Sequence record: MN342150
Reading direction: 5' to 3' (one strand)
From: Escherichia phage vB_EcoM_3HA11
DNA length: 64,000 nucleotides
Part shown: positions 1 through 64,000 of the stretch, one piece after another
How the letters are laid out: every line of letters begins with the position of its first letter
Numbering within the stretch: the first letter of the stretch is position 1
The notes under the pieces: generated by a model
Seen by the model: the letters and a program-made list of their open reading frames with translations, nothing else
The model's database searches: none
What the model was told of the DNA's origin: nothing
Position numbers and translations under genes: made by a program

Positions 1-196
1 TTTGTCGACATCAGCAGAAATATTGACTGGTATAGTTCTGATTTCAGGATCCCAAAGATCGGTGACAGAAATCACGGACGTGACAAAGATACGGCAGCTT
101 GTAAGTACAAGCACCATTATCATCGTCATGATCCATTTTCTGAATCCGCGTATCAGGAACACTAAAACGTTCTCCACAGCAAAGGTGCTAACATGA
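1..196 (+). CDS. 3' end of an upstream gene (partial; 5' end outside window)
   Basis: Open frame running in from the window edge; its stop overlaps the next start as ATGA (193-196), suggesting translational coupling. Product not recognisable; frame choice uncertain. Confidence 0.3.
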   Translation, partial: LSTSAEILTGIVLISGSQRSVTEITDVTKIRQLVSTSTIIIVMIHFLNPRIRNTKTFSTAKVLT

Positions 197-690
197 CAGG
201 TGTACAATTCAAAAACGAAAATCCTAATTTCGCGGCTTCCGATAAATGGCGCTTAACCATCGGAGACCTGGTGCTGCTAACCCGTTCGATACATGACTTC
301 AGTATCCCTGGCGTGTATTCCGAAGGTATCGAAGGCCCATCCCCTGGCGATGTCCTAAACTCTATACCTTCAGAACGTCTCACGTATGACCCCATCGTAT
401 TTACGTTCGTTATCGATGAGAGTTGGTACAACTGGGAACAGATTTACAATTGGATCGCTTCGAACGCGGGTTCAGATTTAGCCGTCAGTAGAGATATTAC
501 GATTGAACTTTTAGACAACATGAACCGTCCTGTTGGGCTTCAGTTGCTTCTAGAAGAAGGGCGACCAACAGCGCTAGACAACGTGTTGGTTGACGTGGAT
601 GCATCGGTTCCTCAGTTGGTCACAACGGTGACATTCAAATATCTGAAACTGACTCCGACCCGCGTAACCCGCGAAATTGATAAACAATAA
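193..690 (+). CDS. tail tube protein family (T4 gp19/gp48/gp54-like)
   Basis: 165 aa; segment FTFVIDESWYNWEQIYNWIASNAG resembles the gp19-family core (T4 gp19 ...WTVTVMNDEAHDARQKFVDWQSIAAG) as recalled from memory. Not verified by search. Confidence 0.4.
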   Translation: MTGVQFKNENPNFAASDKWRLTIGDLVLLTRSIHDFSIPGVYSEGIEGPSPGDVLNSIPSERLTYDPIVFTFVIDESWYNWEQIYNWIASNAGSDLAVSRDITIELLDNMNRPVGLQLLLEEGRPTALDNVLVDVDASVPQLVTTVTFKYLKLTPTRVTREIDKQ

Positions 691-728
691 GTTATAATAC
701 AGAGAGTTGAAACAGCAGGAAATAAATC

Positions 729-1184
729 ATGAGTGAAACAAAATTTGAAACAATGAAGACCGAAGATATAATCGCGGAATTAGATCCTCTTATTTCGGTG
801 AATCCTGAAGACATGAATTTAGACCAAATATCATTGAAAATTGGTCGTTCATGGATGGCTGTCCAGCGCCATTACATTCGTGAAGGGCGTTATCTAGAAT
901 TTTTGACAGGAAAATTCCGTCAAATCGATCTTTATTTACGTCGGTATTATGCAGGGGAATTACCACCCAATATTTATGTCGAACGTCCCCTGAAAGTTCG
1001 CCCCCTGAAATCTGATATAGACGTTTGGGTAAAGGCTGATGACGATTACATTGAGTTATCGAGCATGTTGCAAGAACAAAAAGCCAAAGTAAAATTAATC
1101 GAAAGTAGTTTAGAACGTTTGAATAAACTCGGCTATGAAGTGAAAAATGCGATTGATTGGCGAAAATATTTGGACGGTATGTGA
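729..1184 (+). CDS. UvsY-like recombination mediator (tentative)
   Basis: 151 aa; sits next to uvsW as in T4; weak pattern similarity to UvsY (YYAGE, C-terminal amphipathic helix). RBS-like GCAGGAAATAAATCATG upstream. Confidence 0.35.
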   Translation: MSETKFETMKTEDIIAELDPLISVNPEDMNLDQISLKIGRSWMAVQRHYIREGRYLEFLTGKFRQIDLYLRRYYAGELPPNIYVERPLKVRPLKSDIDVWVKADDDYIELSSMLQEQKAKVKLIESSLERLNKLGYEVKNAIDWRKYLDGM

Positions 1185-1930
1185 TGGTTTCCCTGCAGGC
1201 TTTGCGTAAACTCAATGATTTTGAGAACCGCCATTACACATTTCAGCAGTATGCCTTGCCCTTTAAGGAACTGACTTGTGTAACAACGGAAAACGGTCGC
1301 CATTATGTGTCTCCAACAGGCGTCAAACTCACATCTGTAACAACGATGTTGGGGCGTACCGGAGATCATACATGGTTAGAAGCCTGGCGGGACAAGTTGG
1401 GACACGAAGCCGCCGATATCGAAACAGAGCGTTGCGCAGACCGTGGGGAAAAACTTCATTTGGCCTGTGAATTATATCTCAAAAACAGGCCGATGAAGGA
1501 AGTGTTAGAAGCCGCAGGGGAATACGTGTTTATGTTTAAACAGGTCTTCCCCTACCTGAACAAAATGAGCAAGATATACGCACAGGAGATTCCGTTATAT
1601 AGCGAAGTCCTTGGTCTTGCTGGTCGTGTTGATCTCATCGGCGTTTACGAGGGAATCCCTAGCATTATCGATTTCAAAACATCCAACACCCTGAAAACTC
1701 GGAGCATGATAGAAGATTACAGCATTCAACTATGCCTGTACTCAGTCATGTTTCAACAGATGTTTAATGTTAAGATCGAACGTTTGGTCAATATTATATC
1801 TAACGAAAATTCTCTTGTCCCGACTATAATCGAATTTAATCGAAAAGACGTTATTTCTAAAATGTTTGATCGTGTTCGCCTGTATCATAAAATGGATAAA
1901 GAACAGAACGGGATCTGGGCGGATCGCTAA
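1184..1930 (+). CDS. PD-(D/E)XK family nuclease (RecB/Cas4-like exonuclease fold)
   Basis: ORF 1157..1930; the internal ATG at 1184 overlaps the upstream stop (TGATG). Motifs GRVDLIG ... IIDFKTS fit a D...(D/E)xK nuclease core. Confidence 0.5.
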   Translation: MVSLQALRKLNDFENRHYTFQQYALPFKELTCVTTENGRHYVSPTGVKLTSVTTMLGRTGDHTWLEAWRDKLGHEAADIETERCADRGEKLHLACELYLKNRPMKEVLEAAGEYVFMFKQVFPYLNKMSKIYAQEIPLYSEVLGLAGRVDLIGVYEGIPSIIDFKTSNTLKTRSMIEDYSIQLCLYSVMFQQMFNVKIERLVNIISNENSLVPTIIEFNRKDVISKMFDRVRLYHKMDKEQNGIWADR

Positions 1931-1958
1931 ATACTCCATAATATTGGGGGAATTAGTG

Positions 1959-3464
1959 ATGTCAGAAATTCAAATAATCAAAGTTAACGAAGTTAGAATG
2001 CGGATCCTTGCCGAGGACTATATCCGTGAAGAACTCAACGATTATTTCAAATTTGAAGATCCTAATTTCCAACCAAATCCATTCAGTAAATGGGACGGCG
2101 TGGTACGCTTGTTCACAAAGAGTTCTGGTCTTATAGACATCGGTCTGTTGTTTGAGGTGTTTAAGTTCTGTAAGATGAATGGTTACACCATCAAATTAGA
2201 TCCCGCCTTAAAATATATCCAAGATATACCAGACGAAGAGATACATACATTTATCAATTCCCTGAACGCTGTTTACCGTGATGAAAACAAGCAATACCAA
2301 ATCGCAACAGTGCGTGACTATCAATTCGACTCAGTGGCCACAGCAATACGCCAATCCAGATGCGTGCTAGAAGCGGCTACGAGCGCGGGTAAATCGTTTA
2401 TTTTGTACATCATGGCGCGTTACTACAGGCAACGCAGAGAGGCACTGGAAAGCAATCTCAAGACGTTGATCGTTGTACCTTCCATTCACTTGGTGACTCA
2501 GTTGTATGACAACTTTGAGGAATACAGCCACGGGACAGATTGGAATCCGATGATGAATGTCCAGATGATATGTGAAGGTGCAACAAAGGATATATTCAAG
2601 CCCATAGTGATTTCCACTTGGCAGGGAATTCAGGATCAGCCCAAAGAATGGTTCCATCAATTTGGGGATATTGTTGTCGACGAAGTACACACATCTAAAT
2701 CTGAAAAGCTATCTTATATCCTGAACAACTGCATTAATGCTGACCAAAGATTGGGTGTAACCGGAACCCTCGCGAATACAAAGGTTGCAGGGTTGCAGGT
2801 CGTTGCCCATTTTGGAGCATACCATAAAATTATTACAGCACGTGATTTAATAAATCTTGGTTATGCCGCAGATATCCATGTCAACATGATTGAAGTCATA
2901 CATCCCATGGCGGATTGTATAGAAATGCATGGTGCTGAGTACCAAAAGGAAATAGAATTCCTCATAGCGAATGAACGTCGAAACGAGTTAATAGCCAGAA
3001 TGGCATTGTCTTTGAAAGGTAACGTGGCCGTTATGTTCGAACGCATTGACGCCCATATGATGATTGTTTATGAAATGCTTTCAGCCGTTAAGAAAAACGT
3101 ATTTGTCATTAACGGCGAAGTTAAGACAGAAGTTCGTAAACAAATTCAGGCAGCGATGGAAGAGGGTGAAGATATAACACTGCTGGCATCTTATGGGACC
3201 ATGCAACAGGGAGTGTCGATCAAAAAACTTCATCATTTGATATTGGCACACCCGAGTAAATCCTATATCCGTGTCATACAGACTTTAGGGCGTCTCATGC
3301 GCCAGCACTCTTCAAAGGATGTCGCCAAGATCTGGGATTTAGTAGACAACTTGCGTTACAATGGATTCTCGTACAACCATGCTCTCAGACATTCGCATGA
3401 GAGATATAAATTTTATCTTATGGAGCGACACCCTGTACAAATGAAGAAAGTGTCGCTCCAGTAA
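1959..3464 (+). CDS. uvsW: UvsW RNA-DNA/DNA-DNA helicase (SF2)
   Basis: Start at internal ATG 1959 (MSEIQIIK) with GGGGGA RBS. Helicase motifs TSAGKS (Walker A), DEVH, TGT, and a C-terminus like T4 UvsW (LHHLILAHPSKS, VWDLVDN). Confidence 0.85.
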   Translation: MSEIQIIKVNEVRMRILAEDYIREELNDYFKFEDPNFQPNPFSKWDGVVRLFTKSSGLIDIGLLFEVFKFCKMNGYTIKLDPALKYIQDIPDEEIHTFINSLNAVYRDENKQYQIATVRDYQFDSVATAIRQSRCVLEAATSAGKSFILYIMARYYRQRREALESNLKTLIVVPSIHLVTQLYDNFEEYSHGTDWNPMMNVQMICEGATKDIFKPIVISTWQGIQDQPKEWFHQFGDIVVDEVHTSKSEKLSYILNNCINADQRLGVTGTLANTKVAGLQVVAHFGAYHKIITARDLINLGYAADIHVNMIEVIHPMADCIEMHGAEYQKEIEFLIANERRNELIARMALSLKGNVAVMFERIDAHMMIVYEMLSAVKKNVFVINGEVKTEVRKQIQAAMEEGEDITLLASYGTMQQGVSIKKLHHLILAHPSKSYIRVIQTLGRLMRQHSSKDVAKIWDLVDNLRYNGFSYNHALRHSHERYKFYLMERHPVQMKKVSLQ

Positions 3465-3465
3465 T

Positions 3466-3810
3466 TCATTTGTCTTGGTTCACATAGGCGGGGGTCGCCT
3501 CGCCTTCTTTGTCAGAACCGAATAAACAACCCATCGTGCTGATGCATTGTTGTAGAACTTCTGGATCCAGAATCTGGCACAACAGTTGTTCATTACATTC
3601 CAGCAATGGGACAACTTTCACTTCCCGCGCCTGTCCTTGTTGAATAATGCCGACATATAGACCTTTGGTGTCTGGCAGTAACGGGATCACCATCATTGGT
3701 GTCACAACAAACTTAGAAGTGCAATAGAGGCTGTGTAAGTAAACACCTTTCAATGCCGGACATGCTTCTTGTTCTTCCCCTACTGCATATAAACCCACGA
3801 ATTGTTTCAT
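3466..3810 (-). CDS. hypothetical protein
   Basis: 114-aa ORF on the minus strand between uvsW and gene 45; weak RBS; no recognisable domain. Confidence 0.35.
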   Translation of the reverse strand: MKQFVGLYAVGEEQEACPALKGVYLHSLYCTSKFVVTPMMVIPLLPDTKGLYVGIIQQGQAREVKVVPLLECNEQLLCQILDPEVLQQCISTMGCLFGSDKEGEATPAYVNQDK

Positions 3811-3901
3811 ATATTACTCTCTTGTTAGTAAACATGACTACATAATAATTTCATGCTGTGTTTAGACCAAATAAATTATTTTGCTAGTTGAATAAAAATC
3901 G

Positions 3902-3931
3902 CTTTCTTGTTGAACAAACCGTGCGTAATAT
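3902..3931 (+). promoter_or_regulatory. candidate sigma70-type early promoter (CTTTCT-N18-TAATAT)
   Basis: In the 335-bp gap upstream of gene 45; -35/-10-like hexamers at about 18-bp spacing. Confidence 0.3.
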
Positions 3932-4016
3932 ACGAGTTGTGAGCTTTGCGAGCAACGAGTATTATCACGAGCGAAGCGAGTAGACTAATAAAGAAAGGTT
4001 TATTAAAACAGAATAC

Positions 4017-4024
4017 TATAAATG
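4017..4024 (+). promoter_or_regulatory. late-promoter-like box TATAAATG
   Basis: One mismatch from the T4 late consensus TATAAATA, about 120 nt upstream of the gene 45 ATG. Confidence 0.25.
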
Positions 4025-4145
4025 CCGTCAGGCATTTATTTATCGCGCGTAGGGCATTTTAACACTTGTTCTATAACTGCAAACACGCGATACTAATTTG
4101 CGTCAAACATGACTTGAACCCCACTATATTTTGAGGATATAAACA

Positions 4146-4814
4146 ATGCAAGAGATCACTCTCTCCGAACGCACTTTACAACTGCTGGCTAACTTTGAAA
4201 CCATCTGCCCCTCTATCGTTCTGGCACCTGGTAAAAAGCTGCGCACCGTTAACGATTCCAGTACAGTTATCGCTATCGCTGATATCGACGAAGACTTCCC
4301 GTTCGAATTCCCGATTCTGGATCTCACCAAACTGCTGGCAATCCAGCGTCTTCCGAGTTTCAAAGGCGGTAAAATTGAAATGTCAGAAGACCACATTTTG
4401 CTGAAAGGTGAAAACTCCCAACTGCAATTCTGGCGTTCCGCTAAAGAATTGACGGTCGTTCCAGCAGACAGCATTGATCTCCCGTCCGTTGAATTCGAAG
4501 CGACGGTCACTCCTGAAAAAATGAAAGAGCTAACCCGCGCCTGTTCTACTCTGGGACACAAAACTGTTCGTCTGGTTGCCAGCGGCGGTAAAACCCGTCT
4601 GGTCGGTACGACTACGACTATCGATAATTCCAACGATTACACCGTTGAATTGGGTGAAACTGCTCTGGCTGATTTCGCTATGCCTGTCGACGTTGTTAAC
4701 CTGAAAATGATCGAAGGCAACTATGTGATCCGCGCCTGTGCTGAAATGCAGCTTGTTAACTTCCAGTCGGCTGACGGCACCATCAACTACTACGTTGGCA
4801 TGCAGCTGGATTAA
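4146..4814 (+). CDS. 45: sliding clamp (DNA polymerase processivity factor gp45)
   Basis: 222 aa; size, position upstream of gp44/gp62/regA, and overall similarity to T4 gp45. RBS GAGGA upstream. Confidence 0.85.
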   Translation: MQEITLSERTLQLLANFETICPSIVLAPGKKLRTVNDSSTVIAIADIDEDFPFEFPILDLTKLLAIQRLPSFKGGKIEMSEDHILLKGENSQLQFWRSAKELTVVPADSIDLPSVEFEATVTPEKMKELTRACSTLGHKTVRLVASGGKTRLVGTTTTIDNSNDYTVELGETALADFAMPVDVVNLKMIEGNYVIRACAEMQLVNFQSADGTINYYVGMQLD

Positions 4815-4844
4815 TCAATATCGCTTCGGCGCTTTATTATCGGT

Positions 4845-4868
4845 GGCGGGGTTATTATCCCGCCCTTT
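4845..4868 (+). terminator. hairpin after gene 45 (possible attenuator/terminator)
   Basis: GGCGGGGttattatCCCGCC followed by a T-containing tract. Confidence 0.35.
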
Positions 4869-4894
4869 GAAATGTTTTATCTAAAGAGGCTGCA

Positions 4895-5884
4895 ATGTCC
4901 AACATTACTATCGTTACAGACCAATACGCGTGGGAAAACAAATATCGTCCTGATAATTTAGATGAGATCGTTCTCCCCTCAGACGTCCGTGCCAAGATCC
5001 ATGGTTATGTTACCTCTGGCAACGGAAACATCCCCTCTATGCTGTTCTACTCCCCTCAGCCTGGTACGGGTAAAACTACTTCTGCTCTGGCCGTGTGCAA
5101 TGAAATCGGTTGTGTGAAACCTCTGATGATCAACGCATCGCTTGACAACAGCATTGATGTGATTCGCGATCGTGTCATTCAATATGCTACTGGCGTCAGC
5201 GTTTTCGGCGGTCGGAAAGTCGTCATCCTCGACGAAGTTGAGCGTCTTTCTATGGCGGCTCAGGAATCATTGAAAGGTATCGTGGAAAAGGTTTCCAAGA
5301 ACTGCTCGTTTATCCTGACCACCAACGCCAAACAGCGTGTCAATGAGCCTCTGCGTTCTCGTTGCCGTGAAATTGATTTCATCTGGTCCGAAAAAGAAGC
5401 CGACGAAGTTAAACTTCAATTTATGCGTCGTTGTGCCACTATCCTGACAGAAGAAGGCATTCCATACGAAGCTGGTGTTATTGCGTCGATTGTCAAGTCG
5501 TATTTCCCCGACAACCGTAAGATTATGGGCACCCTTCAGGATAATGCCACCACGTTTGGTAAAATCGATGAACGTGCTTTAGCTCAGGTGAAAGCGGGTG
5601 AATTCCAGGCGTTGGTCGATTTCTTAAAGGCCAATGATTGGGCTGGTATGAAGCAATGGGTGACCGACAACCAAAACTACATCACAGAGGACTTCTACTC
5701 TCGTTTCTTCCATTTCTGTGTTCCACAGAACAAAGAGAAGAATCCTTTGATCCAGAACGAATCTATCCCAGATTTGGTCTGTGTTTGTGGTCAGTCACAG
5801 ATTGAACATCGTTCAGTTGGAGACGTCTGGTTACACGGCGTTTACTTCCTGACCAACGTCATGCTCAACATCAAGTGGAAGTGA
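4895..5884 (+). CDS. 44: clamp loader large subunit gp44 (AAA+)
   Basis: 329 aa; Walker A PQPGTGKTT, DExx box ILDEVERL, SRC-like arginine finger; follows gene 45 as in T4. Confidence 0.9.
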   Translation: MSNITIVTDQYAWENKYRPDNLDEIVLPSDVRAKIHGYVTSGNGNIPSMLFYSPQPGTGKTTSALAVCNEIGCVKPLMINASLDNSIDVIRDRVIQYATGVSVFGGRKVVILDEVERLSMAAQESLKGIVEKVSKNCSFILTTNAKQRVNEPLRSRCREIDFIWSEKEADEVKLQFMRRCATILTEEGIPYEAGVIASIVKSYFPDNRKIMGTLQDNATTFGKIDERALAQVKAGEFQALVDFLKANDWAGMKQWVTDNQNYITEDFYSRFFHFCVPQNKEKNPLIQNESIPDLVCVCGQSQIEHRSVGDVWLHGVYFLTNVMLNIKWK

Positions 5885-5888
5885 TATT

Positions 5889-6311
5889 ATGGCCGCTCCG
5901 TCACTGTTCGATTACCTGGGTGCTCTGAACAGCACCAAAGAGAATCTGTTGTTGACCGAAGACCCCGAAATCAGAAAGGCTTTTGATCCTTTCATGACTC
6001 GGCGCGGCCTTGCTCAGAGTAAAGACACGTTGGTGGTTGCAGAACGAATGAACCGCTTCCATGCCATTACTCCTTGGATGCAATGGAACCTTGCGTTTCA
6101 TAGTATTCCAGCAAAACGCCGTTATGACAAATGGTCTAAGAAAGGAGCCATGGACCCTGATGTAAAATTGATTTCTGAGTATTACTACATCAGTCCTGAA
6201 AAGGCTTCTGAGTATGTTCGATTCCTGCCGAAAGAAGTCCTGGCTGAAATCAAGGCGAAGGTCGAACGTTCCAACAGCAACGAAAAAGCTAAACCGCGCA
6301 AGGCTAAGTAA
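5889..6311 (+). CDS. 62: clamp loader small subunit gp62
   Basis: 140 aa immediately after gp44 (4-nt gap); position and KRRYDKWSKK segment resemble T4 gp62. Confidence 0.65.
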   Translation: MAAPSLFDYLGALNSTKENLLLTEDPEIRKAFDPFMTRRGLAQSKDTLVVAERMNRFHAITPWMQWNLAFHSIPAKRRYDKWSKKGAMDPDVKLISEYYYISPEKASEYVRFLPKEVLAEIKAKVERSNSNEKAKPRKAK

Positions 6312-6340
6312 TTCAAATTATTGTTAAAGGGGTACGAGTC

Positions 6341-6805
6341 ATGGCGCGTAATACGCTGGACATCTTGAAACTTTCAGCTGTTAACGATGAGGCCAGCATC
6401 GTTGATTGTATGGTTGAAGTTCAATTGAACCAAGATAAACCAGGAATTTTCCTGGGTATCAAGGAAACGCTGAGCCGCATCGGGGTGAACACTCGTCAAG
6501 AGCCGAATACCCTGTACCAAACATGTCATATTCTGCATAAATTTGGCAGATATCACATCGTGCACTTCAAGCATCTTTTCATGCTGGATGGGCATTACAA
6601 CGGCTTTACGCGTGAAGATGTCCTGCGTATGAATCGGATTATTCGGCTTTTGGAGCAGTGGAATATGGTTAAAATACTGCATCCGGAACAGATTACCGAA
6701 GTTGCTGATATGTCTCGAATCAAAGTTGTAAAACATGACCAAGTTTCTGATTGGAAACTGGTTCCAAAATATACCATCCGCCCGAGTCGGGCGAAAAGCG
6801 AATAA
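6341..6805 (+). CDS. regA: RegA translational repressor
   Basis: TCHILHKFGRYHIVHFKHLFMLDG and C-terminal WKLVPKYTI match T4 RegA (SCHILQKKGLYYIVHFKEMLRMDG ... WKLVPKYTI). Confidence 0.85.
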   Translation: MARNTLDILKLSAVNDEASIVDCMVEVQLNQDKPGIFLGIKETLSRIGVNTRQEPNTLYQTCHILHKFGRYHIVHFKHLFMLDGHYNGFTREDVLRMNRIIRLLEQWNMVKILHPEQITEVADMSRIKVVKHDQVSDWKLVPKYTIRPSRAKSE

Positions 6806-6821
6806 CTGGAGTCGCTATATT

Positions 6822-7685
6822 ATGACAACTACATTTAATAAAAACGTGAGACTGAATCTGGCTTTTGGTAATGCTGCAGGGGACGTGACCGACCCCGACT
6901 TTAGCAAAATTCGCAATCAGGCAAAACTCGTGCTGGAAGAGACCCGCGAACTTCTGGAAGCGGCTTATTACGATCATCAAGTGGTTCTAACATTAGAATT
7001 GAATCCTCGAGAAAGCGAGACGCCGACCACTACCGAAGATCTGATGAAAGCCATCATGGACGCGCAGGGTGATATCACTACTGTTAACGACGGTGTGGCC
7101 CATATCGCGGGTTTCAATGGCGATGAGTGTTTACAGCGCGTGTTTGCTTCCAACATGAGCAAGTTTATCCGCTCTGAAGATGAAGTCGGTCCGGCTCTGG
7201 ACTATTACTATTCTCGCGGTTTCCCTGATGGGCAATTGCGTGTGGAAGGCGAATTCCCTCAGGCATGTATTAAAGTTAATGAAACTGTCGTTTGGAATGG
7301 TAAAGAATATCCTAAAGGGAAATTCCTTAAAAACATGGCCGTTTTCCAAGAGCCTGATTTTTCTGACATGCTGACCAAAACTCCTTCCCGCCAGATCAAC
7401 GATATCGTTGCCAGCATGGCGATTGAAGAAGGTCAGGTGTTTATCGATGATCTCAATGGCGTGGCGTTGGTATCCCCGAACACATTGGGTGTAATCCTTT
7501 CCATGGCTGTTGAAAAAACTTCTCAACCTGTAGAGATCGACGGGCAAATCGAAAGTTATGTGCCAGCGTTCATCGTGGATGACACCAATATGCCTAAGCT
7601 GTGTGGGGTGTGGGGTTCTAATGTTCGTGTTTATGCGAGCACTCCAGTGCAGAACACGGTAACACACCTCTCCCGTATCGATTAA
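6822..7685 (+). CDS. hypothetical protein, possible all-alpha NTP pyrophosphohydrolase (MazG/HisE-like) N-terminus
   Basis: Start at internal ATG 6822 with GGAG RBS. LVLEETRELLEAAYYD ... EDLMKAIMDAQGD resembles the EExxE...ExxD metal-binding helices of MazG-like enzymes; weak. Confidence 0.3.
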   Translation: MTTTFNKNVRLNLAFGNAAGDVTDPDFSKIRNQAKLVLEETRELLEAAYYDHQVVLTLELNPRESETPTTTEDLMKAIMDAQGDITTVNDGVAHIAGFNGDECLQRVFASNMSKFIRSEDEVGPALDYYYSRGFPDGQLRVEGEFPQACIKVNETVVWNGKEYPKGKFLKNMAVFQEPDFSDMLTKTPSRQINDIVASMAIEEGQVFIDDLNGVALVSPNTLGVILSMAVEKTSQPVEIDGQIESYVPAFIVDDTNMPKLCGVWGSNVRVYASTPVQNTVTHLSRID

Positions 7686-7708
7686 TATAAACCGTTATTC
7701 ATTAAACA

Positions 7709-7736
7709 ACAGAGGCTATAATGGCCTCTGTTTTTG
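7709..7736 (+). terminator. rho-independent terminator
   Basis: ACAGAGGCtataatGGCCTCTGTTTTTG directly after the 6822..7685 gene. Confidence 0.6.
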
Positions 7737-7751
7737 TATTGAGAGGATACC

Positions 7752-8975
7752 ATGAAAGATAAACCGTGTGACATTCCTTATTGCGGTGTTCGGGAAGCTA
7801 AAATTAAATCTGCACATCCCATGTTAAGCCCATTCCATAAACAACTCGCATACGAATGGATGAGCGAGCGCTATAAGATCCACGTGAGAAAGGACGTCCA
7901 GCGTCTTCCTGCTCCTTGGACGGATAATCCCATACTACGGCAGGTCAAGTTCTGTAACGTCCGGAGAGAGCACGACAGGCAGTCTCTTAACCTGATCAAT
8001 AATATTGTCAAGAACGATGCTCTGGGCATGGCAGACAAGATGTTCAACTGCGTGTTGTTCCGCATGTTCAACCTCTGGGATCCTATCAAGGCTATCGGCG
8101 GTGCTCGCACGATCAAAGAGTTCGCAAACATCGATCTTGATGTAACCCGCAATCAACTTCAGGAATTTGAGGCCAATGGTGGTAAAGTGTTCACCAATGC
8201 ATTCAACACAGGCGGTCTAAAACAATGTCTGGCGTTCCCTGAACTTGTTGTCAACCACAAGGAGCAGCGCTTCGGTGGGATGATGGTTAAGGTACACCGT
8301 GTTGGCCAGGGTGTCGTGGATGAATTGGATTACAAGGTCGCCAAGAAGCTGGTTGAAGAGAATCCTGGGGAGTACACGATTGAGGGTTGGGAGCCGTACA
8401 TGCCAATGCGTGTCATCCGCTCTTTGAAGGCATTCGTCAACAAGTACCCCGATTACTTCAATGATCTTTTACGTCTTGACTCTCCGCTGAAAGTTTACCA
8501 GCGCATGTATGACGACATTGAAGGGCTTGGGCCATTCCTGGCATATCAGATCTGGGTGGACTTCACATACATCCCTGAGTATCCATTCAGTGAGAATCAT
8601 TTCACTATTGCTGGTCCAGGTTGCCGTGCGGGTATTGACCTGATGTTCCTGGATAAGGACGGCATGACTCATGAAGAATGCATCTTCTGGATTCGAGATC
8701 ACCAGTATCAAATGTTTGCTCAGTATGGTTATGTCCGAGAGCAGTTCTGGTCAGCCGAAGCGCCGGAAGATCAGTGCATGAACGTCATGCAGCTGGAGAA
8801 CATGTTCTGTGAATTGAGCAAGTACACCCGCTGTGTTGAGGCCATCGAGAGAGGAGAAAAGCCACGCGGCAAGGTCGGTTATGATGGAGGCGGGGAATAC
8901 AAAAAGCGATGCGATGAAGTTGTCCTCAATCGCGGATCGGTCAATTTGTTAGATCGTTTGAAGAAACCTGAATAA
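7752..8975 (+). CDS. conserved hypothetical protein (407 aa); candidate DNA/nucleotide-modification enzyme
   Basis: Good RBS (GAGAGGA). No motif I can assign with confidence; its placement after regA, where T4 has DNA polymerase, is notable. Confidence 0.5.
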   Translation: MKDKPCDIPYCGVREAKIKSAHPMLSPFHKQLAYEWMSERYKIHVRKDVQRLPAPWTDNPILRQVKFCNVRREHDRQSLNLINNIVKNDALGMADKMFNCVLFRMFNLWDPIKAIGGARTIKEFANIDLDVTRNQLQEFEANGGKVFTNAFNTGGLKQCLAFPELVVNHKEQRFGGMMVKVHRVGQGVVDELDYKVAKKLVEENPGEYTIEGWEPYMPMRVIRSLKAFVNKYPDYFNDLLRLDSPLKVYQRMYDDIEGLGPFLAYQIWVDFTYIPEYPFSENHFTIAGPGCRAGIDLMFLDKDGMTHEECIFWIRDHQYQMFAQYGYVREQFWSAEAPEDQCMNVMQLENMFCELSKYTRCVEAIERGEKPRGKVGYDGGGEYKKRCDEVVLNRGSVNLLDRLKKPE

Positions 8976-9088
8976 AGAATCGCTTTACTTCGTTCTTCAA
9001 TAACCCCCTTTCAGCGTATATTGACCTCACTTTAACGACGCGCCCCGATAAGGGCGCTCACTTTGAACTGAAACAGGAAGACTATACC

Positions 9089-11110
9089 ATGGCAGAATTC
9101 AAACCCTTCGCAACAGCAGTTAATAACAACGTTCTGGCGATGTCCGCAACTGGTCTGTTCATGACCAATATCGATAAAGATGCTCTTTGGGATCTGTATC
9201 TGGCATCTTTCCCTGCTGGTACTAACCCGCTGTACCGCGAACGTACTGAACACGATTGCACCTGCTGTAAACAATTCATCCGTAACATCGGCGGTGTTGT
9301 CACCATCGATTCAGAACTGAACGTAATTTCTATCTGGGACAACATTGATCTGGGTAATGAATATGACGTGGTGGCTGCGGCTCTTTCCGCGTATGTTAAA
9401 CAACACGCAATCGTCGATGTTTATTTTAACGATTCTGCCAAAGTCGGCCTGTCTCACAATCACGAATCTGGTGAAGATGGCAAAATCCGTACTTACAATC
9501 ATTTCCATACCCAATTACTTGGTAGCTATGTTCTGCGTCCGGACGCAATCGCTTCGAAAAAAGGTGAAATCCGCCAGGCTATTGAATTGTTTGAACGCGG
9601 TCTGCGTGAAATTACTCTGGAATCAGCTGAAATCGTTCTGGAACTGATTGACCAGAATTCTCTGTATCGCGGCGCAGAACACAAAGCAGCAGTGAAGGGA
9701 TTCGTTGAAACCAAAAAGGCATATGAACAAATCCCCGAATCAGCCCGTTCTCTGTGGACATGGCATACTGGATACCGTTCAAACAATCATGTTCCACACG
9801 GCATCCGTAACACAGTTATCGGCACTCTGCTGACAGATATCAGCGAAGGCGTGGAACTGGAAAAGGCTGTTAAGTCGTTTGAATCCAAAGTTGCTCCGGC
9901 GAACTACAAACGTCCGACAGCGCTGGTTTCAAAATCCATGATCGAAAACGCTCAGAAAGAAGTTATTGCTCTGGGTTTGGAAGACTCACTGGCGCGTCGT
10001 TATGCGGTTTATGATGACCTGACGATCAACAACGTTTTGTTCGCAGATCTGGCCGCTCAGAAAGCGATGGATCCGTTTGCACAGCTGGCCGCAGAAGTGA
10101 AAACTCCGACTAAGTCCTTAGAAAAAGTTGAAGAGATCAGCGTTGATGATTTCCTGAGCAATGTTCTACCAAAAGCGCATTCAATGGAAGTGCTGGTAGA
10201 GAATTCTCATACCAGCAACCTGATGTCCCTGGTTGCTCCGGCGAACCCAGATGCACCTAACCTGTTCAAGTGGAACAACGGTTTCTCCTGGTCTTACAAC
10301 GGTGAAGTGACCGATTCCATTAAAGAACGTGTAAAAGCTGCTGGTGGTAAAGTTGACGGGTATCTGCGCGTTTCCTTGGCGTGGCACAATAACGACGACC
10401 TCGATCTGCATATGTTCTTTAACAATATGGAGCACGTTTACTTCCGTGATCGTCGCTCTATGACAGGTGCCCATCTGGATATCGATATGAACGGTATGGA
10501 TGGTATCGATCCAAACCGCGCTCCGGTGGAAAATATCATCTTTACAGATGAAAGCAAGCTGCGCGATGGTGAATACCGTTTCGAAATCCACAACTACAAT
10601 CAACGTGAAAAGATCGACGAAGGGTTTGAAGTCGAAGTAGAATACAAAGGCGCAACGCATCGTTTCAGCCATCCCGGCCTGAAAGATCAGGGGCGTATCA
10701 CTGCAGTCATCCTGACTGTTAAAGACAAACAAGTTGTTGGCATTAAGTCCGAACTGGCTAATGTTGATAAGTCTAAAGAAGTTTGGGGTATCAAGACTGC
10801 GACCTTCCAGAAAGTACAGCTGGTCCTGAATTCACCAAACCATTGGGATGGGGAGCAAACTGGTAACAAGCATGTGTTCTTCATTCTTGAAGGTTGTGCT
10901 AATCCTGAAGGTACTCGTGGTTTCTACAACGAATATCTGAAGCCAGAACTGGATAAACATCGTAAGGTTTTTGAAATGTTGGGTAGTAAAATGAAAGTCC
11001 AGCCGAATGAAAACCAACTGTCCGGTCTGGGATTCTCGACGACGCAACGCAACCACGTGTTCGTCAAAGTGTCCGGCGCGTTTAACCGTACTGTAAAAGT
11101 CATTTTCTAA
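9089..11110 (+). CDS. large conserved hypothetical protein (673 aa)
   Basis: Strong RBS AGGAAG. Contains HDCTCC cysteine cluster and a KVDGYLR segment reminiscent of the KxDG nucleotidyltransferase motif (speculative). No P-loop. Confidence 0.6.
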   Translation: MAEFKPFATAVNNNVLAMSATGLFMTNIDKDALWDLYLASFPAGTNPLYRERTEHDCTCCKQFIRNIGGVVTIDSELNVISIWDNIDLGNEYDVVAAALSAYVKQHAIVDVYFNDSAKVGLSHNHESGEDGKIRTYNHFHTQLLGSYVLRPDAIASKKGEIRQAIELFERGLREITLESAEIVLELIDQNSLYRGAEHKAAVKGFVETKKAYEQIPESARSLWTWHTGYRSNNHVPHGIRNTVIGTLLTDISEGVELEKAVKSFESKVAPANYKRPTALVSKSMIENAQKEVIALGLEDSLARRYAVYDDLTINNVLFADLAAQKAMDPFAQLAAEVKTPTKSLEKVEEISVDDFLSNVLPKAHSMEVLVENSHTSNLMSLVAPANPDAPNLFKWNNGFSWSYNGEVTDSIKERVKAAGGKVDGYLRVSLAWHNNDDLDLHMFFNNMEHVYFRDRRSMTGAHLDIDMNGMDGIDPNRAPVENIIFTDESKLRDGEYRFEIHNYNQREKIDEGFEVEVEYKGATHRFSHPGLKDQGRITAVILTVKDKQVVGIKSELANVDKSKEVWGIKTATFQKVQLVLNSPNHWDGEQTGNKHVFFILEGCANPEGTRGFYNEYLKPELDKHRKVFEMLGSKMKVQPNENQLSGLGFSTTQRNHVFVKVSGAFNRTVKVIF

Positions 11111-11147
11111 TTGATTTTACCACAAATTCGTAATAAGGAACAATGAA

Positions 11148-11519
11148 ATGTTTGATCAAGCAACCCGTTTAAAACTGCGTTTCAACTCTAACAAAGGTCT
11201 GCTGTCTGTTGAGCAGGTTTGGGATCTGAACCTGAATGCCCTAAACGAACTGGCGAAAGACCTCAGCCGTCAGGTGAAGGAAGCCGCCAGCGATGAAGAA
11301 GATTTCATCGGCGTGAAAAGCGCAGTCGACTCTCAGTTACAACTGCGTTTCGATATCGTGAAAGCGATCATCGGTGTTAAACTGAAAGAACGTGACGAAA
11401 GCGCAACCGCCGCCGAACGTAAAGCGAATAACCAGGCGATCATGGAACTGATCCAGCGTAAGAAACAGCAGGAACTGGAAGGCCTCTCTGTTGAAGAACT
11501 GGAAAAACTCCTGAAATAA
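11148..11519 (+). CDS. hypothetical protein (123 aa, coiled-coil rich)
   Basis: RBS AAGGAA; followed by a strong terminator. Confidence 0.55.
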   Translation: MFDQATRLKLRFNSNKGLLSVEQVWDLNLNALNELAKDLSRQVKEAASDEEDFIGVKSAVDSQLQLRFDIVKAIIGVKLKERDESATAAERKANNQAIMELIQRKKQQELEGLSVEELEKLLK

Positions 11520-11540
11520 TCTGTCGGCTCCGGCCTGAGC

Positions 11541-11569
11541 AACCCCGCTATGTGCGGGGTTTCTTTTGG
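11541..11569 (+). terminator. rho-independent terminator
   Basis: AACCCCGCtatgtGCGGGGTTTCTTTTGG. Confidence 0.65.
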
Positions 11570-11578
11570 AGAAATATT

Positions 11579-11815
11579 ATGAAACAAATTACTAAGACAG
11601 TACAAATCACCCAATATCAAACGGATGACGGCAGAGTGTTCGATACTCTTGGTCAGGCCGAACATTATGAGAAGATGAAGTCCGGTATTCGCAAGGTATG
11701 CTCTTCTTGTGATGGCAAAGGTCGCGACTCTCCGTCGGGCGACGGGCGTGATATGACGACTTGTCATTATTGTGGTGGTAAAGGCTGGGTAGAAAAGAAA
11801 GAGATATGGGGTTAA
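11579..11815 (+). CDS. small zinc-finger protein (DnaJ-type CxxCxGxG repeats)
   Basis: CSSCDGKG and CHYCGGKG motifs; RBS GGAG. Confidence 0.55.
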   Translation: MKQITKTVQITQYQTDDGRVFDTLGQAEHYEKMKSGIRKVCSSCDGKGRDSPSGDGRDMTTCHYCGGKGWVEKKEIWG

Positions 11816-12225
11816 TGAAACCTGTCATCTGTGATTACTGCGGTCAACCTGCCCAATACGTCGGGGGCGATGCTGTATACCCCCACCGCCCCGACCTCCG
11901 CAATCTGAAGTTCTGGGTATGCTCGCCATGCGACGCTCGTGTGGGTTGCCATACCCATGGGGATGGTAGACAACCTCTGGGAAGGATGGCGAATGCCGCT
12001 CTCCGTGCTGCTAAGCAGGAAGCTCATAGGTCGTTTGACCCTATCTGGAAAAGTGGGCAGAGGAGCAGGAGTGATGCTTACAGCTGGCTGGCTCATAATC
12101 TGGGGATCAAGAAGCGCGATTGCCATATCGGCTTGTTCGATATCGATATGTGCCGTAAAGTAGTCGCTGTGTGTAATCAACTAAAGGCACAAGATAATGT
12201 CAAAGGAAATACAAGAAGCATTTGA
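11815..12225 (+). CDS. zinc-finger protein (CxxC...CxxC, conserved phage family)
   Basis: Start overlaps the upstream stop (TAATG). CDYCG ... CSPCDARVGCH cysteine pattern. Confidence 0.5.
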   Translation: MKPVICDYCGQPAQYVGGDAVYPHRPDLRNLKFWVCSPCDARVGCHTHGDGRQPLGRMANAALRAAKQEAHRSFDPIWKSGQRSRSDAYSWLAHNLGIKKRDCHIGLFDIDMCRKVVAVCNQLKAQDNVKGNTRSI

Positions 12226-12448
12226 AAAATTATCTCAGGTAATGACCGACTGCAACCGCCGGAATTATTGTGATGAAGCGTATACCAAATTGAAAACTGC
12301 TGTTGAAACCGAGCTGGCAGGTCTTTCCGTTTTCAAAGATATTCAGACCGAAGTGCTATATCTGTCGGATGAAGATTTAAGGCGTTGCCCCCGCAAGATT
12401 TACCAATTACTGGATCGTTTGGTGAAAGTGGGGGTGAATAATGGGTAA
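12197..12448 (+). CDS. hypothetical protein (83 aa)
   Basis: ORF with overlapping neighbours; no recognisable domain. Confidence 0.4.
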   Translation: MSKEIQEAFEKLSQVMTDCNRRNYCDEAYTKLKTAVETELAGLSVFKDIQTEVLYLSDEDLRRCPRKIYQLLDRLVKVGVNNG

Positions 12449-13166
12449 TCGTGAAGGGATTAAACTCACACCAGAACTTCTGAAGTCACATATTGCTGAA
12501 GTGATTTATGAAGACCGTGAAGTTGGTGGTCACCGCGTCATTACATGCCATTTCAAGATGGACAATGGGTTCGTTGTGTGGGGTAAGAATAGTTCCACAT
12601 CGGTAGACCCTGCCAACTTCGATGAAGAAATAGGCAAGCAGCTGGCCTATGAAAAGACCCTTTCTCAACTGTGGGAACTGGAAGCATATCGCGCGATGGT
12701 AGAAAAGCAGATCATCGATGTGTCTGCCGAAGATGCTAAGATCAACATTGATGAATATGTGTCAGAAAGGGAAGCGATACATGAGATGGGTGGTTCTGAA
12801 TTTCTTAAGGGTAAAGGACAATCCATCGTGTTTCGTCATCCCAAAGATCCAAGTCGGGGATTTCGCGTTGAATTTGTTCGCACCGATAATGAACGTTATA
12901 ACGAACGACGCAATGGTGAGGCACGATCTTTGGTGGAAGCGTATCTTCGCTCGTTCATGACTTCTGAAGAACTAAATTCTGAACTTGTCTTGCGTTTGGC
13001 GAAAACGTGTAATGCTGCTTCAGGGGATTATCCGTGGTGTGACCTGTCAGAAGACAAACGCCAAGCAGCCTGTGATCGTGTTAAGAAATTCTTGTTAGAT
13101 CCGAAAGCCCAACCTGGTGATTCCGTAGGGGCACTGTATAGAGCCATTGTGGTGTCCTACTTGTAA
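12441..13166 (+). CDS. phage gp49/gp66-like domain protein with C-terminal extension
   Basis: N-terminal GHRVITCHFKMDNGFVVWGK ... VDPANFDEEIGKQLAYEKTLSQLWELEAY resembles the small Phage_gp49_66 family as recalled. Confidence 0.45.
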   Translation: MGNREGIKLTPELLKSHIAEVIYEDREVGGHRVITCHFKMDNGFVVWGKNSSTSVDPANFDEEIGKQLAYEKTLSQLWELEAYRAMVEKQIIDVSAEDAKINIDEYVSEREAIHEMGGSEFLKGKGQSIVFRHPKDPSRGFRVEFVRTDNERYNERRNGEARSLVEAYLRSFMTSEELNSELVLRLAKTCNAASGDYPWCDLSEDKRQAACDRVKKFLLDPKAQPGDSVGALYRAIVVSYL

Positions 13167-13433
13167 TTCTTCAAAAGTCTTTCAAAATCAATAACGTCCG
13201 GCAAAATGCTGGGCGTTTCAATTAATAAGCCAAGGTATAATGGCCCAACTGAAAACGCGGGGGAATTTCTTTGTCCAAGCCATTCATTCGTTCCGGAGTT
13301 GATTCTCTAGACTCCCAATTTAAGCCGAGCGAAGTTTTAATCCAACAAATTGAAACCAATCGTGAATTCATAGAACACATGTTGGCAAAGCCGGAAGGTG
13401 AAGCCGCTCAAACCACCAAAGAAGGTAATAACG

Positions 13434-15650
13434 ATGATTGAATCATTAACATTTAAAAATGCGGTAGCAACCGTCGCGCCGTCTAACCATGTAATCGTTG
13501 TGGATATCTCCGGTTCCATGTACCGTTCACTTCCTGAAGTTCGCAAGCATCTGAAGGAAAATCTCCCGTCTCTGGTTAAACCAGAAGATACCGTCAGCAT
13601 TCTTTACTTTTCATCCCGTGGTGATTTCGGTACGGTATTCGCTGGCCGTCAGATCAATAGCGCGACCGATCTCAGTGAAATCAATAAACTGATTGACCGC
13701 TTCCTGCAACCGTCCGGTTGTACGGGATTTGTAGAACCTCTGAAGTTGGCTGCTGAAACCGCGTTGAGCCTGAACAAACCTGGTTATGTCAATAACCTGG
13801 CGTTCATGACCGACGGCTATGACAACTGCTGGCGCTCTAATGAAATTCTGGCAGCAGCTGAAGTACTGCCCAAGGCGTTCGATAATATTACATTCATCGA
13901 ATATGGCTGGTACTGTAACCGCGAACTTCTGGCCCTGATGTCCGAGCGTTCTGGCGCGACTCACGTGTTTGCCGAAGGTCAGACTGAATATCAGACCGAA
14001 CTGGAAAACGTACTGAAATCATCTACGCCGAAAGTGGTTGTTGATGTTCCCCTGGTTTACACTCATGCCATCTACGTTGAAAACGGCGTGGCAACTGTGC
14101 TAGCCGTACAACCAGATGAAGAACACCCGATTGGCCACGTCAGCATCCCTGAAAGCGTTTCTCAGCTGTGGGTTGTAAACCCCGACATGATCGACCAGCT
14201 GGATAATCTGGCAGACACCCAGGCGGCATACGTGCTGGCATTCTATGGCGTGTACACCATGGACGCCGATCTGGTCTGGGCCGCGCTGAAGAAGACGGGT
14301 GACGTCCGCTTCATCAAACAATACAGCAACTGTTTCACCAAGCAGGACTATTCCAACATCAAAGTCGATCTGACCCAGGCTATCGTGGATGAAACTCTGC
14401 GCGGCGTAGATGGCATCGATTACAATATGGTTCCAGCTGAAGATGCAACAACCATTGTTGATGTCTTGACCTACCTGGCCGAAGCCGATGTCTCTGTTGT
14501 CACTAAGCATCCACTGTTCTCTTACAACAGTATTGGGCGCGGTACTGTACAGAAAGTTGACGACACCGAAGACAAATTGGCCGAAGAGATTGCGAATGCG
14601 ACTTCTAAAGAAGAGCGTAAAGCCCTGGCGCTCAAACTGGCCGAGCACGAAGATTGGACGCCGGAATTTACTCCGGTTGATGACAAAGGGATTGTCCCAA
14701 TTAGCAATCTGGTCTATAATTCAGAACGTCCTAACATCAGTGTACAAACAGTTCAACACGGAACGGTTGTTGTACCCGAGTTCGTACAGAAGAAATATGA
14801 ACTTCCTGAAGAGTTGGGAACCTGGCGTTATCGCAATTACACCATTGTCAAGGATGGTATCATCAACCTGAAAACAATGCCTATTACTGCGGATTCTCCG
14901 ATTGTTCGGGCTAAGGTGGCACAGGATTTGACTGCCATGGGTGTTCATGTGTTTGGTGGACCGGAAGTCTTCATTGTAAATCTGGAAAGTGTCCCAATGG
15001 TTAACCGCGCTATGACAAAGAATATCAGTGCTGCTGAATTCTTTGCAGACAATGTGCGCCGTGAAGCATTGAAGGCGAAACAAAAAGTTCTGAAATTCTA
15101 TCGTGATGAGCTGGTTGGTAAAGGCAATGCTGCTGGTTTGGCTTCAAAATATGGCAAAGAAGCGGCTGATTTCCTGTCAGCAAACGGCATTCGCGACTAT
15201 GGATTTTCACCGAAGACTTCTTCTGTAGAATCAACTGATGTCTATATGAGTCGTGAATTGAATGTGAAAATCAAAGGCGCATCTTCACTGCCGAGCATCG
15301 CGTCTGTTATCAAAAAACAGACGGACGGTAAAAAACTGAATGTCGCTGATCAGCTGATCGCTAATGCCCTGGCTGAATACAATGCATTCGTTAAATCACC
15401 GATGATCACCAGCGTACCGGAAGAGACTCAGAAAAAGCTGATCGAAAGTTGGATTGGTGATGCAGCAAAAGCAGCTATCAACGAAGTTCGCGCTCTGAAC
15501 AAAACGCTGTCCAAGGTAGTTTATGGGATTGTTGCAGGCCATGGTTGGTTTACCGACCTGGATTTGGAAGAATCCACTATGGATGTGGAAGTTGATGGGG
15601 TGAAATACACCGTCACTGCCGAACTGGCCGAAAAAGAAGTCAAAATCTAA
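13434..15650 (+). CDS. von Willebrand factor type A (vWA) domain protein (739 aa)
   Basis: Start at internal ATG 13434 with AGAAGG RBS. N-terminal MIDAS motif VIVVDISGSM plus downstream S/T and D residues typical of vWA. Confidence 0.7.
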   Translation: MIESLTFKNAVATVAPSNHVIVVDISGSMYRSLPEVRKHLKENLPSLVKPEDTVSILYFSSRGDFGTVFAGRQINSATDLSEINKLIDRFLQPSGCTGFVEPLKLAAETALSLNKPGYVNNLAFMTDGYDNCWRSNEILAAAEVLPKAFDNITFIEYGWYCNRELLALMSERSGATHVFAEGQTEYQTELENVLKSSTPKVVVDVPLVYTHAIYVENGVATVLAVQPDEEHPIGHVSIPESVSQLWVVNPDMIDQLDNLADTQAAYVLAFYGVYTMDADLVWAALKKTGDVRFIKQYSNCFTKQDYSNIKVDLTQAIVDETLRGVDGIDYNMVPAEDATTIVDVLTYLAEADVSVVTKHPLFSYNSIGRGTVQKVDDTEDKLAEEIANATSKEERKALALKLAEHEDWTPEFTPVDDKGIVPISNLVYNSERPNISVQTVQHGTVVVPEFVQKKYELPEELGTWRYRNYTIVKDGIINLKTMPITADSPIVRAKVAQDLTAMGVHVFGGPEVFIVNLESVPMVNRAMTKNISAAEFFADNVRREALKAKQKVLKFYRDELVGKGNAAGLASKYGKEAADFLSANGIRDYGFSPKTSSVESTDVYMSRELNVKIKGASSLPSIASVIKKQTDGKKLNVADQLIANALAEYNAFVKSPMITSVPEETQKKLIESWIGDAAKAAINEVRALNKTLSKVVYGIVAGHGWFTDLDLEESTMDVEVDGVKYTVTAELAEKEVKI

Positions 15651-15658
15651 ATTCATCT

Positions 15659-15687
15659 GGCGGGGAAACCCGCCTTCATTTTGAGAT
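15659..15687 (+). terminator. rho-independent terminator
   Basis: GGCGGGGaaaCCCGCCTTCATTTT after the vWA gene. Confidence 0.6.
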
Positions 15688-16005
15688 ATGCTTATGTCAA
15701 ACAAACCAACTTATGTTGAAGTAATGCGTGTTCTGGCTCAGTACGCTTGTGACAACCTGAACATGGAAACTTGGCGCGACGGTGACCATAAAGAAAAGTT
15801 CGATAATATCGACGACAACATCGATGCGTTGGCTCCTCTTCGGGCCAAGAGCGATCTCGGCGGTGATGATCTTGACATGATTGAACTCATCATGGAAGTT
15901 GAAGAACAATATGATGTTGAAATCAGTGATGAATGGGTAGGCAAACATGGTGATGATCCCACGCTCGGCGAATTAGCTGAATTGGTAGTTGCCCTCCGCA
16001 AATAG
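15688..16005 (+). CDS. acyl carrier protein-like protein (Ser to Asp at the phosphopantetheine site)
   Basis: DLGGDDLDMIELIMEVEEQYDVEISDE aligns with ACP helix II (E. coli AcpP [27 protein letters not shown]), but DSL is DDL. Alternative start 15694. Confidence 0.6.
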   Translation: MLMSNKPTYVEVMRVLAQYACDNLNMETWRDGDHKEKFDNIDDNIDALAPLRAKSDLGGDDLDMIELIMEVEEQYDVEISDEWVGKHGDDPTLGELAELVVALRK

Positions 16006-16009
16006 CAGA

Positions 16010-16044
16010 AGTCCCCAACGGTTTGTTGGGGATTTTTACTTTTA
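16010..16044 (+). terminator. rho-independent terminator
   Basis: CCCCAACggtttgTTGGGGATTTTTACTTTT. Confidence 0.55.
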
Positions 16045-16048
16045 GGGG

Positions 16049-16078
16049 GTTTACTTGAATAAACATTTGCCGTATTAT
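16049..16078 (+). promoter_or_regulatory. early sigma70-type promoter (GTTTAC-N18-TATTAT)
   Basis: T4-early-like -35 GTTTAC and -10 TATTAT, about 55 nt upstream of the 16132 ATG. Confidence 0.45.
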
Positions 16079-16131
16079 TCAATAACTGGCTAACGTGGGG
16101 TTGGTCAGACATTGAATAGGTTGGTTATAAC

Positions 16132-16371
16132 ATGTCAAATAAAAAAGTAGAAACGACAGTAGAAATTGATCGTAATTGGGGATTACTCCGCGCTAAAGGT
16201 TTTCGTCGTGTTTATATGACCAAGGAAGTTTATGTTCAGCGTCGCGACGTTATTATCAGCAAGAAAGGTAAAGAGTGGGTTGCTGAAGAAGTTGACATTG
16301 AAACGGGTGTCGTGGGCAAAGTAAAAGCGAAGGCGGCTATTTTGTTTGCTCTTCTGAAGCATATCAATTAA
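16132..16371 (+). CDS. hypothetical protein (79 aa)
   Basis: ORF downstream of a promoter/terminator cassette. Confidence 0.5.
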   Translation: MSNKKVETTVEIDRNWGLLRAKGFRRVYMTKEVYVQRRDVIISKKGKEWVAEEVDIETGVVGKVKAKAAILFALLKHIN

Positions 16372-16409
16372 TTCTATAATTTACGGCGGGGTAATCATAC
16401 CCCGCCTAT

Positions 16410-16431
16410 TTGAAATTGCAGGAACTATATC
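16410..16431 (+). promoter_or_regulatory. conserved 5' leader motif TTGAAATTGCAGGAACTATATC(ATG)
   Basis: Near-identical 21-22-nt leader, including the SD, recurs before three unrelated genes (16432, 32720, 45979). Confidence 0.5.
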
Positions 16432-16710
16432 ATGACAGATCAAAGAAGTATTGCTCGTTCGGAAATCAAAGATATTATACAGAGCAAGACCAACGAAACT
16501 CATGCTCAATCCAGAATGTTATCTCGATTTGTTGAAATTAAGTTTGACATTGAAGAGAATAACAATCAGAGAGCGCTGGAGGGGATGTTGGCAATTATCT
16601 TGCGCCATTTCACCGATTCAGCATATGACATGGATGATTTAACTCGTTTGTTGAACGCCCAGAATATCGTTGGGACTTCTGTTCGTGAATTGCTGTTTAA
16701 GTCTGAATGA
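16432..16710 (+). CDS. hypothetical protein (92 aa)
   Basis: ORF preceded by a hairpin and the conserved leader motif. Confidence 0.5.
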   Translation: MTDQRSIARSEIKDIIQSKTNETHAQSRMLSRFVEIKFDIEENNNQRALEGMLAIILRHFTDSAYDMDDLTRLLNAQNIVGTSVRELLFKSE

Positions 16711-16747
16711 ACTAACTAAGGGATAACCCTATATCCCGAGGTGTGTC

Positions 16748-17197
16748 ATGTTTCTTACATCCTTTATTGACTGGATGAATATCATAAATGGCCTGAGGAT
16801 TCCTGTTGGGAATCTCGGGCTTTCTCGTTCTTCTATGCCGCAAATCGATGCCGACAAACAAGAAGATTTTCACAAATATCTTGAAGACAACGGCGTGTCC
16901 ATAGATGCTGCGCAAGTGCCCATCAAAATGCTTCGTCTTACCCAGAACGAAATCAATAAAATGAAGGTCTGGAAGATCATGAAGCAAATCAGAAATAAGA
17001 AACCTATGGGTCGAGTTTGGGTGTCTTCTGACAATTACGTTGTTGACGGTTCTCACCGATTTGTCGCTGCGTTGAACATGGATGGTAAACAGCGCATGAA
17101 GGTCTACAAAGTTGATTTGCCTGCGATGGAATTCGTAAAACTCGCCAAACAATTTCAGGGTGTGCGGTACAGAACGGTCAGCGATACCCGTTTCTGA
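16748..17197 (+). CDS. ParB/Srx-fold (ParB-like nuclease domain) protein
   Basis: LRLTQNEINKMKV ... VWVSSDNYVVDGSHRFVAA fits the ParB N-terminal/sulfiredoxin motif (...DGhHR..A). Confidence 0.5.
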   Translation: MFLTSFIDWMNIINGLRIPVGNLGLSRSSMPQIDADKQEDFHKYLEDNGVSIDAAQVPIKMLRLTQNEINKMKVWKIMKQIRNKKPMGRVWVSSDNYVVDGSHRFVAALNMDGKQRMKVYKVDLPAMEFVKLAKQFQGVRYRTVSDTRF

Positions 17198-17276
17198 ATA
17201 CGATAGTTTATTGAAACCCTTTACTCAACATGGTGAGCCGACTATCATTTTATCCAATGAAATAAGGAGAATCACC

Positions 17277-17966
17277 ATGAAACGTTTAATCCTCGGGGTT
17301 GTGCTGGCAGGTCTGGCATTACCCGCCACCGCCAAGCTGAACTCCACAGGTGACAAACTGTGGTCTGATCTTTCCTACTGTGCTGGGTTCTCCCAGGCGG
17401 TCGCTATCGACAAGTCCGGTTCCATAGAGAATTTCGCTGAACTTTGGAACACGGGTAACGTCTCCACTGCTGTTGTTAATGCTGGGATTGAGTTCAACCG
17501 TTACAAACAGGGAGCCTACAACTTGAAAGGCTACCTGAATGACGATGAATTTAACCGAGGAGGCATGGAGGCTGGCGATCTCATCATGACTGGCCGTATG
17601 GGCACACAAGGCCGTATGACTGTAAGGCAATGCCGTTCTCTCCCCTCTCCGGCATTACAGAAGGGTGTGCAAATCGGGCGTCGACATTTGGATCTGATCA
17701 ATGATGGCAACCAATGCATCAAGGTGTTTGAATATAGTGCCGACCAAGAATCAGATCGACGTTTGAAAAAGGAATGGCGGACACGTGCCCTTGGATTGAG
17801 AGCATGGCTCGTAGAAAATGATTATTACTATGAGGATCGTGTTCAGAACGGATTGAAAGATCTTTCCACTAATTTGTCTGTCAATCTAGACGACCCAAGG
17901 CTTTCGCGTGAACTCAAGCAAACACGGATTGACTGCGACAATATGATGAAGGAGAACGAAAGATGA
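17277..17966 (+). CDS. secreted/periplasmic protein with signal peptide
   Basis: Start at internal ATG with strong RBS AAGGAG; N-terminus MKRLILGVVLAGLALPATA is a classic Sec signal peptide. Confidence 0.6.
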   Translation: MKRLILGVVLAGLALPATAKLNSTGDKLWSDLSYCAGFSQAVAIDKSGSIENFAELWNTGNVSTAVVNAGIEFNRYKQGAYNLKGYLNDDEFNRGGMEAGDLIMTGRMGTQGRMTVRQCRSLPSPALQKGVQIGRRHLDLINDGNQCIKVFEYSADQESDRRLKKEWRTRALGLRAWLVENDYYYEDRVQNGLKDLSTNLSVNLDDPRLSRELKQTRIDCDNMMKENER

Positions 17967-18283
17967 GAAACATAATATTCTTGTTATTCTTTTCTATGTT
18001 GGCATCATTCCAAGTTATGGCAACTCCGGCTAGCAAATTGAATATCTGTGCGGCCTGGTTGTCTACTTATCAACAATTTCACCCTGATGATAAAGATACA
18101 TCCATCCTTTTATCAGATTATGAAGGTGAGTTGAAACGCCTTGATCTCTACAGCGTGGATCAAATAGAGAATGCTTTGGATTTGCCAATGATGGAGTCCG
18201 CTGCCGACAATAGCAAACAGACGATCAAAGATCTGACTATGTGTCGGGAAATAGCGACTAATTTCGTTGGAAATCAAAGATAA
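17963..18283 (+). CDS. small secreted protein with signal peptide
   Basis: ATGA stop/start overlap; N-terminal hydrophobic signal MRNIIFLLFFSMLASFQVMA. Confidence 0.5.
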   Translation: MRNIIFLLFFSMLASFQVMATPASKLNICAAWLSTYQQFHPDDKDTSILLSDYEGELKRLDLYSVDQIENALDLPMMESAADNSKQTIKDLTMCREIATNFVGNQR

Positions 18284-18333
18284 TTTTCAGGTTAAAATTT
18301 AACTTCCATTGAACTGAAAGGAAATACTTCGTG

Positions 18334-19296
18334 ATGATTATTACTAAAAAGATCGCCGAGTCGATCGTTGAAAAGAATAAGATGTTCGCGCCCAACAAAG
18401 CAAAGGTCATTCTGATTCACGAAGACGGGCGCGTCATCTTCGCTGAGAAGTTTGAGCAGGGTTGTGCTTTCTGGTTCGCAGACACTATGCGCGAAAGCAA
18501 GCTGCAGGGCATCATCTATAAATTGACTCTGGTTGCCAAGCGCAATGATCAGGGTGATTGGGTTACGGTCTGCGATTTCAGCTCTAAGGTTGAAACTAAA
18601 CCCAAAACCCGCCAAGAAAGGATTTTAGAGGCTCAAGAAAAACTTCGAGTCGCTCGCACATCATCCACAGAGAAGCCGGAAATCAAACCAGCCGTTATGC
18701 CTGTCACCAAACTGCCTCCAGTGAGTGAAAAATCTGTTGAGCAGTACGCCGAGAAGCGCAAGGGTGACGGCATGTCTGTTTCAAAGATGTGTAAGATTGT
18801 TGAGCCTTTTAAGGGCGATTCTCCACATGAGCCGAATCCAGTATCTGAATCCCAGCGTTTGGTGAAACTGGAAGACGGCTATGTTGTGGAGAAGTCTGTT
18901 TCGACAGTAGAACCGTTCTGTCCAGATACAGCAAAAGTCAAATCGCTGGCTGAAAAAGTTCACGGTTCAGAATTCATCTCCCTGCGCGAACTCGAACCAC
19001 CTACCCGCCGCCGGATCGCAAATGAGTTATTTGTGTCCTTCAGACCTGACGGGAAGATCATCCTGTGTAAAGCCCTGCGGGATTCTCTACCTTGGACAAC
19101 CTTGAACATGGTAGTGACACGCGACTTCAATAGATTCGGTATCATGCAAGGCAAGGATTACAACGTTAACCAGAGCGGCACTTACGTCAATCGTGCCATG
19201 TGTTCCAAATTGGTCTTCCCTGAAGATACCGGAACCATACGTGTTCGTTTAGAATGGGATGAAACCCTGAACATGTATGTTGGTGATATAAAATAA
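18334..19296 (+). CDS. hypothetical protein (320 aa)
   Basis: RBS AAAGGAAA; no recognisable domain. Confidence 0.55.
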   Translation: MIITKKIAESIVEKNKMFAPNKAKVILIHEDGRVIFAEKFEQGCAFWFADTMRESKLQGIIYKLTLVAKRNDQGDWVTVCDFSSKVETKPKTRQERILEAQEKLRVARTSSTEKPEIKPAVMPVTKLPPVSEKSVEQYAEKRKGDGMSVSKMCKIVEPFKGDSPHEPNPVSESQRLVKLEDGYVVEKSVSTVEPFCPDTAKVKSLAEKVHGSEFISLRELEPPTRRRIANELFVSFRPDGKIILCKALRDSLPWTTLNMVVTRDFNRFGIMQGKDYNVNQSGTYVNRAMCSKLVFPEDTGTIRVRLEWDETLNMYVGDIK

Positions 19297-19309
19297 TTCA
19301 ATAACATTA

Positions 19310-19340
19310 GGGCGGTTATTATTAAACCGCCTTTTATTTG
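19310..19340 (+). terminator. rho-independent terminator
   Basis: GGGCGGTTattattaAACCGCCTTTTATTTG. Confidence 0.55.
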
Positions 19341-19353
19341 AGAGATCTATATT

Positions 19354-20022
19354 ATGAATAAGAAGAGTCGTATCATCATCGGCGCGGATCAGGGAAATCT
19401 GTATTTTGATACAACTGGTGCTATTGCCCACGCCATCCTTCCAACAGGTATTTCTGTTTATTGCGTCGAACATCCAGATCCAGCGATCAAACGACTTTGT
19501 TACATCCATCGTGAAAAGGGATTGATCGTATTACCGGAAGGCGCAATTATGCGCGCTCGTTCTTGGCCGATCGATTTTAATTCCATGAGCAATAGGGAGA
19601 TCGACGCCCGTTTCTTCGCATATAATATGAACCGGACTCTAAAAAATGAAACTCAGAGAGTTGTTAGTTTCGACAATGAAACTCATGGAGTGACGTTAGA
19701 ATTCAGAATTCGTGGTGAAGCTATTCAGGTGAAGAAATCAAGCTGGAAAACTGAAGGGATGTTCACATATGATTATGCGTTAACCGACAAATTGTGCAAT
19801 CAGTTTCGCATTAGTCTGACTGCCAACGACGATTTAGGTCAGTATGTTGTATGGACAGCCCGTTCACCACATATGAACGGTATCATGATGGAGAGTGAAA
19901 CTCGTAATCGCGCTGTGCTCCAACTGCTGCTGTTAGACGCGTATTCTCGCAATCCTCTGGAATATTTGTCTCGAGAGCAAATCGACAACGCTCTTTCCCA
20001 TTGCAATCGTCTGGAGGTGTAA
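19354..20022 (+). CDS. hypothetical protein (222 aa)
   Basis: ORF; no recognisable domain. Confidence 0.5.
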   Translation: MNKKSRIIIGADQGNLYFDTTGAIAHAILPTGISVYCVEHPDPAIKRLCYIHREKGLIVLPEGAIMRARSWPIDFNSMSNREIDARFFAYNMNRTLKNETQRVVSFDNETHGVTLEFRIRGEAIQVKKSSWKTEGMFTYDYALTDKLCNQFRISLTANDDLGQYVVWTARSPHMNGIMMESETRNRAVLQLLLLDAYSRNPLEYLSREQIDNALSHCNRLEV

Positions 20023-20023
20023 T

Positions 20024-20311
20024 ATGTCCGGCGTATGGTGTGATGTATTATTAGTGAGATTTTCAAACGGGATGGATAATCAGATCATTTCATTCTTTTA
20101 TCCTGTCCCTTTTTCTTCGATGGGCCTGACCGTCAAGCGCGTTCTTGACATAGAAGAAAAACTCAACGCCATGCCGTATATGGCGCGACCACACGTGCTG
20201 GGTTGTGAACTGTTAAACGAAATGATGATCGATGAGAATCTTGTTGAAACAATTATCACGCGTGAACAGATGAAAACCATACTGGCTCAGGGAGAACCCC
20301 ATGTCGAATAA
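20024..20311 (+). CDS. hypothetical protein (95 aa)
   Basis: RBS GGAGGTG. Confidence 0.5.
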   Translation: MSGVWCDVLLVRFSNGMDNQIISFFYPVPFSSMGLTVKRVLDIEEKLNAMPYMARPHVLGCELLNEMMIDENLVETIITREQMKTILAQGEPHVE

Positions 20312-20621
20312 ACCGTTTGAACTTAAATTTCGCGTTTGGCATATTCCCCAGGTTCCTGGGATCGCTTTTCATGTTGAGGTTCCAACATTTGAAGAAGCGC
20401 AGCGCCTGAAGAATGCTCTGGGCGATTATGATTTGTTCCAGTTCAACAACAATATCAAGCCGGATTATTGCAATGCTTCGGGCATTCAGATTTATCAACA
20501 TGATCTGACCGATGATGATCTTAATGATATGGGTCTGGATGATCGTTGGGTTGATATGGAAGATGTTGACGAACTTAACGATTATTTCGAGCATCTGCGC
20601 AGTACAGGGTGGGAAATATGA
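20301..20621 (+). CDS. small acidic protein (106 aa)
   Basis: RBS GGGAGAA; Asp/Glu-rich C-terminal half (DDDLNDMGLDDRWVDMEDVDELNDYFEHL). Confidence 0.5.
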   Translation: MSNKPFELKFRVWHIPQVPGIAFHVEVPTFEEAQRLKNALGDYDLFQFNNNIKPDYCNASGIQIYQHDLTDDDLNDMGLDDRWVDMEDVDELNDYFEHLRSTGWEI

Positions 20622-20926
20622 TTTCAAAATATATTGTAAAGCCTGGGGATACTCTGTCCAGCATCGCTCTAAAATTATATGGGGATGCCCAACAGTATAT
20701 CAAATTAGCCAGATTCAACAATATCCAAAACCCAGGCCATATCACGGTTGGTCAGGTTATTTGTTTACCCACACCTGTCGAAGACAAAGAACACATTATG
20801 ATTCCGGTTCAACCGACACAGAAGTGTTTGGATGCGATAGCTGGTTTATTTCGACCAGGTTTTTGTGATGGAACTATTGAACGTCACATTTATCAAGCGA
20901 TTGTGGAAAACGCAGGTGTAAAATGA
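20618..20926 (+). CDS. LysM domain protein
   Basis: YIVKPGDTLSSIALKLYGDAQQYIKLARFNNIQNPGHITVGQVICLP matches the LysM consensus. Confidence 0.65.
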   Translation: MISKYIVKPGDTLSSIALKLYGDAQQYIKLARFNNIQNPGHITVGQVICLPTPVEDKEHIMIPVQPTQKCLDAIAGLFRPGFCDGTIERHIYQAIVENAGVK

Positions 20927-21132
20927 ACGGATTAATTCGTTACCTGTTCATATTCGTAATTTCAACATTCATTTTATTTTTCTTTTTCAAATACTTGAAA
21001 GAGACTAAAATCTACCGAAGTAAACGTTGGCGCAAACGGGTGAGGGTAACTTTCCTGCTGCTGATTTCTTCGGTTACAATAACCGCACTCACATTGGGTG
21101 CATATATCTACATTTTTGAAGGGGTACATTGA
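20923..21132 (+). CDS. small membrane protein
   Basis: 69 aa with two hydrophobic helices; ATGA overlap with the LysM gene. Confidence 0.45.
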   Translation: MNGLIRYLFIFVISTFILFFFFKYLKETKIYRSKRWRKRVRVTFLLLISSVTITALTLGAYIYIFEGVH

Positions 21133-21923
21133 TGTTCAAGAAATTGGTGTTCGGTGCAATTATGGTTCTGGCTGCAAGTCTACTTTCTGGTTGTGGTGGC
21201 GTTATCGATGAAGGTAATGTCGGCGTTCGCACCCAATGGGGTGAAGTAGACATGAACCCTGTAACAGCGGGGATCTACACCAGCTTTGTTTCAAGCGTGG
21301 ATGTTTACACGACCAAAGAAGCCGTTGTGAGTCTGACTAAAATGACGCCAAAGGCCAAAGACAACCTGACTCTGGAAGACTTGGATGTGGATGTTTATTA
21401 CACACCCAATGTCGCAAAGGTTCCGTGGTTCCATACCAAATTTGCTGGCCAGAGCGCTGAACTCGATGATGGCACGATAGCGGTGGGTTTCAATCTAGTT
21501 AAAACTGCTGCAGCATCTTCTTCGATGGACGCCGTTTCTTCTCTTGATTCTATGACAATTCACACCCAACGTGCTGAATTAGAGAAGATGATTAAAGACC
21601 GCACTCAGCAACAATTAGAGACTGCTGCGCCTGGCATGTTCACAATCACACGCGTGTTGGTCAAAAAGGCGCTGACGGATCCTTCTATTGAGCAGTCTAT
21701 CCGTGATAATGTTATGGCGGACAAACGATTGGATACGGCAAGAAAGAACGTTGAAATTCGCGAGCAAGAAGCCCAAGCGAACCAGAAACTGACCACTTCG
21801 CTGACGCCTGAATATCTTCAACATGAATATAACATGGTATTACAATCATGTGCCAATAGTGGAAAATGTACTCTGATCGTTGACGGATCCGGCTCAGGTA
21901 AAATGCTGAACGTCGGCAAATAA
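21129..21923 (+). CDS. SPFH/Band-7 domain lipoprotein
   Basis: Lipobox LLSGC after a signal sequence; IDEGNVGVRTQWGEV and following region resemble the SPFH (HflC/prohibitin-like) domain. Confidence 0.55.
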   Translation: MMFKKLVFGAIMVLAASLLSGCGGVIDEGNVGVRTQWGEVDMNPVTAGIYTSFVSSVDVYTTKEAVVSLTKMTPKAKDNLTLEDLDVDVYYTPNVAKVPWFHTKFAGQSAELDDGTIAVGFNLVKTAAASSSMDAVSSLDSMTIHTQRAELEKMIKDRTQQQLETAAPGMFTITRVLVKKALTDPSIEQSIRDNVMADKRLDTARKNVEIREQEAQANQKLTTSLTPEYLQHEYNMVLQSCANSGKCTLIVDGSGSGKMLNVGK

Positions 21924-22006
21924 ACGCTTTATTCAATAATATTTGTTAGGTAAGCTGTAGTCCTCTTGTAGTGAAACATTGTAAACAACTAACTGGAGTA
22001 ATCCGA

Positions 22007-22285
22007 ATGAACCGTACTGATTTTATCGCTCACATCGCCCAGACTCAGGGTATGACCAAAGGCGAAGCAGAGAAGATCGTGGCATCTTTTATCAACGGCG
22101 TAAAAACTGCAGTCGCAGCTGGCCAATCTGTCCAATTCGTCGGCTTCGGCGCGTTTGAAGTTAAACATCAGGAAGCGCGCACTGGCCGCAACCCGCTGAA
22201 CGGGCAAGCGATTCAGATCGAAGCGAAAAATGTTGTTAAATTCAAAGTCGGCGAAGGTCTGAAAGCTGCCGCCAACGGCCAGTAA
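22007..22285 (+). CDS. HU/IHF-family DNA-binding protein
   Basis: MNRTDFIAHIAQTQGMTKGEAEKIV ... VQFVGFGAFEVKHQEARTGRNPLNGQAIQIEA closely follows the HU consensus. Confidence 0.85.
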   Translation: MNRTDFIAHIAQTQGMTKGEAEKIVASFINGVKTAVAAGQSVQFVGFGAFEVKHQEARTGRNPLNGQAIQIEAKNVVKFKVGEGLKAAANGQ

Positions 22286-22333
22286 TCACATTCAGAGCGG
22301 TCGTGCCTAGCACAGCGTGTTAGGCTAAAAGAG

Positions 22334-22362
22334 AAAGCCGAGGTTAATGCCTCGGCTTTTTC
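22334..22362 (+). terminator. rho-independent terminator
   Basis: AAAGCCGAGGttaatgCCTCGGCTTTTTCG after the HU gene. Confidence 0.7.
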
Positions 22363-22410
22363 GTTGTTGGAATTCGGGTAAACTATAACAGAACCCAAAG
22401 GAGGAACAAC

Positions 22411-24132
22411 GTGACAGCATTTAATCAATACCGAAAGGCAATTGACGCCATAGGCCGTAAGGTTCCTATAGAAGAAATACAAAGCCTTGCCAAAAACGAA
22501 TTTCCATATGACAAGGCGAACCAAGGCCAGATGGAATGTATCGTCGAAGCCGTTGATGCCTTGGTCAACAAAAAGGTCAAACACGTGATCATTGAAGCCC
22601 CAACTGGCGTGGGGAAATCTTTGATCGGGACAACAATTCATAAAGTGATTCGCCATTTGGTTTTACAGGCCGATCCTTATGGGCAATTCCGCACGTCTAT
22701 CAGTACGCCCACCAAAGGTCTACAAGATCAGTATGCTGCTGAAAAGGCGGTGGCGATAGACATCCTGAAAGGCAAGAAGAACTATCGTTGCCACGTACAC
22801 CCAGATGTGTATTACAACGCCGTGCAATGCCGTATAGCATGCCGTGACGGGCATTGTAGCAAACGCCGTTGTCCTTATGTACAGGCGCGCAATTTATGGA
22901 CTGATATTTCGTCATTGCGTTGCACTAATGCAGCTATGATGATTGAGATGTGCACCACCATCTGTATGAAGCCTGAAAACCGTTCCGATATGCTGATCTT
23001 AGACGAGTGTCATAAGATGCCCTCTACGCTCCTAGAGCACACGATAATGGAATACAATACAAAGGCTGTGGATGGGCTGCGAACTATCCCCGAAGGGAAG
23101 GAGATAGTCTCTATCATTGCCGATATCGTAGAACGCACCAAGGACTATGTCTTGGGCAAGTTGTATTCCTTGTCCGGTGAAATGCATTCGATGTTTGAAG
23201 ACCTCCATCTTAAAGTGGAGTCTTTGTTGGAAGTTCTTGAAGAATTGGTTGAAGATGACCGCCTGAGTGAAAGCCAGGTGATGAAACTCGCCGACATTAT
23301 CGATGTACTACACAATCTGAGTGATTATTGTGGTATTATGTCTCAGACAAAGGCCAGCACCTTTATCGTACAGGAAAAGGGAGATGACTTTATTCGGTTT
23401 AAACCCGTCATGCCTTCTGATGTAAGTGAATTTGGATTGTTCAGGAAAGCCGATTACCATGTTCATATGTCGGCAACAATCTGCGGAATCGATTCATATG
23501 CCCGTTCCTTGGGTATCCGCCAGGGGGATTATCATTCAATACAGATTGGAAATCCAATCCCAATTGAAAATCGGAAAGTCAACTATATGCCCATCGTTAA
23601 GATGACCAACAACATGGGCGATTATGAAATGAAAAGGCTGACGGAATACATTGATGAAATAATCGCATTCCATCCAGGGCAATCTGGCATCATACATACA
23701 GTGAGCTATGATCGCGCATTAGCAATACAAAAATTCAGCAAATACCAGAACTTTATCCATGTGCCACGCACTCGAAAGGCGTTGATGGATATTATGGAAA
23801 ATGCCTTCAGGACAAAAACACCTTGTGTTATTGCCAGTCCGGCCATGGAAGAAGGATATGACTTCAAAGGTGATTACAGCCGATTCCAAATACTGATCAA
23901 AGTTCCTTATGATTATTTGGGCGATCCATTGATCGCACATATCAATTCAGTGGATCCGTCTGCGTACTTCCGCAACGCAGTATTGCGCATTGTTCAGATG
24001 TGCGGACGTTCGGTCAGGGGTGTGGATGACTGGGCTGCAACATACATAATCGATTCTTCCTTTGAATCTCTTATGATGCGCAACCCAGAGTTCTTCCCAA
24101 CCTGGTTCACCGATGCAGTATTTGAAGTTTAA
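22411..24132 (+). CDS. DinG/Rad3 (XPD)-family ATP-dependent helicase with Fe-S cysteine cluster
   Basis: Walker A APTGVGKSL, DEAH-like box ILDECH, and a 4-Cys insert (CHVHPDVYYNAVQCRIACRDGHCSKRRC) typical of XPD/DinG. Confidence 0.7.
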   Translation: MTAFNQYRKAIDAIGRKVPIEEIQSLAKNEFPYDKANQGQMECIVEAVDALVNKKVKHVIIEAPTGVGKSLIGTTIHKVIRHLVLQADPYGQFRTSISTPTKGLQDQYAAEKAVAIDILKGKKNYRCHVHPDVYYNAVQCRIACRDGHCSKRRCPYVQARNLWTDISSLRCTNAAMMIEMCTTICMKPENRSDMLILDECHKMPSTLLEHTIMEYNTKAVDGLRTIPEGKEIVSIIADIVERTKDYVLGKLYSLSGEMHSMFEDLHLKVESLLEVLEELVEDDRLSESQVMKLADIIDVLHNLSDYCGIMSQTKASTFIVQEKGDDFIRFKPVMPSDVSEFGLFRKADYHVHMSATICGIDSYARSLGIRQGDYHSIQIGNPIPIENRKVNYMPIVKMTNNMGDYEMKRLTEYIDEIIAFHPGQSGIIHTVSYDRALAIQKFSKYQNFIHVPRTRKALMDIMENAFRTKTPCVIASPAMEEGYDFKGDYSRFQILIKVPYDYLGDPLIAHINSVDPSAYFRNAVLRIVQMCGRSVRGVDDWAATYIIDSSFESLMMRNPEFFPTWFTDAVFEV

Positions 24133-24896
24133 TAACCTGCAATAAACGATAAATGGCACTTGATATTTGGTTCAAGTGTCGTTATCGTGATGATCATATT
24201 ATCCACATCTTGGCTGAAAGATATATTTGCGATCGGTTTGGTCTGAACGTGGTTGTACAGGCTGTATATCAAATCTTCACCACGGTATCCGACTTTACCA
24301 TCAGTATCCTGCCAATGGCCTAACGTGGATTCATGAGCATGTACTCGGAATTCTATCATATGGAACAATGCTTTTGGGATTGTTTTCAGTATGCTGGTTC
24401 CGACAACAGGGATATCAATAGAAGAGTCGTTGGAGTTTCCTTCATAAACTGACGCCCAACCAAATGTTGGATCTCCTCCCGCTACTGGAGTTCTCTTCCA
24501 ATATTGGAATTCCGGATTTCCAGCAGCATTCTTTTGTAGAAGGATAACTTCACCGCCTTCAAAATTAGAAGTGTCTATATCATCACGTGCTAATAAATCA
24601 GCTGGAGAACCAATAAATTTCCAGGTTTCGCGATCTAAAATAGACTTATAATAATCGGTGAATACGTTGCTGTCGTTAGCTGCATTGATTGCGTCTTTAA
24701 GACCTTCACCTGTGACCATCTCATTGAGTTTTAGCCACATGTTTTTGACAGCTGACGCAGCTGCGACCTGACCTTCAGTCCCACCCGCCGTGTAGTCATA
24801 TACGATGTCCAGCTTTTGGATGGAGTCGTTTATGGACAAGAGCAAACGCTCAATTTCTGGGGCGGTCAGACTGAAACGATATGCGCGTTCTGACAT
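24129..24896 (-). CDS. hypothetical protein (255 aa), probable late gene
   Basis: RBS GAGGAA; TATAAGTA (one mismatch to the late consensus) about 33 nt upstream on the minus strand. Stop overlaps the DinG stop convergently. Confidence 0.5.
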   Translation of the reverse strand: MSERAYRFSLTAPEIERLLLSINDSIQKLDIVYDYTAGGTEGQVAAASAVKNMWLKLNEMVTGEGLKDAINAANDSNVFTDYYKSILDRETWKFIGSPADLLARDDIDTSNFEGGEVILLQKNAAGNPEFQYWKRTPVAGGDPTFGWASVYEGNSNDSSIDIPVVGTSILKTIPKALFHMIEFRVHAHESTLGHWQDTDGKVGYRGEDLIYSLYNHVQTKPIANISFSQDVDNMIITITTLEPNIKCHLSFIAGY

Positions 24897-24929
24897 GATT
24901 CGTTCCTCATCGATAAAACCAGTTTGGGA

Positions 24930-24937
24930 TACTTATA
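24930..24937 (-). promoter_or_regulatory. late-promoter-like box TATAAGTA
   Basis: Minus-strand match upstream of the 24896 start. Confidence 0.3.
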
Positions 24938-24938
24938 C

Positions 24939-25466
24939 ATGATTGAAATATACACTGACGGGGCATCTTCCCCGCAGAAGACACAAGCCGCAGGTTGGGC
25001 ATTTGCTATCAGTCCAATCACTGGAGAGCAATGGAAAGTGTTTTATGGGTATTTACCCCCACCGTCAACGAATAATATCGCTGAGTTGCTTGGGGTTATA
25101 AACGCCTTGAAGATTCTATGGAAATTCTCTAATTGCGGGGAACGCTGTATTCCCTCAGCCCGTATTATATCCGACAGCCAATATGTTATCAATAGTGTTT
25201 TGGAGTGGCGTAGAAAATGGGAATATGAAGGGATGCCGCCTAAGAACACAGAACTTCTGCTCGAGTTGTTCGATTATTATGACAAAGTTTGTTCAATTTG
25301 TGAACTTGAATTAAAATGGGTGAAAGGTCATGCGGGGAATATCGGCAACGAAATCGCAGATCAGTGGAGCGTCAGAGCCAAAGAAAATAGCTCGATGGTT
25401 CTTGAAAATAATCGTTTTCTGGTCAGAAAGGTTGTTGGTTCTTTCAATGAATTCATTGGTATTTGA
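24939..25466 (+). CDS. ribonuclease HI (cellular type)
   Basis: IYTDGAS ... NNIAELLGVINAL ... ISDSQYVIN ... WVKGHAGNIGNEIADQWS covers the RNase H catalytic motifs (D, E, D, H..D). Confidence 0.8.
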   Translation: MIEIYTDGASSPQKTQAAGWAFAISPITGEQWKVFYGYLPPPSTNNIAELLGVINALKILWKFSNCGERCIPSARIISDSQYVINSVLEWRRKWEYEGMPPKNTELLLELFDYYDKVCSICELELKWVKGHAGNIGNEIADQWSVRAKENSSMVLENNRFLVRKVVGSFNEFIGI

Positions 25467-25477
25467 GGATTATCACA

Positions 25478-26248
25478 ATGGGTATGAATTTTGTAGACAG
25501 AGGTGATAACGTCACCAAATATTTCACAGACGAAGATAACGATCGAGTTGTGGGGATATTGCGTGATTGGATCCCTGCTCGTAAAAAGGCATTAGCCGAA
25601 GGAACACCCCTACCAAGAATCCCCAATTATGTGGCCATGAATGTTCAGATGATTATTAAGAACATGAGTATGCGCTACAACTATCGTGATTATCCATACC
25701 GCGAAGACATGGTCAGTGAGGCCGTTGTCAACATCCTTCGTTACCTCCATACATTTGATGTCAGTCATATTGGCAAGAAAGGAAAAATCAATTTTTTCTC
25801 TTGGGTAACGATGTGCGCCGACCGTTCATTCGCCAAGAAACTCACCAGTGAAGAAGAACACAATTATATCAAGTTGCGTTCCTTTGAAGAAGCAGGTGGG
25901 TTCGCTGCATTATCGGATGACCCAGACTTCCAACAACAAACCTTCGTTGATAGCACTGGGATAACGATGGACTTTCGTGAGCGTATCGGAAATTTTGAAA
26001 CTAAGAAAGAAGCCCAGCGCGAAAAGGAACGCCAAAAGCAAATCGCCATCAAAGAAGAGGAAAAGAATAAGAAAATTCCTCGCGGTATACTTCAATGTCT
26101 CACAAAGAGTGAAAATACCATTACCGCCGACGCCGAAGATAATTCAGACCATGACTTCGGCTCTACTCAATTTAGTCTTGAAGATATAATGGACAGCCCC
26201 ACATTGTTAGCCGAATCAGTTGGAGAAAAGAATAATGGCGATTGCTAA
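25478..26248 (+). CDS. 55: late-transcription sigma factor gp55
   Basis: Start at ATG 25478 with GAGGA RBS. Architecture and segments (ILRDWIP, RYNYRDYPY, FFSWVTMCADRSFAKKL) parallel T4 gp55 as recalled. Confidence 0.6.
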   Translation: MGMNFVDRGDNVTKYFTDEDNDRVVGILRDWIPARKKALAEGTPLPRIPNYVAMNVQMIIKNMSMRYNYRDYPYREDMVSEAVVNILRYLHTFDVSHIGKKGKINFFSWVTMCADRSFAKKLTSEEEHNYIKLRSFEEAGGFAALSDDPDFQQQTFVDSTGITMDFRERIGNFETKKEAQREKERQKQIAIKEEEKNKKIPRGILQCLTKSENTITADAEDNSDHDFGSTQFSLEDIMDSPTLLAESVGEKNNGDC

Positions 26249-27864
26249 AATTGGCGATTTACACATCGGGAGCCGCAATGGTTCCCGTTACGTTCGTGAA
26301 TTCATAAAGAATTATCTCATCAACTATTTTATTCCCGAATTGGTAGATGCAGACATTAAAGAAGTTTGGCAATTCGGCGACACATTTGATGTTCGTAAAT
26401 TTATGTACGGGCGCGACAAAGATTGGTTGAAAGATGAACTGACGCCAGCCCTGAGAAAGGCGGGTATCAAATGGAATGGCATCGTTGGAAACCATGATAT
26501 CACCTTAGAAGAATCTAACCGTATCAACTGGCCATCCTATCTGAATGAATTAGCGCCAGACGTCTATCATTATTACAGTGAACCCACTGAAGTTTCGATT
26601 GAAGGCGAAAAGGTATTGCTTCTCCCATGGATCAATAAAGAGAATTATGATGCATCTGTTAAAGCGATACAAGATACAGACGCCAAGTACTGTTTTGCGC
26701 ATCTGGAGTTGGCAGGGTTCAAAATGTACCAGTCCTCTGTATGTGATAAAGGTCAGATCGACGTGGCGCTCCTTTCCAAGTTCGAACGCGTGGATACCGG
26801 ACATTTCCATACCCGTTCGATGGAAGGTAACATTCAGTATATTGGGACTCCTTATCACCTTACCTGGGAAGACCATAAAGACGGGACGAACCGAGGATTC
26901 TATGTAGACGATATGAAAGGTGGGGAATTGTTTATTCCCAACAGCGAGCAACAAACGTTGTTCCGATTCATAGAATACGATTACACCCAAATGTCTTCCG
27001 AGAAACCATGATATCACCTTAGAAGAATCTAACCGTATCAACTGGCCATCCTATCTGAATGAATTAGCGCCAGACGTCTATCATTATTACAGTGAACCCA
27101 CTGAAGTTTCGATTGAAGGCGAAAAGGTATTGCTTCTCCCATGGATCAATAAAGAGAATTATGATGCATCTGTTAAAGCGATACAAGATACAGACGCCAA
27201 GTACTGTTTTGCGCATCTGGAGTTGGCAGGGTTCAAAATGTACCAGTCCTCTGTATGTGATAAAGGTCAGATCGACGTGGCGCTCCTTTCCAAGTTCGAA
27301 CGCGTGGATACCGGACATTTCCATACCCGTTCGATGGAAGGTAACATTCAGTATATTGGGACTCCTTATCACCTTACCTGGGAAGACCATAAAGACGGGA
27401 CGAACCGAGGATTCTATGTAGACGATATGAAAGGTGGGGAATTGTTTATTCCCAACAGCGAGCAACAAACGTTGTTCCGATTCATAGAATACGATTACAC
27501 CCAAATGTCTTCCGACACCGAAGGAAATTGGATAGACCCAGATTGGTTAAACAATGATTTGGGTATTGAAGGACAAATCGTTAAGGTGATTGTACAGAAC
27601 CGTGATAATGCTAAGCATTATGAAAAGTTCTGCGACGCGCTGAAGCGTTGTAAATGCATCGATTATAACTTTATAGACCGGACTATCACAGTTGCGTCTG
27701 AGAAGGTAGAAGTCACTGAAGAGATGGTGGCGACTGATGCTGTGGAAGTCCTGAAGAAAGATATCCGCGCCGCCAATAATATCCAGCGCCCTGAAAATGT
27801 TTGCAAATTAGCAGAACAATTCTATAATGCTGCCCAACAACGCCTGAACACATTGGATGCATAA
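26235..27864 (+). pseudogene. 47: recombination nuclease gp47 (Mre11/SbcD-like), frameshifted by a 514-bp tandem duplication
   Basis: Phosphoesterase motifs GDLHIG, GDTFD, GNHD, GHFH. The N-terminal frame stops at 27011 just inside copy 2; a second frame (27130..27864) repeats residues LLPWINKEN..YDYTQMSS and continues to the C-terminus. Confidence 0.8.
26488..27515 (+). repeat. perfect direct tandem duplication, 2 x 514 bp
   Basis: Copies at about 26488..27001 and 27002..27515; ORF-track pairs 26578..26907/27092..27421 (+) are identical and 26550..27041/27064..27504 (-) share an identical 146-aa stretch. 514 is not a multiple of 3. Confidence 0.9.
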
Positions 27865-27866
27865 TA

Positions 27867-30200
27867 ATGAGCAATGTAGATCTATTATCAAAATTTGGTT
27901 CGCTGTTGAAAGAAGCGGACACCCCTGTTACTGTTGAAGCTCCATTTGAGATCCGTGGGGATATTACTCACAAACTGACTTTCCATCGTGGTCGCGCTAA
28001 GAACTTTCGTTCTATCGGTAATGAATTCATGGAAATTGATTACCAACGCAATTCGGCAACCTTGGTTACATCCGATGACAATGGCGCTGGTAAATCTACC
28101 ATGCTTGTCTGGCTGCTGTTCTTCGTGCTGTACAACGACACATACAGCAAGAAAGAAAAGAAAGCCGGATTGGTTAACTCTCAAAACAAAAAGGAATGCG
28201 TGGGTGAAGTTGAGTTCTCCACTCGCGGAAGTGAATGGAAAGTCCGTCGTGGTATCAAACCTGATTTCGTAGAAGTCTATCAGATGGTAGACGGTGAGTG
28301 GAAGCAGGTCGTGAATGATGCGGCCAAAGCCGACATGAACAAATATATTGTGAATCTCATCGGCGTGGACCAGAAGATGTTCGAGAACTCTTTGGTTCTG
28401 GGCAAGGAGAAGTTTATTCCTTTCACAGAGATGTATACTGCTGACCGCCGCGCCATGGTTGAAACAATTTGGGACTTGGGTTTCTTCAGCCTGATGAATG
28501 AGGATGTTAAAGCATCTATCAAGGCGGTAACGAACGAACTCACGACGGTCACCAATGATTACGCCTTTCATGATGTGAATCTAAAAGGCCAGCAAGCGCA
28601 GTTGGAACAGATCAATAATTCCAATGCGATGATCCAGCAACAATCTGCGGATATCCTTGTCCAAGAGAAGGACCGTCTGAATAGCCTGAATTCAGATATC
28701 GGCGCAGTGCAGGAACAACTGACAGAGTCCCGTGCTCAAGACTCTAAATTGGAATCAGAATTATCAGAAGTCCGTAATCGCCTGAACGCTGAAATGAAGG
28801 TGGATATCGATTCCATCAATGACGAGTATTTTGCCAAAATTCAAGCGGTTCAGGATGAGGCTGATACCAAGGCTGAAGACTATGAACGTATCGAGGTGTC
28901 TGATGGCGAACGTTCATTACAAGAAATTCGGGAGAGAATGGCGGTAGTCGCGGAACGTAAAAATGATCTGGTCAGCCAACGGAATGCTAACCTGGATGAA
29001 CTGAACAAAGCATTAGCGCGGCGTCAGCAGGGTGAGAACTTCCGTATCAAATTCGTAACAGAAATGGAAGGACATGAATCTGCCATCAAACGTTTCCACG
29101 ATATGGGCACTTGCCCTACGTGTACGCAATTAGTGTCGGACGATACCAAATCACGCATTGAAAGTCAATATTATCCACAAATCAGTGAACTGACTGACAA
29201 GATTCTTCAGGTTGATACAGCCCTAGAAGAAGTGAATTCCCTGATTGAGAATTACAATGTCAGAGATTCAGAATTATCTTCTCAGATTTCGGTTATTGAC
29301 AAAGAACTGGATGCTTTGCGCAATGAAATCCGAGAAGCGGAATCAGCGATCGCTGCATTAAAACGCGACATCCAAGGATTCTATGATGTCGCTGCTGTTG
29401 AGAAAACATCTTTACAGCGGGAACAACAGTCCAAAATTAACGACGTCCTCAAGGCCGTAGACACCCGTTACGAAGATATCACGACGTCAATCCGTCAAGC
29501 GCGTGAGCAGCTCTCTAAGAGCATCAACGACACGGCTGATAAACTCACCAGCCTGAAATCACGCCGTGCCCCTCTGGAGGCATCCATTGCCGATTTAGAG
29601 CGTAAATTGGCGGTTAAGCCGACACCAACTGACGCCCTGGAAGAAGAGATCGCTCGCATCACGGCATTAATGGAAGATCTGAATGCGCGGCGCGTAAAGT
29701 TGGATGAGAAATTGCAAGACCTGAACCATCTTCTGTTCTTCCTAAAAGATGATCAGACCAAGGCTCGAATTATCAGCCTGTATTTGCCTTTCCTCAATAG
29801 TAAAATAAACGAGTATCTTGAAGCACTCAATATGTTCTTGGATATTGCTGTTGATGATACATTTGAAATCACCATGAGCGCTGCAGGTCGTAAAGGGCAA
29901 AGCATCTTCTCGTTATCTACTGGTCAGCGTAGTCGCCTGAACCTGGCTGTGACATTAGCTTTACGAGATGTTGCAAACCTCAAGGCGTCGGTGCAATGTA
30001 ACCTGTTTGTGTTAGATGAAATCCTTGAGAACATGAGCGAGCGCGGCGTACAAGAATCGGTTGAGATGCTGAAGCATAAATTTGGCGGGAACAATCTGTT
30101 CGTTATCAGTCAACGCGAGCAGGAATTCCAAGAGTATTTCCAACACAACATCCGTTATGGTCTGCGTAATGGCATGACTGAAGTGATTAAGAAGGATTGA
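27867..30200 (+). CDS. 46: recombination ATPase gp46 (Rad50/SbcC-like)
   Basis: N-terminal Walker A DDNGAGKST, long coiled-coil middle, zinc-hook CPTC, C-terminal signature/Walker B region (LFVLDE). Confidence 0.85.
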   Translation: MSNVDLLSKFGSLLKEADTPVTVEAPFEIRGDITHKLTFHRGRAKNFRSIGNEFMEIDYQRNSATLVTSDDNGAGKSTMLVWLLFFVLYNDTYSKKEKKAGLVNSQNKKECVGEVEFSTRGSEWKVRRGIKPDFVEVYQMVDGEWKQVVNDAAKADMNKYIVNLIGVDQKMFENSLVLGKEKFIPFTEMYTADRRAMVETIWDLGFFSLMNEDVKASIKAVTNELTTVTNDYAFHDVNLKGQQAQLEQINNSNAMIQQQSADILVQEKDRLNSLNSDIGAVQEQLTESRAQDSKLESELSEVRNRLNAEMKVDIDSINDEYFAKIQAVQDEADTKAEDYERIEVSDGERSLQEIRERMAVVAERKNDLVSQRNANLDELNKALARRQQGENFRIKFVTEMEGHESAIKRFHDMGTCPTCTQLVSDDTKSRIESQYYPQISELTDKILQVDTALEEVNSLIENYNVRDSELSSQISVIDKELDALRNEIREAESAIAALKRDIQGFYDVAAVEKTSLQREQQSKINDVLKAVDTRYEDITTSIRQAREQLSKSINDTADKLTSLKSRRAPLEASIADLERKLAVKPTPTDALEEEIARITALMEDLNARRVKLDEKLQDLNHLLFFLKDDQTKARIISLYLPFLNSKINEYLEALNMFLDIAVDDTFEITMSAAGRKGQSIFSLSTGQRSRLNLAVTLALRDVANLKASVQCNLFVLDEILENMSERGVQESVEMLKHKFGGNNLFVISQREQEFQEYFQHNIRYGLRNGMTEVIKKD

Positions 30201-30511
30201 TCATGGGAAGTCTGATTCGTGTATCAAAGAAATCCAAGGGCGCTGAAAAGCGCCTGTACAAAGCCGTTCGCCTGATGATCCTCTACAAGTACAAAGCGGA
30301 GAATCAATGCTGGCGCAAGAAGACACGCGCCCGATATCAGTTGGCTCAGTACAATATGAGGCGTCATGTCGTCCGGCTAGCATTGAAGATCGCAGGGAAT
30401 TACAGTTATTGGACATGTGAGGCTGTGGGCAGTCGCAAGGCAATTGATCTTGTCGAAGACCGGAATCTGTCCTTCCTGATCAATCTATCTAATTATGAGG
30501 ATATGTCATGA
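30197..30511 (+). CDS. small basic hypothetical protein (104 aa)
   Basis: ATGA overlap with gene 46; Lys/Arg-rich. Confidence 0.45.
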   Translation: MIMGSLIRVSKKSKGAEKRLYKAVRLMILYKYKAENQCWRKKTRARYQLAQYNMRRHVVRLALKIAGNYSYWTCEAVGSRKAIDLVEDRNLSFLINLSNYEDMS

Positions 30512-30672
30512 TACCTGAACCATACAAAACAGCAATTTTGATATTTGCCACCATATTGGATGTCGTATTGTTTAACCGCCATATATGTGAAAAGAATTGG
30601 GGTAATGCCTCAATATATTTGGGGTTGGCGTTATTTTTCTGTTATCTCCTGGCAGAAAAAATTATCGCATGA
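30508..30672 (+). CDS. small hydrophobic protein (54 aa)
   Basis: Not in the ORF track (below 60 aa). ATGA overlaps at both ends; predicted MIPEPYKTAILIFATILDVVLF... has two hydrophobic segments. Confidence 0.35.
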   Translation: MIPEPYKTAILIFATILDVVLFNRHICEKNWGNASIYLGLALFFCYLLAEKIIA

Positions 30673-30998
30673 AAGTCGTCCACTTCAAGAAGGAGCCATA
30701 CGACGTCTACATTGGGCGGCCTGGCAAATGGGGTAATGACTTCGAAGTCAAAGACCATGGGCGCGGCGTTTGTATCGAGTTGTTTGAAGACGACTTGTAT
30801 GTGCGTCTAATTGAAGGGGCAATCACCGAGGATGAACTCCTTGAACTGGACGGGAAGATTCTAGGGTGCTGGTGTAAACCACGCCCCTGCCACGGGGATG
30901 TTTACGTCAAAGTGATCGGTCGTATTAAACTATTCCGTAAGTTGGGTAAATCTTTTACTGAATATTTGAGACAAACATATGTCAGAAGAGAAAGATGA
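30669..30998 (+). CDS. DUF4326-like protein
   Basis: MKVVHFKKEPYDVYIGRPGKWGN ... GCWCKPRPCHGDV matches the conserved pattern of this phage/bacterial family as recalled. Confidence 0.5.
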   Translation: MKVVHFKKEPYDVYIGRPGKWGNDFEVKDHGRGVCIELFEDDLYVRLIEGAITEDELLELDGKILGCWCKPRPCHGDVYVKVIGRIKLFRKLGKSFTEYLRQTYVRRER

Positions 30999-31263
30999 AA
31001 TACAGATTGCTTGTGATATCGCTGTGGAATTATGGAATCAGCGAAATAAACATCATCAGGTAGCATTGACACCAAAACGTTACCTAGAGCAAGGTGGGTT
31101 GATCGTTGTTGACGCCGTCTTGGGTTTCAACAAGTACACAGATATGCAAATCCTCCAAGGGGATTTCATAGTGGCATCAAAATCAGCATGGGACGATCCT
31201 ATGGAGTTTGTCTACGGCTGGTTAGAGTGCATTGAGGAATCATACCATCTGATCTACGAATAA
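30979..31263 (+). CDS. hypothetical protein (94 aa)
   Basis: ORF overlapping the upstream gene end; followed by a terminator. Confidence 0.45.
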   Translation: MSEEKDEIQIACDIAVELWNQRNKHHQVALTPKRYLEQGGLIVVDAVLGFNKYTDMQILQGDFIVASKSAWDDPMEFVYGWLECIEESYHLIYE

Positions 31264-31267
31264 GGTG

Positions 31268-31301
31268 AAGGGCACTAAATATCAAGTGCCCTTTATCTTT
31301 T
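31268..31301 (+). terminator. rho-independent terminator
   Basis: AGGGCACTaaatatcaAGTGCCCTTTATCTTTT. Confidence 0.65.
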
Positions 31302-31359
31302 AACCCTGTCAGGAGGCTCAATCGAGCTGCAAGTCGACAAACACATAAGGAACGCCATC

Positions 31360-31977
31360 ATGACGATGACAACGTTGAAGGCCATGGCCTTGTCCGTGAC
31401 CTTTACCATTGCCAGCGGGAGTGTGCACGCTTCCCAAAGTACCACCCAATGTGATTACGAATTTTCTGATCAGCAACTTTCAACTATGGCCACTGCCTAT
31501 CACATAGGCAAACAGCAAGACCTTGGTTTCACCCTCGCCGCAATATCATGGAGGGAAAGCCGCGCCGGAGAAGATGTTGTATCCATGCGGAATAACCTGA
31601 AATCGGCTAATATGGGGGCATTTCAAAATCGCGTCCAAACCGTCGGGAAACGGGAGGGATGCAAAACACAGAAGTGTTACGCCAATGTCGCGATCAAATT
31701 ACTGGTCAATCAAGAATATGCTGCCAATGCTGCCCTTGATGAAATGAATTTCTGGCTAGAATATCATAACCAAAACATCCGCAAATCGCTCTCCTCTTAC
31801 AATGCCGGTTTCAGTCGTAACCAAAAATCCAATTCATACGCTGCTGATGTCGTGAAGAAGGCTAAATATCTTCAACGATGTGTGTCTTTCAAAGGCATGG
31901 CAATAAACCCAAAGGTCGACCCAGGAGTGATCGCCATGAATAAGCGCACGATTGAGAAACTCAAGAGGACCCGATAA
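31360..31977 (+). CDS. secreted protein with signal peptide (205 aa)
   Basis: RBS AAGGAA; N-terminus MTMTTLKAMALSVTFTIASGSVHA. Confidence 0.55.
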   Translation: MTMTTLKAMALSVTFTIASGSVHASQSTTQCDYEFSDQQLSTMATAYHIGKQQDLGFTLAAISWRESRAGEDVVSMRNNLKSANMGAFQNRVQTVGKREGCKTQKCYANVAIKLLVNQEYAANAALDEMNFWLEYHNQNIRKSLSSYNAGFSRNQKSNSYAADVVKKAKYLQRCVSFKGMAINPKVDPGVIAMNKRTIEKLKRTR

Positions 31978-32615
31978 TGAATATCACTCCATCTCAGACC
32001 GGATATGAACACTTAATGGTGTTTATTGCGATTCAGGGGGCAAAAGAAGGCATCATCAGTTCTGAATATTCTGGAACGATGCGCCTGGCTGATTATGTTG
32101 CTCCCGAAGCGTTTATCAAGAAATGTATCGACGCATGGTGCCTTTATGCTATCGGCACGTATCCTACTCCTCCGGCAGGTGAGATACTGTTTACCGTTCC
32201 GACCCCAGCCGCTGGCGACACAGACGCGATCTTTGCTGATATGTTGGCCAAAGGTTATCTGGCATATGATAGTGCTCACAATGTCTATGACTTCTCGGCG
32301 TTGAATCGTATCTTCGGATACACCATAACATCCGAAGCCAATATTCCCGACTATGGAATTCTGGCATGGGGTATTGACGGTCTCGGCGCAACATATGCGT
32401 CTTCTGATGTTGGTCCTGTATTGATTGACACAGGTGTGACAATGGAGCAATACATGTCACAATTCCCTCAGCATAATGTTACCGGAAGCGACATCATTAT
32501 TGTCTATCCTGGTTCTAATGCGTTGTCCCGCCTGGTGGACGGCTGGAAGCCTCAGCTGAAGGACATCGTTGCTGGAATCAGATTTCACATCCCTGTCGTC
32601 AATCCCACACCTTAA
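31977..32615 (+). CDS. hypothetical protein (212 aa)
   Basis: TAATG overlap with the upstream gene; no recognisable domain. Confidence 0.5.
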   Translation: MNITPSQTGYEHLMVFIAIQGAKEGIISSEYSGTMRLADYVAPEAFIKKCIDAWCLYAIGTYPTPPAGEILFTVPTPAAGDTDAIFADMLAKGYLAYDSAHNVYDFSALNRIFGYTITSEANIPDYGILAWGIDGLGATYASSDVGPVLIDTGVTMEQYMSQFPQHNVTGSDIIIVYPGSNALSRLVDGWKPQLKDIVAGIRFHIPVVNPTP

Positions 32616-32627
32616 ATTATTCAATAA

Positions 32628-32648
32628 AAGGGGCGTTTGCCCCTTTAC
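32628..32648 (+). terminator. stem-loop/terminator (part of a PeSL-like cassette)
   Basis: AAAGGGGCgtttGCCCCTTTAC, fused to the -35 of the adjacent early promoter. Confidence 0.5.
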
Positions 32649-32671
32649 TTCTTCAATAACCCACGTATAAT
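32643..32671 (+). promoter_or_regulatory. early sigma70-type promoter (CTTTAC-N17-TATAAT)
   Basis: Consensus -10 TATAAT with T4-early-like -35; about 50 nt upstream of the 32720 ATG. Confidence 0.55.
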
Positions 32672-32698
32672 TCTAAACATAAGCAGTACGACACCAAC

Positions 32699-32719
32699 TT
32701 GAAAAGCAGGAACTACATT
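32699..32719 (+). promoter_or_regulatory. conserved 5' leader motif TTGAAAAGCAGGAACTACATT(ATG)
   Basis: Second copy of the leader motif seen at 16410 and 45958. Confidence 0.5.
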
Positions 32720-32995
32720 ATGAAAATCATCCTCGACGCATATATCCGTTACGGCAGCAAATGTCTCATGGCCAAGGTTTATAACGGCGAAGAATTAGTA
32801 CACGCTCAAACTGCTCCTTCTGAACAATTACGTGAAATTATGGCACGTGATTTCCCTGGCGTTGAAATTGTTGAACCCGCCAACCAAGCCGAAGTTGACA
32901 AAGAATGGGAACGCGAATGGAGTCCAGCGGCGCTTACCCAGGCTGAAAAGAATTGGTCTAACCGCGAAAACGCCAACCGTCCTTTCCGTCGTTAA
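32720..32995 (+). CDS. hypothetical protein (91 aa)
   Basis: ORF with SD AGGAA inside the conserved leader. Confidence 0.5.
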   Translation: MKIILDAYIRYGSKCLMAKVYNGEELVHAQTAPSEQLREIMARDFPGVEIVEPANQAEVDKEWEREWSPAALTQAEKNWSNRENANRPFRR

Positions 32996-33073
32996 GACCC
33001 TGGGGCATATAACGCCCCTTTCTTTTCGCTAATTAAGGGAAACCGCACCGATTTTATAATCAGGAGAATTACA

Positions 33074-35461
33074 ATGGCCATCCCATCTTTCTTGAACTTT
33101 CTTGAAGAGTCTAAACAATTAGACGAAGCGTTTAACTCATCCCCGTATGAATTGACTTTCGGCAAGAAGAACGCTGGCGACATTTTCTTCACATTTGTTG
33201 ATGAAGACGAAAAAGAATTCCGTATTCAATTCTATACCCCACAAGGTCTAGGCAAGAATGTTCGCCAAGTCTTTATCGGTCAGAAGCGTGGTTCAACCTA
33301 TCCAGACGCAATCGGTCGTTTCAAAAACCCAATGCGTGTCATCGCATCCATGATCGAAGCGACTAAACAATTCATGGCGACACCGCTGGGTAAAACCATT
33401 GATGGGTTTGCGATTAACTTCTCCAAGAAAGCTCTAGAACGCGGAACGACGTTACTCCCAAAAATTATTCGTCAATCTGGTCTGAAGCAGAAACTCAACG
33501 TCATGGATCTGACTTATACCCCAATCCCTGACCGCGCCTTCGTATGGGTTGTGCGTAAAGGCAAGGATCCTGCTCAGGTATTTGATGGTCCGAAAATGAA
33601 AGGTGTCACATGGGATGATCCGGACAAAGTCGGTGACGTTCCTGACCAGGCTGCTCGTGACGCCGCACTACAAGGTGACATGGATGATTTGAGCCAAGCC
33701 GTAAATGCCGATTCTCGCTGGATTCTGACCAAAGCTGATCATACTCAGCCTATGCTTGTCTGGTCTGGTAAAGAACGTGGGCGGACTATTACCGCCAATA
33801 TCGCACCTCACGCGAATGAACCTGGTGTGTATGCTGGTAGTATCATGAACGAGAAACGGATCCGCGCTCAATCCCCAGACGCTATTGTACGCCAACTGGG
33901 ATTACCGCAGATCCCTCTGAATATTCTGAATGATTTCACCAAGCAGTCGTCCATCTTCTGGAAAGAGATGACGGGGGATTCTGGAAAAATAGACATGCAG
34001 ACTCTTCCAAAAACCGGTTCTATGGATGATCTGCGCAACCAGGGTTATATCGCCCGCATCTTGGGCATCGTTGATACATATGCTCCTCAGCAAGTCGGCA
34101 TGTATGCTGGTGAAAAATTGGCTCGGGTTGGTGCTGGCAAATATCGAACTTCTGGCGGGTTGGATATTCAAGTCTATTTTTGGGGGATTGTCAACAGCAA
34201 ACTCTCTGTAGAAGTGGTTTCTGATTTATCTGGCAATGAACAGCTGATGCTGGAAGGCGACGTGAAAAACGCGGCTTTTGAAATCGTCAGTGCGATATCC
34301 CGTGCTGCTGATTCTCAGTTCAACGGTGAAGTGGAATGTCGTGTTGTTCCGATCAACGGTGCCCCATACCCGATTCAAAAGATTTCCCGTTCCCAGGGTT
34401 ATTCTTATGTCGATTGTATTTCGTTTACTTTGAAGATCGCCGATGCATTGTTAAATCGATTTACTCTGGGTAAGGCAGTCAAACTCGATCTGATAAAAGA
34501 GTTCCCTCGAACGACGTTTATTGTTCGTTATGACTGGCGCGGCAAAGATACTCTGATGGTCCAGTCTTCTGATGGGAAGACTATCTTCGGCGAAATCAAC
34601 ACAAATTCCAGTGATAACGCTGTCATCACTGCGAACCTGAAAGCCCCAAGCAATGCGAAGATATTTGGTGAAACCGTTCATGGGTTCTCTGTGGCTTGGG
34701 ACTTCCAGTTCCCTGCGGGTAGCCAGCTGCAAGCCGCACGGTTCGTTACGAACGTGACTTACGACTTCGATCGTAATAAGGCCAACATCACGACCATGCT
34801 GACAGAAAATGGCCGAAATGTAGTCAATAGCCGCGGATATGACATTCAGTTATCTGTCAAGTCTGTGCAAGATGCTTTGAATGAGACTTCACAACGCCTG
34901 AAAGACGCTGCGGCTCAATTGAGCCATCTCAGTTCATCAAACTATAACCCGAACAATCTGTTCCTGAATGATATCACCGTCAGTAAGTTTGGTGCAATTA
35001 TGTTCCAAGACAAAGATCTGGCACAGTCCAGAAACCGCACGGTAGTCATTGATGCTTTGGCTCGGGCGAAAGATCAGGTCGCTGGTGGTAAGAATGCAGG
35101 TGACCTGGCCACCTATGCCGGATCCATTCGTGACAGCGCTCCTAATGGACGAGATCTGGATTGGCAGGTATACACAGCCAGTAATGGTACAGTTCTGAAT
35201 GTTGCTTGGGATATCACTTTCCGTCGCAACACAACCGAAGGCGCATATCGTGAATTCAAAGATCAGATCAACCGTGCCAACCAATACCTGCAAACGGTAT
35301 ACAACGACGCGAAATCTAAAGGCTATAATCCCACCGAGCCAAATCTCATGACTATTGAACGCGCTCGTCAATCCGACGAATGGGCTATGAGTAATGGTGA
35401 TAGTGCATACAGTGAATATGAACAATCGCTGGGTGGTAATCTCCAGATCCGTCTGAAATAA
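33074..35461 (+). CDS. large virion internal protein candidate (795 aa) with capsid-targeting-like N-terminus
   Basis: RBS CAGGAGAA; N-terminus MAIPSFLNFLEES shares the F-L-x-F-L-E-E pattern with the three downstream internal-protein candidates. Body unassigned. Confidence 0.6.
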   Translation: MAIPSFLNFLEESKQLDEAFNSSPYELTFGKKNAGDIFFTFVDEDEKEFRIQFYTPQGLGKNVRQVFIGQKRGSTYPDAIGRFKNPMRVIASMIEATKQFMATPLGKTIDGFAINFSKKALERGTTLLPKIIRQSGLKQKLNVMDLTYTPIPDRAFVWVVRKGKDPAQVFDGPKMKGVTWDDPDKVGDVPDQAARDAALQGDMDDLSQAVNADSRWILTKADHTQPMLVWSGKERGRTITANIAPHANEPGVYAGSIMNEKRIRAQSPDAIVRQLGLPQIPLNILNDFTKQSSIFWKEMTGDSGKIDMQTLPKTGSMDDLRNQGYIARILGIVDTYAPQQVGMYAGEKLARVGAGKYRTSGGLDIQVYFWGIVNSKLSVEVVSDLSGNEQLMLEGDVKNAAFEIVSAISRAADSQFNGEVECRVVPINGAPYPIQKISRSQGYSYVDCISFTLKIADALLNRFTLGKAVKLDLIKEFPRTTFIVRYDWRGKDTLMVQSSDGKTIFGEINTNSSDNAVITANLKAPSNAKIFGETVHGFSVAWDFQFPAGSQLQAARFVTNVTYDFDRNKANITTMLTENGRNVVNSRGYDIQLSVKSVQDALNETSQRLKDAAAQLSHLSSSNYNPNNLFLNDITVSKFGAIMFQDKDLAQSRNRTVVIDALARAKDQVAGGKNAGDLATYAGSIRDSAPNGRDLDWQVYTASNGTVLNVAWDITFRRNTTEGAYREFKDQINRANQYLQTVYNDAKSKGYNPTEPNLMTIERARQSDEWAMSNGDSAYSEYEQSLGGNLQIRLK

Positions 35462-35511
35462 ACCATAGCCCCTTCGGGGGCTAAATACATCAAAATCCTT
35501 AGGAGATCATG

Positions 35512-36081
35512 ATGAAACCGTTTATCGAATATTTTAAAGAACAAGCCCAGCAGCCGCAAACTCATGGCGGTATACAAGGCAAAAGTGTAACCATCACTAA
35601 ACAAGCCGATGGAACACAATGGTGCTCCGGCGCTACCGTGACCCAGATCACTCCTGACAATCAGGCCGATGTCTATAACCTGGAATTGACTAATGGCAAC
35701 ACCACTAAAGTGAAACTGACGCCGGACCAGGTTCATGCGGTTTCTGTGGGCAAAGATGTTGTTGCCGTTCATGACGGATACGAATTCTTCTTTGGTAAAG
35801 ACGCCAGCAAAGGTCAGGTCACAGAATCCTATGCTCAAGAACTAGCGAATATGGATAAGATGATCGGTAAAGCGCTGGGCGTTGGCAAATCTCGTAAAAG
35901 CGGTCGTACAGAGTTTGAATATTCCGGTATTCCTGGTATTGGAAAACCTGTCGCAATCGACTTCGGCGGCGAAGACGATCCGTATGTGATCGTCACAGTC
36001 GCTGGTAAACAGCATGACATCAGTAAGGGAAAAACCCTAGCTGTGGACATTGCCAAATATATCGGCGTGAAACCTGTCTAA
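35512..36081 (+). CDS. internal head protein candidate (CTS-bearing)
   Basis: RBS TAGGAGA; N-terminus MKPFIEYFKEQA resembles the T4 internal-protein capsid targeting sequence MKTYQEFIAEA. Confidence 0.55.
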   Translation: MKPFIEYFKEQAQQPQTHGGIQGKSVTITKQADGTQWCSGATVTQITPDNQADVYNLELTNGNTTKVKLTPDQVHAVSVGKDVVAVHDGYEFFFGKDASKGQVTESYAQELANMDKMIGKALGVGKSRKSGRTEFEYSGIPGIGKPVAIDFGGEDDPYVIVTVAGKQHDISKGKTLAVDIAKYIGVKPV

Positions 36082-36090
36082 GGAGGTTGT

Positions 36091-36330
36091 ATGAAAGGGT
36101 TCCCGGATTTCCTGAAAGAGGCGAAGGTTGACCATCGCCGCCTTGGACAACAAGGTATGTACGACATCACTGATGTTGGCCGCCCCGAAAAAGGCGAACT
36201 GATCGACTACTATGATCGTAACGGGGACAAACATCAGGGGAAAGTGAAGTCTGTGAACGCACAGAATATCATGACTCTGACAAACACCAGCACTGGTGAA
36301 ACAGTCAAACTGACTCTGATTAAGCCATAA
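36091..36330 (+). CDS. internal head protein candidate (CTS-bearing)
   Basis: RBS AAGGAGG; N-terminus MKGFPDFLKEAK. Confidence 0.55.
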   Translation: MKGFPDFLKEAKVDHRRLGQQGMYDITDVGRPEKGELIDYYDRNGDKHQGKVKSVNAQNIMTLTNTSTGETVKLTLIKP

Positions 36331-36360
36331 AAGAAACCCCGCTTCGGCGGGGTTTTTGTT
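36331..36360. terminator. bidirectional rho-independent terminator
   Basis: AAAGAAACCCCGCttcgGCGGGGTTTTTGTT between convergent genes (ends at 36330 and 36359). Confidence 0.7.
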
Positions 36361-36964
36361 ACTTCACGTACATACAGACCTGGACCTTCTTGCCTTTGTC
36401 GTTCTTGACTTCTACTAATTTAGAAGCGCCATTCAGCTTGACGACAGTCCCCTTTTCCTTCCCACCACTTGGCAATTCATATTCAATCTCTTCACCAGGA
36501 GAAGGCATGCCAGCGCTTGGCCCCATAACAGCAGAGATCTTGTAACGTGCCATACCAGGGCGACCACCTTTGAAGGCATACCAGCCACCTTCTTGCATGT
36601 CTTTCCACTGTTTGTTACCGTCAACAACAATGGATGGATTACCGAAACCGGCCTTGATACCCAGCAAGTCAATTGTCTTTCCCGACTTGTTGTATTTTAC
36701 GGCAGTGTCACCATCAAACTTGTCCAGCATCTGAGTACTGGCGAACTGCCCGTCTTTGATACCAGAAGCAGCGATAACGTCCTTGGCGTTTGTCAGGACA
36801 ATCTTGCGCCCGTCTGGGGTTTCGAAAGTCACCTTATCACCAGAAACATCGGCGTGGAGGAACGTACCCGCAACGTCTTCTGTTGATTTACCGATCTTGT
36901 CAGACTTGATATGTGCAGACATCGGCGGCGCGGCTTCGGTCAAAAAGTCTTGAAAAGTTTTCAT
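36359..36964 (-). CDS. internal head protein candidate (CTS-bearing)
   Basis: RBS TGGAGAA; N-terminus MKTFQDFLTEA is nearly identical to the T4 IPI/IPII/IPIII CTS (MKTYQEFIAEA), with a Glu-Ala processing-site-like junction. Confidence 0.65.
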   Translation of the reverse strand: MKTFQDFLTEAAPPMSAHIKSDKIGKSTEDVAGTFLHADVSGDKVTFETPDGRKIVLTNAKDVIAASGIKDGQFASTQMLDKFDGDTAVKYNKSGKTIDLLGIKAGFGNPSIVVDGNKQWKDMQEGGWYAFKGGRPGMARYKISAVMGPSAGMPSPGEEIEYELPSGGKEKGTVVKLNGASKLVEVKNDKGKKVQVCMYVK

Positions 36965-37051
36965 TTCGTTCTCCAGTTATATTATTCTATATAGTACCTC
37001 ATAGACCCCATTAACACTAAATACTAGACAGTTCAACAATAGGAAACAATC

Positions 37052-37405
37052 ATGGTAAGCGCGAGTATATTCATCAACCGTGGACTGCTTGCTATAGCCC
37101 ACTCTCATGCCCTCCACTTCGTTACAACTTCCTATGCCAAGCACAAGGCACTCGGGGAGTTCTACGGGGAACTGGAGGACTTGCTGGATACCTTTACAGA
37201 GGCATATATCGGCGCGGGTGGTGTATATGTCCCAGGGTTTGAGAATATTAAACTGTACAACCCAGATCCTATATCGTATGTCAACAGCGTTGTTATCGAC
37301 GTAAACGGAATTTATGGTCAATGTGACAGCCATCTTCAAAATACGCTCGATGAAATCAAAACTTTGTGCTATCAGACCATCTACAAACTGAAGCAATTGT
37401 CTTAA
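37052..37405 (+). CDS. hypothetical protein (117 aa)
   Basis: RBS AGGAAA; preferred over the overlapping minus ORF 36977..37396 on strand context and RBS. Confidence 0.45.
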   Translation: MVSASIFINRGLLAIAHSHALHFVTTSYAKHKALGEFYGELEDLLDTFTEAYIGAGGVYVPGFENIKLYNPDPISYVNSVVIDVNGIYGQCDSHLQNTLDEIKTLCYQTIYKLKQLS

Positions 37406-37467
37406 CTCAATAGAACATCCTTCAGGTTATAATTTGCCCATTCGTCATCAATAGGATACAGATAACA

Positions 37468-38085
37468 ATGGGCAAAATCTTTATACCTTCTCATTCGGAA
37501 GGTTGTCAAATCGCTGCAAAATTTCTACACAAACAAATGAATTGTGGTGCTGTGTTCGTAGAACCAAATTCATTCGATAATCGTGAATCCCCTGACGCCA
37601 TCGGGTTCAGACCTGGGGGTTGTTCTATATTAATGGAAGTGAAAGTTTCTCGTTCTGATTTCCTAACCGATAAAAAGAAACCACACAGAATGGATCCTTC
37701 AACAGGAATGGGGGCATACCGATTTTATGTTTGTCCTGCTGATGTGATCAAAGTTGAAGATCTCCCACCAAAGTGGGGATTATTATATTTCACTCCTCGG
37801 AAATCATTGAAGCCCGTTCACGTTCCGAATATGCAATATTCTTCGTTATCTTCTCCGGAACATTATGCAAAATATTTGTCCACAGCATTAGGCAAAAAGC
37901 GGTCGACAGATATTCCTCCTTACCTGTTAGGATATAAGCAGATGTTGGAAGAATTCGCCCACTTTGAACGAAATCAAGTCGCAGAGCAGAATATTCTATA
38001 TGGTGCATGGAGACAGCTTTGCATAGCTCAAAGTCGCGGTGTAAATTATAATGTGACAGAAGTATTCCAAAGGCCAAATATCTGA
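37468..38085 (+). CDS. hypothetical protein, possible PD-(D/E)XK nuclease fold
   Basis: PDAIGFRPGGCSILMEVKVSRSDF contains a D ... E-V-K arrangement; weak. Confidence 0.4.
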   Translation: MGKIFIPSHSEGCQIAAKFLHKQMNCGAVFVEPNSFDNRESPDAIGFRPGGCSILMEVKVSRSDFLTDKKKPHRMDPSTGMGAYRFYVCPADVIKVEDLPPKWGLLYFTPRKSLKPVHVPNMQYSSLSSPEHYAKYLSTALGKKRSTDIPPYLLGYKQMLEEFAHFERNQVAEQNILYGAWRQLCIAQSRGVNYNVTEVFQRPNI

Positions 38086-39149
38086 TGAAATTCTTAGACG
38101 AACAATACATCAATTTCCTCGCCCCTCGGCTTGACAAGTTCAGCTGGGAACGCGTAGGCGCTGTCGCCAAGTTCCGTTGCCCTCTATGCGGGGACTCTAA
38201 GAAGAGTGCCAACAAACGTCGTGGTCACTTCTTTTATGATCGCGATGAAGATGTGTTTCGTTTTAAGTGTCACAACTGCAACGAGATGAGTGGTTGGTCG
38301 TTTGAGTTTTGGTTGAAGAAGTTTGATGAAAGATTGTACAACGAATATAATCTTGAAAAATTCAGAATCATGGGGGACACCAATTCACGCCCCCTACAAA
38401 AACTCAAGCCATTACAGCGCCTCACCCAAACAGCGCGTATCGGCTCCCAAGTTGCCAAAAGAGATGAAGAGCATCTCGGCAACATGATACGATTAGATTT
38501 ACTTGATCGTGACCATATTGCTCGTCGTTACGTGGAAGGCAGGGGAATGCCGGAGAGCGCGTTATCTCTTTTGTATTACAGCAAGAACTTCCGCAAGGAT
38601 CTTTTGAATTTTGAAACAGACGTTGAAAAACAGAAGAAGATCCCTGAAGATGAACGGTTGGTTATCCCATTCTGGACTCAAGACGGTCGCATGAAGATCG
38701 TTCAGGGGCGCGCATTCGGTGATAACCTTCCTGATAATGTGTTGCGGTACGCCACTGTCAAGCCCAAAAACGAGGATACTAAAATCTATGGGGAAGAGCG
38801 CATCATATGGAATAAGACCAAATTGGTCGTTGAAGGTCCAATTGATAGCCTGTTCCTCCCGAATTGTTTAGCAACTGCGGATGCTGACCTTCTGAGCGCC
38901 AAGGGGGATATCTATATCCCTGACAACCAATATCGAAACAAACAAGTTTGTGATGGTATACAGAAAATGATAGACAGCGGAGTCAAAGTCGTTCTGTTCC
39001 CGCCAGAAATTCCATGGAAGGATATCAACGATATGGTTCGCCCCGACAAGGGAAATATCCCGATACGTGATCTGCTTCAGATCATAGCCAAGAACGTATA
39101 TCAGGGGATGTCGGCGTCCTTACGATTTTCTGACTTGAGGAAGATATGA
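38085..39149 (+). CDS. 61: DNA primase gp61 (zinc ribbon + Toprim)
   Basis: KFRCPLCGDSKKSANKRRGHF ... CHNCN zinc ribbon; Toprim motifs LVVEGPIDSLF and DNQ; C-terminal region like T4 gp61. Confidence 0.85.
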   Translation: MKFLDEQYINFLAPRLDKFSWERVGAVAKFRCPLCGDSKKSANKRRGHFFYDRDEDVFRFKCHNCNEMSGWSFEFWLKKFDERLYNEYNLEKFRIMGDTNSRPLQKLKPLQRLTQTARIGSQVAKRDEEHLGNMIRLDLLDRDHIARRYVEGRGMPESALSLLYYSKNFRKDLLNFETDVEKQKKIPEDERLVIPFWTQDGRMKIVQGRAFGDNLPDNVLRYATVKPKNEDTKIYGEERIIWNKTKLVVEGPIDSLFLPNCLATADADLLSAKGDIYIPDNQYRNKQVCDGIQKMIDSGVKVVLFPPEIPWKDINDMVRPDKGNIPIRDLLQIIAKNVYQGMSASLRFSDLRKI

Positions 39150-39355
39150 TGGATTTGAAAGAACTGAATAGTATGGACGATGAAGAGATTCTTCGTGGGT
39201 ATATGCAAGCCCGTGAAGGATATGTCCTATCTGGCTTAGAATCTAAGAGTTTCATCCATGGTTGGAGGAACGGAATGGTGGACTTCGGTGGTTGTCCTAT
39301 CACTGAAGAACAAATGAATTTGGCTCGCCAGTATTTGAAAAAGAAGCCGACCTAA
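39146..39355 (+). CDS. hypothetical protein (69 aa)
   Basis: ATGA overlap with the primase gene. Confidence 0.45.
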   Translation: MMDLKELNSMDDEEILRGYMQAREGYVLSGLESKSFIHGWRNGMVDFGGCPITEEQMNLARQYLKKKPT

Positions 39356-39383
39356 AACTTTTTAACTCAAAAACCTTCTCTCT

Positions 39384-39413
39384 AGGCCTCATTCTACGAG
39401 GCCTTTTAAAATA
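39384..39413 (+). terminator. rho-independent terminator
   Basis: AGGCCTCattctacGAGGCCTTTTAAAA. Confidence 0.6.
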
Positions 39414-39447
39414 CTTCAAAAATAATTTAAAAATTTATTGAAAAAGA

Positions 39448-39477
39448 CTTTACTCTTCAATAATCATGCACTATTAT
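39448..39477 (+). promoter_or_regulatory. early sigma70-type promoter (CTTTAC-N18-TATTAT)
   Basis: Same -35 context (CTTTACTCTTCAATAA) as the promoter at 32643. Confidence 0.5.
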
Positions 39478-39554
39478 AGTTCACATAGGGCGGTACACAA
39501 CACCCCGCCGAATGAAAAGTGAAACGACCCAACTACATTATGAGGAATTACATC

Positions 39555-40043
39555 ATGGCTACTACCAAAACTCTGATCACCAACGGCACCATCTCTTTTG
39601 AACTGAACACCGAAGTTGCAAAAGTTGAAATGTTCCGCATCGCGCAGGCAGCTGGCTTCACTGGTGGCAAAACTTCCTTCATGAATCTGCTGAACGGCAA
39701 AGTGAAAGCAACCAACGGTTTCACCCTGGTAGAGCAGGTTGTCGTAGACAAAGCCGTGGTTGCCAAGACTGCTGACAAGGTTGGCATGCTGAAAGGCCTG
39801 GGTCATGATATCCACGTCGTTGAAGCCAACACAGAGACCTACGGCACAATCGTAACAGAAAAAGGCCGTGTGCAACTGAACCCTCTTAACAACGGCACCT
39901 TCTCGGTAATGGTCTTCCCTAAAAAGGGCTATGCCAACGACGACATCGTCAAGGCGGCGGGCGGCGAAGCGAAGTCCCAGTATGTCAAGATGGGCAAGCT
40001 GAGCGCCGACGCAGTAGAAACTCTGGTGAACAAACTGGCTTAA
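39555..40043 (+). CDS. hypothetical protein (163 aa), monocistronic early gene
   Basis: SD GAGGA; lies between its own promoter and terminator; Ala/Val/Lys-rich. Alternative start 39540. Confidence 0.55.
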   Translation: MATTKTLITNGTISFELNTEVAKVEMFRIAQAAGFTGGKTSFMNLLNGKVKATNGFTLVEQVVVDKAVVAKTADKVGMLKGLGHDIHVVEANTETYGTIVTEKGRVQLNPLNNGTFSVMVFPKKGYANDDIVKAAGGEAKSQYVKMGKLSADAVETLVNKLA

Positions 40044-40047
40044 TTGA

Positions 40048-40074
40048 AAGGGGGAGGTTTCTCCCCTCTTTTTC
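40048..40074 (+). terminator. rho-independent terminator
   Basis: AGGGGGAGgtttCTCCCCTCTTTTTC. Confidence 0.65.
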
Positions 40075-40098
40075 AAAGTTTTGGTGGGAGAATGATAC

Positions 40099-40287
40099 AT
40101 GAGTAGAGCAATTATCCAAGCCTCTCCTGGCGCTCTATGGGTTGCCGACCGAATTCCCAACGCGCACTTTCCTCAGTTCCAGGAGGAACTGGAACAAGCA
40201 ATGTTGAAAATATTTGAAAAATATGGGTATGATTCCGAAGTTAGGATTTCCTTCAAAGAAATCATGCCTGTCGTCGTAGTCAGATAA
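40099..40287 (+). CDS. small hypothetical protein (62 aa)
   Basis: RBS GGGAGAA. Confidence 0.4.
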   Translation: MSRAIIQASPGALWVADRIPNAHFPQFQEELEQAMLKIFEKYGYDSEVRISFKEIMPVVVVR

Positions 40288-40318
40288 TCGACACTAAATC
40301 CTCAAGTTCGACTTTCAC

Positions 40319-40326
40319 TTTAAATA
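40319..40326 (+). promoter_or_regulatory. late-promoter-like box TTTAAATA
   Basis: One mismatch from TATAAATA, about 30 nt upstream of the endolysin ATG. Confidence 0.3.
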
Positions 40327-40356
40327 CCTTCGCATACATTGCGGAGGTATTTTCTT

Positions 40357-41151
40357 ATGGCCATTCTAAAACTTGGCAACCGAGGTTCTGAAGTCAAAGC
40401 GCTTCAACAAAGCCTCAACAAAATCGGTTTCTCCCTTACAGCCGATGGCATATTTGGTAAAGCAACAGAGAATGCTGTCAAATCCGTTCAGGCAGGTGCT
40501 GGATTGGTTATTGATGGTATTGCTGGGCCAAAGACCTTCTATGCTATCCGCAACTCTGGAGACGCTCATCAGGAACATCTGACCGAAGCGGACTTGGTTG
40601 ACGCAGCACGTGAACTTGGTGTTGAGCTGGCCAGTATGAAAGCTGTGAATCAGGTAGAATCCCGTGGCACGGGTTTTACCAAAACCGGCAAGATCAAAAC
40701 TCTGTTTGAGCGCCACATCATGTACAAAAAGGTGACGGCCAAATTCGGACAAGCAAGAGCCAATGCTCTGTACCAACTCTACCCAACATTGGTTAACCCC
40801 AATTCTGGCGGGTATATCGGCGGAGACGCGGAGTTGGAACGCCTTCAGGGTGCAATCGCCCTTGACGAGGACTGCGCTTACGAGAGTGCTTCCTACGGCC
40901 TATTCCAGATCATGGGGTTCAACTGCCAAATCTGTGGATATCCAAATGCCAAAGAGATGTTCACTGATTTCCTGACTGGTGAACGCGCTCATCTTCTGGC
41001 ATTTGTCAAGTTCATCAAGGCTGATGCCAATATGTGGAAAGCCCTGAAGAACAAGAATTGGGCCGAGTTTGCTCGTCGGTACAATGGTCCGGCATATGCG
41101 AAAAACCAGTATGATACTAAACTGGCGGCAGCATACAAGAGTTTCTGTTAA
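40357..41151 (+). CDS. endolysin: peptidoglycan-binding domain + N-acetylmuramidase-like catalytic domain
   Basis: RBS GGAGG. N-terminal LKLGNRGSEVKALQQSLNKIGF ... DGIFGKATENAVKSVQ is a PG_binding_1 repeat; C-terminal region (LFQIMGFN, YNGPAYAKNQYDTKL) resembles the muramidase family. Confidence 0.7.
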   Translation: MAILKLGNRGSEVKALQQSLNKIGFSLTADGIFGKATENAVKSVQAGAGLVIDGIAGPKTFYAIRNSGDAHQEHLTEADLVDAARELGVELASMKAVNQVESRGTGFTKTGKIKTLFERHIMYKKVTAKFGQARANALYQLYPTLVNPNSGGYIGGDAELERLQGAIALDEDCAYESASYGLFQIMGFNCQICGYPNAKEMFTDFLTGERAHLLAFVKFIKADANMWKALKNKNWAEFARRYNGPAYAKNQYDTKLAAAYKSFC

Positions 41152-41152
41152 C

Positions 41153-41180
41153 AAAAGGCCGGAAACGGCCTTTTTCTTTA
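41153..41180 (+). terminator. rho-independent terminator
   Basis: AAAGGCCGgaaaCGGCCTTTTTCTTT. Confidence 0.65.
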
Positions 41181-41256
41181 TCTAACATACAGGTATGCTG
41201 GGCACGTCGCTTAATTAAAGGTGTCGACAACCCCTGTAGATATAGGAAGGTTCAAC

Positions 41257-42096
41257 ATGCAATCTGCGTCTAAAGTTGTATCCATGAAGCCAGCGAAGAC
41301 AAAATCTGCTCGTAAGAAAGACACCATCCAGAAGGAAGAAGACTGGATGAAGTTTTCCAAAGGCGATTTCAAAATTGCTCCGTTCAATGGCCTCTCAGAA
41401 AATCAGAACCTCGCATATCAATCCGCATTAAACGAACACCTCACTATCGCTATCGGTCCGGCAGGTACAGGCAAATCCTATTGTGGTGCGTCCGCTGCTG
41501 CCAAGCATCTGATTGACAAAACCATCAACAAGATTATCATCACGCGTTCTCCTTTACCGACCGGAACCACAGCGGGGTTCCGGCCTGGTGACACATATGA
41601 AAAGCTGATGCCTTATTTGATGCCGCTCATACAGACATTCAAAAAGGTTCTCAAAACAGATACGGGTTCCGACGGTTTCTTCAACTATCTGTGGGAGAAA
41701 CGGATCATAGAAATTCAAGACCTTGAAACTGTAAAGGGAATGACCTTCGATGATTGTTTTCTGATTATCGAAGAGGCGCAGGAATGCGATATGGAGCAGC
41801 TGAAGAACTTACTGACCCGTGCTTCAGATTCTTCGTACATCTTCGTGAATGGAGATATCAAACAGTCTAACAAGCGACTGCGTGATAGTGCGTTACAGAC
41901 GTATGTGGATTCCTTTAAAGACTTCAACAACAAGCTGGAAACATATTCCTTGCAAATTGACGGTGTAGAAATCGGAGATGAATATCCAGAGTGGGTTCAA
42001 CCATTCAGCATCATCGAATTCGATAAGTCTGATCGTAATGGACGCGGTAACTTCACCCGCCTGATGTTAGAAATTAACGACCTGTACAACATTTAA
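41257..42096 (+). CDS. phoH: PhoH-like ATPase
   Basis: RBS AGGAAGG; Walker A GPAGTGKS and Walker B-like FLIIEEAQ in PhoH-type arrangement. Confidence 0.7.
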   Translation: MQSASKVVSMKPAKTKSARKKDTIQKEEDWMKFSKGDFKIAPFNGLSENQNLAYQSALNEHLTIAIGPAGTGKSYCGASAAAKHLIDKTINKIIITRSPLPTGTTAGFRPGDTYEKLMPYLMPLIQTFKKVLKTDTGSDGFFNYLWEKRIIEIQDLETVKGMTFDDCFLIIEEAQECDMEQLKNLLTRASDSSYIFVNGDIKQSNKRLRDSALQTYVDSFKDFNNKLETYSLQIDGVEIGDEYPEWVQPFSIIEFDKSDRNGRGNFTRLMLEINDLYNI

Positions 42097-42181
42097 ATAC
42101 CACACGAACTTCCCCGTCGCCTTCAATCCATGGAGGCGACGTATAATAACAGCCTGCATTAACACAAACCAAGGAACCGTT

Positions 42182-44464
42182 ATGATTAACATCATTAAAC
42201 GGGACGGATCTTCTGTCCCCTTTGACATTGAAAAACTCCACACTGTTCTTGAACGTGCCTGTGAAGGATTAGAAGGAGTTTCGGTGTCTGAGGTGGAAGC
42301 AGCATCGAAGATTCAGTTCACAGACAATATGAAAACCGAACGCATTCAGGATATTATCATCCAAGCGGCGGCTACATTGATTTCTGTAGAAAAACCCAAC
42401 TACCAATATGTTGCTGCCCGTCTGAAATCGTATGACCTGCGAAAAGTCGTCTATGGGCGATACAAGCCACCTCACTTGCTTGATATATTCGCTAAAAACA
42501 TCAAGCAGGGCGTTTATGATCGTGAATTCCTCGAACTCTATACGAAAGAAGAATTTGAAGAACTGAACACGGTCATCAATCACAAACGCGACAAGAATTT
42601 TACTTGGGCGGCTATGGGCCAGCTCACGCAAAAATATCTTTTGCGCGATCGCTCAGCAGACAGCAAAGTGTATTACGAAACGCCTCAAGTCATGTATATG
42701 GCGATAGCGATGGCTCTGTTCTCTGCATGGGATAAAGAAACCCGCCTGACGATGGTGAAGAAATTTTATGAATACGCCAGTACAGGTAAATTCAGTCTTC
42801 CAACACCCATCATGTCCGGCGTTCGTACCCCAACCCGCCAATTCAGTTCTTGTGTTCTTATCAAAACCGGTGACACTTTGGACTCAATCAATGCTACAGC
42901 CAAAAGTATTGTTGATTATGTATCCAAACGCGCTGGGATCGGATTTGATGTCGGAGCAATTCGCGGCATCGGTAGCCCTATCCGAAAAGGCGAAATGGTG
43001 CACACAGGCCTGGTTCCTTTCATCAAATATCTGACTGGGGCATTAAAGTCTTGCTCTCAAGGCGGTATTCGTGGCGGATCAGCAACTTGCTATATCCCTA
43101 TCTGGCATTATCAATTTGATGATGTTGTGGTCCTGAAGAATAACCGTGGTCTTGAAGAGAACCGTGAACGCCGTATCGACTATGGTATTCAGATCAACCG
43201 CGTCATGTTCGAACGTCTGGTGAACAAACAACCCCTGTATTTGTTCGATCCGAAAGACAACCGCGATATGTACGAAGCGTTTTTCGCAGATGTCGATAAG
43301 TTCCGTACCCTGTACGACAACATGGTCAAAGCTGCTGATGCTGGTTTGGTTCGTGCCAAGAAGATGAATGCGGAAGAAGTATTCCAGATGTTGTTGGATC
43401 AGCGTTCAGATACAGGCCGCATCTACATCGCGTTTGTCGACCACATGAACCAGTACAGTCCATTCAATCTAGACACAATCTATAGTTCTAATCTGTGTCT
43501 GGAGATTGCGCTTCCTACTCGTGAATTCCAACAGTACGACGATGAAGAAGGTCGGATCGCTCTGTGTACTTTGGCCTCTTTTAACCTGACGGCGTTTGAA
43601 GACCCGACAGAAATGGAAGACGTTGCATATGTCTTGGTTTCGGCTTTGGATATGCTGCTGGAATACCAAGATTATCCAGCACGTCAAGCCCGTCTGGCTG
43701 TGGAAGAATATCGTCCTCTGGGTATCGGTGTCGTCAACGTTGCACATTTCTTCGCCAAGAACTTCACGGGGTATGGATCTCCTGTTGGGTTAGAACTCCT
43801 GGACAAGTGGATGGCGCACCTGCATTTCTATCTGGTAAAGGCTTCGAATCGTCTGGCCATGAAGTTTGGGGCATGTAAGAAGGAAACCATTCATCGTTCT
43901 GGTAAGATAACAGCCGACCTTCAACCGTTGCCGCTGGATATCCTCCCCAATGGTAAAAAGCCGGAAGGTATGGCATACGGCCTTGACTGGGACGGTTTGA
44001 AAGACTCTCTGCGTTGCCATGGTATCCGCAATGCTACTCTCTTGGCGATAGCACCAACTGAAAGCTCCTCTCAGGTGCTGAACGCCACGAATGGTATAGA
44101 GCCACCCAAAGGCCTCATCAGTATCAAAGGCAGCAAGGATGGCGTTTACAAGCAGATCGTTCCGGACGTTGAAACCCTTGGTCCTCTATATGACCTGAAA
44201 TGGAATCTGTCTTGTATCGACTATTTGAAAACAGCGGCGGTCGCCCAGCGTTGGGTAGACCAATCCATCAGCGTTAATACACATTATGATCCAGAGAAAT
44301 TCCCAGACGGGAAGATCCCGCGCTCTCTCATGATGCAGGATATTCTGTCTTTCTACATGTGGGGTGGTAAAACTCTGTATTACAACACCAACAAAGACTC
44401 TAAGGAAGATGAAGAGTTGAAACAAATTGAAGATCCGAATCACTGTGACACCTGTGTTGTCTGA
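42182..44464 (+). CDS. nrdA: ribonucleotide reductase class Ia large subunit
   Basis: 760 aa; N-terminal ATP-cone-like region, active-site NLCLEI, C-terminal cysteine pair (CDTC). Confidence 0.9.
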   Translation: MINIIKRDGSSVPFDIEKLHTVLERACEGLEGVSVSEVEAASKIQFTDNMKTERIQDIIIQAAATLISVEKPNYQYVAARLKSYDLRKVVYGRYKPPHLLDIFAKNIKQGVYDREFLELYTKEEFEELNTVINHKRDKNFTWAAMGQLTQKYLLRDRSADSKVYYETPQVMYMAIAMALFSAWDKETRLTMVKKFYEYASTGKFSLPTPIMSGVRTPTRQFSSCVLIKTGDTLDSINATAKSIVDYVSKRAGIGFDVGAIRGIGSPIRKGEMVHTGLVPFIKYLTGALKSCSQGGIRGGSATCYIPIWHYQFDDVVVLKNNRGLEENRERRIDYGIQINRVMFERLVNKQPLYLFDPKDNRDMYEAFFADVDKFRTLYDNMVKAADAGLVRAKKMNAEEVFQMLLDQRSDTGRIYIAFVDHMNQYSPFNLDTIYSSNLCLEIALPTREFQQYDDEEGRIALCTLASFNLTAFEDPTEMEDVAYVLVSALDMLLEYQDYPARQARLAVEEYRPLGIGVVNVAHFFAKNFTGYGSPVGLELLDKWMAHLHFYLVKASNRLAMKFGACKKETIHRSGKITADLQPLPLDILPNGKKPEGMAYGLDWDGLKDSLRCHGIRNATLLAIAPTESSSQVLNATNGIEPPKGLISIKGSKDGVYKQIVPDVETLGPLYDLKWNLSCIDYLKTAAVAQRWVDQSISVNTHYDPEKFPDGKIPRSLMMQDILSFYMWGGKTLYYNTNKDSKEDEELKQIEDPNHCDTCVV

Positions 44465-44534
44465 TTAGGTCTATACCACACAATCGTTTAATATCAGGGG
44501 TGATTCGTCACCCCTTATTCATCAGGAAAGAAAC

Positions 44535-45638
44535 ATGAACGAACAAAAGCAATTCTCAGTATTCGATCCATCTTCAAATAATACAGGACTGCCATTCTTT
44601 GGCGACCCTGTAAGTATCCAGCGTTATGACAAAGTGGCTTGGCCTTTTGTTCAAAAATGGTATGAAAAAGGCCTCAGCCAATTCTGGCGTCCGGAAGAAG
44701 TGGATGTCACCAAAGACAAAGCGGACTTTGCCACGCTCTCCGCAGCAGAACAACACATCTACTTCAGCAACCTGAAACGCCAAACCATGCTGGACTCTAT
44801 TCAGGGCGCTGCTCCGTTCGAAGCGTTTGGCCCGTGGGCATCAACACCAGAAGCGCAATTTGCTATTCTGGAATGGACGCGCCAAGAAGCCATCCACTCA
44901 CTATCTTACACGCATATCCTTCGTAACACAGTGAATGATCCTGGTATCGTTTTTGACCATGTTCTGGACGTTCAGGAGATCGTAGATTGCGCCGGACAGA
45001 TCAGCGTATACTACGACGACATGGTGCGTTACAGCGGGATGCGTATGGCTGGACGCGCGTTCACCCGTGAAGACATCATGAACGCCAAGCGTGCATTCTG
45101 GCGTGCTCTGTTTGCTGCCAACTCCCTCGAAGGCGTCCGTTTCTATGTTTCATTTGCGTGTTCTTGGGCATTCATGCAATTCCTCAACAAAATGGAAGGC
45201 AATGCCAAGATTATTCGCCAGATCGCTCGTGACGAGCAAGATCACCTCATTCTGACACAGACTTTCCTGAATCGTCTTCCGTTGTTAGACCCTGATTTTG
45301 GTATCATCCGTGAAGAACTGCGTGGCGAAATGACCCAGATGTATGTGGATGTGGTCAACCAAGAGAAAGAGTGGGCGAACTATCTGTTCAAAGACGGATC
45401 CATGCTGGGTCTGAACGCAAATATCTTACACCAAATGGTTGATTGGCTAGCAACACATCGTATGGGCGCGATTGGCCACCCGTACCCTGGGCAAGCCCGT
45501 AAAGACAATCCGGTTCCATGGATAAATGAGTGGCTAGATAATAAAACAATGCAATACGCATTACAGGAAGCGGAAGCCCCTGATTATCTGACTGGTGTCC
45601 TTACTGGATCAGTCTCCGACGGTCTGAAATTTGTTTAA
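44535..45638 (+). CDS. nrdB: ribonucleotide reductase class Ia small subunit
   Basis: 367 aa directly downstream of nrdA; di-iron/tyrosyl-radical protein signature residues (E/H ligands). Confidence 0.85.
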   Translation: MNEQKQFSVFDPSSNNTGLPFFGDPVSIQRYDKVAWPFVQKWYEKGLSQFWRPEEVDVTKDKADFATLSAAEQHIYFSNLKRQTMLDSIQGAAPFEAFGPWASTPEAQFAILEWTRQEAIHSLSYTHILRNTVNDPGIVFDHVLDVQEIVDCAGQISVYYDDMVRYSGMRMAGRAFTREDIMNAKRAFWRALFAANSLEGVRFYVSFACSWAFMQFLNKMEGNAKIIRQIARDEQDHLILTQTFLNRLPLLDPDFGIIREELRGEMTQMYVDVVNQEKEWANYLFKDGSMLGLNANILHQMVDWLATHRMGAIGHPYPGQARKDNPVPWINEWLDNKTMQYALQEAEAPDYLTGVLTGSVSDGLKFV

Positions 45639-45647
45639 AGGTGAGAA

Positions 45648-45872
45648 ATGATTACGATCTATTCCAAACAAGGTTGTGCGCAGTGTTTACAAGCCGAAAA
45701 CATCTGCCGCATTCGCGGTATTGAACACCAAATTCTGAAGCTAGACAAAGACTACAAGCTGGAAGAATTACAGAAAATCACTGGTAAGCAACGCATGTCT
45801 ATGCCCGTGATTGTTCTGGCTGACCAAACCGTGACCGACGTTACTGGACTCGCCGCAAGTTTGAAACGCTGA
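45648..45872 (+). CDS. glutaredoxin-like redoxin (NrdH/NrdC-like)
   Basis: 74 aa with CAQC active-site motif immediately after nrdB. Confidence 0.7.
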   Translation: MITIYSKQGCAQCLQAENICRIRGIEHQILKLDKDYKLEELQKITGKQRMSMPVIVLADQTVTDVTGLAASLKR

Positions 45873-45880
45873 TCTTTCAA

Positions 45881-45908
45881 AGCCCCTGATCTAGGGGCTT
45901 TACTTTTG
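45881..45908 (+). terminator. stem-loop/terminator (part of a PeSL-like cassette)
   Basis: AGCCCCTGatctaGGGGCTTTACTTTTG, overlapping the -35 of the next promoter. Confidence 0.55.
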
Positions 45909-45927
45909 AAACCTTTCCGCCTATACT
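45898..45927 (+). promoter_or_regulatory. early sigma70-type promoter (CTTTAC-N18-TATACT)
   Basis: T4-early-like -35 with a -10-like hexamer, about 50 nt upstream of the 45979 ATG. Confidence 0.45.
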
Positions 45928-45957
45928 TCCCAGTAATTCATTGGCAAACGCCACAAA

Positions 45958-45978
45958 TTGAATAGCAGGAACTATATC
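45958..45978 (+). promoter_or_regulatory. conserved 5' leader motif TTGAATAGCAGGAACTATATC(ATG)
   Basis: Third copy of the leader motif. Confidence 0.5.
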
Positions 45979-46212
45979 ATGACCAACTCTGAAATATATC
46001 ATGCTTCTATGCATTATCACGACCTACGCGCCCGTCCAGGACACGCCAAACAAAAAGCATTCTGGGTGGCAGAACTCAGATTACGCCGTGCTGTCGTTAA
46101 CCACCAAATAATCATGAATCGGAAAAACGACAAATCACCGTTGTTGGCAGATTCTTATCTTGAACTCCGCACAGCCTATGAACAAGCCAAACAGCACGTA
46201 ATAGGAGCATAA
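45979..46212 (+). CDS. hypothetical protein (77 aa)
   Basis: ORF with SD AGGAA inside the conserved leader. Confidence 0.5.
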   Translation: MTNSEIYHASMHYHDLRARPGHAKQKAFWVAELRLRRAVVNHQIIMNRKNDKSPLLADSYLELRTAYEQAKQHVIGA

Positions 46213-46213
46213 T

Positions 46214-46675
46214 ATGTCCAACAAATTACTCACCAACCCCCGCCACAACTTTGGTTATATCCAATTACCAGAAGTGATAGACACGTTGTTTGCTGAAGAC
46301 AAGGAAGAAGTTTGTTGGGCACCAGCGACCCTTATTGAACGCGAAATTTTCAAATCTGAAGTAGACGTGATGTTCCGCATCGGTTCATCCGGAGACCTTC
46401 ATTATTTGGGGAAAGTGACCGAGTTAAAGACCTGCCATGCTCAAAGATTTTTGCGCATTGACACCACTCAATGTGAAGACATTTCATTTAGCATTCTGCG
46501 TGAATATGTTCAGGTCAACCGTCCTGTGTATCAGCACCGTCCTTATTTGACGTCGATGCACATAGACAATTATATTTCCGACATTCATTTACGTGCATCA
46601 ACTATCCATGAAGAAGATTCTGGTATCGCGGTTGATACAGTACTCAATATGATCGTCATTACTTTGGTGCCGTGA
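46214..46675 (+). CDS. hypothetical protein (153 aa)
   Basis: Tightly packed ORF; no recognisable domain. Confidence 0.5.
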   Translation: MSNKLLTNPRHNFGYIQLPEVIDTLFAEDKEEVCWAPATLIEREIFKSEVDVMFRIGSSGDLHYLGKVTELKTCHAQRFLRIDTTQCEDISFSILREYVQVNRPVYQHRPYLTSMHIDNYISDIHLRASTIHEEDSGIAVDTVLNMIVITLVP

Positions 46676-46676
46676 T

Positions 46677-47015
46677 ATGTACAAATTCCCGATATTCGAA
46701 ACAGTGTACTCTGTTCACAAAAAGGAAGGTCCATTATTTGAAAATTTGGATATTCTGTTAAAGGAAAAAGTCCGTATCCCTCTGGTTCTAAAGGGAAAGC
46801 AAATAGGATATAGCCATGACTGCCAAATAATGCGTTCTGAAGGCACCGACGTCTTACGCATCCGTCTAACATTTGTGTTGACGGGGAGACTAGATGGTGT
46901 GGTGGTTAACCTAAAGCCAACCACCATAGTCCACAGAACGGGTGGGAAAATATTATATCGTTTATTAACTCATTTTGAGTTGGTGACAAAATGCTCTGCC
47001 ACGGACGTTCTTTAA
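46677..47015 (+). CDS. hypothetical protein (112 aa)
   Basis: ORF; no recognisable domain. Confidence 0.45.
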   Translation: MYKFPIFETVYSVHKKEGPLFENLDILLKEKVRIPLVLKGKQIGYSHDCQIMRSEGTDVLRIRLTFVLTGRLDGVVVNLKPTTIVHRTGGKILYRLLTHFELVTKCSATDVL

Positions 47016-47396
47016 TCAATTTGTCCGTTTCAACCATATCGTGTCTGTTATCGGCTCTGGGTTGTTGACCACATAGAACGTGATGGTTACGCCCAGAGAA
47101 TGATAATCGTCAGACAATGACACATCAACTGATTGTATCTCCGCTCTCGGTTCAAATAAAGCAATCGCGTCTTCAACTTTGTTTTTAACATCAACCTGAA
47201 TTGTGGGATTCGTATTTTCCCCCAGCATGGTATACAGCCCAGCCCCGATACTTGGGTATGTCGGCCAATCCCCAACTGTTGTCATCACGATATTTCGTAC
47301 GGATTGCAACACGGCATAGACACCTGTTTTCTTTGTGACATCTTTGGTGACCGGATGCATGCCAAACTTCAGGTCAATGTCCTTGTACTCTTTCAT
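47016..47396 (-). CDS. 25: baseplate wedge protein gp25-like (GPW/gp25 family)
   Basis: ATG 47396 with SD AAGGGG (the track start at 47429 is GTG). YKDIDLKF ... VRNIVMTTVGDWPTYPSIGAGL ... EPRAEIQSVDV ... ITFYVVNNPEP parallels T4 gp25. Confidence 0.75.
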   Translation of the reverse strand: MKEYKDIDLKFGMHPVTKDVTKKTGVYAVLQSVRNIVMTTVGDWPTYPSIGAGLYTMLGENTNPTIQVDVKNKVEDAIALFEPRAEIQSVDVSLSDDYHSLGVTITFYVVNNPEPITDTIWLKRTN

Positions 47397-47460
47397 GTTA
47401 ATCCCCTTTGGATATTGCCTCTCCGGCACGAGAGGGCATTATCTACCCTCGCCAGTGTAA

Positions 47461-49086
47461 TCATGCGTCTTTACCACCAAAGTTGCCGCCATTATCCTCC
47501 AGTTCCGGTTTTATATCAATTGGACCAGGACCAGAAGTAGATACTGGAGTTGCCCCAGCGCGTGATGCAGCACGACCAGCACCTTCAGCATATTTGATGT
47601 TGCCTTCAATAGTCTGCGCCACCGACAACTTATCACAAACTATTTCACTAGCCAGTATTTTAGGCACTTTTAAAGTATTGGAAACTTCCAACATCTCACA
47701 GATGATACGCATCACGTTTTGCGCTTGAATTTCGGCCAGCTGTGAAAATTTCATCAACGCCGTGCCAGCAACCACATTGGAGTAGTTCGATGAATGTAGA
47801 TGATAGACCTCACCTGTCTTGCGCTGAACTTCAGTCCCACCAATGGTCAGGTTGTGATCACGACCAACATAGTAACGTTTGTCAAACATCGTCAGATCAT
47901 AATGATCTTTGACTGATTTATTGACCACGTCCCCGTCAGGAAGCATCTGCTTATAAGACCCCGAGGAGTGCATCCAATGGAGACGTTCCCCGCCTGGTGT
48001 GTCATCAACCTCCATAATATGCCCCGACCGAGATGCCATGACATTGTTGTAAGGATAACGAGACCCGCCAGCAGAAGGAACCGACACCTCTCCTGTGTTA
48101 TCAATATCTTGAACACGCCCAGAAGGAGGCGGAGTTTCCTGAACTTTTGGTGTACGATCAGGGATTGGCTCAGACCATTTACCATTTTGTTGCGCAGGAG
48201 CCGCCGATGCTGTCGTAGCAGGACCAGGCCAACGATAACCCAACACAGATGAGCGGCTGAAGCGACTCACCTTCACAGAATCTGATTGGTTGCCTCCAAT
48301 ACACCAAACATAATTGGCATCGAATTTCTGCACGAACGCAACGTGTCCGAATGTTGGGTTGTTGCCACGCCGGAATACAACAACAGCGCCGTAACGGGGT
48401 TCTGACAAAGGGGAACCCCATTGCAAATATGAACGAGCCAAAGCCGAGCGCGTTGAAGTGTATCCTGCTTGGATCAACACCCATCCCACAAATGAAGCGC
48501 ACCAGCTGACTTCATCTTCCGAAGCGCCCAAAGATGTTGTCTTGTGATATTCCAAAATCCTTGGGTTATTATTGAATTTGCCAGAATATTCTTTGACACC
48601 TAATTCACCACGAGCCACTGTCATCCATTTCTCGGGATCATAACCGTCCACAGGCGGTTGAGGTTCTGGTTGTGGGTCGTCTTCAATCTTGACAGGAACA
48701 TTTTCAACGGCGTTATATTTCTGTCTTTCTATAGATTGAACAACCTGGCCCAGCGCCAACGGGTTTGTGTCTGAACCATCCGTTGGTGTCGCCGCTGGCC
48801 AAACCCAGGCGATACGAATATTTTGGTATGCTTCATCCAAAGCAAATCCCATAACATCCGACCCGACTGTAATACCCGTTGGAGACCAGCCTAAACCTGC
48901 CGAGGAGGCGTTAGATGCTGGCATGAGCATTTTACCCCAAGGCAATAATTCGGTAGGTAAGAGAGTGGTATCTTCCGTGTGTACACCATAGATGCGCACA
49001 GCGACGCGCCCGTTCTGGTCGGGATCATTCACGTCTTCAACGCGCCCGTAAAACCAACGCATGTTGTCTAACATATTGAAACCCAT
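47461..49086 (-). CDS. 5: baseplate hub/cell-puncturing protein gp5-like with CHAP peptidase domain
   Basis: N-terminal OB-fold WFYGRVEDVNDPDQNGRVAVRIYGVH typical of gp5/VgrG; central Cys/His region (SWCASFVGWVLIQAGY ... GHVAFV) fits a CHAP domain rather than T4-type lysozyme. Confidence 0.7.
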   Translation of the reverse strand: MGFNMLDNMRWFYGRVEDVNDPDQNGRVAVRIYGVHTEDTTLLPTELLPWGKMLMPASNASSAGLGWSPTGITVGSDVMGFALDEAYQNIRIAWVWPAATPTDGSDTNPLALGQVVQSIERQKYNAVENVPVKIEDDPQPEPQPPVDGYDPEKWMTVARGELGVKEYSGKFNNNPRILEYHKTTSLGASEDEVSWCASFVGWVLIQAGYTSTRSALARSYLQWGSPLSEPRYGAVVVFRRGNNPTFGHVAFVQKFDANYVWCIGGNQSDSVKVSRFSRSSVLGYRWPGPATTASAAPAQQNGKWSEPIPDRTPKVQETPPPSGRVQDIDNTGEVSVPSAGGSRYPYNNVMASRSGHIMEVDDTPGGERLHWMHSSGSYKQMLPDGDVVNKSVKDHYDLTMFDKRYYVGRDHNLTIGGTEVQRKTGEVYHLHSSNYSNVVAGTALMKFSQLAEIQAQNVMRIICEMLEVSNTLKVPKILASEIVCDKLSVAQTIEGNIKYAEGAGRAASRAGATPVSTSGPGPIDIKPELEDNGGNFGGKDA

Positions 49087-49089
49087 TAG

Positions 49090-49097
49090 TCAATTAG
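49090..49097 (-). promoter_or_regulatory. late-promoter-like box CATAAATA upstream of gene 5
   Basis: Minus-strand ...CGCCATAAATAACCC... about 25 nt upstream of the 49086 start; coordinates approximate. Confidence 0.3.
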
Positions 49098-49422
49098 AAT
49101 CATGGGTTATTTATGGCGGGGATTTGAAATCTGTCGAATAGTAATATTATAGGAAGCTCTGCTTCCGTTCAACTTTATTCTTTTCGTTTCTACTCGCTGA
49201 AGCTCGTAACACCGCCTTGACAGGCAGTCCCATTCCAATGCCATGGAGGCATAAAGGCGAGGAAAATACTGTACACCTCAGAACATGCGTAGAAAAGGAT
49301 TATTTTTGCTTCAAAACAAATTCAAACCCCAATTCACACAACACTTACTTCAGCAACAACGGTGTTATAGCAATTTAAGGTTAAATGTTCCTGTCTTAAC
49401 CTATAAAACAGGTAAGCAAAGA

Positions 49423-49450
49423 AAACCCCACATTACGTGGGGTTGGAAGA
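49423..49450 (-). terminator. rho-independent terminator (minus strand)
   Basis: AACCCCACGTAATGTGGGGTTTTCTTTG on the minus strand, downstream of the 50397..49594 gene. Confidence 0.55.
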
Positions 49451-49593
49451 TTTCTTGGACAAACGTATCTTTAGTGTCTCTGTTAGCAAATCAAGATGCC
49501 AAGGCATCGACTCGCTTATTTCAAATATGCTATAGCCATGTGCCTTTAATTCGTCACACATCACAAAGTAGGAGAGTAAATCAATTTCAAAAA

Positions 49594-50397
49594 TTAAATG
49601 AAAATTTCAGTGACACTGTTAAATTTGACTTCATGTTCTTTCCCACACGAAGGACATTTAATTTTCGTCGCGTAACGGATACGAGGAATCTTTTTAAAGA
49701 AATCGTCGGATATATCTTGAACAATCTCAGATTCAATATTTTCCCCCACCCATTTAACAAATTCATCTTTGACACGTTGACGTTCTTTAGCAACATCAGG
49801 TGCTATGCCAGGCTCTGCCGGATTCTCTACTTTCCAAACCTGACCATCATCGTCATACAAACAATCAATAAATGTCGCGATCATTTGCTCCACAGATGAT
49901 GCTTCGTTGAGCACTGAGGCGTCCGAGAAGGACGGTTGACGCATCTTGATGTGATAGCCACCAGGGAGGTCAAATGTTTCCCTGAAGCCTTCTGGGGACA
50001 CGCATTTCACTTGGTTGAGGGGGATCGGTAAAACAAGTTCTTGACCACATTCTTTAAGGCCAGAAACTGGTTCTTCACCTTCATTTGTGTCGGATGGAAC
50101 TTTGTTGTTACATTTGTATCGTATCTTCATGACCTCGCCGATAGATATACAGCGCATCTTTAAAAATACTTCTTCAGTAACACCGATTGGCAGTTTACTA
50201 AAGGGAACCCCAGCGTCAACACAACTATCAAACAGTTGCTCCAGCGTCGCTACACGTTCACTCATAGGAGTGTTCGGATCAGCAACCTGAAGTAGCATGG
50301 TCTGTTGCCCAGCTGTGAAAGCGCGGTATTTAATCACCGTCGGCCAGAAATCACTTTTGTGTGTTCTCTCAGTTTTGGGCAATGATGGTAAATTCAT
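49594..50397 (-). CDS. late structural protein, probably baseplate/tail-associated, with C-terminal zinc ribbon
   Basis: Start at internal ATG 50397 with SD GGAG and a perfect late promoter TATAAATA about 29 nt upstream; C-terminal CPSCGKEHEV. Upstream of gene 5 where T4 has baseplate genes. Confidence 0.55.
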   Translation of the reverse strand: MNLPSLPKTERTHKSDFWPTVIKYRAFTAGQQTMLLQVADPNTPMSERVATLEQLFDSCVDAGVPFSKLPIGVTEEVFLKMRCISIGEVMKIRYKCNNKVPSDTNEGEEPVSGLKECGQELVLPIPLNQVKCVSPEGFRETFDLPGGYHIKMRQPSFSDASVLNEASSVEQMIATFIDCLYDDDGQVWKVENPAEPGIAPDVAKERQRVKDEFVKWVGENIESEIVQDISDDFFKKIPRIRYATKIKCPSCGKEHEVKFNSVTEIFI

Positions 50398-50425
50398 AAT
50401 GTATCTCCACGGTATATTGTAACCA

Positions 50426-50433
50426 TATTTATA
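50426..50433 (-). promoter_or_regulatory. T4-type late promoter TATAAATA
   Basis: Perfect consensus on the minus strand, correctly spaced to the SD and ATG at 50397. Confidence 0.6.
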
Positions 50434-50446
50434 ATGAGGACCGAAA

Positions 50447-50971
50447 ATGCACGCGTTCTGTTTCAGTAAAGTTGGAGAACAACTTACCATTAATTATCCG
50501 GATACAAATACGGATTTCTTTGTATTGCTAACGGATTTCGCAAATAAATTGGGGATCAAGAATATCGCCATGACTGTGGACGATATGAAATTTGGTCGTC
50601 TGGGTGTAAAAGATTTATTGAATTACGGATTCAACGTAATCATCGTCGATCAGACATACAGCCCAATTGACGAGGAAGATGTTATTCCAGTTTGGGTTCA
50701 ACGAGACATAAACACTCTGGATAAGCATTATCCCGATTGTGTCATCATTGGCGAATTAATACCATATTTTCATAAACGTCGTCGGCTTGAATCAATTAAA
50801 AGTTATTTTCAAGATAGCGATGACGGATATAAAATGGATGTCCTTACGAGCGGTTGGGTTGTGAAGAATACCACAGGCAATGCCGACCGAATTACTTCCC
50901 GTCTTTATGAATATGTTAAAGAACGGGATTATGAACTGGAGAACAATAATGCCAAACGTAGAACGCGCTGA
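50447..50971 (+). CDS. hypothetical protein (174 aa)
   Basis: SD GAGGA; divergent from the late gene. Confidence 0.5.
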   Translation: MHAFCFSKVGEQLTINYPDTNTDFFVLLTDFANKLGIKNIAMTVDDMKFGRLGVKDLLNYGFNVIIVDQTYSPIDEEDVIPVWVQRDINTLDKHYPDCVIIGELIPYFHKRRRLESIKSYFQDSDDGYKMDVLTSGWVVKNTTGNADRITSRLYEYVKERDYELENNNAKRRTR

Positions 50972-51434
50972 TATTCAGCAGGTACAAGACGTCATCCTTC
51001 AACGCCTCCGCGCCGTGATCACAAATGAAAAGGGAGAAATTGCGCCAGGGTTTGAAGGCGCATTCGACGGTTTCGTTGCCGATGATCAGGGGAACCCCGT
51101 TGTACAAACGATCGCTGGCATGATTATGCTGAATAGCGAATTTATGGCTGATGGTAAAATCCATTATTCTCCCAATCTCAGTGTTGACGGAGAATCTTTG
51201 GCTTCCGAAGTGGTTGATTTAACGGTTGCCGTTGGTGAGTTGGGTTATGTTTTGATGGTTTGCACCGCGCATTATGTGGACGCCAACGGCCATGTGTCAT
51301 ATGGTGATGAAGCGCGGGGAATCAAACGTCATGTAGATACTGCGGCGGTTCTGCAGCAGATCCGTCAGATGCAAGACAATATGGATTCCAAACCCCGCCT
51401 GATTTTGCCAGATAGTAAAATCGTGACAAGATAA
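50949..51434 (+). CDS. hypothetical protein (161 aa)
   Basis: Internal ATG with SD GGAG; overlaps the upstream gene end. Confidence 0.5.
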   Translation: MPNVERADIQQVQDVILQRLRAVITNEKGEIAPGFEGAFDGFVADDQGNPVVQTIAGMIMLNSEFMADGKIHYSPNLSVDGESLASEVVDLTVAVGELGYVLMVCTAHYVDANGHVSYGDEARGIKRHVDTAAVLQQIRQMQDNMDSKPRLILPDSKIVTR

Positions 51435-51483
51435 TCCGGTCTAAATACCCATAACACAATGAAACTTCGTTATGGGTATTTTT

Positions 51484-52083
51484 ATGAAATTTTGCGGAAT
51501 CGACTATTCTTATGGCTGTCCTGCCATGTGCTTCTGGGATGATAAAGATCCTTTGGATTTTGACCATCTTCATTTCTATGCGCATCATACTGTAGAAAAA
51601 CATTGTCGTCAGGTACGGCATAACATCCTCATTTTACGCCAGCCGAAATATGAATCCCCAGAAGAACGCTTCTACAATATCTCCAAATGGGCCGAAGCTG
51701 TTCTTCTAACCGAGAAGCCTGATTTCATCACCCTTGAGGGGTACGCAATGGGCAACTCGAAGAATTCCAATAACATATGCCAGACTGCTGAAAATACATC
51801 TTTATTGAAGCAAGCAATGCGCCGGAATAATATGGAATTCCAGATCGTCACTCCTTCTTTCGTTAAAAAGCATTTCTGTGGTAAAGGAAACGCCGATAAA
51901 TTGGTAATGATCGATCATTTCGAGAAGCTGTTCAACGTTAAGATGCGTGGTATAATGGACATGTTGGACGTGAAGGATCCAAAGCCTATCGATGATCTTG
52001 TAGACTCATTCGCAAACATGGTGTCTGGACCTTACTTCATAGAAAATTATCCCGATTTCAATAGAGGTGTAAGAAATGATTAA
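51484..52083 (+). CDS. RuvC/YqgF-like Holliday junction resolvase fold protein (tentative)
   Basis: N-terminal KFCGIDYSYG (GID.G motif) and later ITLEGYAMGN resemble the first two acidic motifs of RNase H-fold resolvases. Confidence 0.4.
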   Translation: MKFCGIDYSYGCPAMCFWDDKDPLDFDHLHFYAHHTVEKHCRQVRHNILILRQPKYESPEERFYNISKWAEAVLLTEKPDFITLEGYAMGNSKNSNNICQTAENTSLLKQAMRRNNMEFQIVTPSFVKKHFCGKGNADKLVMIDHFEKLFNVKMRGIMDMLDVKDPKPIDDLVDSFANMVSGPYFIENYPDFNRGVRND

Positions 52084-52372
52084 TTACTGGCTGTTGGCAG
52101 ACATACTGCTTTTCGCCTTGCTGTTGATAACGGCATTTATTTGGGTTAAGGGATTTCTGACATTCCTACACTCGTTGAGTGCCATGATATCTTTCTATGC
52201 TGTGTCCCCCCATAGTGACGTCAATGTACGAGCGGCAAATCAATCTGACATGTTGGCTGAATACGTCATGATGCGTGATAAAGCATCCAGGATCGTCCTG
52301 TTTTCTACACTGGCGGGGGCGGTTATTATATTCATACAACACGTCTTGGAGGCAACTCATGCCGTTTTATGA
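52076..52372 (+). CDS. small membrane protein
   Basis: Hydrophobic N-terminal helix (WLLADILLFALLLITAFIWV). Confidence 0.4.
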   Translation: MINYWLLADILLFALLLITAFIWVKGFLTFLHSLSAMISFYAVSPHSDVNVRAANQSDMLAEYVMMRDKASRIVLFSTLAGAVIIFIQHVLEATHAVL

Positions 52373-52604
52373 TTATGCCTGTACAGGTTGTGGTAATTCT
52401 TTCAGTACCAGAAGGTCTTGTGCTGAACGCCATACGCCTGAATTAGATCCATGCGCTGAATGTGGCGGTGAAATCAAAATGGTCATTGGAGCACCAAAGA
52501 TCGTATCTGGTGTCCGTGGCCCACAATCCGCACCTGATGGCTTCAAAGACGTATTGCGTCATATTAAGAAGCAGTCTGGTAAGGGGAATACAATCGATGT
52601 CTGA
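52359..52604 (+). CDS. FmdB-family zinc-ribbon protein
   Basis: MPFYDYACTGCGNSF ... CAECGG is the CxxC...CxxC zinc-ribbon pattern of this family. Confidence 0.55.
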   Translation: MPFYDYACTGCGNSFSTRRSCAERHTPELDPCAECGGEIKMVIGAPKIVSGVRGPQSAPDGFKDVLRHIKKQSGKGNTIDV

Positions 52605-52839
52605 CCAACAAATAGCACAAGTCCTCACACCTGATTCATTCTCAGAATTGGTGTTGATGCGAGCGAGCCAACGCAAGGAATCAATCCTTGAAACAATGGC
52701 CAGTGTTTGTGAAGAGTATGACATCGAAGAAGCAAAGGTCAAAAAATTGATCACGCCCCCTCTTCTGTCAAGGCTAACAGCTGAATGTTCTGATGCTCGG
52801 TTGTTGAAGGGTGAATTGAAATCTAAAAAACTCATTTAA
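52597..52839 (+). CDS. hypothetical protein (80 aa)
   Basis: Internal ATG with SD AAGGGG. Confidence 0.45.
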   Translation: MSDQQIAQVLTPDSFSELVLMRASQRKESILETMASVCEEYDIEEAKVKKLITPPLLSRLTAECSDARLLKGELKSKKLI

Positions 52840-52848
52840 GGTTGTAAC

Positions 52849-53088
52849 ATGAGCAAAGAGCAAATTTATAAATTGTTGAAGGCGCAAGAGTATCTGCCAG
52901 GTTCTATCCGCTGGCGTCACGGTAGCCTCAATGAACATGCTGATGATATGGATCGCGTTCGTTTCACAACGCCGGAAGGTAAATCCTATGTCATTGAGTA
53001 CCATACATTCTTGGAAGGTCATAAAACCTTCTCGGATGTGTACGACATTATTGAAATAAACCCAGCAAAACAAATGATTGCAGGTTAA
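52849..53088 (+). CDS. hypothetical protein (79 aa)
   Basis: ORF; no recognisable domain. Confidence 0.45.
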   Translation: MSKEQIYKLLKAQEYLPGSIRWRHGSLNEHADDMDRVRFTTPEGKSYVIEYHTFLEGHKTFSDVYDIIEINPAKQMIAG

Positions 53089-53184
53089 CTCAATAGCAAA
53101 ACGCAGTATAATTACACCGTCGGAATAATTGACAAATACATTTACAGAATAGCCCGAAGGGGCGGATTATAGAGGAATATTAAA

Positions 53185-54222
53185 ATGGGTAATTTATTTG
53201 ATCGTCTTAAACAATCTCGTGGCCAACAAGCCGAAGCTATGCAACAGCGACTCGCTCAGCAAGGCCAGCGTGTTGGTGGCGGTCGTGACCCACGCATCTG
53301 GAAGTGGACCTGGAATGAAAAGGGTACTTCCGAAAACATCATTCGTTTCCTGCCGATCCCTTTAGTGGACATGAAGGCTCAAGAAGAAGGCACCATCCCT
53401 GAAGATGCTGTGTTAACTCCGTGTGCCATGATCATGAAACACGCATTCCAGGGTGCTGGTGGTTGGTATATCGAAAACTCACCTCAGACTTTCGGTAACG
53501 ATGATCCGGTTCGTGACCACGATCGTCCTCTGTGGGCACAACAGAAAGAAACGAACGATGAAAAACTGAAGACAGTCTTGAAAAAACGTCTGCCGGACAC
53601 CAAATACTACGCCAATATCCTGGTGATCAAAGATGGCAATAATCCGGAAAATAACGGCAAGGTCTTCTTGCTGGAATTCGGTAATGCCGTCAAGAAAATC
53701 CTGGATTCGGCTCAGAATCCTAAGTTCTCAACCGACCCGAAATTCGACCCGTTCGATATGTGGGAAGGTGCGAATCTGATTCTGAACCTGTTTGGTGAAG
53801 AGAAAGAGTTCGGAAACTGGAAAGGCCTGGTTGCCAACTTCACCAACGTGAAGTGGGATAGTCCGGCACCGCTGGGAACCGACGAATACATTGAAGAGAT
53901 CTGGGAAAAAGAGCACAGCTTGTTTGAGTTCTTTAATCCGGCCAACTTCAAATCGTACGAAGATCTGGAAAAACGTTTGCGCAAAGTTCTGTCCATCCCT
54001 GATAATCAGCCTCTGGTTGAAGGTGGTGCTTCTACTATGGCACATGCGCCTACCCAGTCTCAGGAACCCCAGCGCCCGACAGCGCAGGAAAGTCTGAACC
54101 AACAACAATCTCAGCCTTCTAATGCACAGCAATCTGTTCCAGCCAATAATGGTGGTGCGGGTGCCGATGCGAAACAGACGGCTTCCATTGATGAGTTCGA
54201 GCAGTTCCTGAAGCAAGACTAA
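53185..54222 (+). CDS. 32: single-stranded DNA-binding protein gp32
   Basis: IIRFLPIP, YYANILVIKDGNNPENNGKVFLLEFG, MWEGANLILN parallel T4 gp32 (VIRFLPS, YWANILVVKD..ENEGKVF, WEGANF); Gln/acidic C-terminal tail. Confidence 0.85.
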   Translation: MGNLFDRLKQSRGQQAEAMQQRLAQQGQRVGGGRDPRIWKWTWNEKGTSENIIRFLPIPLVDMKAQEEGTIPEDAVLTPCAMIMKHAFQGAGGWYIENSPQTFGNDDPVRDHDRPLWAQQKETNDEKLKTVLKKRLPDTKYYANILVIKDGNNPENNGKVFLLEFGNAVKKILDSAQNPKFSTDPKFDPFDMWEGANLILNLFGEEKEFGNWKGLVANFTNVKWDSPAPLGTDEYIEEIWEKEHSLFEFFNPANFKSYEDLEKRLRKVLSIPDNQPLVEGGASTMAHAPTQSQEPQRPTAQESLNQQQSQPSNAQQSVPANNGGAGADAKQTASIDEFEQFLKQD

Positions 54223-54228
54223 TTTCAC

Positions 54229-54258
54229 TAAAGCCCCTTCGGGGGCTTTTTAGTTTTT
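54229..54258. terminator. rho-independent terminator (between convergent genes)
   Basis: AAAGCCCCttcgGGGGCTTTTTAGTTTTT. Confidence 0.7.
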
Positions 54259-55194
54259 AACGACGTCCTGTAACAATCCGAGTAAACTACTCTTCTCAGA
54301 CGCCGTCAGGTTATCATTGCCTAATATATCCCTCTGGATGCCGATAGAGATCCTTTCGAAGTCTGCCAGGCTGATACCCGCCAAATTATTTACAAGCTGA
54401 TCGAGTTGCTTGTAGGCCAGTAGGGCTTCACCTGTAAAGTTTCCTTCCTTAATCTTTTTATACAGCTGTCCGGCTTTTGACGCTGCGGTTTCCCAATCTC
54501 CGGAAGCAAGAGCATCAGCAATGCCCAAAGGAAGAAAATCGCTGGCGAGGCTGCGCGTTTCATATTCAGTCTCCGATAATACTTTATTGTAAGAGAACGA
54601 TATATTGTACTGGTTAAATTGGTCGGCGGCACTTTTGTCGAGGTCGATGGAACTGAAGTTAATAGGATGAGCCTCAGTCACATAAACGCGATGAACAACC
54701 TGATCTTCCGTATCCATCTGCTCTATACAAATGTCTGTAACGAAGTCTTCATAATAACCCATCTTGGTTGTGTATGGGTCGAATATCAGGTTCTTCCATT
54801 TGTCCATGACCGACTTTTCATAATAATCGTTGGCGAGGAGGAACGACAACTCCAGATCAACGTTCGTCTTGTTATTTGGCATTTTAATGTGGTTGCCGTT
54901 GTTGGTCATGGGAGTAGTGTCAATCCCTGTACCAGGTAAAGATGCGACCATACACATCATTTGTAAGGAACGAGACGTCTGGTTTGTCCCTCCAAAGAAA
55001 GCGTTTACAATACGGGCGCTTTGTTTGAACAGATCCCCAAATGATGAAGATGAAGGATATGCGTTGCCGTCATTGGATAGAGTCGCATTAGAATCGAAAA
55101 TACCAGGCGGCAACGGGATTGTAACACGAAATCTGTTCTTGCGGGAAATCCCCCGCTGAAGCAATTGCGTTAGAAAATTGCGATAGTCTTCCAC
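54250..55194 (-). CDS. tail tube/baseplate tube initiator family protein (gp19/gp48/gp54-like), late gene
   Basis: Proposed GTG start 55194 with SD GGAG 8 nt upstream and a perfect TATAAATA about 35 nt upstream. Core (CMVASLPG ... VDLELSFLLANDYYEKSVMDKW) resembles the gp19 family; 54960 is an alternative start. Confidence 0.5.
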   Translation of the reverse strand: MEDYRNFLTQLLQRGISRKNRFRVTIPLPPGIFDSNATLSNDGNAYPSSSSFGDLFKQSARIVNAFFGGTNQTSRSLQMMCMVASLPGTGIDTTPMTNNGNHIKMPNNKTNVDLELSFLLANDYYEKSVMDKWKNLIFDPYTTKMGYYEDFVTDICIEQMDTEDQVVHRVYVTEAHPINFSSIDLDKSAADQFNQYNISFSYNKVLSETEYETRSLASDFLPLGIADALASGDWETAASKAGQLYKKIKEGNFTGEALLAYKQLDQLVNNLAGISLADFERISIGIQRDILGNDNLTASEKSSLLGLLQDVVKN

Positions 55195-55228
55195 GATGAG
55201 GACTCCATTTAAATAATATATCTGCTGA

Positions 55229-55236
55229 TATTTATA
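55229..55236 (-). promoter_or_regulatory. T4-type late promoter TATAAATA
   Basis: Perfect consensus on the minus strand upstream of the 55194 start; overlaps the RBS region of the divergent + gene. Confidence 0.5.
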
Positions 55237-55248
55237 AGGAGTTGACAA

Positions 55249-55953
55249 ATGGCCAAGAACGCTATGGGTGAAGAAGACCCGTTGTTGCTTCCTGCCGAGA
55301 TGGACGCCCCAGAATTGGTCAAGCGTTACATCCGCAAATATCGTCAACATTTTGGACCAGAAGCGAAACGTAATATCCGTCGGTCTCACGTGTGGTTTAT
55401 GGAACGCGTATCGAAAGATGCCAATTTATCCCCCAACCACATGATGAAGGCGTTTGCTGAAAATAAACGTCCTGTTCAGGGTGTGCGCTATATTGTTGGT
55501 CGCATGTACTATTTCAAATATGATGCGCTGACCAAAGATGAACTCCCGTATTGGGATATGTATCCTCTTGTATTCTTCTTCAATTTTGTGAAGGGTGACG
55601 GGGTAAAATTTGGGGAACGTGGTGTGACCTATCTTTATGGTCTCAACCTTCATTATTTGCCACCAAAGCTCAGATTATTAGTGTTTGAAGATCTTATCAA
55701 GTTGAGGAACGAAAGAGCGTATCGTTCTAAAACTCGTTTGAGACTTACTTGGGATGCCCTGAAACGGTTCGCCAATCACCCTCTATACAACCATTGTGTG
55801 AAACTGTACCGCGCTGATCAATTTCGTTCACAGCTTTATGAGATTGAGCCTCAATACTGGGAAGTTGTTTTGTTTATGCGCACTGCTCGATTCCAGAAAC
55901 AGAGCCAGATGTCTGTTTGGAAAGACGCTCGTCGTAAACACAAAAATGGTTAG
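55249..55953 (+). CDS. conserved hypothetical protein (234 aa)
   Basis: Strong RBS AAGGAG 8 nt upstream; no domain assigned. Confidence 0.6.
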   Translation: MAKNAMGEEDPLLLPAEMDAPELVKRYIRKYRQHFGPEAKRNIRRSHVWFMERVSKDANLSPNHMMKAFAENKRPVQGVRYIVGRMYYFKYDALTKDELPYWDMYPLVFFFNFVKGDGVKFGERGVTYLYGLNLHYLPPKLRLLVFEDLIKLRNERAYRSKTRLRLTWDALKRFANHPLYNHCVKLYRADQFRSQLYEIEPQYWEVVLFMRTARFQKQSQMSVWKDARRKHKNG

Positions 55954-55957
55954 TTCT

Positions 55958-55995
55958 AAAAGCCGTTCTATGGGATAATTCGCGAACGGCTTTCT
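55958..55995 (+). terminator. hairpin/terminator
   Basis: AGCCGTTCtatgggataattcgcGAACGGCTTTC. Confidence 0.4.
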
Positions 55996-56015
55996 ATAAA
56001 CATGAGGTTCCATAT

Positions 56016-56747
56016 ATGTCATATCTACACAGAATTTTTGGTATTGAATTCGGTTCCAACAGCGTTCGTTATGACCGCACTCACAAAGACTCCGGCGGCA
56101 AGACTGGTTACGAACTTGGATCTCGTTTGGGGTATACTGAAGAGCGCCGCCTGAGTGAACAAACTCTTTTCACAGCTATGGGTATTGAATTTGAATCCGA
56201 GGCTGCTTTAGATCTGGGGGATGAGGTTCGTTTTGGTAAGCCTGAAGTCTTAGAATTTGTTGAAGACTTCGTGACAGGTTATACCCATGCCGCTAACAAT
56301 CGTCGCGCCGCCAATGATGCTGTTGGTAAATTTCATTTTGCTGTGAAATACCTTGCCGACAAGCGTATTCAAATGGAAGCCGAATTCAGTGAAGAAAACT
56401 TGAAAGCAGTTTTCGGAGAGACTGGCGATTTCCTATTGACAGAAGAATCCGGCACTTCTTCCGCTCGTCATTTCTTTAGTCAACCGTTTATCGTGAAGGG
56501 ATGTAAAATTCTGATTGATGAAGAACATGTTTTTGGTATTCATCCGGATGTTGTATACGATGAAGAGACGTGTCTGATCATTTCCAGATTGTTTAACAGC
56601 CTGGCGTACACTTCATATTCATTGATCGAACGCTGTATGGAAGAAGAGCATCGCCAAGTTGTTGTCAACAAAATTCGCTTACATGTTGAGCAGAATTTTA
56701 ATGGATTCCATTGCGCGTCTGGTGAGATTCCAAACTTCTACATGTAA
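56016..56747 (+). CDS. hypothetical protein (243 aa)
   Basis: ORF; no recognisable domain. Confidence 0.5.
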   Translation: MSYLHRIFGIEFGSNSVRYDRTHKDSGGKTGYELGSRLGYTEERRLSEQTLFTAMGIEFESEAALDLGDEVRFGKPEVLEFVEDFVTGYTHAANNRRAANDAVGKFHFAVKYLADKRIQMEAEFSEENLKAVFGETGDFLLTEESGTSSARHFFSQPFIVKGCKILIDEEHVFGIHPDVVYDEETCLIISRLFNSLAYTSYSLIERCMEEEHRQVVVNKIRLHVEQNFNGFHCASGEIPNFYM

Positions 56748-56764
56748 AGATATCAGGGGGCTGT

Positions 56765-57052
56765 ATGAAGAAATATGTTCGTCTGAACACTGTACTTGAA
56801 TCAGTTATAGAATATTTCATAATGCAGCACCTCAGAGCAGAAAATGATCATGTGAGCGATGCTTTGACTTATGACCACAGGATAGTGGTTCATTCCGTCG
56901 AAATAGTGGATGACGAATTGTTGATTGCCAATGTTGAGCATGCTCTCTGGGATGAAGTGTTAGATCAGTATGTTCAACCGAAGTTCACACAGATCGAGTT
57001 ATCTGCCATGTGGCCACCTGAAACAGTTTTCAATATTGATATACAAAGTTAA
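56765..57052 (+). CDS. hypothetical protein (95 aa)
   Basis: ORF; no recognisable domain. Confidence 0.45.
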   Translation: MKKYVRLNTVLESVIEYFIMQHLRAENDHVSDALTYDHRIVVHSVEIVDDELLIANVEHALWDEVLDQYVQPKFTQIELSAMWPPETVFNIDIQS

Positions 57053-57129
57053 TATTCACGTCAGTCCGCGCTGTTCCAGCGTTCCGTTGTCTAACACAGA
57101 AGTGTTAACCAACTTTTCAATAAAAAGTG

Positions 57130-57158
57130 GTTTACATCTTCTAAAAAGGCAGTATATT
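57130..57158 (+). promoter_or_regulatory. early sigma70-type promoter (GTTTAC-N17-TATATT)
   Basis: T4-early consensus -35 GTTTAC; about 70 nt upstream of the 57226 ATG. Confidence 0.5.
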
Positions 57159-57225
57159 AATGTTCCAGACGCACAGTTGAACATTAAACTGCCAAAGAAG
57201 GTTACTACACAAAAGGGTTTTTATT

Positions 57226-58185
57226 ATGTCCTATATTCTTCATATCGAGTCCGGCCTGAAATTTGAAATTGATGGTAAAACCGCTGCTGATCTTCAAGCA
57301 GAAATCAAAGGTGCAGACCTTATCATCGGCAACGTCACGTTACGCCGTATGATGGAAGGCGTCCTCCAGTCAGCCAACGGCTTTGAACTCATTGAAGGTC
57401 TGAGCCAGGAAGAGAAAGAAGAGACTCTCGAAGCTCTTGACCGCGCTGAAGCCGAAAAAGTTAAACCGACCGAAGATGCGGGGGTTAAACAGGGCGACGG
57501 TGAATCAAATCCGGTGATTGACGCTGAAGAAACGGTTGGGCAACCTGCCGGTGATCAAAATTCCCAGACCGTCGAAGACGGTTCTCTTGAAGTCAACAAA
57601 GACGGTTCCATTTCCCTGGTAGTTGAAGGCGAAGAAGTTCTTGACGAAGAAGCGCAAGCCCGTGCTGAAGAAGTTCGCCGTCGTATGCTGGGCACAACCG
57701 TTGCTGAAGCAATCGCCGACGTTGAAAATCCGAAGGATGATCAGGCTTTAGCGAACGCGAAGGCGGTTCTGGCCAAGAAATCTTCTGAAATGCGTCCTGC
57801 GTCTTCTACTGAAGAACGCAAGCGTCGTCATAACAAACGTGAAGAAATGGTTGACGCCGCTCGTGCTTCTAACTATGGTCCAATCCTGGCGGCGGTTGAA
57901 GCAGGGGTTACTCCTGAAGTATATTTGAGTTATGTGAACCCTGATATGCGCTGGTTCCAGTTCCCTGTCACTGAATTGGCAGACGAAGCCAATCCGCATG
58001 CCCGCACCAACACCTATGTTGATCTGGCACCTATCGTTTCCGGCGGCTGGGGTTTCAGTCTGTATGTGAATGGTAAGTCATTCACCAAGCGTCAGAAAAT
58101 CAAAGAAACTGACGCTGAATCTCTGGTAAAGGCTATCAACGAATGGTTGCCTCAGGCGTTGGCCGAAGCGAAAGCTGCTGCGTAA
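57226..58185 (+). CDS. acidic hypothetical protein (319 aa)
   Basis: Glu/Asp-rich central region; no domain assigned. Confidence 0.5.
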   Translation: MSYILHIESGLKFEIDGKTAADLQAEIKGADLIIGNVTLRRMMEGVLQSANGFELIEGLSQEEKEETLEALDRAEAEKVKPTEDAGVKQGDGESNPVIDAEETVGQPAGDQNSQTVEDGSLEVNKDGSISLVVEGEEVLDEEAQARAEEVRRRMLGTTVAEAIADVENPKDDQALANAKAVLAKKSSEMRPASSTEERKRRHNKREEMVDAARASNYGPILAAVEAGVTPEVYLSYVNPDMRWFQFPVTELADEANPHARTNTYVDLAPIVSGGWGFSLYVNGKSFTKRQKIKETDAESLVKAINEWLPQALAEAKAAA

Positions 58186-58257
58186 TTTAACTCAGAAGCA
58201 TTCAATAGATGAAGGGGTTGCTATAATAGCAGCTCCTTTTGTTTATTGGAGCATGTC

Positions 58258-58920
58258 ATGTCTTATTCGCTCAAAGGGCTGTTGAAGCGCCCTGTGCATT
58301 TGTTTGTCAAACCACCTGCTGTAGAAGGGGAATATTCGGCACGAGGAGAGTTGTATTACATTAAAGGCTCCAATGGTAGTGGTAAGTCTACTGTGCCCTC
58401 TTATTTGGCGGAGAATGATCCTCAGGCGTATGTCGTAACCCATAACAGTAAGATCATGCTCACGGTTTGTCCATCTTACAATATTGTCTGTGTCGGTAAA
58501 TATGACAAGTCTAAGTCCAAAGGGGTTGATTCTCTGAAGGATACTGAGCAGATGTTGTTCGCGTTGTCTATTTCTGACCAACCAGAATACCTGAAATATG
58601 ATGTGATTTTCGAAGGCATCATTCCGTCTACATTATTGAGTTCTTGGATCCCCCGCCTGACACGCCCACCACGTGAATTGGTCGTCCTCTTTATGGATAC
58701 CCCTCTTGAAACCTGTATTGCCCGTGTTAAATCGCGTAACGGTGGCGCAGACTTCAATGAAAGTCTGGTGGTCGAGAAGTGGGAGCGCGTTCACAACCAT
58801 CGGGGGCGGCATAAAGAGTTGTTCCCTACCGTGTGTGCGGGTATGATGAAGTCTCACGGTCTAACTGTAGACCAAGCTGTAATGGCGTTCCTCCTCCGTG
58901 ACTTTGGGAGCATTGACTAA
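58258..58920 (+). CDS. P-loop kinase (AAA_33/polynucleotide-kinase-like); candidate DNA or nucleotide kinase
   Basis: ATG 58258 with SD GGAG (track start 58246 is TTG). Walker A GSNGSGKST, Walker B-like VIFEGI, lid-like ARVKSRNGG. Confidence 0.6.
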   Translation: MSYSLKGLLKRPVHLFVKPPAVEGEYSARGELYYIKGSNGSGKSTVPSYLAENDPQAYVVTHNSKIMLTVCPSYNIVCVGKYDKSKSKGVDSLKDTEQMLFALSISDQPEYLKYDVIFEGIIPSTLLSSWIPRLTRPPRELVVLFMDTPLETCIARVKSRNGGADFNESLVVEKWERVHNHRGRHKELFPTVCAGMMKSHGLTVDQAVMAFLLRDFGSID

Positions 58921-59966
58921 TGGAAATTAAAGCTATCAATAACAACGACATGCTGAAACAGGCTGTCTTGGCTATCCGTGAATACGGGATTGAATCTGAT
59001 CCTGGCAACGCGGAGATCAACACTGACGGCACCCGCTTTCTTGATGGTGTGACTATCACCGTCAGTGATATCCGTGACCGCTGGTTATCCGTTGAAGGTC
59101 GCAACTCATCGGCCATCGCAGCTATCGGTGAGACTTTCTGGGTGCTGGCTGGGCGCAATGACCTGAAGTTCCTGTCACGTGTCCTGCCCCGCGCTGCCAA
59201 CTTCTCCGACGATGGCCTAACATGGCGAGCCGCTTATGGGCCGCGCCTGTACGCCCATGGTCAGTTACAGAGCGTCATCAACCGTCTCCGCAAAAACATC
59301 AACACCCGTCAGGCGTATCTCACCATCTATGATCCGTCTCTGGACTCTGATGTTGGTCTGGCCAAGCACAACGGCTCAAACGAAGCGAAGACCAAAGACA
59401 TGGTGTGTAACCTGGCTCTGTTATTTGCTGTCGTTGAAGGTCGTCTGAACCTGACGGTCATCAACCGCTCACAAGATGTCCTGTGGGGTATGAGTTCAAT
59501 CAACTTCATTGAGTTCTCTATCCTTCAGGAAGTGATCGCGCAGGTGCTGGATGTAGACGTCGGCCAGTACAAGCTGTTCTCTAACAATCTTCATTACTAC
59601 AACAATGAAGTCAGCCAGAAGCAGCTGGGTAAGATCACGAAGGACACCAAAGTAGAAGCTGGGTTCATCAACTCCATGATTCACTTCACGAACGTGACCA
59701 ACCAGAACCATATCCGCAATCTGTTCACTGGTGTGCTTCATCACTGTGATATCGGTAGCCCGTGGGAAACTGTGGTCGCCCACCTGAAGGAGTACGATGC
59801 TGATCGCGGCCTGATCGTACAGATGGCATACTGCCTGTACTGCAAGCTGAACGACAAGCTCATCAACATGAACCTGATTCAGGATCATGGCCTGAACATT
59901 GCACTCACTCACTCTCCGGTTGACCGCAAGATCGTTGATCCAAAGTTCCTGGAAGGTGCGTTATGA
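58920..59966 (+). CDS. thymidylate-synthase-family deoxypyrimidine hydroxymethylase (dUMP- or dCMP-hydroxymethylase-like)
   Basis: TS-fold core C-N-x18-RSQD-VLWG (catalytic Cys, RSxD 19 residues later, conserved Gly). Cys is followed by Asn not His; the base-specificity position after the Gly is I/N, not the Asp of T4 dCMP hydroxymethylase. 348 aa. Confidence 0.6.
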   Translation: MEIKAINNNDMLKQAVLAIREYGIESDPGNAEINTDGTRFLDGVTITVSDIRDRWLSVEGRNSSAIAAIGETFWVLAGRNDLKFLSRVLPRAANFSDDGLTWRAAYGPRLYAHGQLQSVINRLRKNINTRQAYLTIYDPSLDSDVGLAKHNGSNEAKTKDMVCNLALLFAVVEGRLNLTVINRSQDVLWGMSSINFIEFSILQEVIAQVLDVDVGQYKLFSNNLHYYNNEVSQKQLGKITKDTKVEAGFINSMIHFTNVTNQNHIRNLFTGVLHHCDIGSPWETVVAHLKEYDADRGLIVQMAYCLYCKLNDKLINMNLIQDHGLNIALTHSPVDRKIVDPKFLEGAL

Positions 59967-60532
59967 TGTATCCAAACCTTGAATTCTTTACGGGGCGTAA
60001 GCGCTCCGGCAAGGACTTCTGTTTGGAGTCCCTGATCAGCTACCACCATCTACAGGGAGACAAGGACATTCAACGCCTGTCTTTCTCGGATGAGCTGCGC
60101 CGTGTTGCCAACTACATCTACCCGTGGCTGCCTGAGGAGGTGGAGGATGCTGTGAAGGACGTTTCATTCATACACCCCGATAACCCCAAGGGCTTAACTC
60201 CACGGCAGATCTGGCTTCATCTCGGCAGCGATACGGGCTTGCGTTACGTACAGCCTGATCTGTTCCTGGCGTTCTTCAAGCGCTTCCAGCTTCCTCTGGT
60301 AGAGCAGAACCCTCACGTCCATTATATCGTGAGCGACCTGCGCACCCCCCAGGAATATGAATGGGCGCTGAGTACGAAATGTCCTATCACCCGCATTTCA
60401 AAGGCCGACCGCGCTGGTATCATAGAGGACGATATAGAGGCTTTCATTGATAAGATGGAAGTTGATTATGAATTTGTCAATCCGTTTGAAGGTTGGCAAC
60501 CGTTCGTCAAATTTTATAGGGATCGGAAATGA
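59963..60532 (+). CDS. deoxynucleoside monophosphate kinase (T4 gp1-like)
   Basis: N-terminal P-loop FTGRKRSGKD matches T4 gp1 (LSGVKRSGKD); ATGA overlap with the upstream gene. Confidence 0.65.
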   Translation: MMYPNLEFFTGRKRSGKDFCLESLISYHHLQGDKDIQRLSFSDELRRVANYIYPWLPEEVEDAVKDVSFIHPDNPKGLTPRQIWLHLGSDTGLRYVQPDLFLAFFKRFQLPLVEQNPHVHYIVSDLRTPQEYEWALSTKCPITRISKADRAGIIEDDIEAFIDKMEVDYEFVNPFEGWQPFVKFYRDRK

Positions 60533-61077
60533 TCACAACAGAGCATATTAAAAGTCTGCTCGAACTTCAAAAGGCCACCAACGTGGCCTATTTTGGGGAA
60601 GAGTGGAAGAATGTATGGAGTCAGAACGCGATCATCAACTCCATCTATCGCGAGTGGGCGGAGTTCCTTGACGAAACCACCCGCGACTGGAAGGTCTATG
60701 GTAACGACATCGGGTTTCACCATGCGAACGCAGTCTATGAACTGGTGGACGTGGTTCACTTCATGCTGTGTTTCATCCTCGTCGATCGCACCAAAGGAGA
60801 GATTGAAGAAGAAATGGAGAATCTTGGCCGACGGCTCGTCCCAGGGACGAGTTCAGTAGGGCATCGCAATGTTACGTATCGCCTTGGGCAGTTCATGAAC
60901 GATCCTTGCGTCGAGACTCTCATGGTCTTCCTATCGACTGTGTGTTCTTACATGGAGATCGACATTGAGACCTACATGCTGGCACACAAGCGCAAAAACG
61001 ATCGCAATCGGCTGCGTGCTGCTGGCGGCGCGAATTACGATAAGTCCGCAGAAACCCCTCTGACCCTGGAGTTCTAA
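60529..61077 (+). CDS. MazG-like dNTP pyrophosphatase (gp56 dCTPase/dUTPase-like)
   Basis: All-alpha protein with acidic helix motifs (REWAEFLDE, ELVDVVHFML); positioned in the nucleotide-metabolism block. Confidence 0.45.
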   Translation: MITTEHIKSLLELQKATNVAYFGEEWKNVWSQNAIINSIYREWAEFLDETTRDWKVYGNDIGFHHANAVYELVDVVHFMLCFILVDRTKGEIEEEMENLGRRLVPGTSSVGHRNVTYRLGQFMNDPCVETLMVFLSTVCSYMEIDIETYMLAHKRKNDRNRLRAAGGANYDKSAETPLTLEF

Positions 61078-61607
61078 TGTTTACAGTTGTCGTATCATAT
61101 TATGCGGAACATGCCCCGCAAATGGCAGAGAACTTTGCTGAGTTTATTAAACCTGGCAGACATGTCGTTATCGCGACCAAATTCAACAAAGAACCAGATG
61201 GTGCGGCTACTGTAACGCAACATATTACAACTCCAGAGCCGGAAACCCTTTTCAAACGTATTGAAGATTTTGCTTTTGGCGGGGAAGAAATTCCAGAGTC
61301 ATTACAGCATATCTATTTTGAAGATGCGATATATTATGTTCATGCTATTCCAAAGGATGTTACAACTGAACAAATGATGTATATCCTGAATATCGCATTG
61401 AATGTTTCTTGTGTCAACAGGGCACAGCACAATCGTCTGCGTAATATGTATTTAACAGAACGCGGGGGTTCCGAAATTAACGATGAAAAACTCCCGTCAA
61501 TAATGGCGATTCACGAAGCAATCAATATATTGTCCAAGAAAGTCTTGGGCACCGATTTATTAATTACGATCAACAAGCAAGAGGAAACGAAATGGCCGAT
61601 TCATTGA
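61077..61607 (+). CDS. hypothetical protein (176 aa)
   Basis: ORF; no recognisable domain. Confidence 0.45.
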   Translation: MFTVVVSYYAEHAPQMAENFAEFIKPGRHVVIATKFNKEPDGAATVTQHITTPEPETLFKRIEDFAFGGEEIPESLQHIYFEDAIYYVHAIPKDVTTEQMMYILNIALNVSCVNRAQHNRLRNMYLTERGGSEINDEKLPSIMAIHEAINILSKKVLGTDLLITINKQEETKWPIH

Positions 61608-62677
61608 TGGCTCGCATGCTCAAGACAGCAAAGAAACTGGACCCGAATGCCGAAGTGCTGTCAAAGACCGATGCGCTGAAGCCTGACATTATTTGCAGTA
61701 CGGGTATTCCTATTCTGAATTTGGCCTGGTCCGGTCGTATTGATGGTGGTCTGATATCAGGCATCAAACAGTTGGTGGGGGATTCTCGTACATTCAAAAC
61801 CATGTTTGGGCTGGTAGATGTTAAGGCTTACATGGATAAGTTTCCTGATGCAATTTGTATCTTCGCGGATTCCGAAGGCGGTGCGAATGAAAACTACTGG
61901 ACATCTATGGGTATTGACATGGACCGTGTCTTGTATCTGCCGATTGAAAACGTTGAAAAGACGAAGATCAAGCTGACACAGCTTCTGAATGATGCTCAGA
62001 AAGGTGACAAGATCATCGTATTCATCGACTCAATCAGCCAGTTGCCGTCTACCAAAGAAGTTGATGATGCTATCGCGGGCAAAGACACACAAGATATGAC
62101 TCGCGCTCGCGCTCTCAATAGTTTTTGGCGTGTTATCACTCCGTTGGTCACTGAAAAGAAATTCGTTTTGGTATGGATCAACTCGTACTATGATGAAATC
62201 GGGAACCAATACGCCGAGCCGAACATCAAAGGCGGTAAACAGGGGTTCCTGTCTTCTAACCAATTGTGGTTCATCACGCGTTCTCAAGTAAAAGAAGACA
62301 AAGACCTTTTGGGATGGCAGTTTACAGTCAACATCATGAAAGGTCGCTTTGTCCGTGAAAAATCCAAGTTCCCTGTCACTGTGTTGTATGAAGGCGGTAT
62401 TGACCGTTGGTCCGGTATGTTAGAAATTGCGCGCATGCTGGGGTATGTGGATTTGGTGAGTGGTTCTTGGTATCAACGTACTGCCAAAGGCGGGTTTGAT
62501 CCAGAAAAAGAAAAGAAATATCGTAAGGCAGAGCTGGGGGATGACTTCTGGTATCCGTTGCTGGAAAACCCAGACTTTGTTGACGATGTGAACAACATGT
62601 TCGGTATCTCTCAGAGTTCGGTTATGCCTGCAGATATGCTGGAGCGCCTCGATAATGTCATCAAAACAACCGAGTAA
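61592..62677 (+). CDS. uvsX: UvsX recombinase (RecA/Rad51 family)
   Basis: Near-colinear with T4 UvsX: GIPILNLAWSGRIDGGL, VFIDSISQL, DMTRARALNSFWRVITP, LLGWQFTVNIMKGRFVREKSKF, GGIDRWSGMLEIARMLGYV. Confidence 0.9.
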   Translation: MADSLMARMLKTAKKLDPNAEVLSKTDALKPDIICSTGIPILNLAWSGRIDGGLISGIKQLVGDSRTFKTMFGLVDVKAYMDKFPDAICIFADSEGGANENYWTSMGIDMDRVLYLPIENVEKTKIKLTQLLNDAQKGDKIIVFIDSISQLPSTKEVDDAIAGKDTQDMTRARALNSFWRVITPLVTEKKFVLVWINSYYDEIGNQYAEPNIKGGKQGFLSSNQLWFITRSQVKEDKDLLGWQFTVNIMKGRFVREKSKFPVTVLYEGGIDRWSGMLEIARMLGYVDLVSGSWYQRTAKGGFDPEKEKKYRKAELGDDFWYPLLENPDFVDDVNNMFGISQSSVMPADMLERLDNVIKTTE

Positions 62678-62984
62678 TATTGCAGGGGGAGGAGACTCCC
62701 CCGTTAATTACAAAATCATCGACCCTGGTTCTGATCAGTTAGCTATTATCGAAATAACGGAAGGCAAGTTCCGCGGTGTTCAATTTCGTATAGGAAAAGT
62801 GGGTGTCCATGTAGACAATGGAGAACCTCGGTTATCCTTTACGACGGATATATTGAAGAAACCATGGCGTTTGTTATTTGTTAATTTGAAAGAAAATGAC
62901 TTGTTCACTGTGGTGTCTGGGGATATCTTAGTTGATCTGATACAGCAAAATGCTCAGGATTACAACAAAATTTTGGTGGGGTAG
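62655..62984 (+). CDS. hypothetical protein (109 aa) between uvsX and gene 41
   Basis: Occupies the position of gene 40 in T4; homology not established. Confidence 0.4.
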   Translation: MSSKQPSNIAGGGDSPVNYKIIDPGSDQLAIIEITEGKFRGVQFRIGKVGVHVDNGEPRLSFTTDILKKPWRLLFVNLKENDLFTVVSGDILVDLIQQNAQDYNKILVG

Positions 62985-62990
62985 TTGCCA

Positions 62991-64000
62991 ATGTTACTCG
63001 AATCTGTCGTGCTTTCCCAATTAATCTACAATGAAGAATATCAAAGAAAGATCCAGCCGTATTTGAAAGCCGATTATTTCGATAACGAAGGCGAGAAGAT
63101 TATATTTGGTCTTATAGACCATTACACTTGCGAATATAATGCTCGTCCTTCGGTTGAAGCGCTGTCTATTATGCTGGAAAAGACTTCGCTCAATGAACAC
63201 GTATTTGATCAGGCCATTTCTGCTCTTGAAAATATTAATGACAATACTTTTCATCAGGACTGGTTAGTAAAAGAAACAGAAAGTTGGGCGCGTCAGAAAG
63301 CTGTTCATAACGCAATTAGACAAGCCGTTAACATATACGGCGATGAGAAACGCAAAGATGAGATGAACAACATCCCTACTTTGCTGCAAGAAGCCCTGGC
63401 GATTCAGTTTGATTCATATCTCGGTCACATCTATTGGGAAATGGCTGAGCAACAATACGACCACATGAACTCTAATGAAGCGAAGATCCCTTTCGCCGTA
63501 GAGATATTCAACAAAGCAACTCGTGGTGGTGTTGGCAAGAAGACATTGAACATCGTTACAGGCGCAATCAACGCAGGTAAGACAACAACTCTGATTGATT
63601 TGGCTGCTGGTTATGCCGAGCAGGGGTTGAATGTGTTCGTATTCACCCTCGAAGTGGCCGAGAACGTCTGGCGACACCGCCTTGATGCCCGTATGATGCG
63701 CAGGGACTTCGAGTCCTTAGAGAAGCTCTCACGGCACGAGTATATTGCCACCATACAAAAACTGAGAACCCGTCAAGACGGTTCCATGAAGGGTGATATT
63801 GTTATCAAGGAATATCCTTCGGGCGCGGGGCATACAGGTTTGTATCGTCGTGATATTCTTGATTATGCGACTGTAACAGGAATTACACCCGATGTCATCA
63901 TTATTGACTACTTGGGGGAATCTGCGTCTTCTCGCCTTCCCGCTCACTTGATGCAAAACACCAACGTGTATTATACATCCGTGGCGCGAGAATTCCGTGC
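62991..64000 (+). CDS. 41: replicative DNA helicase gp41 (DnaB-like), partial; continues beyond the window
   Basis: Not in the ORF track (no stop in window). N-terminus MLLESVVLSQLIYNEEYQRKIQPYL parallels T4 gp41 (MVEIILSHLIFDQAYFSKVWPYM); Walker A GAINAGKTT. Confidence 0.8.
   Translation, partial: MLLESVVLSQLIYNEEYQRKIQPYLKADYFDNEGEKIIFGLIDHYTCEYNARPSVEALSIMLEKTSLNEHVFDQAISALENINDNTFHQDWLVKETESWARQKAVHNAIRQAVNIYGDEKRKDEMNNIPTLLQEALAIQFDSYLGHIYWEMAEQQYDHMNSNEAKIPFAVEIFNKATRGGVGKKTLNIVTGAINAGKTTTLIDLAAGYAEQGLNVFVFTLEVAENVWRHRLDARMMRRDFESLEKLSRHEYIATIQKLRTRQDGSMKGDIVIKEYPSGAGHTGLYRRDILDYATVTGITPDVIIIDYLGESASSRLPAHLMQNTNVYYTSVAREFR

Follow-up and report, generated by a model that had tools for sequence, protein, structure and literature searches.

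Thymidine hypermodification has been described in Salmonella phage ViI, whose pathway to 5-(2-aminoethoxy)methyl-dU (5-NeOmdU) comprises gp67, Vi01_060c-058c, gp160, gp226, gp243 and gp247 (Lee et al. 2018 PNAS; Lee et al. 2021 NAR). In that phage gp67, a 5-hmdU DNA kinase with activity demonstrated in vitro, and gp243 phosphorylate 5-hmdU DNA, gp247 acts as the serine transferase and gp226 as the decarboxylase (PMC8989533), and lysates of five ViI proteins, gp67 and gp160 among them, reconstitute 5-NeOmdU (PMC5889632). For hmU phages, a nucleotide-pool scheme in which a hydroxymethylase works with a dNMP kinase and a dTTPase has been described (PMC8989533). Reports describe the genes of the ViI pathway as conserved throughout Ackermannviridae, with 5-NeOmdU measured in ViI, CBA120 and phiHS2.

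We analyzed a 64,000-nucleotide stretch of Escherichia phage vB_EcoM_3HA11 (MN342150; hereafter the window), which is a Kuttervirus (Ackermannviridae) segment with ~96% DNA identity to phage ViI. It aligns collinearly to ViI 96409..33126, with nucleotide identity of roughly 94–98% over most of its length. Four genes in this window (Table 1) very probably constitute the nucleotide-pool arm and the first DNA-level enzyme of a ViI-type thymidine hypermodification pathway. The original prediction, drawn from the sequence without database searches, had read them as a hydroxymethyl-pyrimidine hypermodification block; that interpretation is correct, but the system was already known, having been published in 2018 and 2021. 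Identities, orthology and catalytic residues come from the present analysis, and the biochemistry of ViI gp67, gp243, gp247 and gp226 from the literature.

Table 1. Features of the window considered here, with the evidence or context for each.
Feature	Position	Strand	Evidence or context
Gp45-type sliding clamp	4146..4814	+	Maps to ViI Vi01_135c (annotated Gp45 sliding clamp); clamp loader genes directly downstream
MazG-like pyrophosphatase-family protein	6822..7685	+	PHROG 2144 E=2.8e-132; adjoins gp160 ortholog
Clade-1 "aGPT-Pplase" (PF18723, now HMUDK_hel), ViI gp160 ortholog, 407 aa	7752..8975	+	Helix-hairpin-helix glycosylase fold
Terminator-like hairpin, 13-bp stem then T-run	58211..58239	+	Consensus scan and sequence; in 72-nt gap upstream of kinase gene
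5-hmdU DNA kinase, HMUD1 type, ViI gp67 ortholog	58258..58920	+	PF18748
Thymidylate-synthase (TS)-fold protein, putative dUMP 5-hydroxymethyltransferase	58920..59966	+	PF00303, PHROG 3676
T4 gp1-like dNMP kinase	59963..60532	+	PHROG 139 E=8.9e-48
All-alpha NTP pyrophosphohydrolase (dimeric dUTPase / MazG / T4 gp56 superfamily)	60529..61077	+	PF08761, PHROG 173
ACT-like domain protein	61077..61607	+	PF24021 E=1.6e-86; coupled to block; same position as ViI Vi01_057c (tblastn)

The block is a compact series of overlapping genes conserved among related phages. Four plus-strand open reading frames occupy 58258..61077 exactly as predicted, and the overlapping stop and start codons agree with the translational coupling claimed for them. 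The kinase frame ends at 58920 and can start at 58246 or 58258 (224 or 220 aa); of the two, the ATG at 58258 is preceded by GGAG at a distance of 8 nt and agrees with the 220-aa ViI annotation. The three genes that follow encode 348, 189 and 182 aa, and the junctions from the kinase end onward are TAATG (1-nt overlap), ATGA (4 nt), ATGA (4 nt) and TAATG (1 nt), so that the coupled series runs past 61077 into the ACT-like gene and then UvsX (61592..62677, 16-nt overlap). Because 272 public phage records match the block, 200/272 of them over at least 80% of its length, the four genes are genuine and conserved. The hairpin ahead of the kinase gene is probably a full or partial terminator of the preceding transcript. 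A sigma-70 scan, which covers the sigma-70 consensus and not phage-specific promoters, found no convincing promoter in the 72-nt gap. The ACT-like protein is possibly a small-molecule-binding regulator. Similar-sized genes fill the slot between pyrophosphatase and UvsX in Vibrio phage D528 (0185) and Aeromonas phage phiA8-29 (046), and the ACT-like protein of the window had no tblastn match in either phage.

All four family assignments of the original prediction hold at family level in Pfam and PHROG profiles. The kinase at the head of the block matches PF18748, 5-hmdU DNA kinase, over profile positions 1–195 of 196 (E=1.6e-111, 370.9 bits, cutoff 27), is 90.9% identical in amino acids to ViI gp67 (YP_004327432), lies like gp67 directly upstream of the TS homolog, in keeping with the published association of this kinase with the dUMP hydroxymethylase gene, and shares with gp67 an identical Walker A motif (G37-S44, GSNGSGKS, followed by T45). 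By orthology it is predicted to phosphorylate hmU in DNA at its 5-hydroxymethyl group, yielding 5-PmdU. The protein had been described as a PNK-like P-loop kinase; the P-loop is there, but kinship to PNK is only distant (PHROG 505 E=0.0076, AAA_33 E=0.0013), the specific family being PF18748, and in a comparison of 5-HMUDK with PNK families the 5-hmdU kinase model is far ahead.

The second gene encodes a TS-fold protein with the residues of a uracil-type enzyme. It matches PF00303 (E=3.4e-15, 56.3 bits against a cutoff of 24.3) and PHROG 3676 (E=5.7e-183), and its top PDB match is the CMP hydroxymethylase MilA (2.3e-15), with thymidylate synthases at 3.6e-8 or weaker. All seven NCBIfam ThyA equivalog models failed (23–53 bits against cutoffs of 108–427). 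Alignment to E. coli TS pairs C163 with C146, R183 with R166, S184 with S167, D186 with D169, N195 with N177, H225 with H207 and Y227 with Y209. Mutagenesis of TS and dCMP hydroxymethylase has shown that Asn at the N177 position marks the uracil type and Asp the cytosine-specific enzymes. Within the TS fold, hydroxymethylase and methylase are not separable by sequence alone; since the protein retains the nucleophilic Cys along with the Asn that specifies uracil, and the closest structure is a pyrimidine hydroxymethylase, we infer that the TS homolog makes 5-hmdUMP from dUMP and methylene-THF. The known biology of ViI-family phages points the same way.

The two remaining genes fit a nucleotide-pool role. 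The dNMP kinase is 94.2% identical to ViI "dnk" (Vi01_059c) and carries a P-loop (GRKRSGKD, residues 11–18); phmmer found no match for it among PDB chains, nor did any NCBIfam or Pfam model exceed its cutoff, so its family membership is assigned solely from the PHROG profile. NCBIfam yielded no specific model for any protein considered here, its matches being limited to sub-threshold ones for ThyA and dUTPase. The dNMP kinase would convert 5-hmdUMP to 5-hmdUDP. The pyrophosphatase (PF08761 E=2.5e-8, 34.8 bits against a cutoff of 22.9; PHROG 173 E=1e-40) has C. jejuni dUTPase 1W2Y as its top PDB match, with E42/E45 and E71/D74 aligning with the acidic motifs of that enzyme; all four residues are unchanged in the ViI allele, although the two alleles are only ~63% identical. 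By analogy with the pool scheme of hmU phages, from which its dUTP/dTTP substrate is drawn, it would be a dUTPase/dTTPase clearing competing nucleotides from the pool. The second, MazG-like protein, adjoining the gp160 ortholog, is 100% identical to ViI Vi01_131c and has no Pfam or NCBIfam match; it may belong to the nucleotide-pool arm, its membership being uncertain. It had been offered as a candidate amine or amino-acid transferase, a role we reject since it belongs to a pyrophosphatase family and lies outside the five ViI proteins sufficient for reconstitution.

Taken in order, these activities would form a pathway in which the substrates of the TS homolog, dNMP kinase and pyrophosphatase in this phage are ones we infer. 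The TS-fold enzyme would convert dUMP to 5-hmdUMP, the gp1-like kinase would carry it to the diphosphate and host NDP kinase to 5-hmdUTP, the all-alpha pyrophosphatase would strip competing dUTP and dTTP, and the phage polymerase would incorporate 5-hmdU instead of T. The P-loop kinase would then phosphorylate the hydroxymethyl group in DNA, and a gp247-type serine:DNA transferase, a gp226-type PLP decarboxylase and a gp243-type (HMUD2) second kinase would act next. At a fraction of sites the phosphate would be swapped for serine via its oxygen and the adduct decarboxylated; the expected product, by analogy with ViI, is 5-NeOmdU. A further enzyme would return the remaining hmU to T, and the modification, by which ViI-like phages withstand host nucleases, would block many restriction endonucleases. 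Phosphorylation followed by amination had been anticipated: phosphorylation of hmU stands, whereas the proposed amine donor does not, serine being joined through oxygen and then decarboxylated. No homolog of gp247, gp243 or gp226 was found in the window (tblastn, E<1e-3), and the ViI genes lie at 140–152 kb, beyond the region collinear with the window; the presence of the transferase, kinase 2 and decarboxylase in this genome is thus taken from relatives.

Two readings would deny the block its hydroxymethyluracil chemistry. The gene set resembles T4 gp42/gp1/gp56, MilA acts on cytosine nucleotides, and the kinase has weak PNK and AAA_33 matches, all of which a T4-like hmC pathway with an unrelated PNK-type RNA/DNA end-repair enzyme upstream would explain. 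However, Asn195 occupies the E. coli TS Asn177 position, the 5-hmdU model gives the kinase 370.9 bits, with PNK and AAA_33 reaching no better than E of 1e-3, and its ViI ortholog works on hmU in DNA; we give the hmC pathway almost no weight and regard it as effectively refuted already. The original prediction had taken an additional P-loop kinase, encoded just ahead of the TS-fold hydroxymethylase, as the mark of a 5-hmdU pathway and not of T4-type hmC, and the PF18748 match, gp67 synteny and Asn195 bear this out. Ordinary dTMP supply by a canonical thymidylate synthase, dTMP kinase and dUTPase, with no base modification, is what the labels in public records (thymidylate synthase, dUTPase and so on) would imply, but it is extremely improbable given the failure of the ThyA models, the dedicated hmU-DNA kinase heading the block, and the hypermodification of ViI-family DNA established by experiment.

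Somewhat less remote, though still very unlikely, is that the same front end leads to another final base, carrying a different moiety or left as hmU or phospho-hmU in DNA. This reading arises because the TS and pyrophosphatase alleles differ from those of ViI and no homologs of gp226, gp243 or gp247 were found in the window. Gene order, orientation and families are the same as in ViI Vi01_061c to 056c (kinase, TS homolog, dnk, pyrophosphatase, ACT, UvsX), and flanking DNA is 96–99% identical, whereas the alleles of TS homolog, pyrophosphatase and UvsX have diverged (74.8%, 62.6% and 72.2% amino acid identity, respectively); nucleotide identity drops from 99% to 52–89% over 58200..60000 and to 37–68% over 60600..61000. 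The product, moreover, is set by tailoring enzymes, which are combinatorially diverse in metaviromes (PMC8989533). However, these divergent alleles are ordinary Kuttervirus ones, the TS allele occurring at 98% nucleotide identity in Det7/SP1/Se-J and the pyrophosphatase allele at 99.8% in barely/SeF3a, so we do not regard them as a new variant. They also act before tailoring begins, the gp160 ortholog shares 96.8% identity with its ViI counterpart, and 5-NeOmdU has been found in all Ackermannviridae tested to date.

The gp160 ortholog belongs to the group of families that the original prediction named for it, but is not a proven transferase. Placement among the aGPT-Pplase families was expected and is what we find: the sole family match is PF18723 (formerly aGPT-Pplase1) and not ADDT PF18724. 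The proposed role as amino-acid or amine transferase is not carried over, since clade-2 gp247, which matches PF18724 at 3.2e-58, has that role in ViI. PaMx11 gp46 (PUGT, PDB 8Z2M), a 5-PmdU glycinyltransferase, and the clade-2 aGPT-Pplases (ADDT, PF18724) lie outside the Pfam family of the clade-1 protein. PUGT and the clade-1 protein have an HhH-glycosylase-like fold in common, and E349-x3-C353, invariant in 41 homologs of the clade-1 protein, has the spacing of PUGT E243/C247 (a comparison of residue spacing). This PUGT-like fold and the invariant Glu-x3-Cys are the grounds for the weaker reading that the clade-1 protein may be a catalytically active 5-PmdU-activating enzyme; it may also be a candidate for converting remaining hmU to thymine. 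In phage M6, gp55, an aGPT-Pplase paralog, was omitted from the minimal mix and is dispensable in the M6 lysate reaction. Against PDB sequences, phmmer gave no match for the hmU-DNA kinase, none for the clade-1 protein even at E<=10, and none for ViI gp247; with the blank for the dNMP kinase, this indicates that sequence search is too insensitive for relating these families to structures.

Comparison of the clade-1 protein with gp247 (BLASTP E=2.1; hhalign with a 41-sequence profile, probability 0.6%) detected no homology and aligned only a short C-terminal tail, and from it grew an observation on tails that may be new. The clade-1 protein ends in SVNLLDRLKK, and the ViI polymerase, gp243, gp247 and gp160 have a common C-terminal end, S/R-V-N/S-L-L/M-x-x-L/M-x-K/R. 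Members of those four families in Vibrio phage D528 all end instead in K-K/R-L-W, as does the homolog of gp33, which in T4 is a known clamp binder. In Aeromonas phage phiA8-29 the three modification enzymes have the KLW tail and the polymerase keeps a ViI-like tail. Tail type thus changes between phage lineages, and the polymerase shares the tail of the enzymes in 2/3 lineages. Strict co-variation with the polymerase fails in phiA8-29, and we therefore limit the claim to two tail types, each on presumed clamp binders.

The lineage-varying pattern suggests tethering to the sliding clamp. The window encodes a gp45-type clamp (Table 1; its match to PF09116 is weak, E=3.2e-4, and below cutoff), which we propose as the putative docking partner for the modification-enzyme tails. 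That the post-replicative enzymes are tethered to the replisome by a polymerase-like C-terminal peptide, most likely clamp-binding, is a tentative idea to which we give somewhat less than even chances. If true, tethering would tie the tailoring of hmU to the replication fork, which could help explain partial, patterned modification. If confirmed, the co-varying tail on three modification enzymes and the polymerase would be a concrete, testable mechanism coupling hypermodification to replication, and would mark the clade-1 protein as the next enzyme of interest.

The main value of the block finding lies in annotation. In many public records, RefSeq included, the hmU-DNA kinase goes by "terminase small subunit" or "baseplate hub", and "thymidylate synthase" stands for the hydroxymethylase. 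For users of this phage, in therapy or typing for example, the DNA is expected to withstand many restriction enzymes, and also certain steps of sequencing and cloning.

The block extends beyond Kutterviruses and shares its logic with other modified-DNA phages. The complete kinase-TS-dnk-pyrophosphatase block is also present in Aeromonas phage phiA8-29, and the TS-dnk-pyrophosphatase core in Vibrio phage D528. The Bacillus hmU phages SPO1 and SP8, and PhiW-14/SP10, follow the same pre-replicative logic, a likeness taken from the published scheme and not from sequences (PMC8989533); SPO1 and SP8 stop at hmU, whereas in the window a DNA kinase would start further tailoring. T4 gp42/gp1/gp56 form an analogous trio of TS-fold hydroxymethylase, gp1-like dNMP kinase (PHROG 139) and all-alpha NTP pyrophosphatase, but T4 combines a cytosine substrate with glucosylation, whereas the system in the window would combine uracil (Asn195) with phosphorylation and amino-acid transfer.

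The genes at 58258..61077 belong to a DNA hypermodification system worked out in Salmonella phage ViI. In ViI DNA, 5-(2-aminoethoxy)methyl-dU (5-NeOmdU) was discovered and then reconstituted from lysates expressing gp67, gp160, gp226, gp243, and gp247, and co-association of the kinase with the dUMP hydroxymethyltransferase gene was pointed out (Lee et al. 2018, PMC5889632). Both gp67 and gp243 phosphorylate 5-hmdU in DNA, gp247 (a clade-2 aGPT-Pplase, now ADDT/AADT) transfers serine via the serine hydroxyl, and gp226 removes the carboxyl group of that serine (Lee et al. 2021, PMC8989533). The same paper sets out a pre-replicative route that uses a dUMP hydroxymethylase, a dNMP kinase, and a dTTPase. 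Later literature (a review from 2024 and a preprint from 2026) regards the pathway as a trait of the Ackermannviridae family. The system, published in 2018 and 2021, is already known, and the original prediction of a hypermodification pathway is correct, with corrections: the enzyme proven to transfer the amino acid is gp247, not the 407-aa protein at 7752..8975; what it attaches is serine, through oxygen, rather than an amine; and the MazG-like protein is no transferase candidate. Potentially new points are only a shared C-terminal tail motif and a conserved Glu-x3-Cys in the clade-1 protein, both lying partly outside the coordinates of that prediction.

The ORF listing contains all four predicted ORFs as described (table). 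The profile search suggested for the kinase in the original prediction identified it as a "5-hmdU DNA kinase" (PF18748, E=1.6e-111). It is 90.9% identical to ViI gp67 (YP_004327432), shares with gp67 its position directly 5′ of the TS homolog, and retains an intact Walker A motif. PNK, AAA_33, and zeta toxin give only marginal matches (E no better than 1e-3), and thus the kinase does not cluster with polynucleotide kinase or RNA-repair enzymes, the grouping that the prediction had set against its own reading. Orthologs of this kinase are labeled "terminase small subunit" or "baseplate hub" in RefSeq/GenBank, and PHROG 800 bears the terminase label; ViI's real small terminase is Vi01_162c, and the labels on the kinase orthologs are a systematic misannotation.

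Positions of features in the window, and C-terminal endings of proteins from ViI and Vibrio phage D528
Feature	Position	Strand	Description
MazG-like protein	6822..7685		
Clade-1 aGPT-Pplase (gp160 ortholog)	7752..8975		407 aa
Tail of clade-1 protein	8931..8972		last 14 codons
ORF 3′ of gp160 ortholog	9089..11110		673 aa
Nuclease gene, first part	26220..27011		SbcD-like/gp47
Tandem repeat	26488..27515		26488..27001 = 27002..27515
Nuclease gene, second part	27130..27864		SbcD-like/gp47
Gene upstream of block	57226..58185		
Terminator-like hairpin	58211..58239		in 72-nt gap 5′ of kinase gene; 13-bp stem then T-run; stem includes TATAAT
5-hmdU DNA kinase	58258..58920	+	220 aa from ATG; TTG at 58246 a possible alternative start
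TS-fold protein	58920..59966	+	348 aa
dNMP kinase	59963..60532	+	189 aa
Pyrophosphatase	60529..61077	+	182 aa
Phage ACT-like domain protein	61077..61607		PF24021
UvsX	61592..62677		
ViI gp160 C-terminus			...GSVNLLDRLKKPE
ViI gp243 C-terminus			...SSVSLLGLMRKA
ViI gp247 C-terminus			...TSVNLMSLLKR
ViI DNA polymerase C-terminus			...RRVNLLSMMGKKG
D528 HMUDK_hel protein C-terminus			...STKRLW
D528 ADDT C-terminus			...KTRKLW
D528 HMUD2 kinase C-terminus			...KTKKLW
D528 DNA polymerase C-terminus			...KARKLW
D528 gp33 homolog C-terminus			...KTRKLF
D528 99-aa protein adjoining ligase, C-terminus			...KTKRLW

The remaining enzymes of the block also have ViI counterparts. The TS-fold protein (PF00303, E=3.4e-15; PHROG 3676, E=5.7e-183) is 74.8% identical to Vi01_060c and falls far under the cutoffs of all NCBIfam ThyA equivalog models; its best solved relative is the CMP hydroxymethylase MilA (2.3e-15), with thymidylate synthases at 3.6e-8 or weaker. 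Aligned with E. coli TS, its residues C163, R183, S184, D186, N195, H225, and Y227 correspond to C146, R166, S167, D169, N177, H207, and Y209. Asn at the N177 position specifies a uracil substrate, not cytosine, and because this Asn is kept, the alignment indicates that the TS-fold protein acts on uracil rather than cytosine. The dNMP kinase (PHROG 139, E=8.9e-48; 94.2% identity to Vi01_059c) carries the P-loop GRKRSGKD and has no match in the PDB or among curated models. The pyrophosphatase (62.6% identity to Vi01_058c) scores above the cutoff for PF08761 dUTPase_2; among PDB entries it comes closest to the dimeric dUTPase of C. jejuni, with which its acidic motifs E42/E45 and E71/D74 line up.

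The genes overlap at their stops and starts (in order TAATG, ATGA, ATGA, TAATG), and the coupled series extends past the predicted end of the block to an ACT-like gene and UvsX. The kinase-gene ATG is preceded by GGAG, 8 nt upstream, and the hairpin may be a terminator or attenuator separating the upstream gene from the modification block. Translational coupling links the ACT-like gene to that of the pyrophosphatase, and ViI has its ortholog in the identical slot before UvsX; D528 and Aeromonas phage phiA8-29 carry similar-sized genes there, but without detected sequence similarity. The ACT-like protein may work alongside the block's enzymes as a sensor of a small molecule.

By megablast, 272 phage records match the block; almost all are Ackermannviridae infecting Salmonella, Escherichia, Klebsiella, Dickeya, and Shigella. 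Compared with the complete ViI genome (NC_015296), the window follows 96409..33126 collinearly, in reverse orientation, and nucleotide identity is ~94–98% over most of its length; this marks the window on sequence grounds as a Kuttervirus genome segment. The region 58200..62700 is a local divergence hot-spot (lowest 37–60%; elsewhere ~94–99%). Identity is 98–100% up to 58200, and down to 52–89% in the kinase 3′ half and TS gene, 37–68% within the pyrophosphatase gene, and 61–77% in UvsX. Det7, SP1, and Se-J carry the TS allele at 98% identity, and phages "barely" and SeF3a carry the pyrophosphatase allele at 99.8%. Neither allele is new, and the block is a mosaic, made by recombination, of alleles already known from Kutterviruses. 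Elsewhere in the window, a perfect 514-bp tandem duplication splits an SbcD-like/gp47 nuclease gene in two. With one copy deleted, the reading frame is intact again, as in ViI; the duplication is probably an assembly artefact, with a real disruptive duplication also possible.

Two distal genes had been proposed as candidates for the transferase step. The 407-aa protein is 96.8% identical to gp160 and, in keeping with that proposal, belongs to the former aGPT-Pplase1 family (PF18723, E=3e-82; now "HMUDK helical domain"), but it is not the proven transferase: gp247 is in PF18724, and the C-terminal tail excepted, the gp160 family and gp247 share no similarity by BLASTP or profile-versus-sequence hhalign. 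The MazG-like candidate, 100% identical to Vi01_131c, was not borne out: it is a pyrophosphatase-family protein (PHROG 2144). The 64-kb window contains no homolog of gp226, gp243, or gp247; the ViI genes lie at 140–152 kb, outside the region it covers. The literature consulted assigns clade 1 no pathway step, with gp160 appearing once, in the five-lysate mix (PMC8989533). The M6 lysate reaction did not require M6 gp55, an aGPT-Pplase paralog, of clade 1 or another clade, that the minimal mix omits (PMC8989533). We examined the clade-1 fold with an alignment of 41 homologs and an AF2 model. The model is confident (pLDDT 88.4, pTM 0.85), and Foldseek found nothing significant in the PDB. The alignment contains an invariant motif, E349-N350-x-x-C353-E354, whose Glu-x3-Cys spacing equals that of catalytic E243/C247 in PUGT (PaMx11 gp46), a comparison of spacing and not of superposed residues. 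The 673-aa ORF directly 3′ of the gp160 ortholog matches neither Pfam nor NCBIfam. Two adjacent ViI CDS, Vi01_129c (491 aa) and Vi01_128c (183 aa), each carrying the note "orf00158", correspond to it, which points to either a fusion here or a frameshift in ViI.

When the clade-1 profile is compared with gp247 by hhalign, only the last 15 residues match. Among stop-to-stop segments of at least 60 aa in all six ViI frames, a regular expression for this tail matches exactly 5/873: gp160, gp243, gp247, the polymerase, and the 70-aa Vi01_049c. The expression was built after viewing the sequences, so ViI alone is no independent test. Distant clade-1 homologs align with other endings (...TKRLW or ...KSVLDLF), and D528 therefore served as an independent test. 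There, [KR][KR]L[WF]$ matches exactly 6/1021 segments: HMUDK_hel (clade 1), ADDT, the second kinase HMUD2, the polymerase, a gp33 homolog, and a 99-aa protein. Roughly calculated by hand, the probability that chance alone would put all three predicted proteins among five other matches in ~235 genes is of the order of 5e-6. In phiA8-29, HMUD2, ADDT, and HMUDK_hel all end ...TK(K/R)LW; unlike these enzymes, its polymerase has a ViI-like ending (...KKKVNVLKFFK). Pfam confirmed the families of the tailed D528 proteins. Two tail types thus exist, SVNLLxxLKK-type (ViI) and K(K/R)LW-type (D528, phiA8-29), and within each lineage (3/3) all of the modification enzymes in question have the same type, joined by the polymerase in 2/3. 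The C-termini of the gp67-type kinase, TS homolog, dNMP kinase, pyrophosphatase, and PLP enzyme (gp226) lack the tail.

The pathway genes also differ in arrangement: they are scattered over three loci in Kuttervirus, whereas the Vibrio and Aeromonas relatives have a single contiguous cluster (D528 sequence L008, 14239..28878; phiA8-29 sequence L010, 18347..40926) of polymerase, HMUD2, ADDT, HMUDK_hel, TS homolog, dNMP kinase, pyrophosphatase, and UvsX. A gp67-type kinase is directly 5′ of the TS homolog in phiA8-29 (34% identity), and none is detectable in D528.

The tail is probably a docking peptide. In the AF2 model of the clade-1 protein, residues 383–399 are predicted to be disordered, with a short helix after them, an arrangement usual for a docking peptide on a tether. 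The partner of the tail is possibly the sliding clamp (4146..4814 in the window): each tail type also occurs on proteins that bind the clamp in T4, namely the polymerase and gp33. Tethering of the modification enzymes to the clamp via the tail is plausible and unproven, and we place it somewhat short of an even chance. Neither Lee paper (2018, 2021) mentions the clamp, and the nearest precedent for such tethering is the disputed interaction of T4 alpha-glucosyltransferase with gp45.

Follow-up and report, generated by a model that had tools for sequence, protein, structure and literature searches.

Phage ViI DNA carries 5-(2-aminoethoxy)methyl-dU (5-NeOmdU) (Lee et al. 2018, PMC5889632), and in ViI and CBA120 this base accounts for about 40% of thymidines (PMC5889632, PMC8989533, PMC11721090), with about 60% left unmodified (PMC11721090). 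The post-replicative steps leading to 5-NeOmdU have been reconstituted in vitro from 5-hmdU DNA (Lee et al. 2021, PMC8989533), the modification genes are conserved across the Ackermannviridae (2024 review, PMC11721090), and co-expression of the hydroxymethylase homologue of phage SH-Ab 15599 with the other pathway enzymes produces a 5-hmdU-derived base in E. coli DNA (PMC13458397). A biochemically characterised dUMP hydroxymethylase is gp29 of the Bacillus phage SPO1 (Wilhelm and Ruger 1992, as cited in PMC8989533). Kutter et al. (2011, PMC3184105) reported that CBA120 does not incorporate 3H-thymidine and that its 'TS' (thymidylate synthase), common to ViI and AG3, groups with the phiW-14, SPO1 and YuA hmdU synthases; they argued that the CBA120 orthologue is a dUMP hydroxymethylase. 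In the maps of Lee et al. (2018, their Fig. 2, PMC5889632), which include ViI-like phages, the kinase-associated TS-family gene is labelled dUMP hydroxymethyltransferase, and some GenBank records already use the name deoxyuridylate hydroxymethyltransferase. The identity of this dUMP hydroxymethylase is thus already known, enzyme and pathway both having been described before, and we do not present the enzyme as a discovery, the same conclusion having appeared in 2011 and 2018. The searchable literature yielded no assay made directly on the ViI, CBA120 or any other Kuttervirus enzyme, for whose activity the DNA chemistry of ViI and CBA120 is indirect support (PMC5889632, PMC3184105).

The residues that set base specificity and chemistry in the TS superfamily are well described. 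Mutagenesis has shown that exchanging Asn and Asp switches base specificity (Graves 1992, Hardy 1992, Liu and Santi 1992, as cited in PMC8670742; see also PMC5175136), and a differential-conservation analysis of the TS family, comparing contigs of modified and unmodified DNA, found ThyA positions 147 and 177 to be the most discriminating (PMC8670742). In the ternary complex of T4 dCMP hydroxymethylase (dCH), Asp145, three residues before the catalytic Cys (Cys-3), activates water; this residue is Leu in TS, and the D145N substitution abolishes activity (PMC6400193).

The window analysed here is a stretch of 64,000 nucleotides from Escherichia phage vB_EcoM_3HA11 (MN342150). On its plus strand, from an ATG start at 58920..59966, it encodes a 348-aa TS-superfamily protein that is very probably the dUMP hydroxymethylase of a ViI-like (Kuttervirus) phage. 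A megablast search located the gene in 226 phage records, the top match being gene 108 of Salmonella phage Det7 (98.3% nucleotide identity). The flanking 20 kb are ~96% identical to several Kuttervirus genomes, and the window is syntenic with Det7 and ViI. Given this ~96% identity over 20 kb and the gene match to Det7, the window is, by sequence, that of a ViI-like phage (Ackermannviridae, Kuttervirus). The gene is orthologous to Det7 gene 108, to ViI thyA (Vi01_060c, orf00066) and to CBA120 orf073 (PMC3184105, PMC5889632); the protein is 99.4% identical to the Det7 gene 108 product and 73% identical to the ViI protein, and shares with these orthologues an identical order of neighbouring genes and the motif D-x-x-C-N ... 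RSQD ... N.

Membership of the TS/pyrimidine hydroxymethylase superfamily was confirmed at several levels. The protein matched Pfam Thymidylat_synt (PF00303; E 3.4e-15, residues 69-235) and, over its full length, PHROG 3676 (E 5.7e-183), which bears the name 'thymidylate synthase'. An AlphaFold2 model built with 68 homologues (mean pLDDT 93.8, pTM 0.93) and a Foldseek search agreed with the Pfam match, and the earlier note's view that the fold is secure therefore stands. For residue-level comparison the protein was aligned using MAFFT (alignment A1) with SPO1 gp29, the TS homologues of SH-Ab 15599, YuA and SP10 (phages that make 5-hmdU-derived bases), T4 gp42 (taken from NC_000866), E. coli ThyA (reference sequence identical to PDB 1aob) and the MilA core. 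Direct inspection of the protein revealed Cys163, Asn164, Arg183-Ser184-Gln185-Asp186, Gly190, Ile194 and Asn195. The codons for Asp160 to Asn164 (59397..59411, plus strand) specify the water-activating Asp at Cys-3 (a signature residue, PMC6400193), the nucleophile Cys163, and Asn164 at the position of TS His147, in line with the earlier description of Asn after the catalytic Cys where TS has His. The RSxD motif, Arg183-Ser184-Gln185-Asp186, is encoded at 59466..59477 (plus strand), and its Ser184 is a residue of the deoxyribose type (PMC5175136). The distance from Cys163 to Arg183 is 20 residues, as it is from C146 to R166 in ThyA and from C148 to R168 in gp42, so the Cys-to-RSxD spacing is, as had been noted, that of TS and T4 gp42. 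The TS fold is thus accompanied by the catalytic Cys, an RSxD motif 20 residues on, and the Glu, Tyr, His and Tyr of the superfamily, and the catalytic residues E71, Y106, C163, R183, D186, H225 and Y227 are invariant. Cys163 and Asp160 are each present in 72 of 72 homologues, and Asn164 in 65 of the 72. The equivalent of ThyA Arg21 was not obvious in the alignment.

The specificity loop of the protein exceeds that of ThyA and T4 gp42 by one residue and carries Ile194-Asn195, as the earlier note had read it, with no Asp. Asn195 (59502..59504, plus strand) is the equivalent of E. coli ThyA Asn177, the uracil-specificity residue (PMC8670742, PMC5175136). It lines up both with ThyA Asn177 and with the corresponding Asn in the SPO1 gp29, SP10, YuA and SH-Ab 15599 dUMP hydroxymethylases, whereas T4 gp42 and MilA have Asp; it is conserved in all 72 homologues. 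In an independent phmmer comparison with a bacterial TS (6auj), Asn195 again fell opposite the TS Asn, preceded by an insertion of one residue. The earlier note had proposed an alignment with ThyA, gp42 and the SPO1 enzyme and named an Asp at the Asn177-equivalent position as the observation that would count against it. Asn195 occupies that position, and because the loop is devoid of Asp, no placement of gaps can bring one there. The MAFFT alignment did pair T4 Asp179 with Ile194 rather than with Asn195. We rejected this pairing as a gap-placement artefact because the spacing from the RSxD Asp to the specificity residue is +8 in ThyA, gp42 and SP10 and +9 in the window protein, SPO1, YuA and 15599. 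The same ambiguity arose with phmmer against MilA, in which the MilA Asp lay opposite Ile194 with a gap at Asn195; it is of no consequence since the window loop contains no Asp.

The earlier note had gone on from the Asn of the loop to a dUMP hydroxymethylase. The uracil specificity in this argument is supported, but Asn195 alone cannot distinguish a hydroxymethylase from a TS because this Asn is also found in ordinary TS. The case for a hydroxymethylase owes more to Asp160, to phylogenetic placement and to genetic context than to Asn195: Asp160 is present, TS Trp80, His147 and the C-terminal tail have been lost, the protein clusters with SPO1 gp29, and a 5-hmdU DNA kinase gene is adjacent. 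BLASTP returned SPO1 gp29 with E 2e-32 and 35% identity, and the SH-Ab 15599 enzyme is 36% identical to the window protein. Features common to gp29 and the protein are Asp at Cys-3, the Cys-Asn pair, RSxD, an Asn equivalent to N177, the same one-residue-longer loop, and a C-terminal extension (gp29 is 383 aa long). The two differ in their C-terminal regions, which do not align at the sequence level, and in the fate of the product: in SPO1 DNA the 5-hmdU stays as it is, whereas the phage group of the window modifies it further. Taken with the Asn195 alignment, Asp160, the similarity to SPO1 gp29 and the adjacent 5-hmdU DNA kinase support the proposal of a uracil substrate and a dUMP hydroxymethylase.

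The principal alternative is that the gene encodes an ordinary thymidylate synthase making dTMP, as it is named in RefSeq and most GenBank records. The PF00303 match, the PHROG name, the uracil-specific Asn common to this protein and TS, and the large unmodified fraction of thymidines in ViI and CBA120 DNA (PMC11721090) are all compatible with such an enzyme, but we consider it very unlikely. Against the NCBIfam TS equivalog models the protein scored at most 52.5 bits, under every curated cut-off (327 bits for the best-scoring model); NCBIfam holds no dUMP hydroxymethylase model, and these sub-threshold TS matches were the only ones it gave. ThyA and the window protein share the fold, the Cys-to-Arg spacing, the Asn177 equivalent, Glu58, Tyr94, His207 and Tyr209. 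They differ at residues specific to TS: Leu143 is replaced by Asp160, an Asp that all 72 homologues carry, and His147 by Asn164, Trp80 lies opposite a gap, and Phe95 takes the place of Trp83. A MilA-like helical domain stands where TS has its folate-closing C-terminal tail. ThyA acts by hydride transfer, whereas addition of water is predicted for the window enzyme. Finally, the gene adjoins that of a 5-hmdU DNA kinase, and CBA120 does not incorporate thymidine (PMC3184105).

Still less probable is a ribonucleotide (UMP or CMP) hydroxymethylase resembling MilA of Streptomyces rimofaciens (PDB 5jnh, 5b6d), even though MilA is the closest solved structure. By the rule of PMC5175136, Arg130 (ThyA R126 position) and Ser184 (ThyA S167 position) form a deoxyribose-type pair, whereas MilA has the ribose pair Lys133'/Ala176; MilA Asp186, its base-specificity residue, is Asn in the window protein, and the surrounding genes belong to DNA metabolism. 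MilA acts on CMP for antibiotic synthesis (PMC5175136). Least credible of all is a cytosine-specific hydroxymethylase (dCMP, T4 gp42 type) making hmdC DNA, for although the phage has T4-like replication genes and shares Asp at Cys-3 with gp42, no Asp to match gp42 Asp179 lies between Gly190 and Glu198, Asn195 is invariant, BLASTP to gp42 gave only E 0.003, and hmdC is absent from CBA120 (PMC3184105).

T4 gp42 (PDB 1b5e, 6l18) nevertheless shares with the window protein the TS fold, the catalytic Cys, the Glu, the Tyr, RSxD and the Asp at Cys-3 (PMC6400193). The T4 dCH signature also includes a Ser or Thr at Tyr-2, two positions ahead of the catalytic-base Tyr. The window protein has Ala104 there, and with a single exception the 72 aligned homologues, the assayed SPO1 enzyme among them, have Ala or Gly. 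Because the SPO1 enzyme and other assigned phage homologues have Ala or Gly, we take Ser at Tyr-2 to be a trait of the dCMP/CMP (cytosine) branch that is not defining for the dUMP branch. With Ala104 in place of Ser, the geometry of water activation may therefore differ. Two expectations of the earlier note about the phage DNA were not upheld. It had foreseen hmdU-containing DNA, and the virion DNA of ViI and CBA120 contains not 5-hmdU but the further-modified 5-NeOmdU (PMC5889632, PMC8989533, PMC11721090). It had also spoken of an hmdC enzyme as the one to be expected, which was never so for this group, CBA120 having no hmdC substitution (PMC3184105).

At 348 aa the protein is, as had been stated, about 100 residues longer than T4 gp42 (246 aa). 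Foldseek aligned the whole length of the model with MilA CMP hydroxymethylase (TM 0.74), which identifies the ~100 additional residues as a MilA-type helical domain at the C-terminus. This domain (about residues 250-348; 59667..59963, plus strand) is absent from TS and T4 gp42 and structurally resembles the five-helix C-terminal domain of MilA, which lies away from the active site and whose removal renders the protein insoluble (PMC5175136). The domain modelled here is a MilA-like accessory domain, probably with a structural role. Other dUMP hydroxymethylases are comparably long (SPO1, 383 aa; SP10, 382; 15599, 375; YuA, 351), so that the length is a mark of the dUMP hydroxymethylase branch and not an anomaly, and the sequence of the C-terminal domain varies among them. 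Neither sequence nor fold searches found a dUMP hydroxymethylase structure in the PDB copies searched; the high-confidence model and MilA-like architecture suggest that solving the structure of this protein should be straightforward and worthwhile.

The genes from 58258 to 61607 form a run with overlapping stop and start codons and are followed by UvsX. First is a 5-hmdU DNA kinase gene (58258..58920, plus strand; PF18748, E 1.7e-111), the orthologue of ViI gp67 (PMC8989533, Table 1), whose stop codon overlaps the hydroxymethylase ATG (TAATG); ViI gp67 has been shown to phosphorylate 5-hmdU in DNA (PMC8989533). Downstream, an ATGA overlap joins the hydroxymethylase stop to a dNMP kinase gene (59963..60532, plus strand; phrog_139, E 8.9e-48), a predicted 5-hmdUMP kinase (PMC3184105), and a second ATGA overlap leads to an all-alpha NTP pyrophosphohydrolase of the dUTPase_2/MazG-like type (60529..61077, plus strand). 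The latter is a candidate dTTPase/dUTPase, a homologous domain in SH-Ab 15599 gp18 having been assayed (PMC13458397). Kinase, dNMP kinase and NTP pyrophosphatase genes, all associated with 5-hmdU pathways, thus overlap in series with the hydroxymethylase gene. A phage ACT-like domain protein (61077..61607, plus strand; PF24021, E 1.6e-86) is the last of the run before UvsX. The dNMP kinase matches the N-terminal half of SH-Ab 15599 gp18 (E 1e-17) and the pyrophosphatase its C-terminal half (E 3e-8). Both dTTP and dUTP are hydrolysed by gp18, whereas 5-hmdUTP is not, the 2026 paper covering the activity of its C-terminal domain only (PMC13458397). SH-Ab 15599 gp18 resembles a fusion of dNMP-kinase-like and pyrophosphatase domains, where the window has two separate ATGA-overlapping genes (59963..61077).

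Upstream of the kinase gene, a consensus scan detected a strong terminator-like hairpin (58211..58239, plus strand) with a 13-bp stem followed by a T-rich tract and with TATAATA in its loop region. It sits in the 72-nt gap between the gene for a 319-aa protein and the kinase gene, and is a probable transcription unit boundary. A scan for sigma-70 promoters was uninformative, with 15 sites where 10.9 +/- 2.8 would be expected; only the hairpin stood out.

A pathway can be proposed from these genes, the reaction mechanism of the enzyme being inferred from those of TS and T4 dCMP hydroxymethylase. Cys163 would attack C6 of dUMP, held by Asn195 via O4 and N3-H; 5,10-methylene-tetrahydrofolate would donate its one-carbon unit to C5, and elimination of tetrahydrofolate would leave an exocyclic methylene. 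In place of the hydride transfer of TS, water activated by Asp160 would add to this methylene, giving 5-hydroxymethyl-dUMP and tetrahydrofolate as products. Phosphorylation by the downstream dNMP kinase and by the NDP kinase of the host would take 5-hmdUMP to the triphosphate, the adjacent pyrophosphatase probably removing dTTP and dUTP, and the phage polymerase would incorporate 5-hmdU. After replication, the upstream 5-hmdU DNA kinase, together with a serine transferase and a PLP decarboxylase whose genes lie in other parts of the genome, would convert part of the 5-hmdU to 5-(2-aminoethoxy)methyl-dU, a base that blocks many restriction enzymes.

T4 assembles a dNTP-synthetase complex. By analogy, the C-terminal domain could dock the hydroxymethylase with the dNMP kinase, the dTTPase/dUTPase and the 5-hmdU DNA kinase in a complex that channels 5-hmdUTP, an idea we think improbable. 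If it were true, the C-terminal domain would be more than a folding aid.

Among the 72 homologues (alignment A2), 16 have the ribose-type Lys/Ala pair of MilA alongside both the Asn of uracil enzymes and the Asp of hydroxymethylases, and the covariation of Lys and Ala is perfect. Those with a named source are bacterial (Dickeya lacustris, Sodalis ligni, Rhizobium rhizogenes, Streptomyces, Nocardia and Sphaerisporangium). From these residues the 16 would be predicted to be UMP (ribonucleotide) hydroxymethylases; we know of no described enzyme with this activity. The window enzyme confirms that the active-site positions 147 and 177 of ThyA, together with Asp at Cys-3, suffice to read substrate and chemistry from sequence in this superfamily.

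Several database names at this locus conflict with the readings above. The 5-hmdU DNA kinase gene (58258..58920) is called 'terminase small subunit' in RefSeq records and in the PHROG 800 label, and 'baseplate hub' in one GenBank record of Det7, and a Det7 note on the hydroxymethylase states that it 'protects ends of linear DNA'; these three descriptions appear to be propagated annotation errors. The practical value of the analysis lies in annotation, 'thymidylate synthase' and 'terminase small subunit' both being misleading names in RefSeq and GenBank. A second locus linked to thymidine hypermodification lies ~50 kb away: 7752..8975 (plus strand) encodes a 407-aa protein matching PF18723 (5-hmdU DNA kinase helical domain; E 3e-82), which the Det7 annotation (gene 36) calls only 'hypothetical'. 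The preceding gene (6735..7685) is described there as MazG-like and had no Pfam match.

Two allele classes of the hydroxymethylase, with ~73% protein identity, occur in Kuttervirus genomes that are otherwise ~95% identical, and the active-site motifs are kept in both. The window gene differs from the ViI/CBA120 class and belongs to the Det7/SP1/SKML-39 class; nucleotide identity between the classes is ~70%, with no functional difference. Mosaicism extends gene by gene across 57226..62677, where nucleotide identity to ViI, phage 241 and Det7 changes in sharp steps. Identities to these three phages, respectively, are 99, 99 and 94% for the 319-aa protein gene, 83, 83 and 99.5% for the 5-hmdU DNA kinase, 70, 70 and 98% for the hydroxymethylase, 89, 88 and 86% for the dNMP kinase, 70, 82 and 70% for the pyrophosphatase, 91.5, 91.5 and 96.6% for the ACT protein, and 71, 91 and 70% for UvsX.
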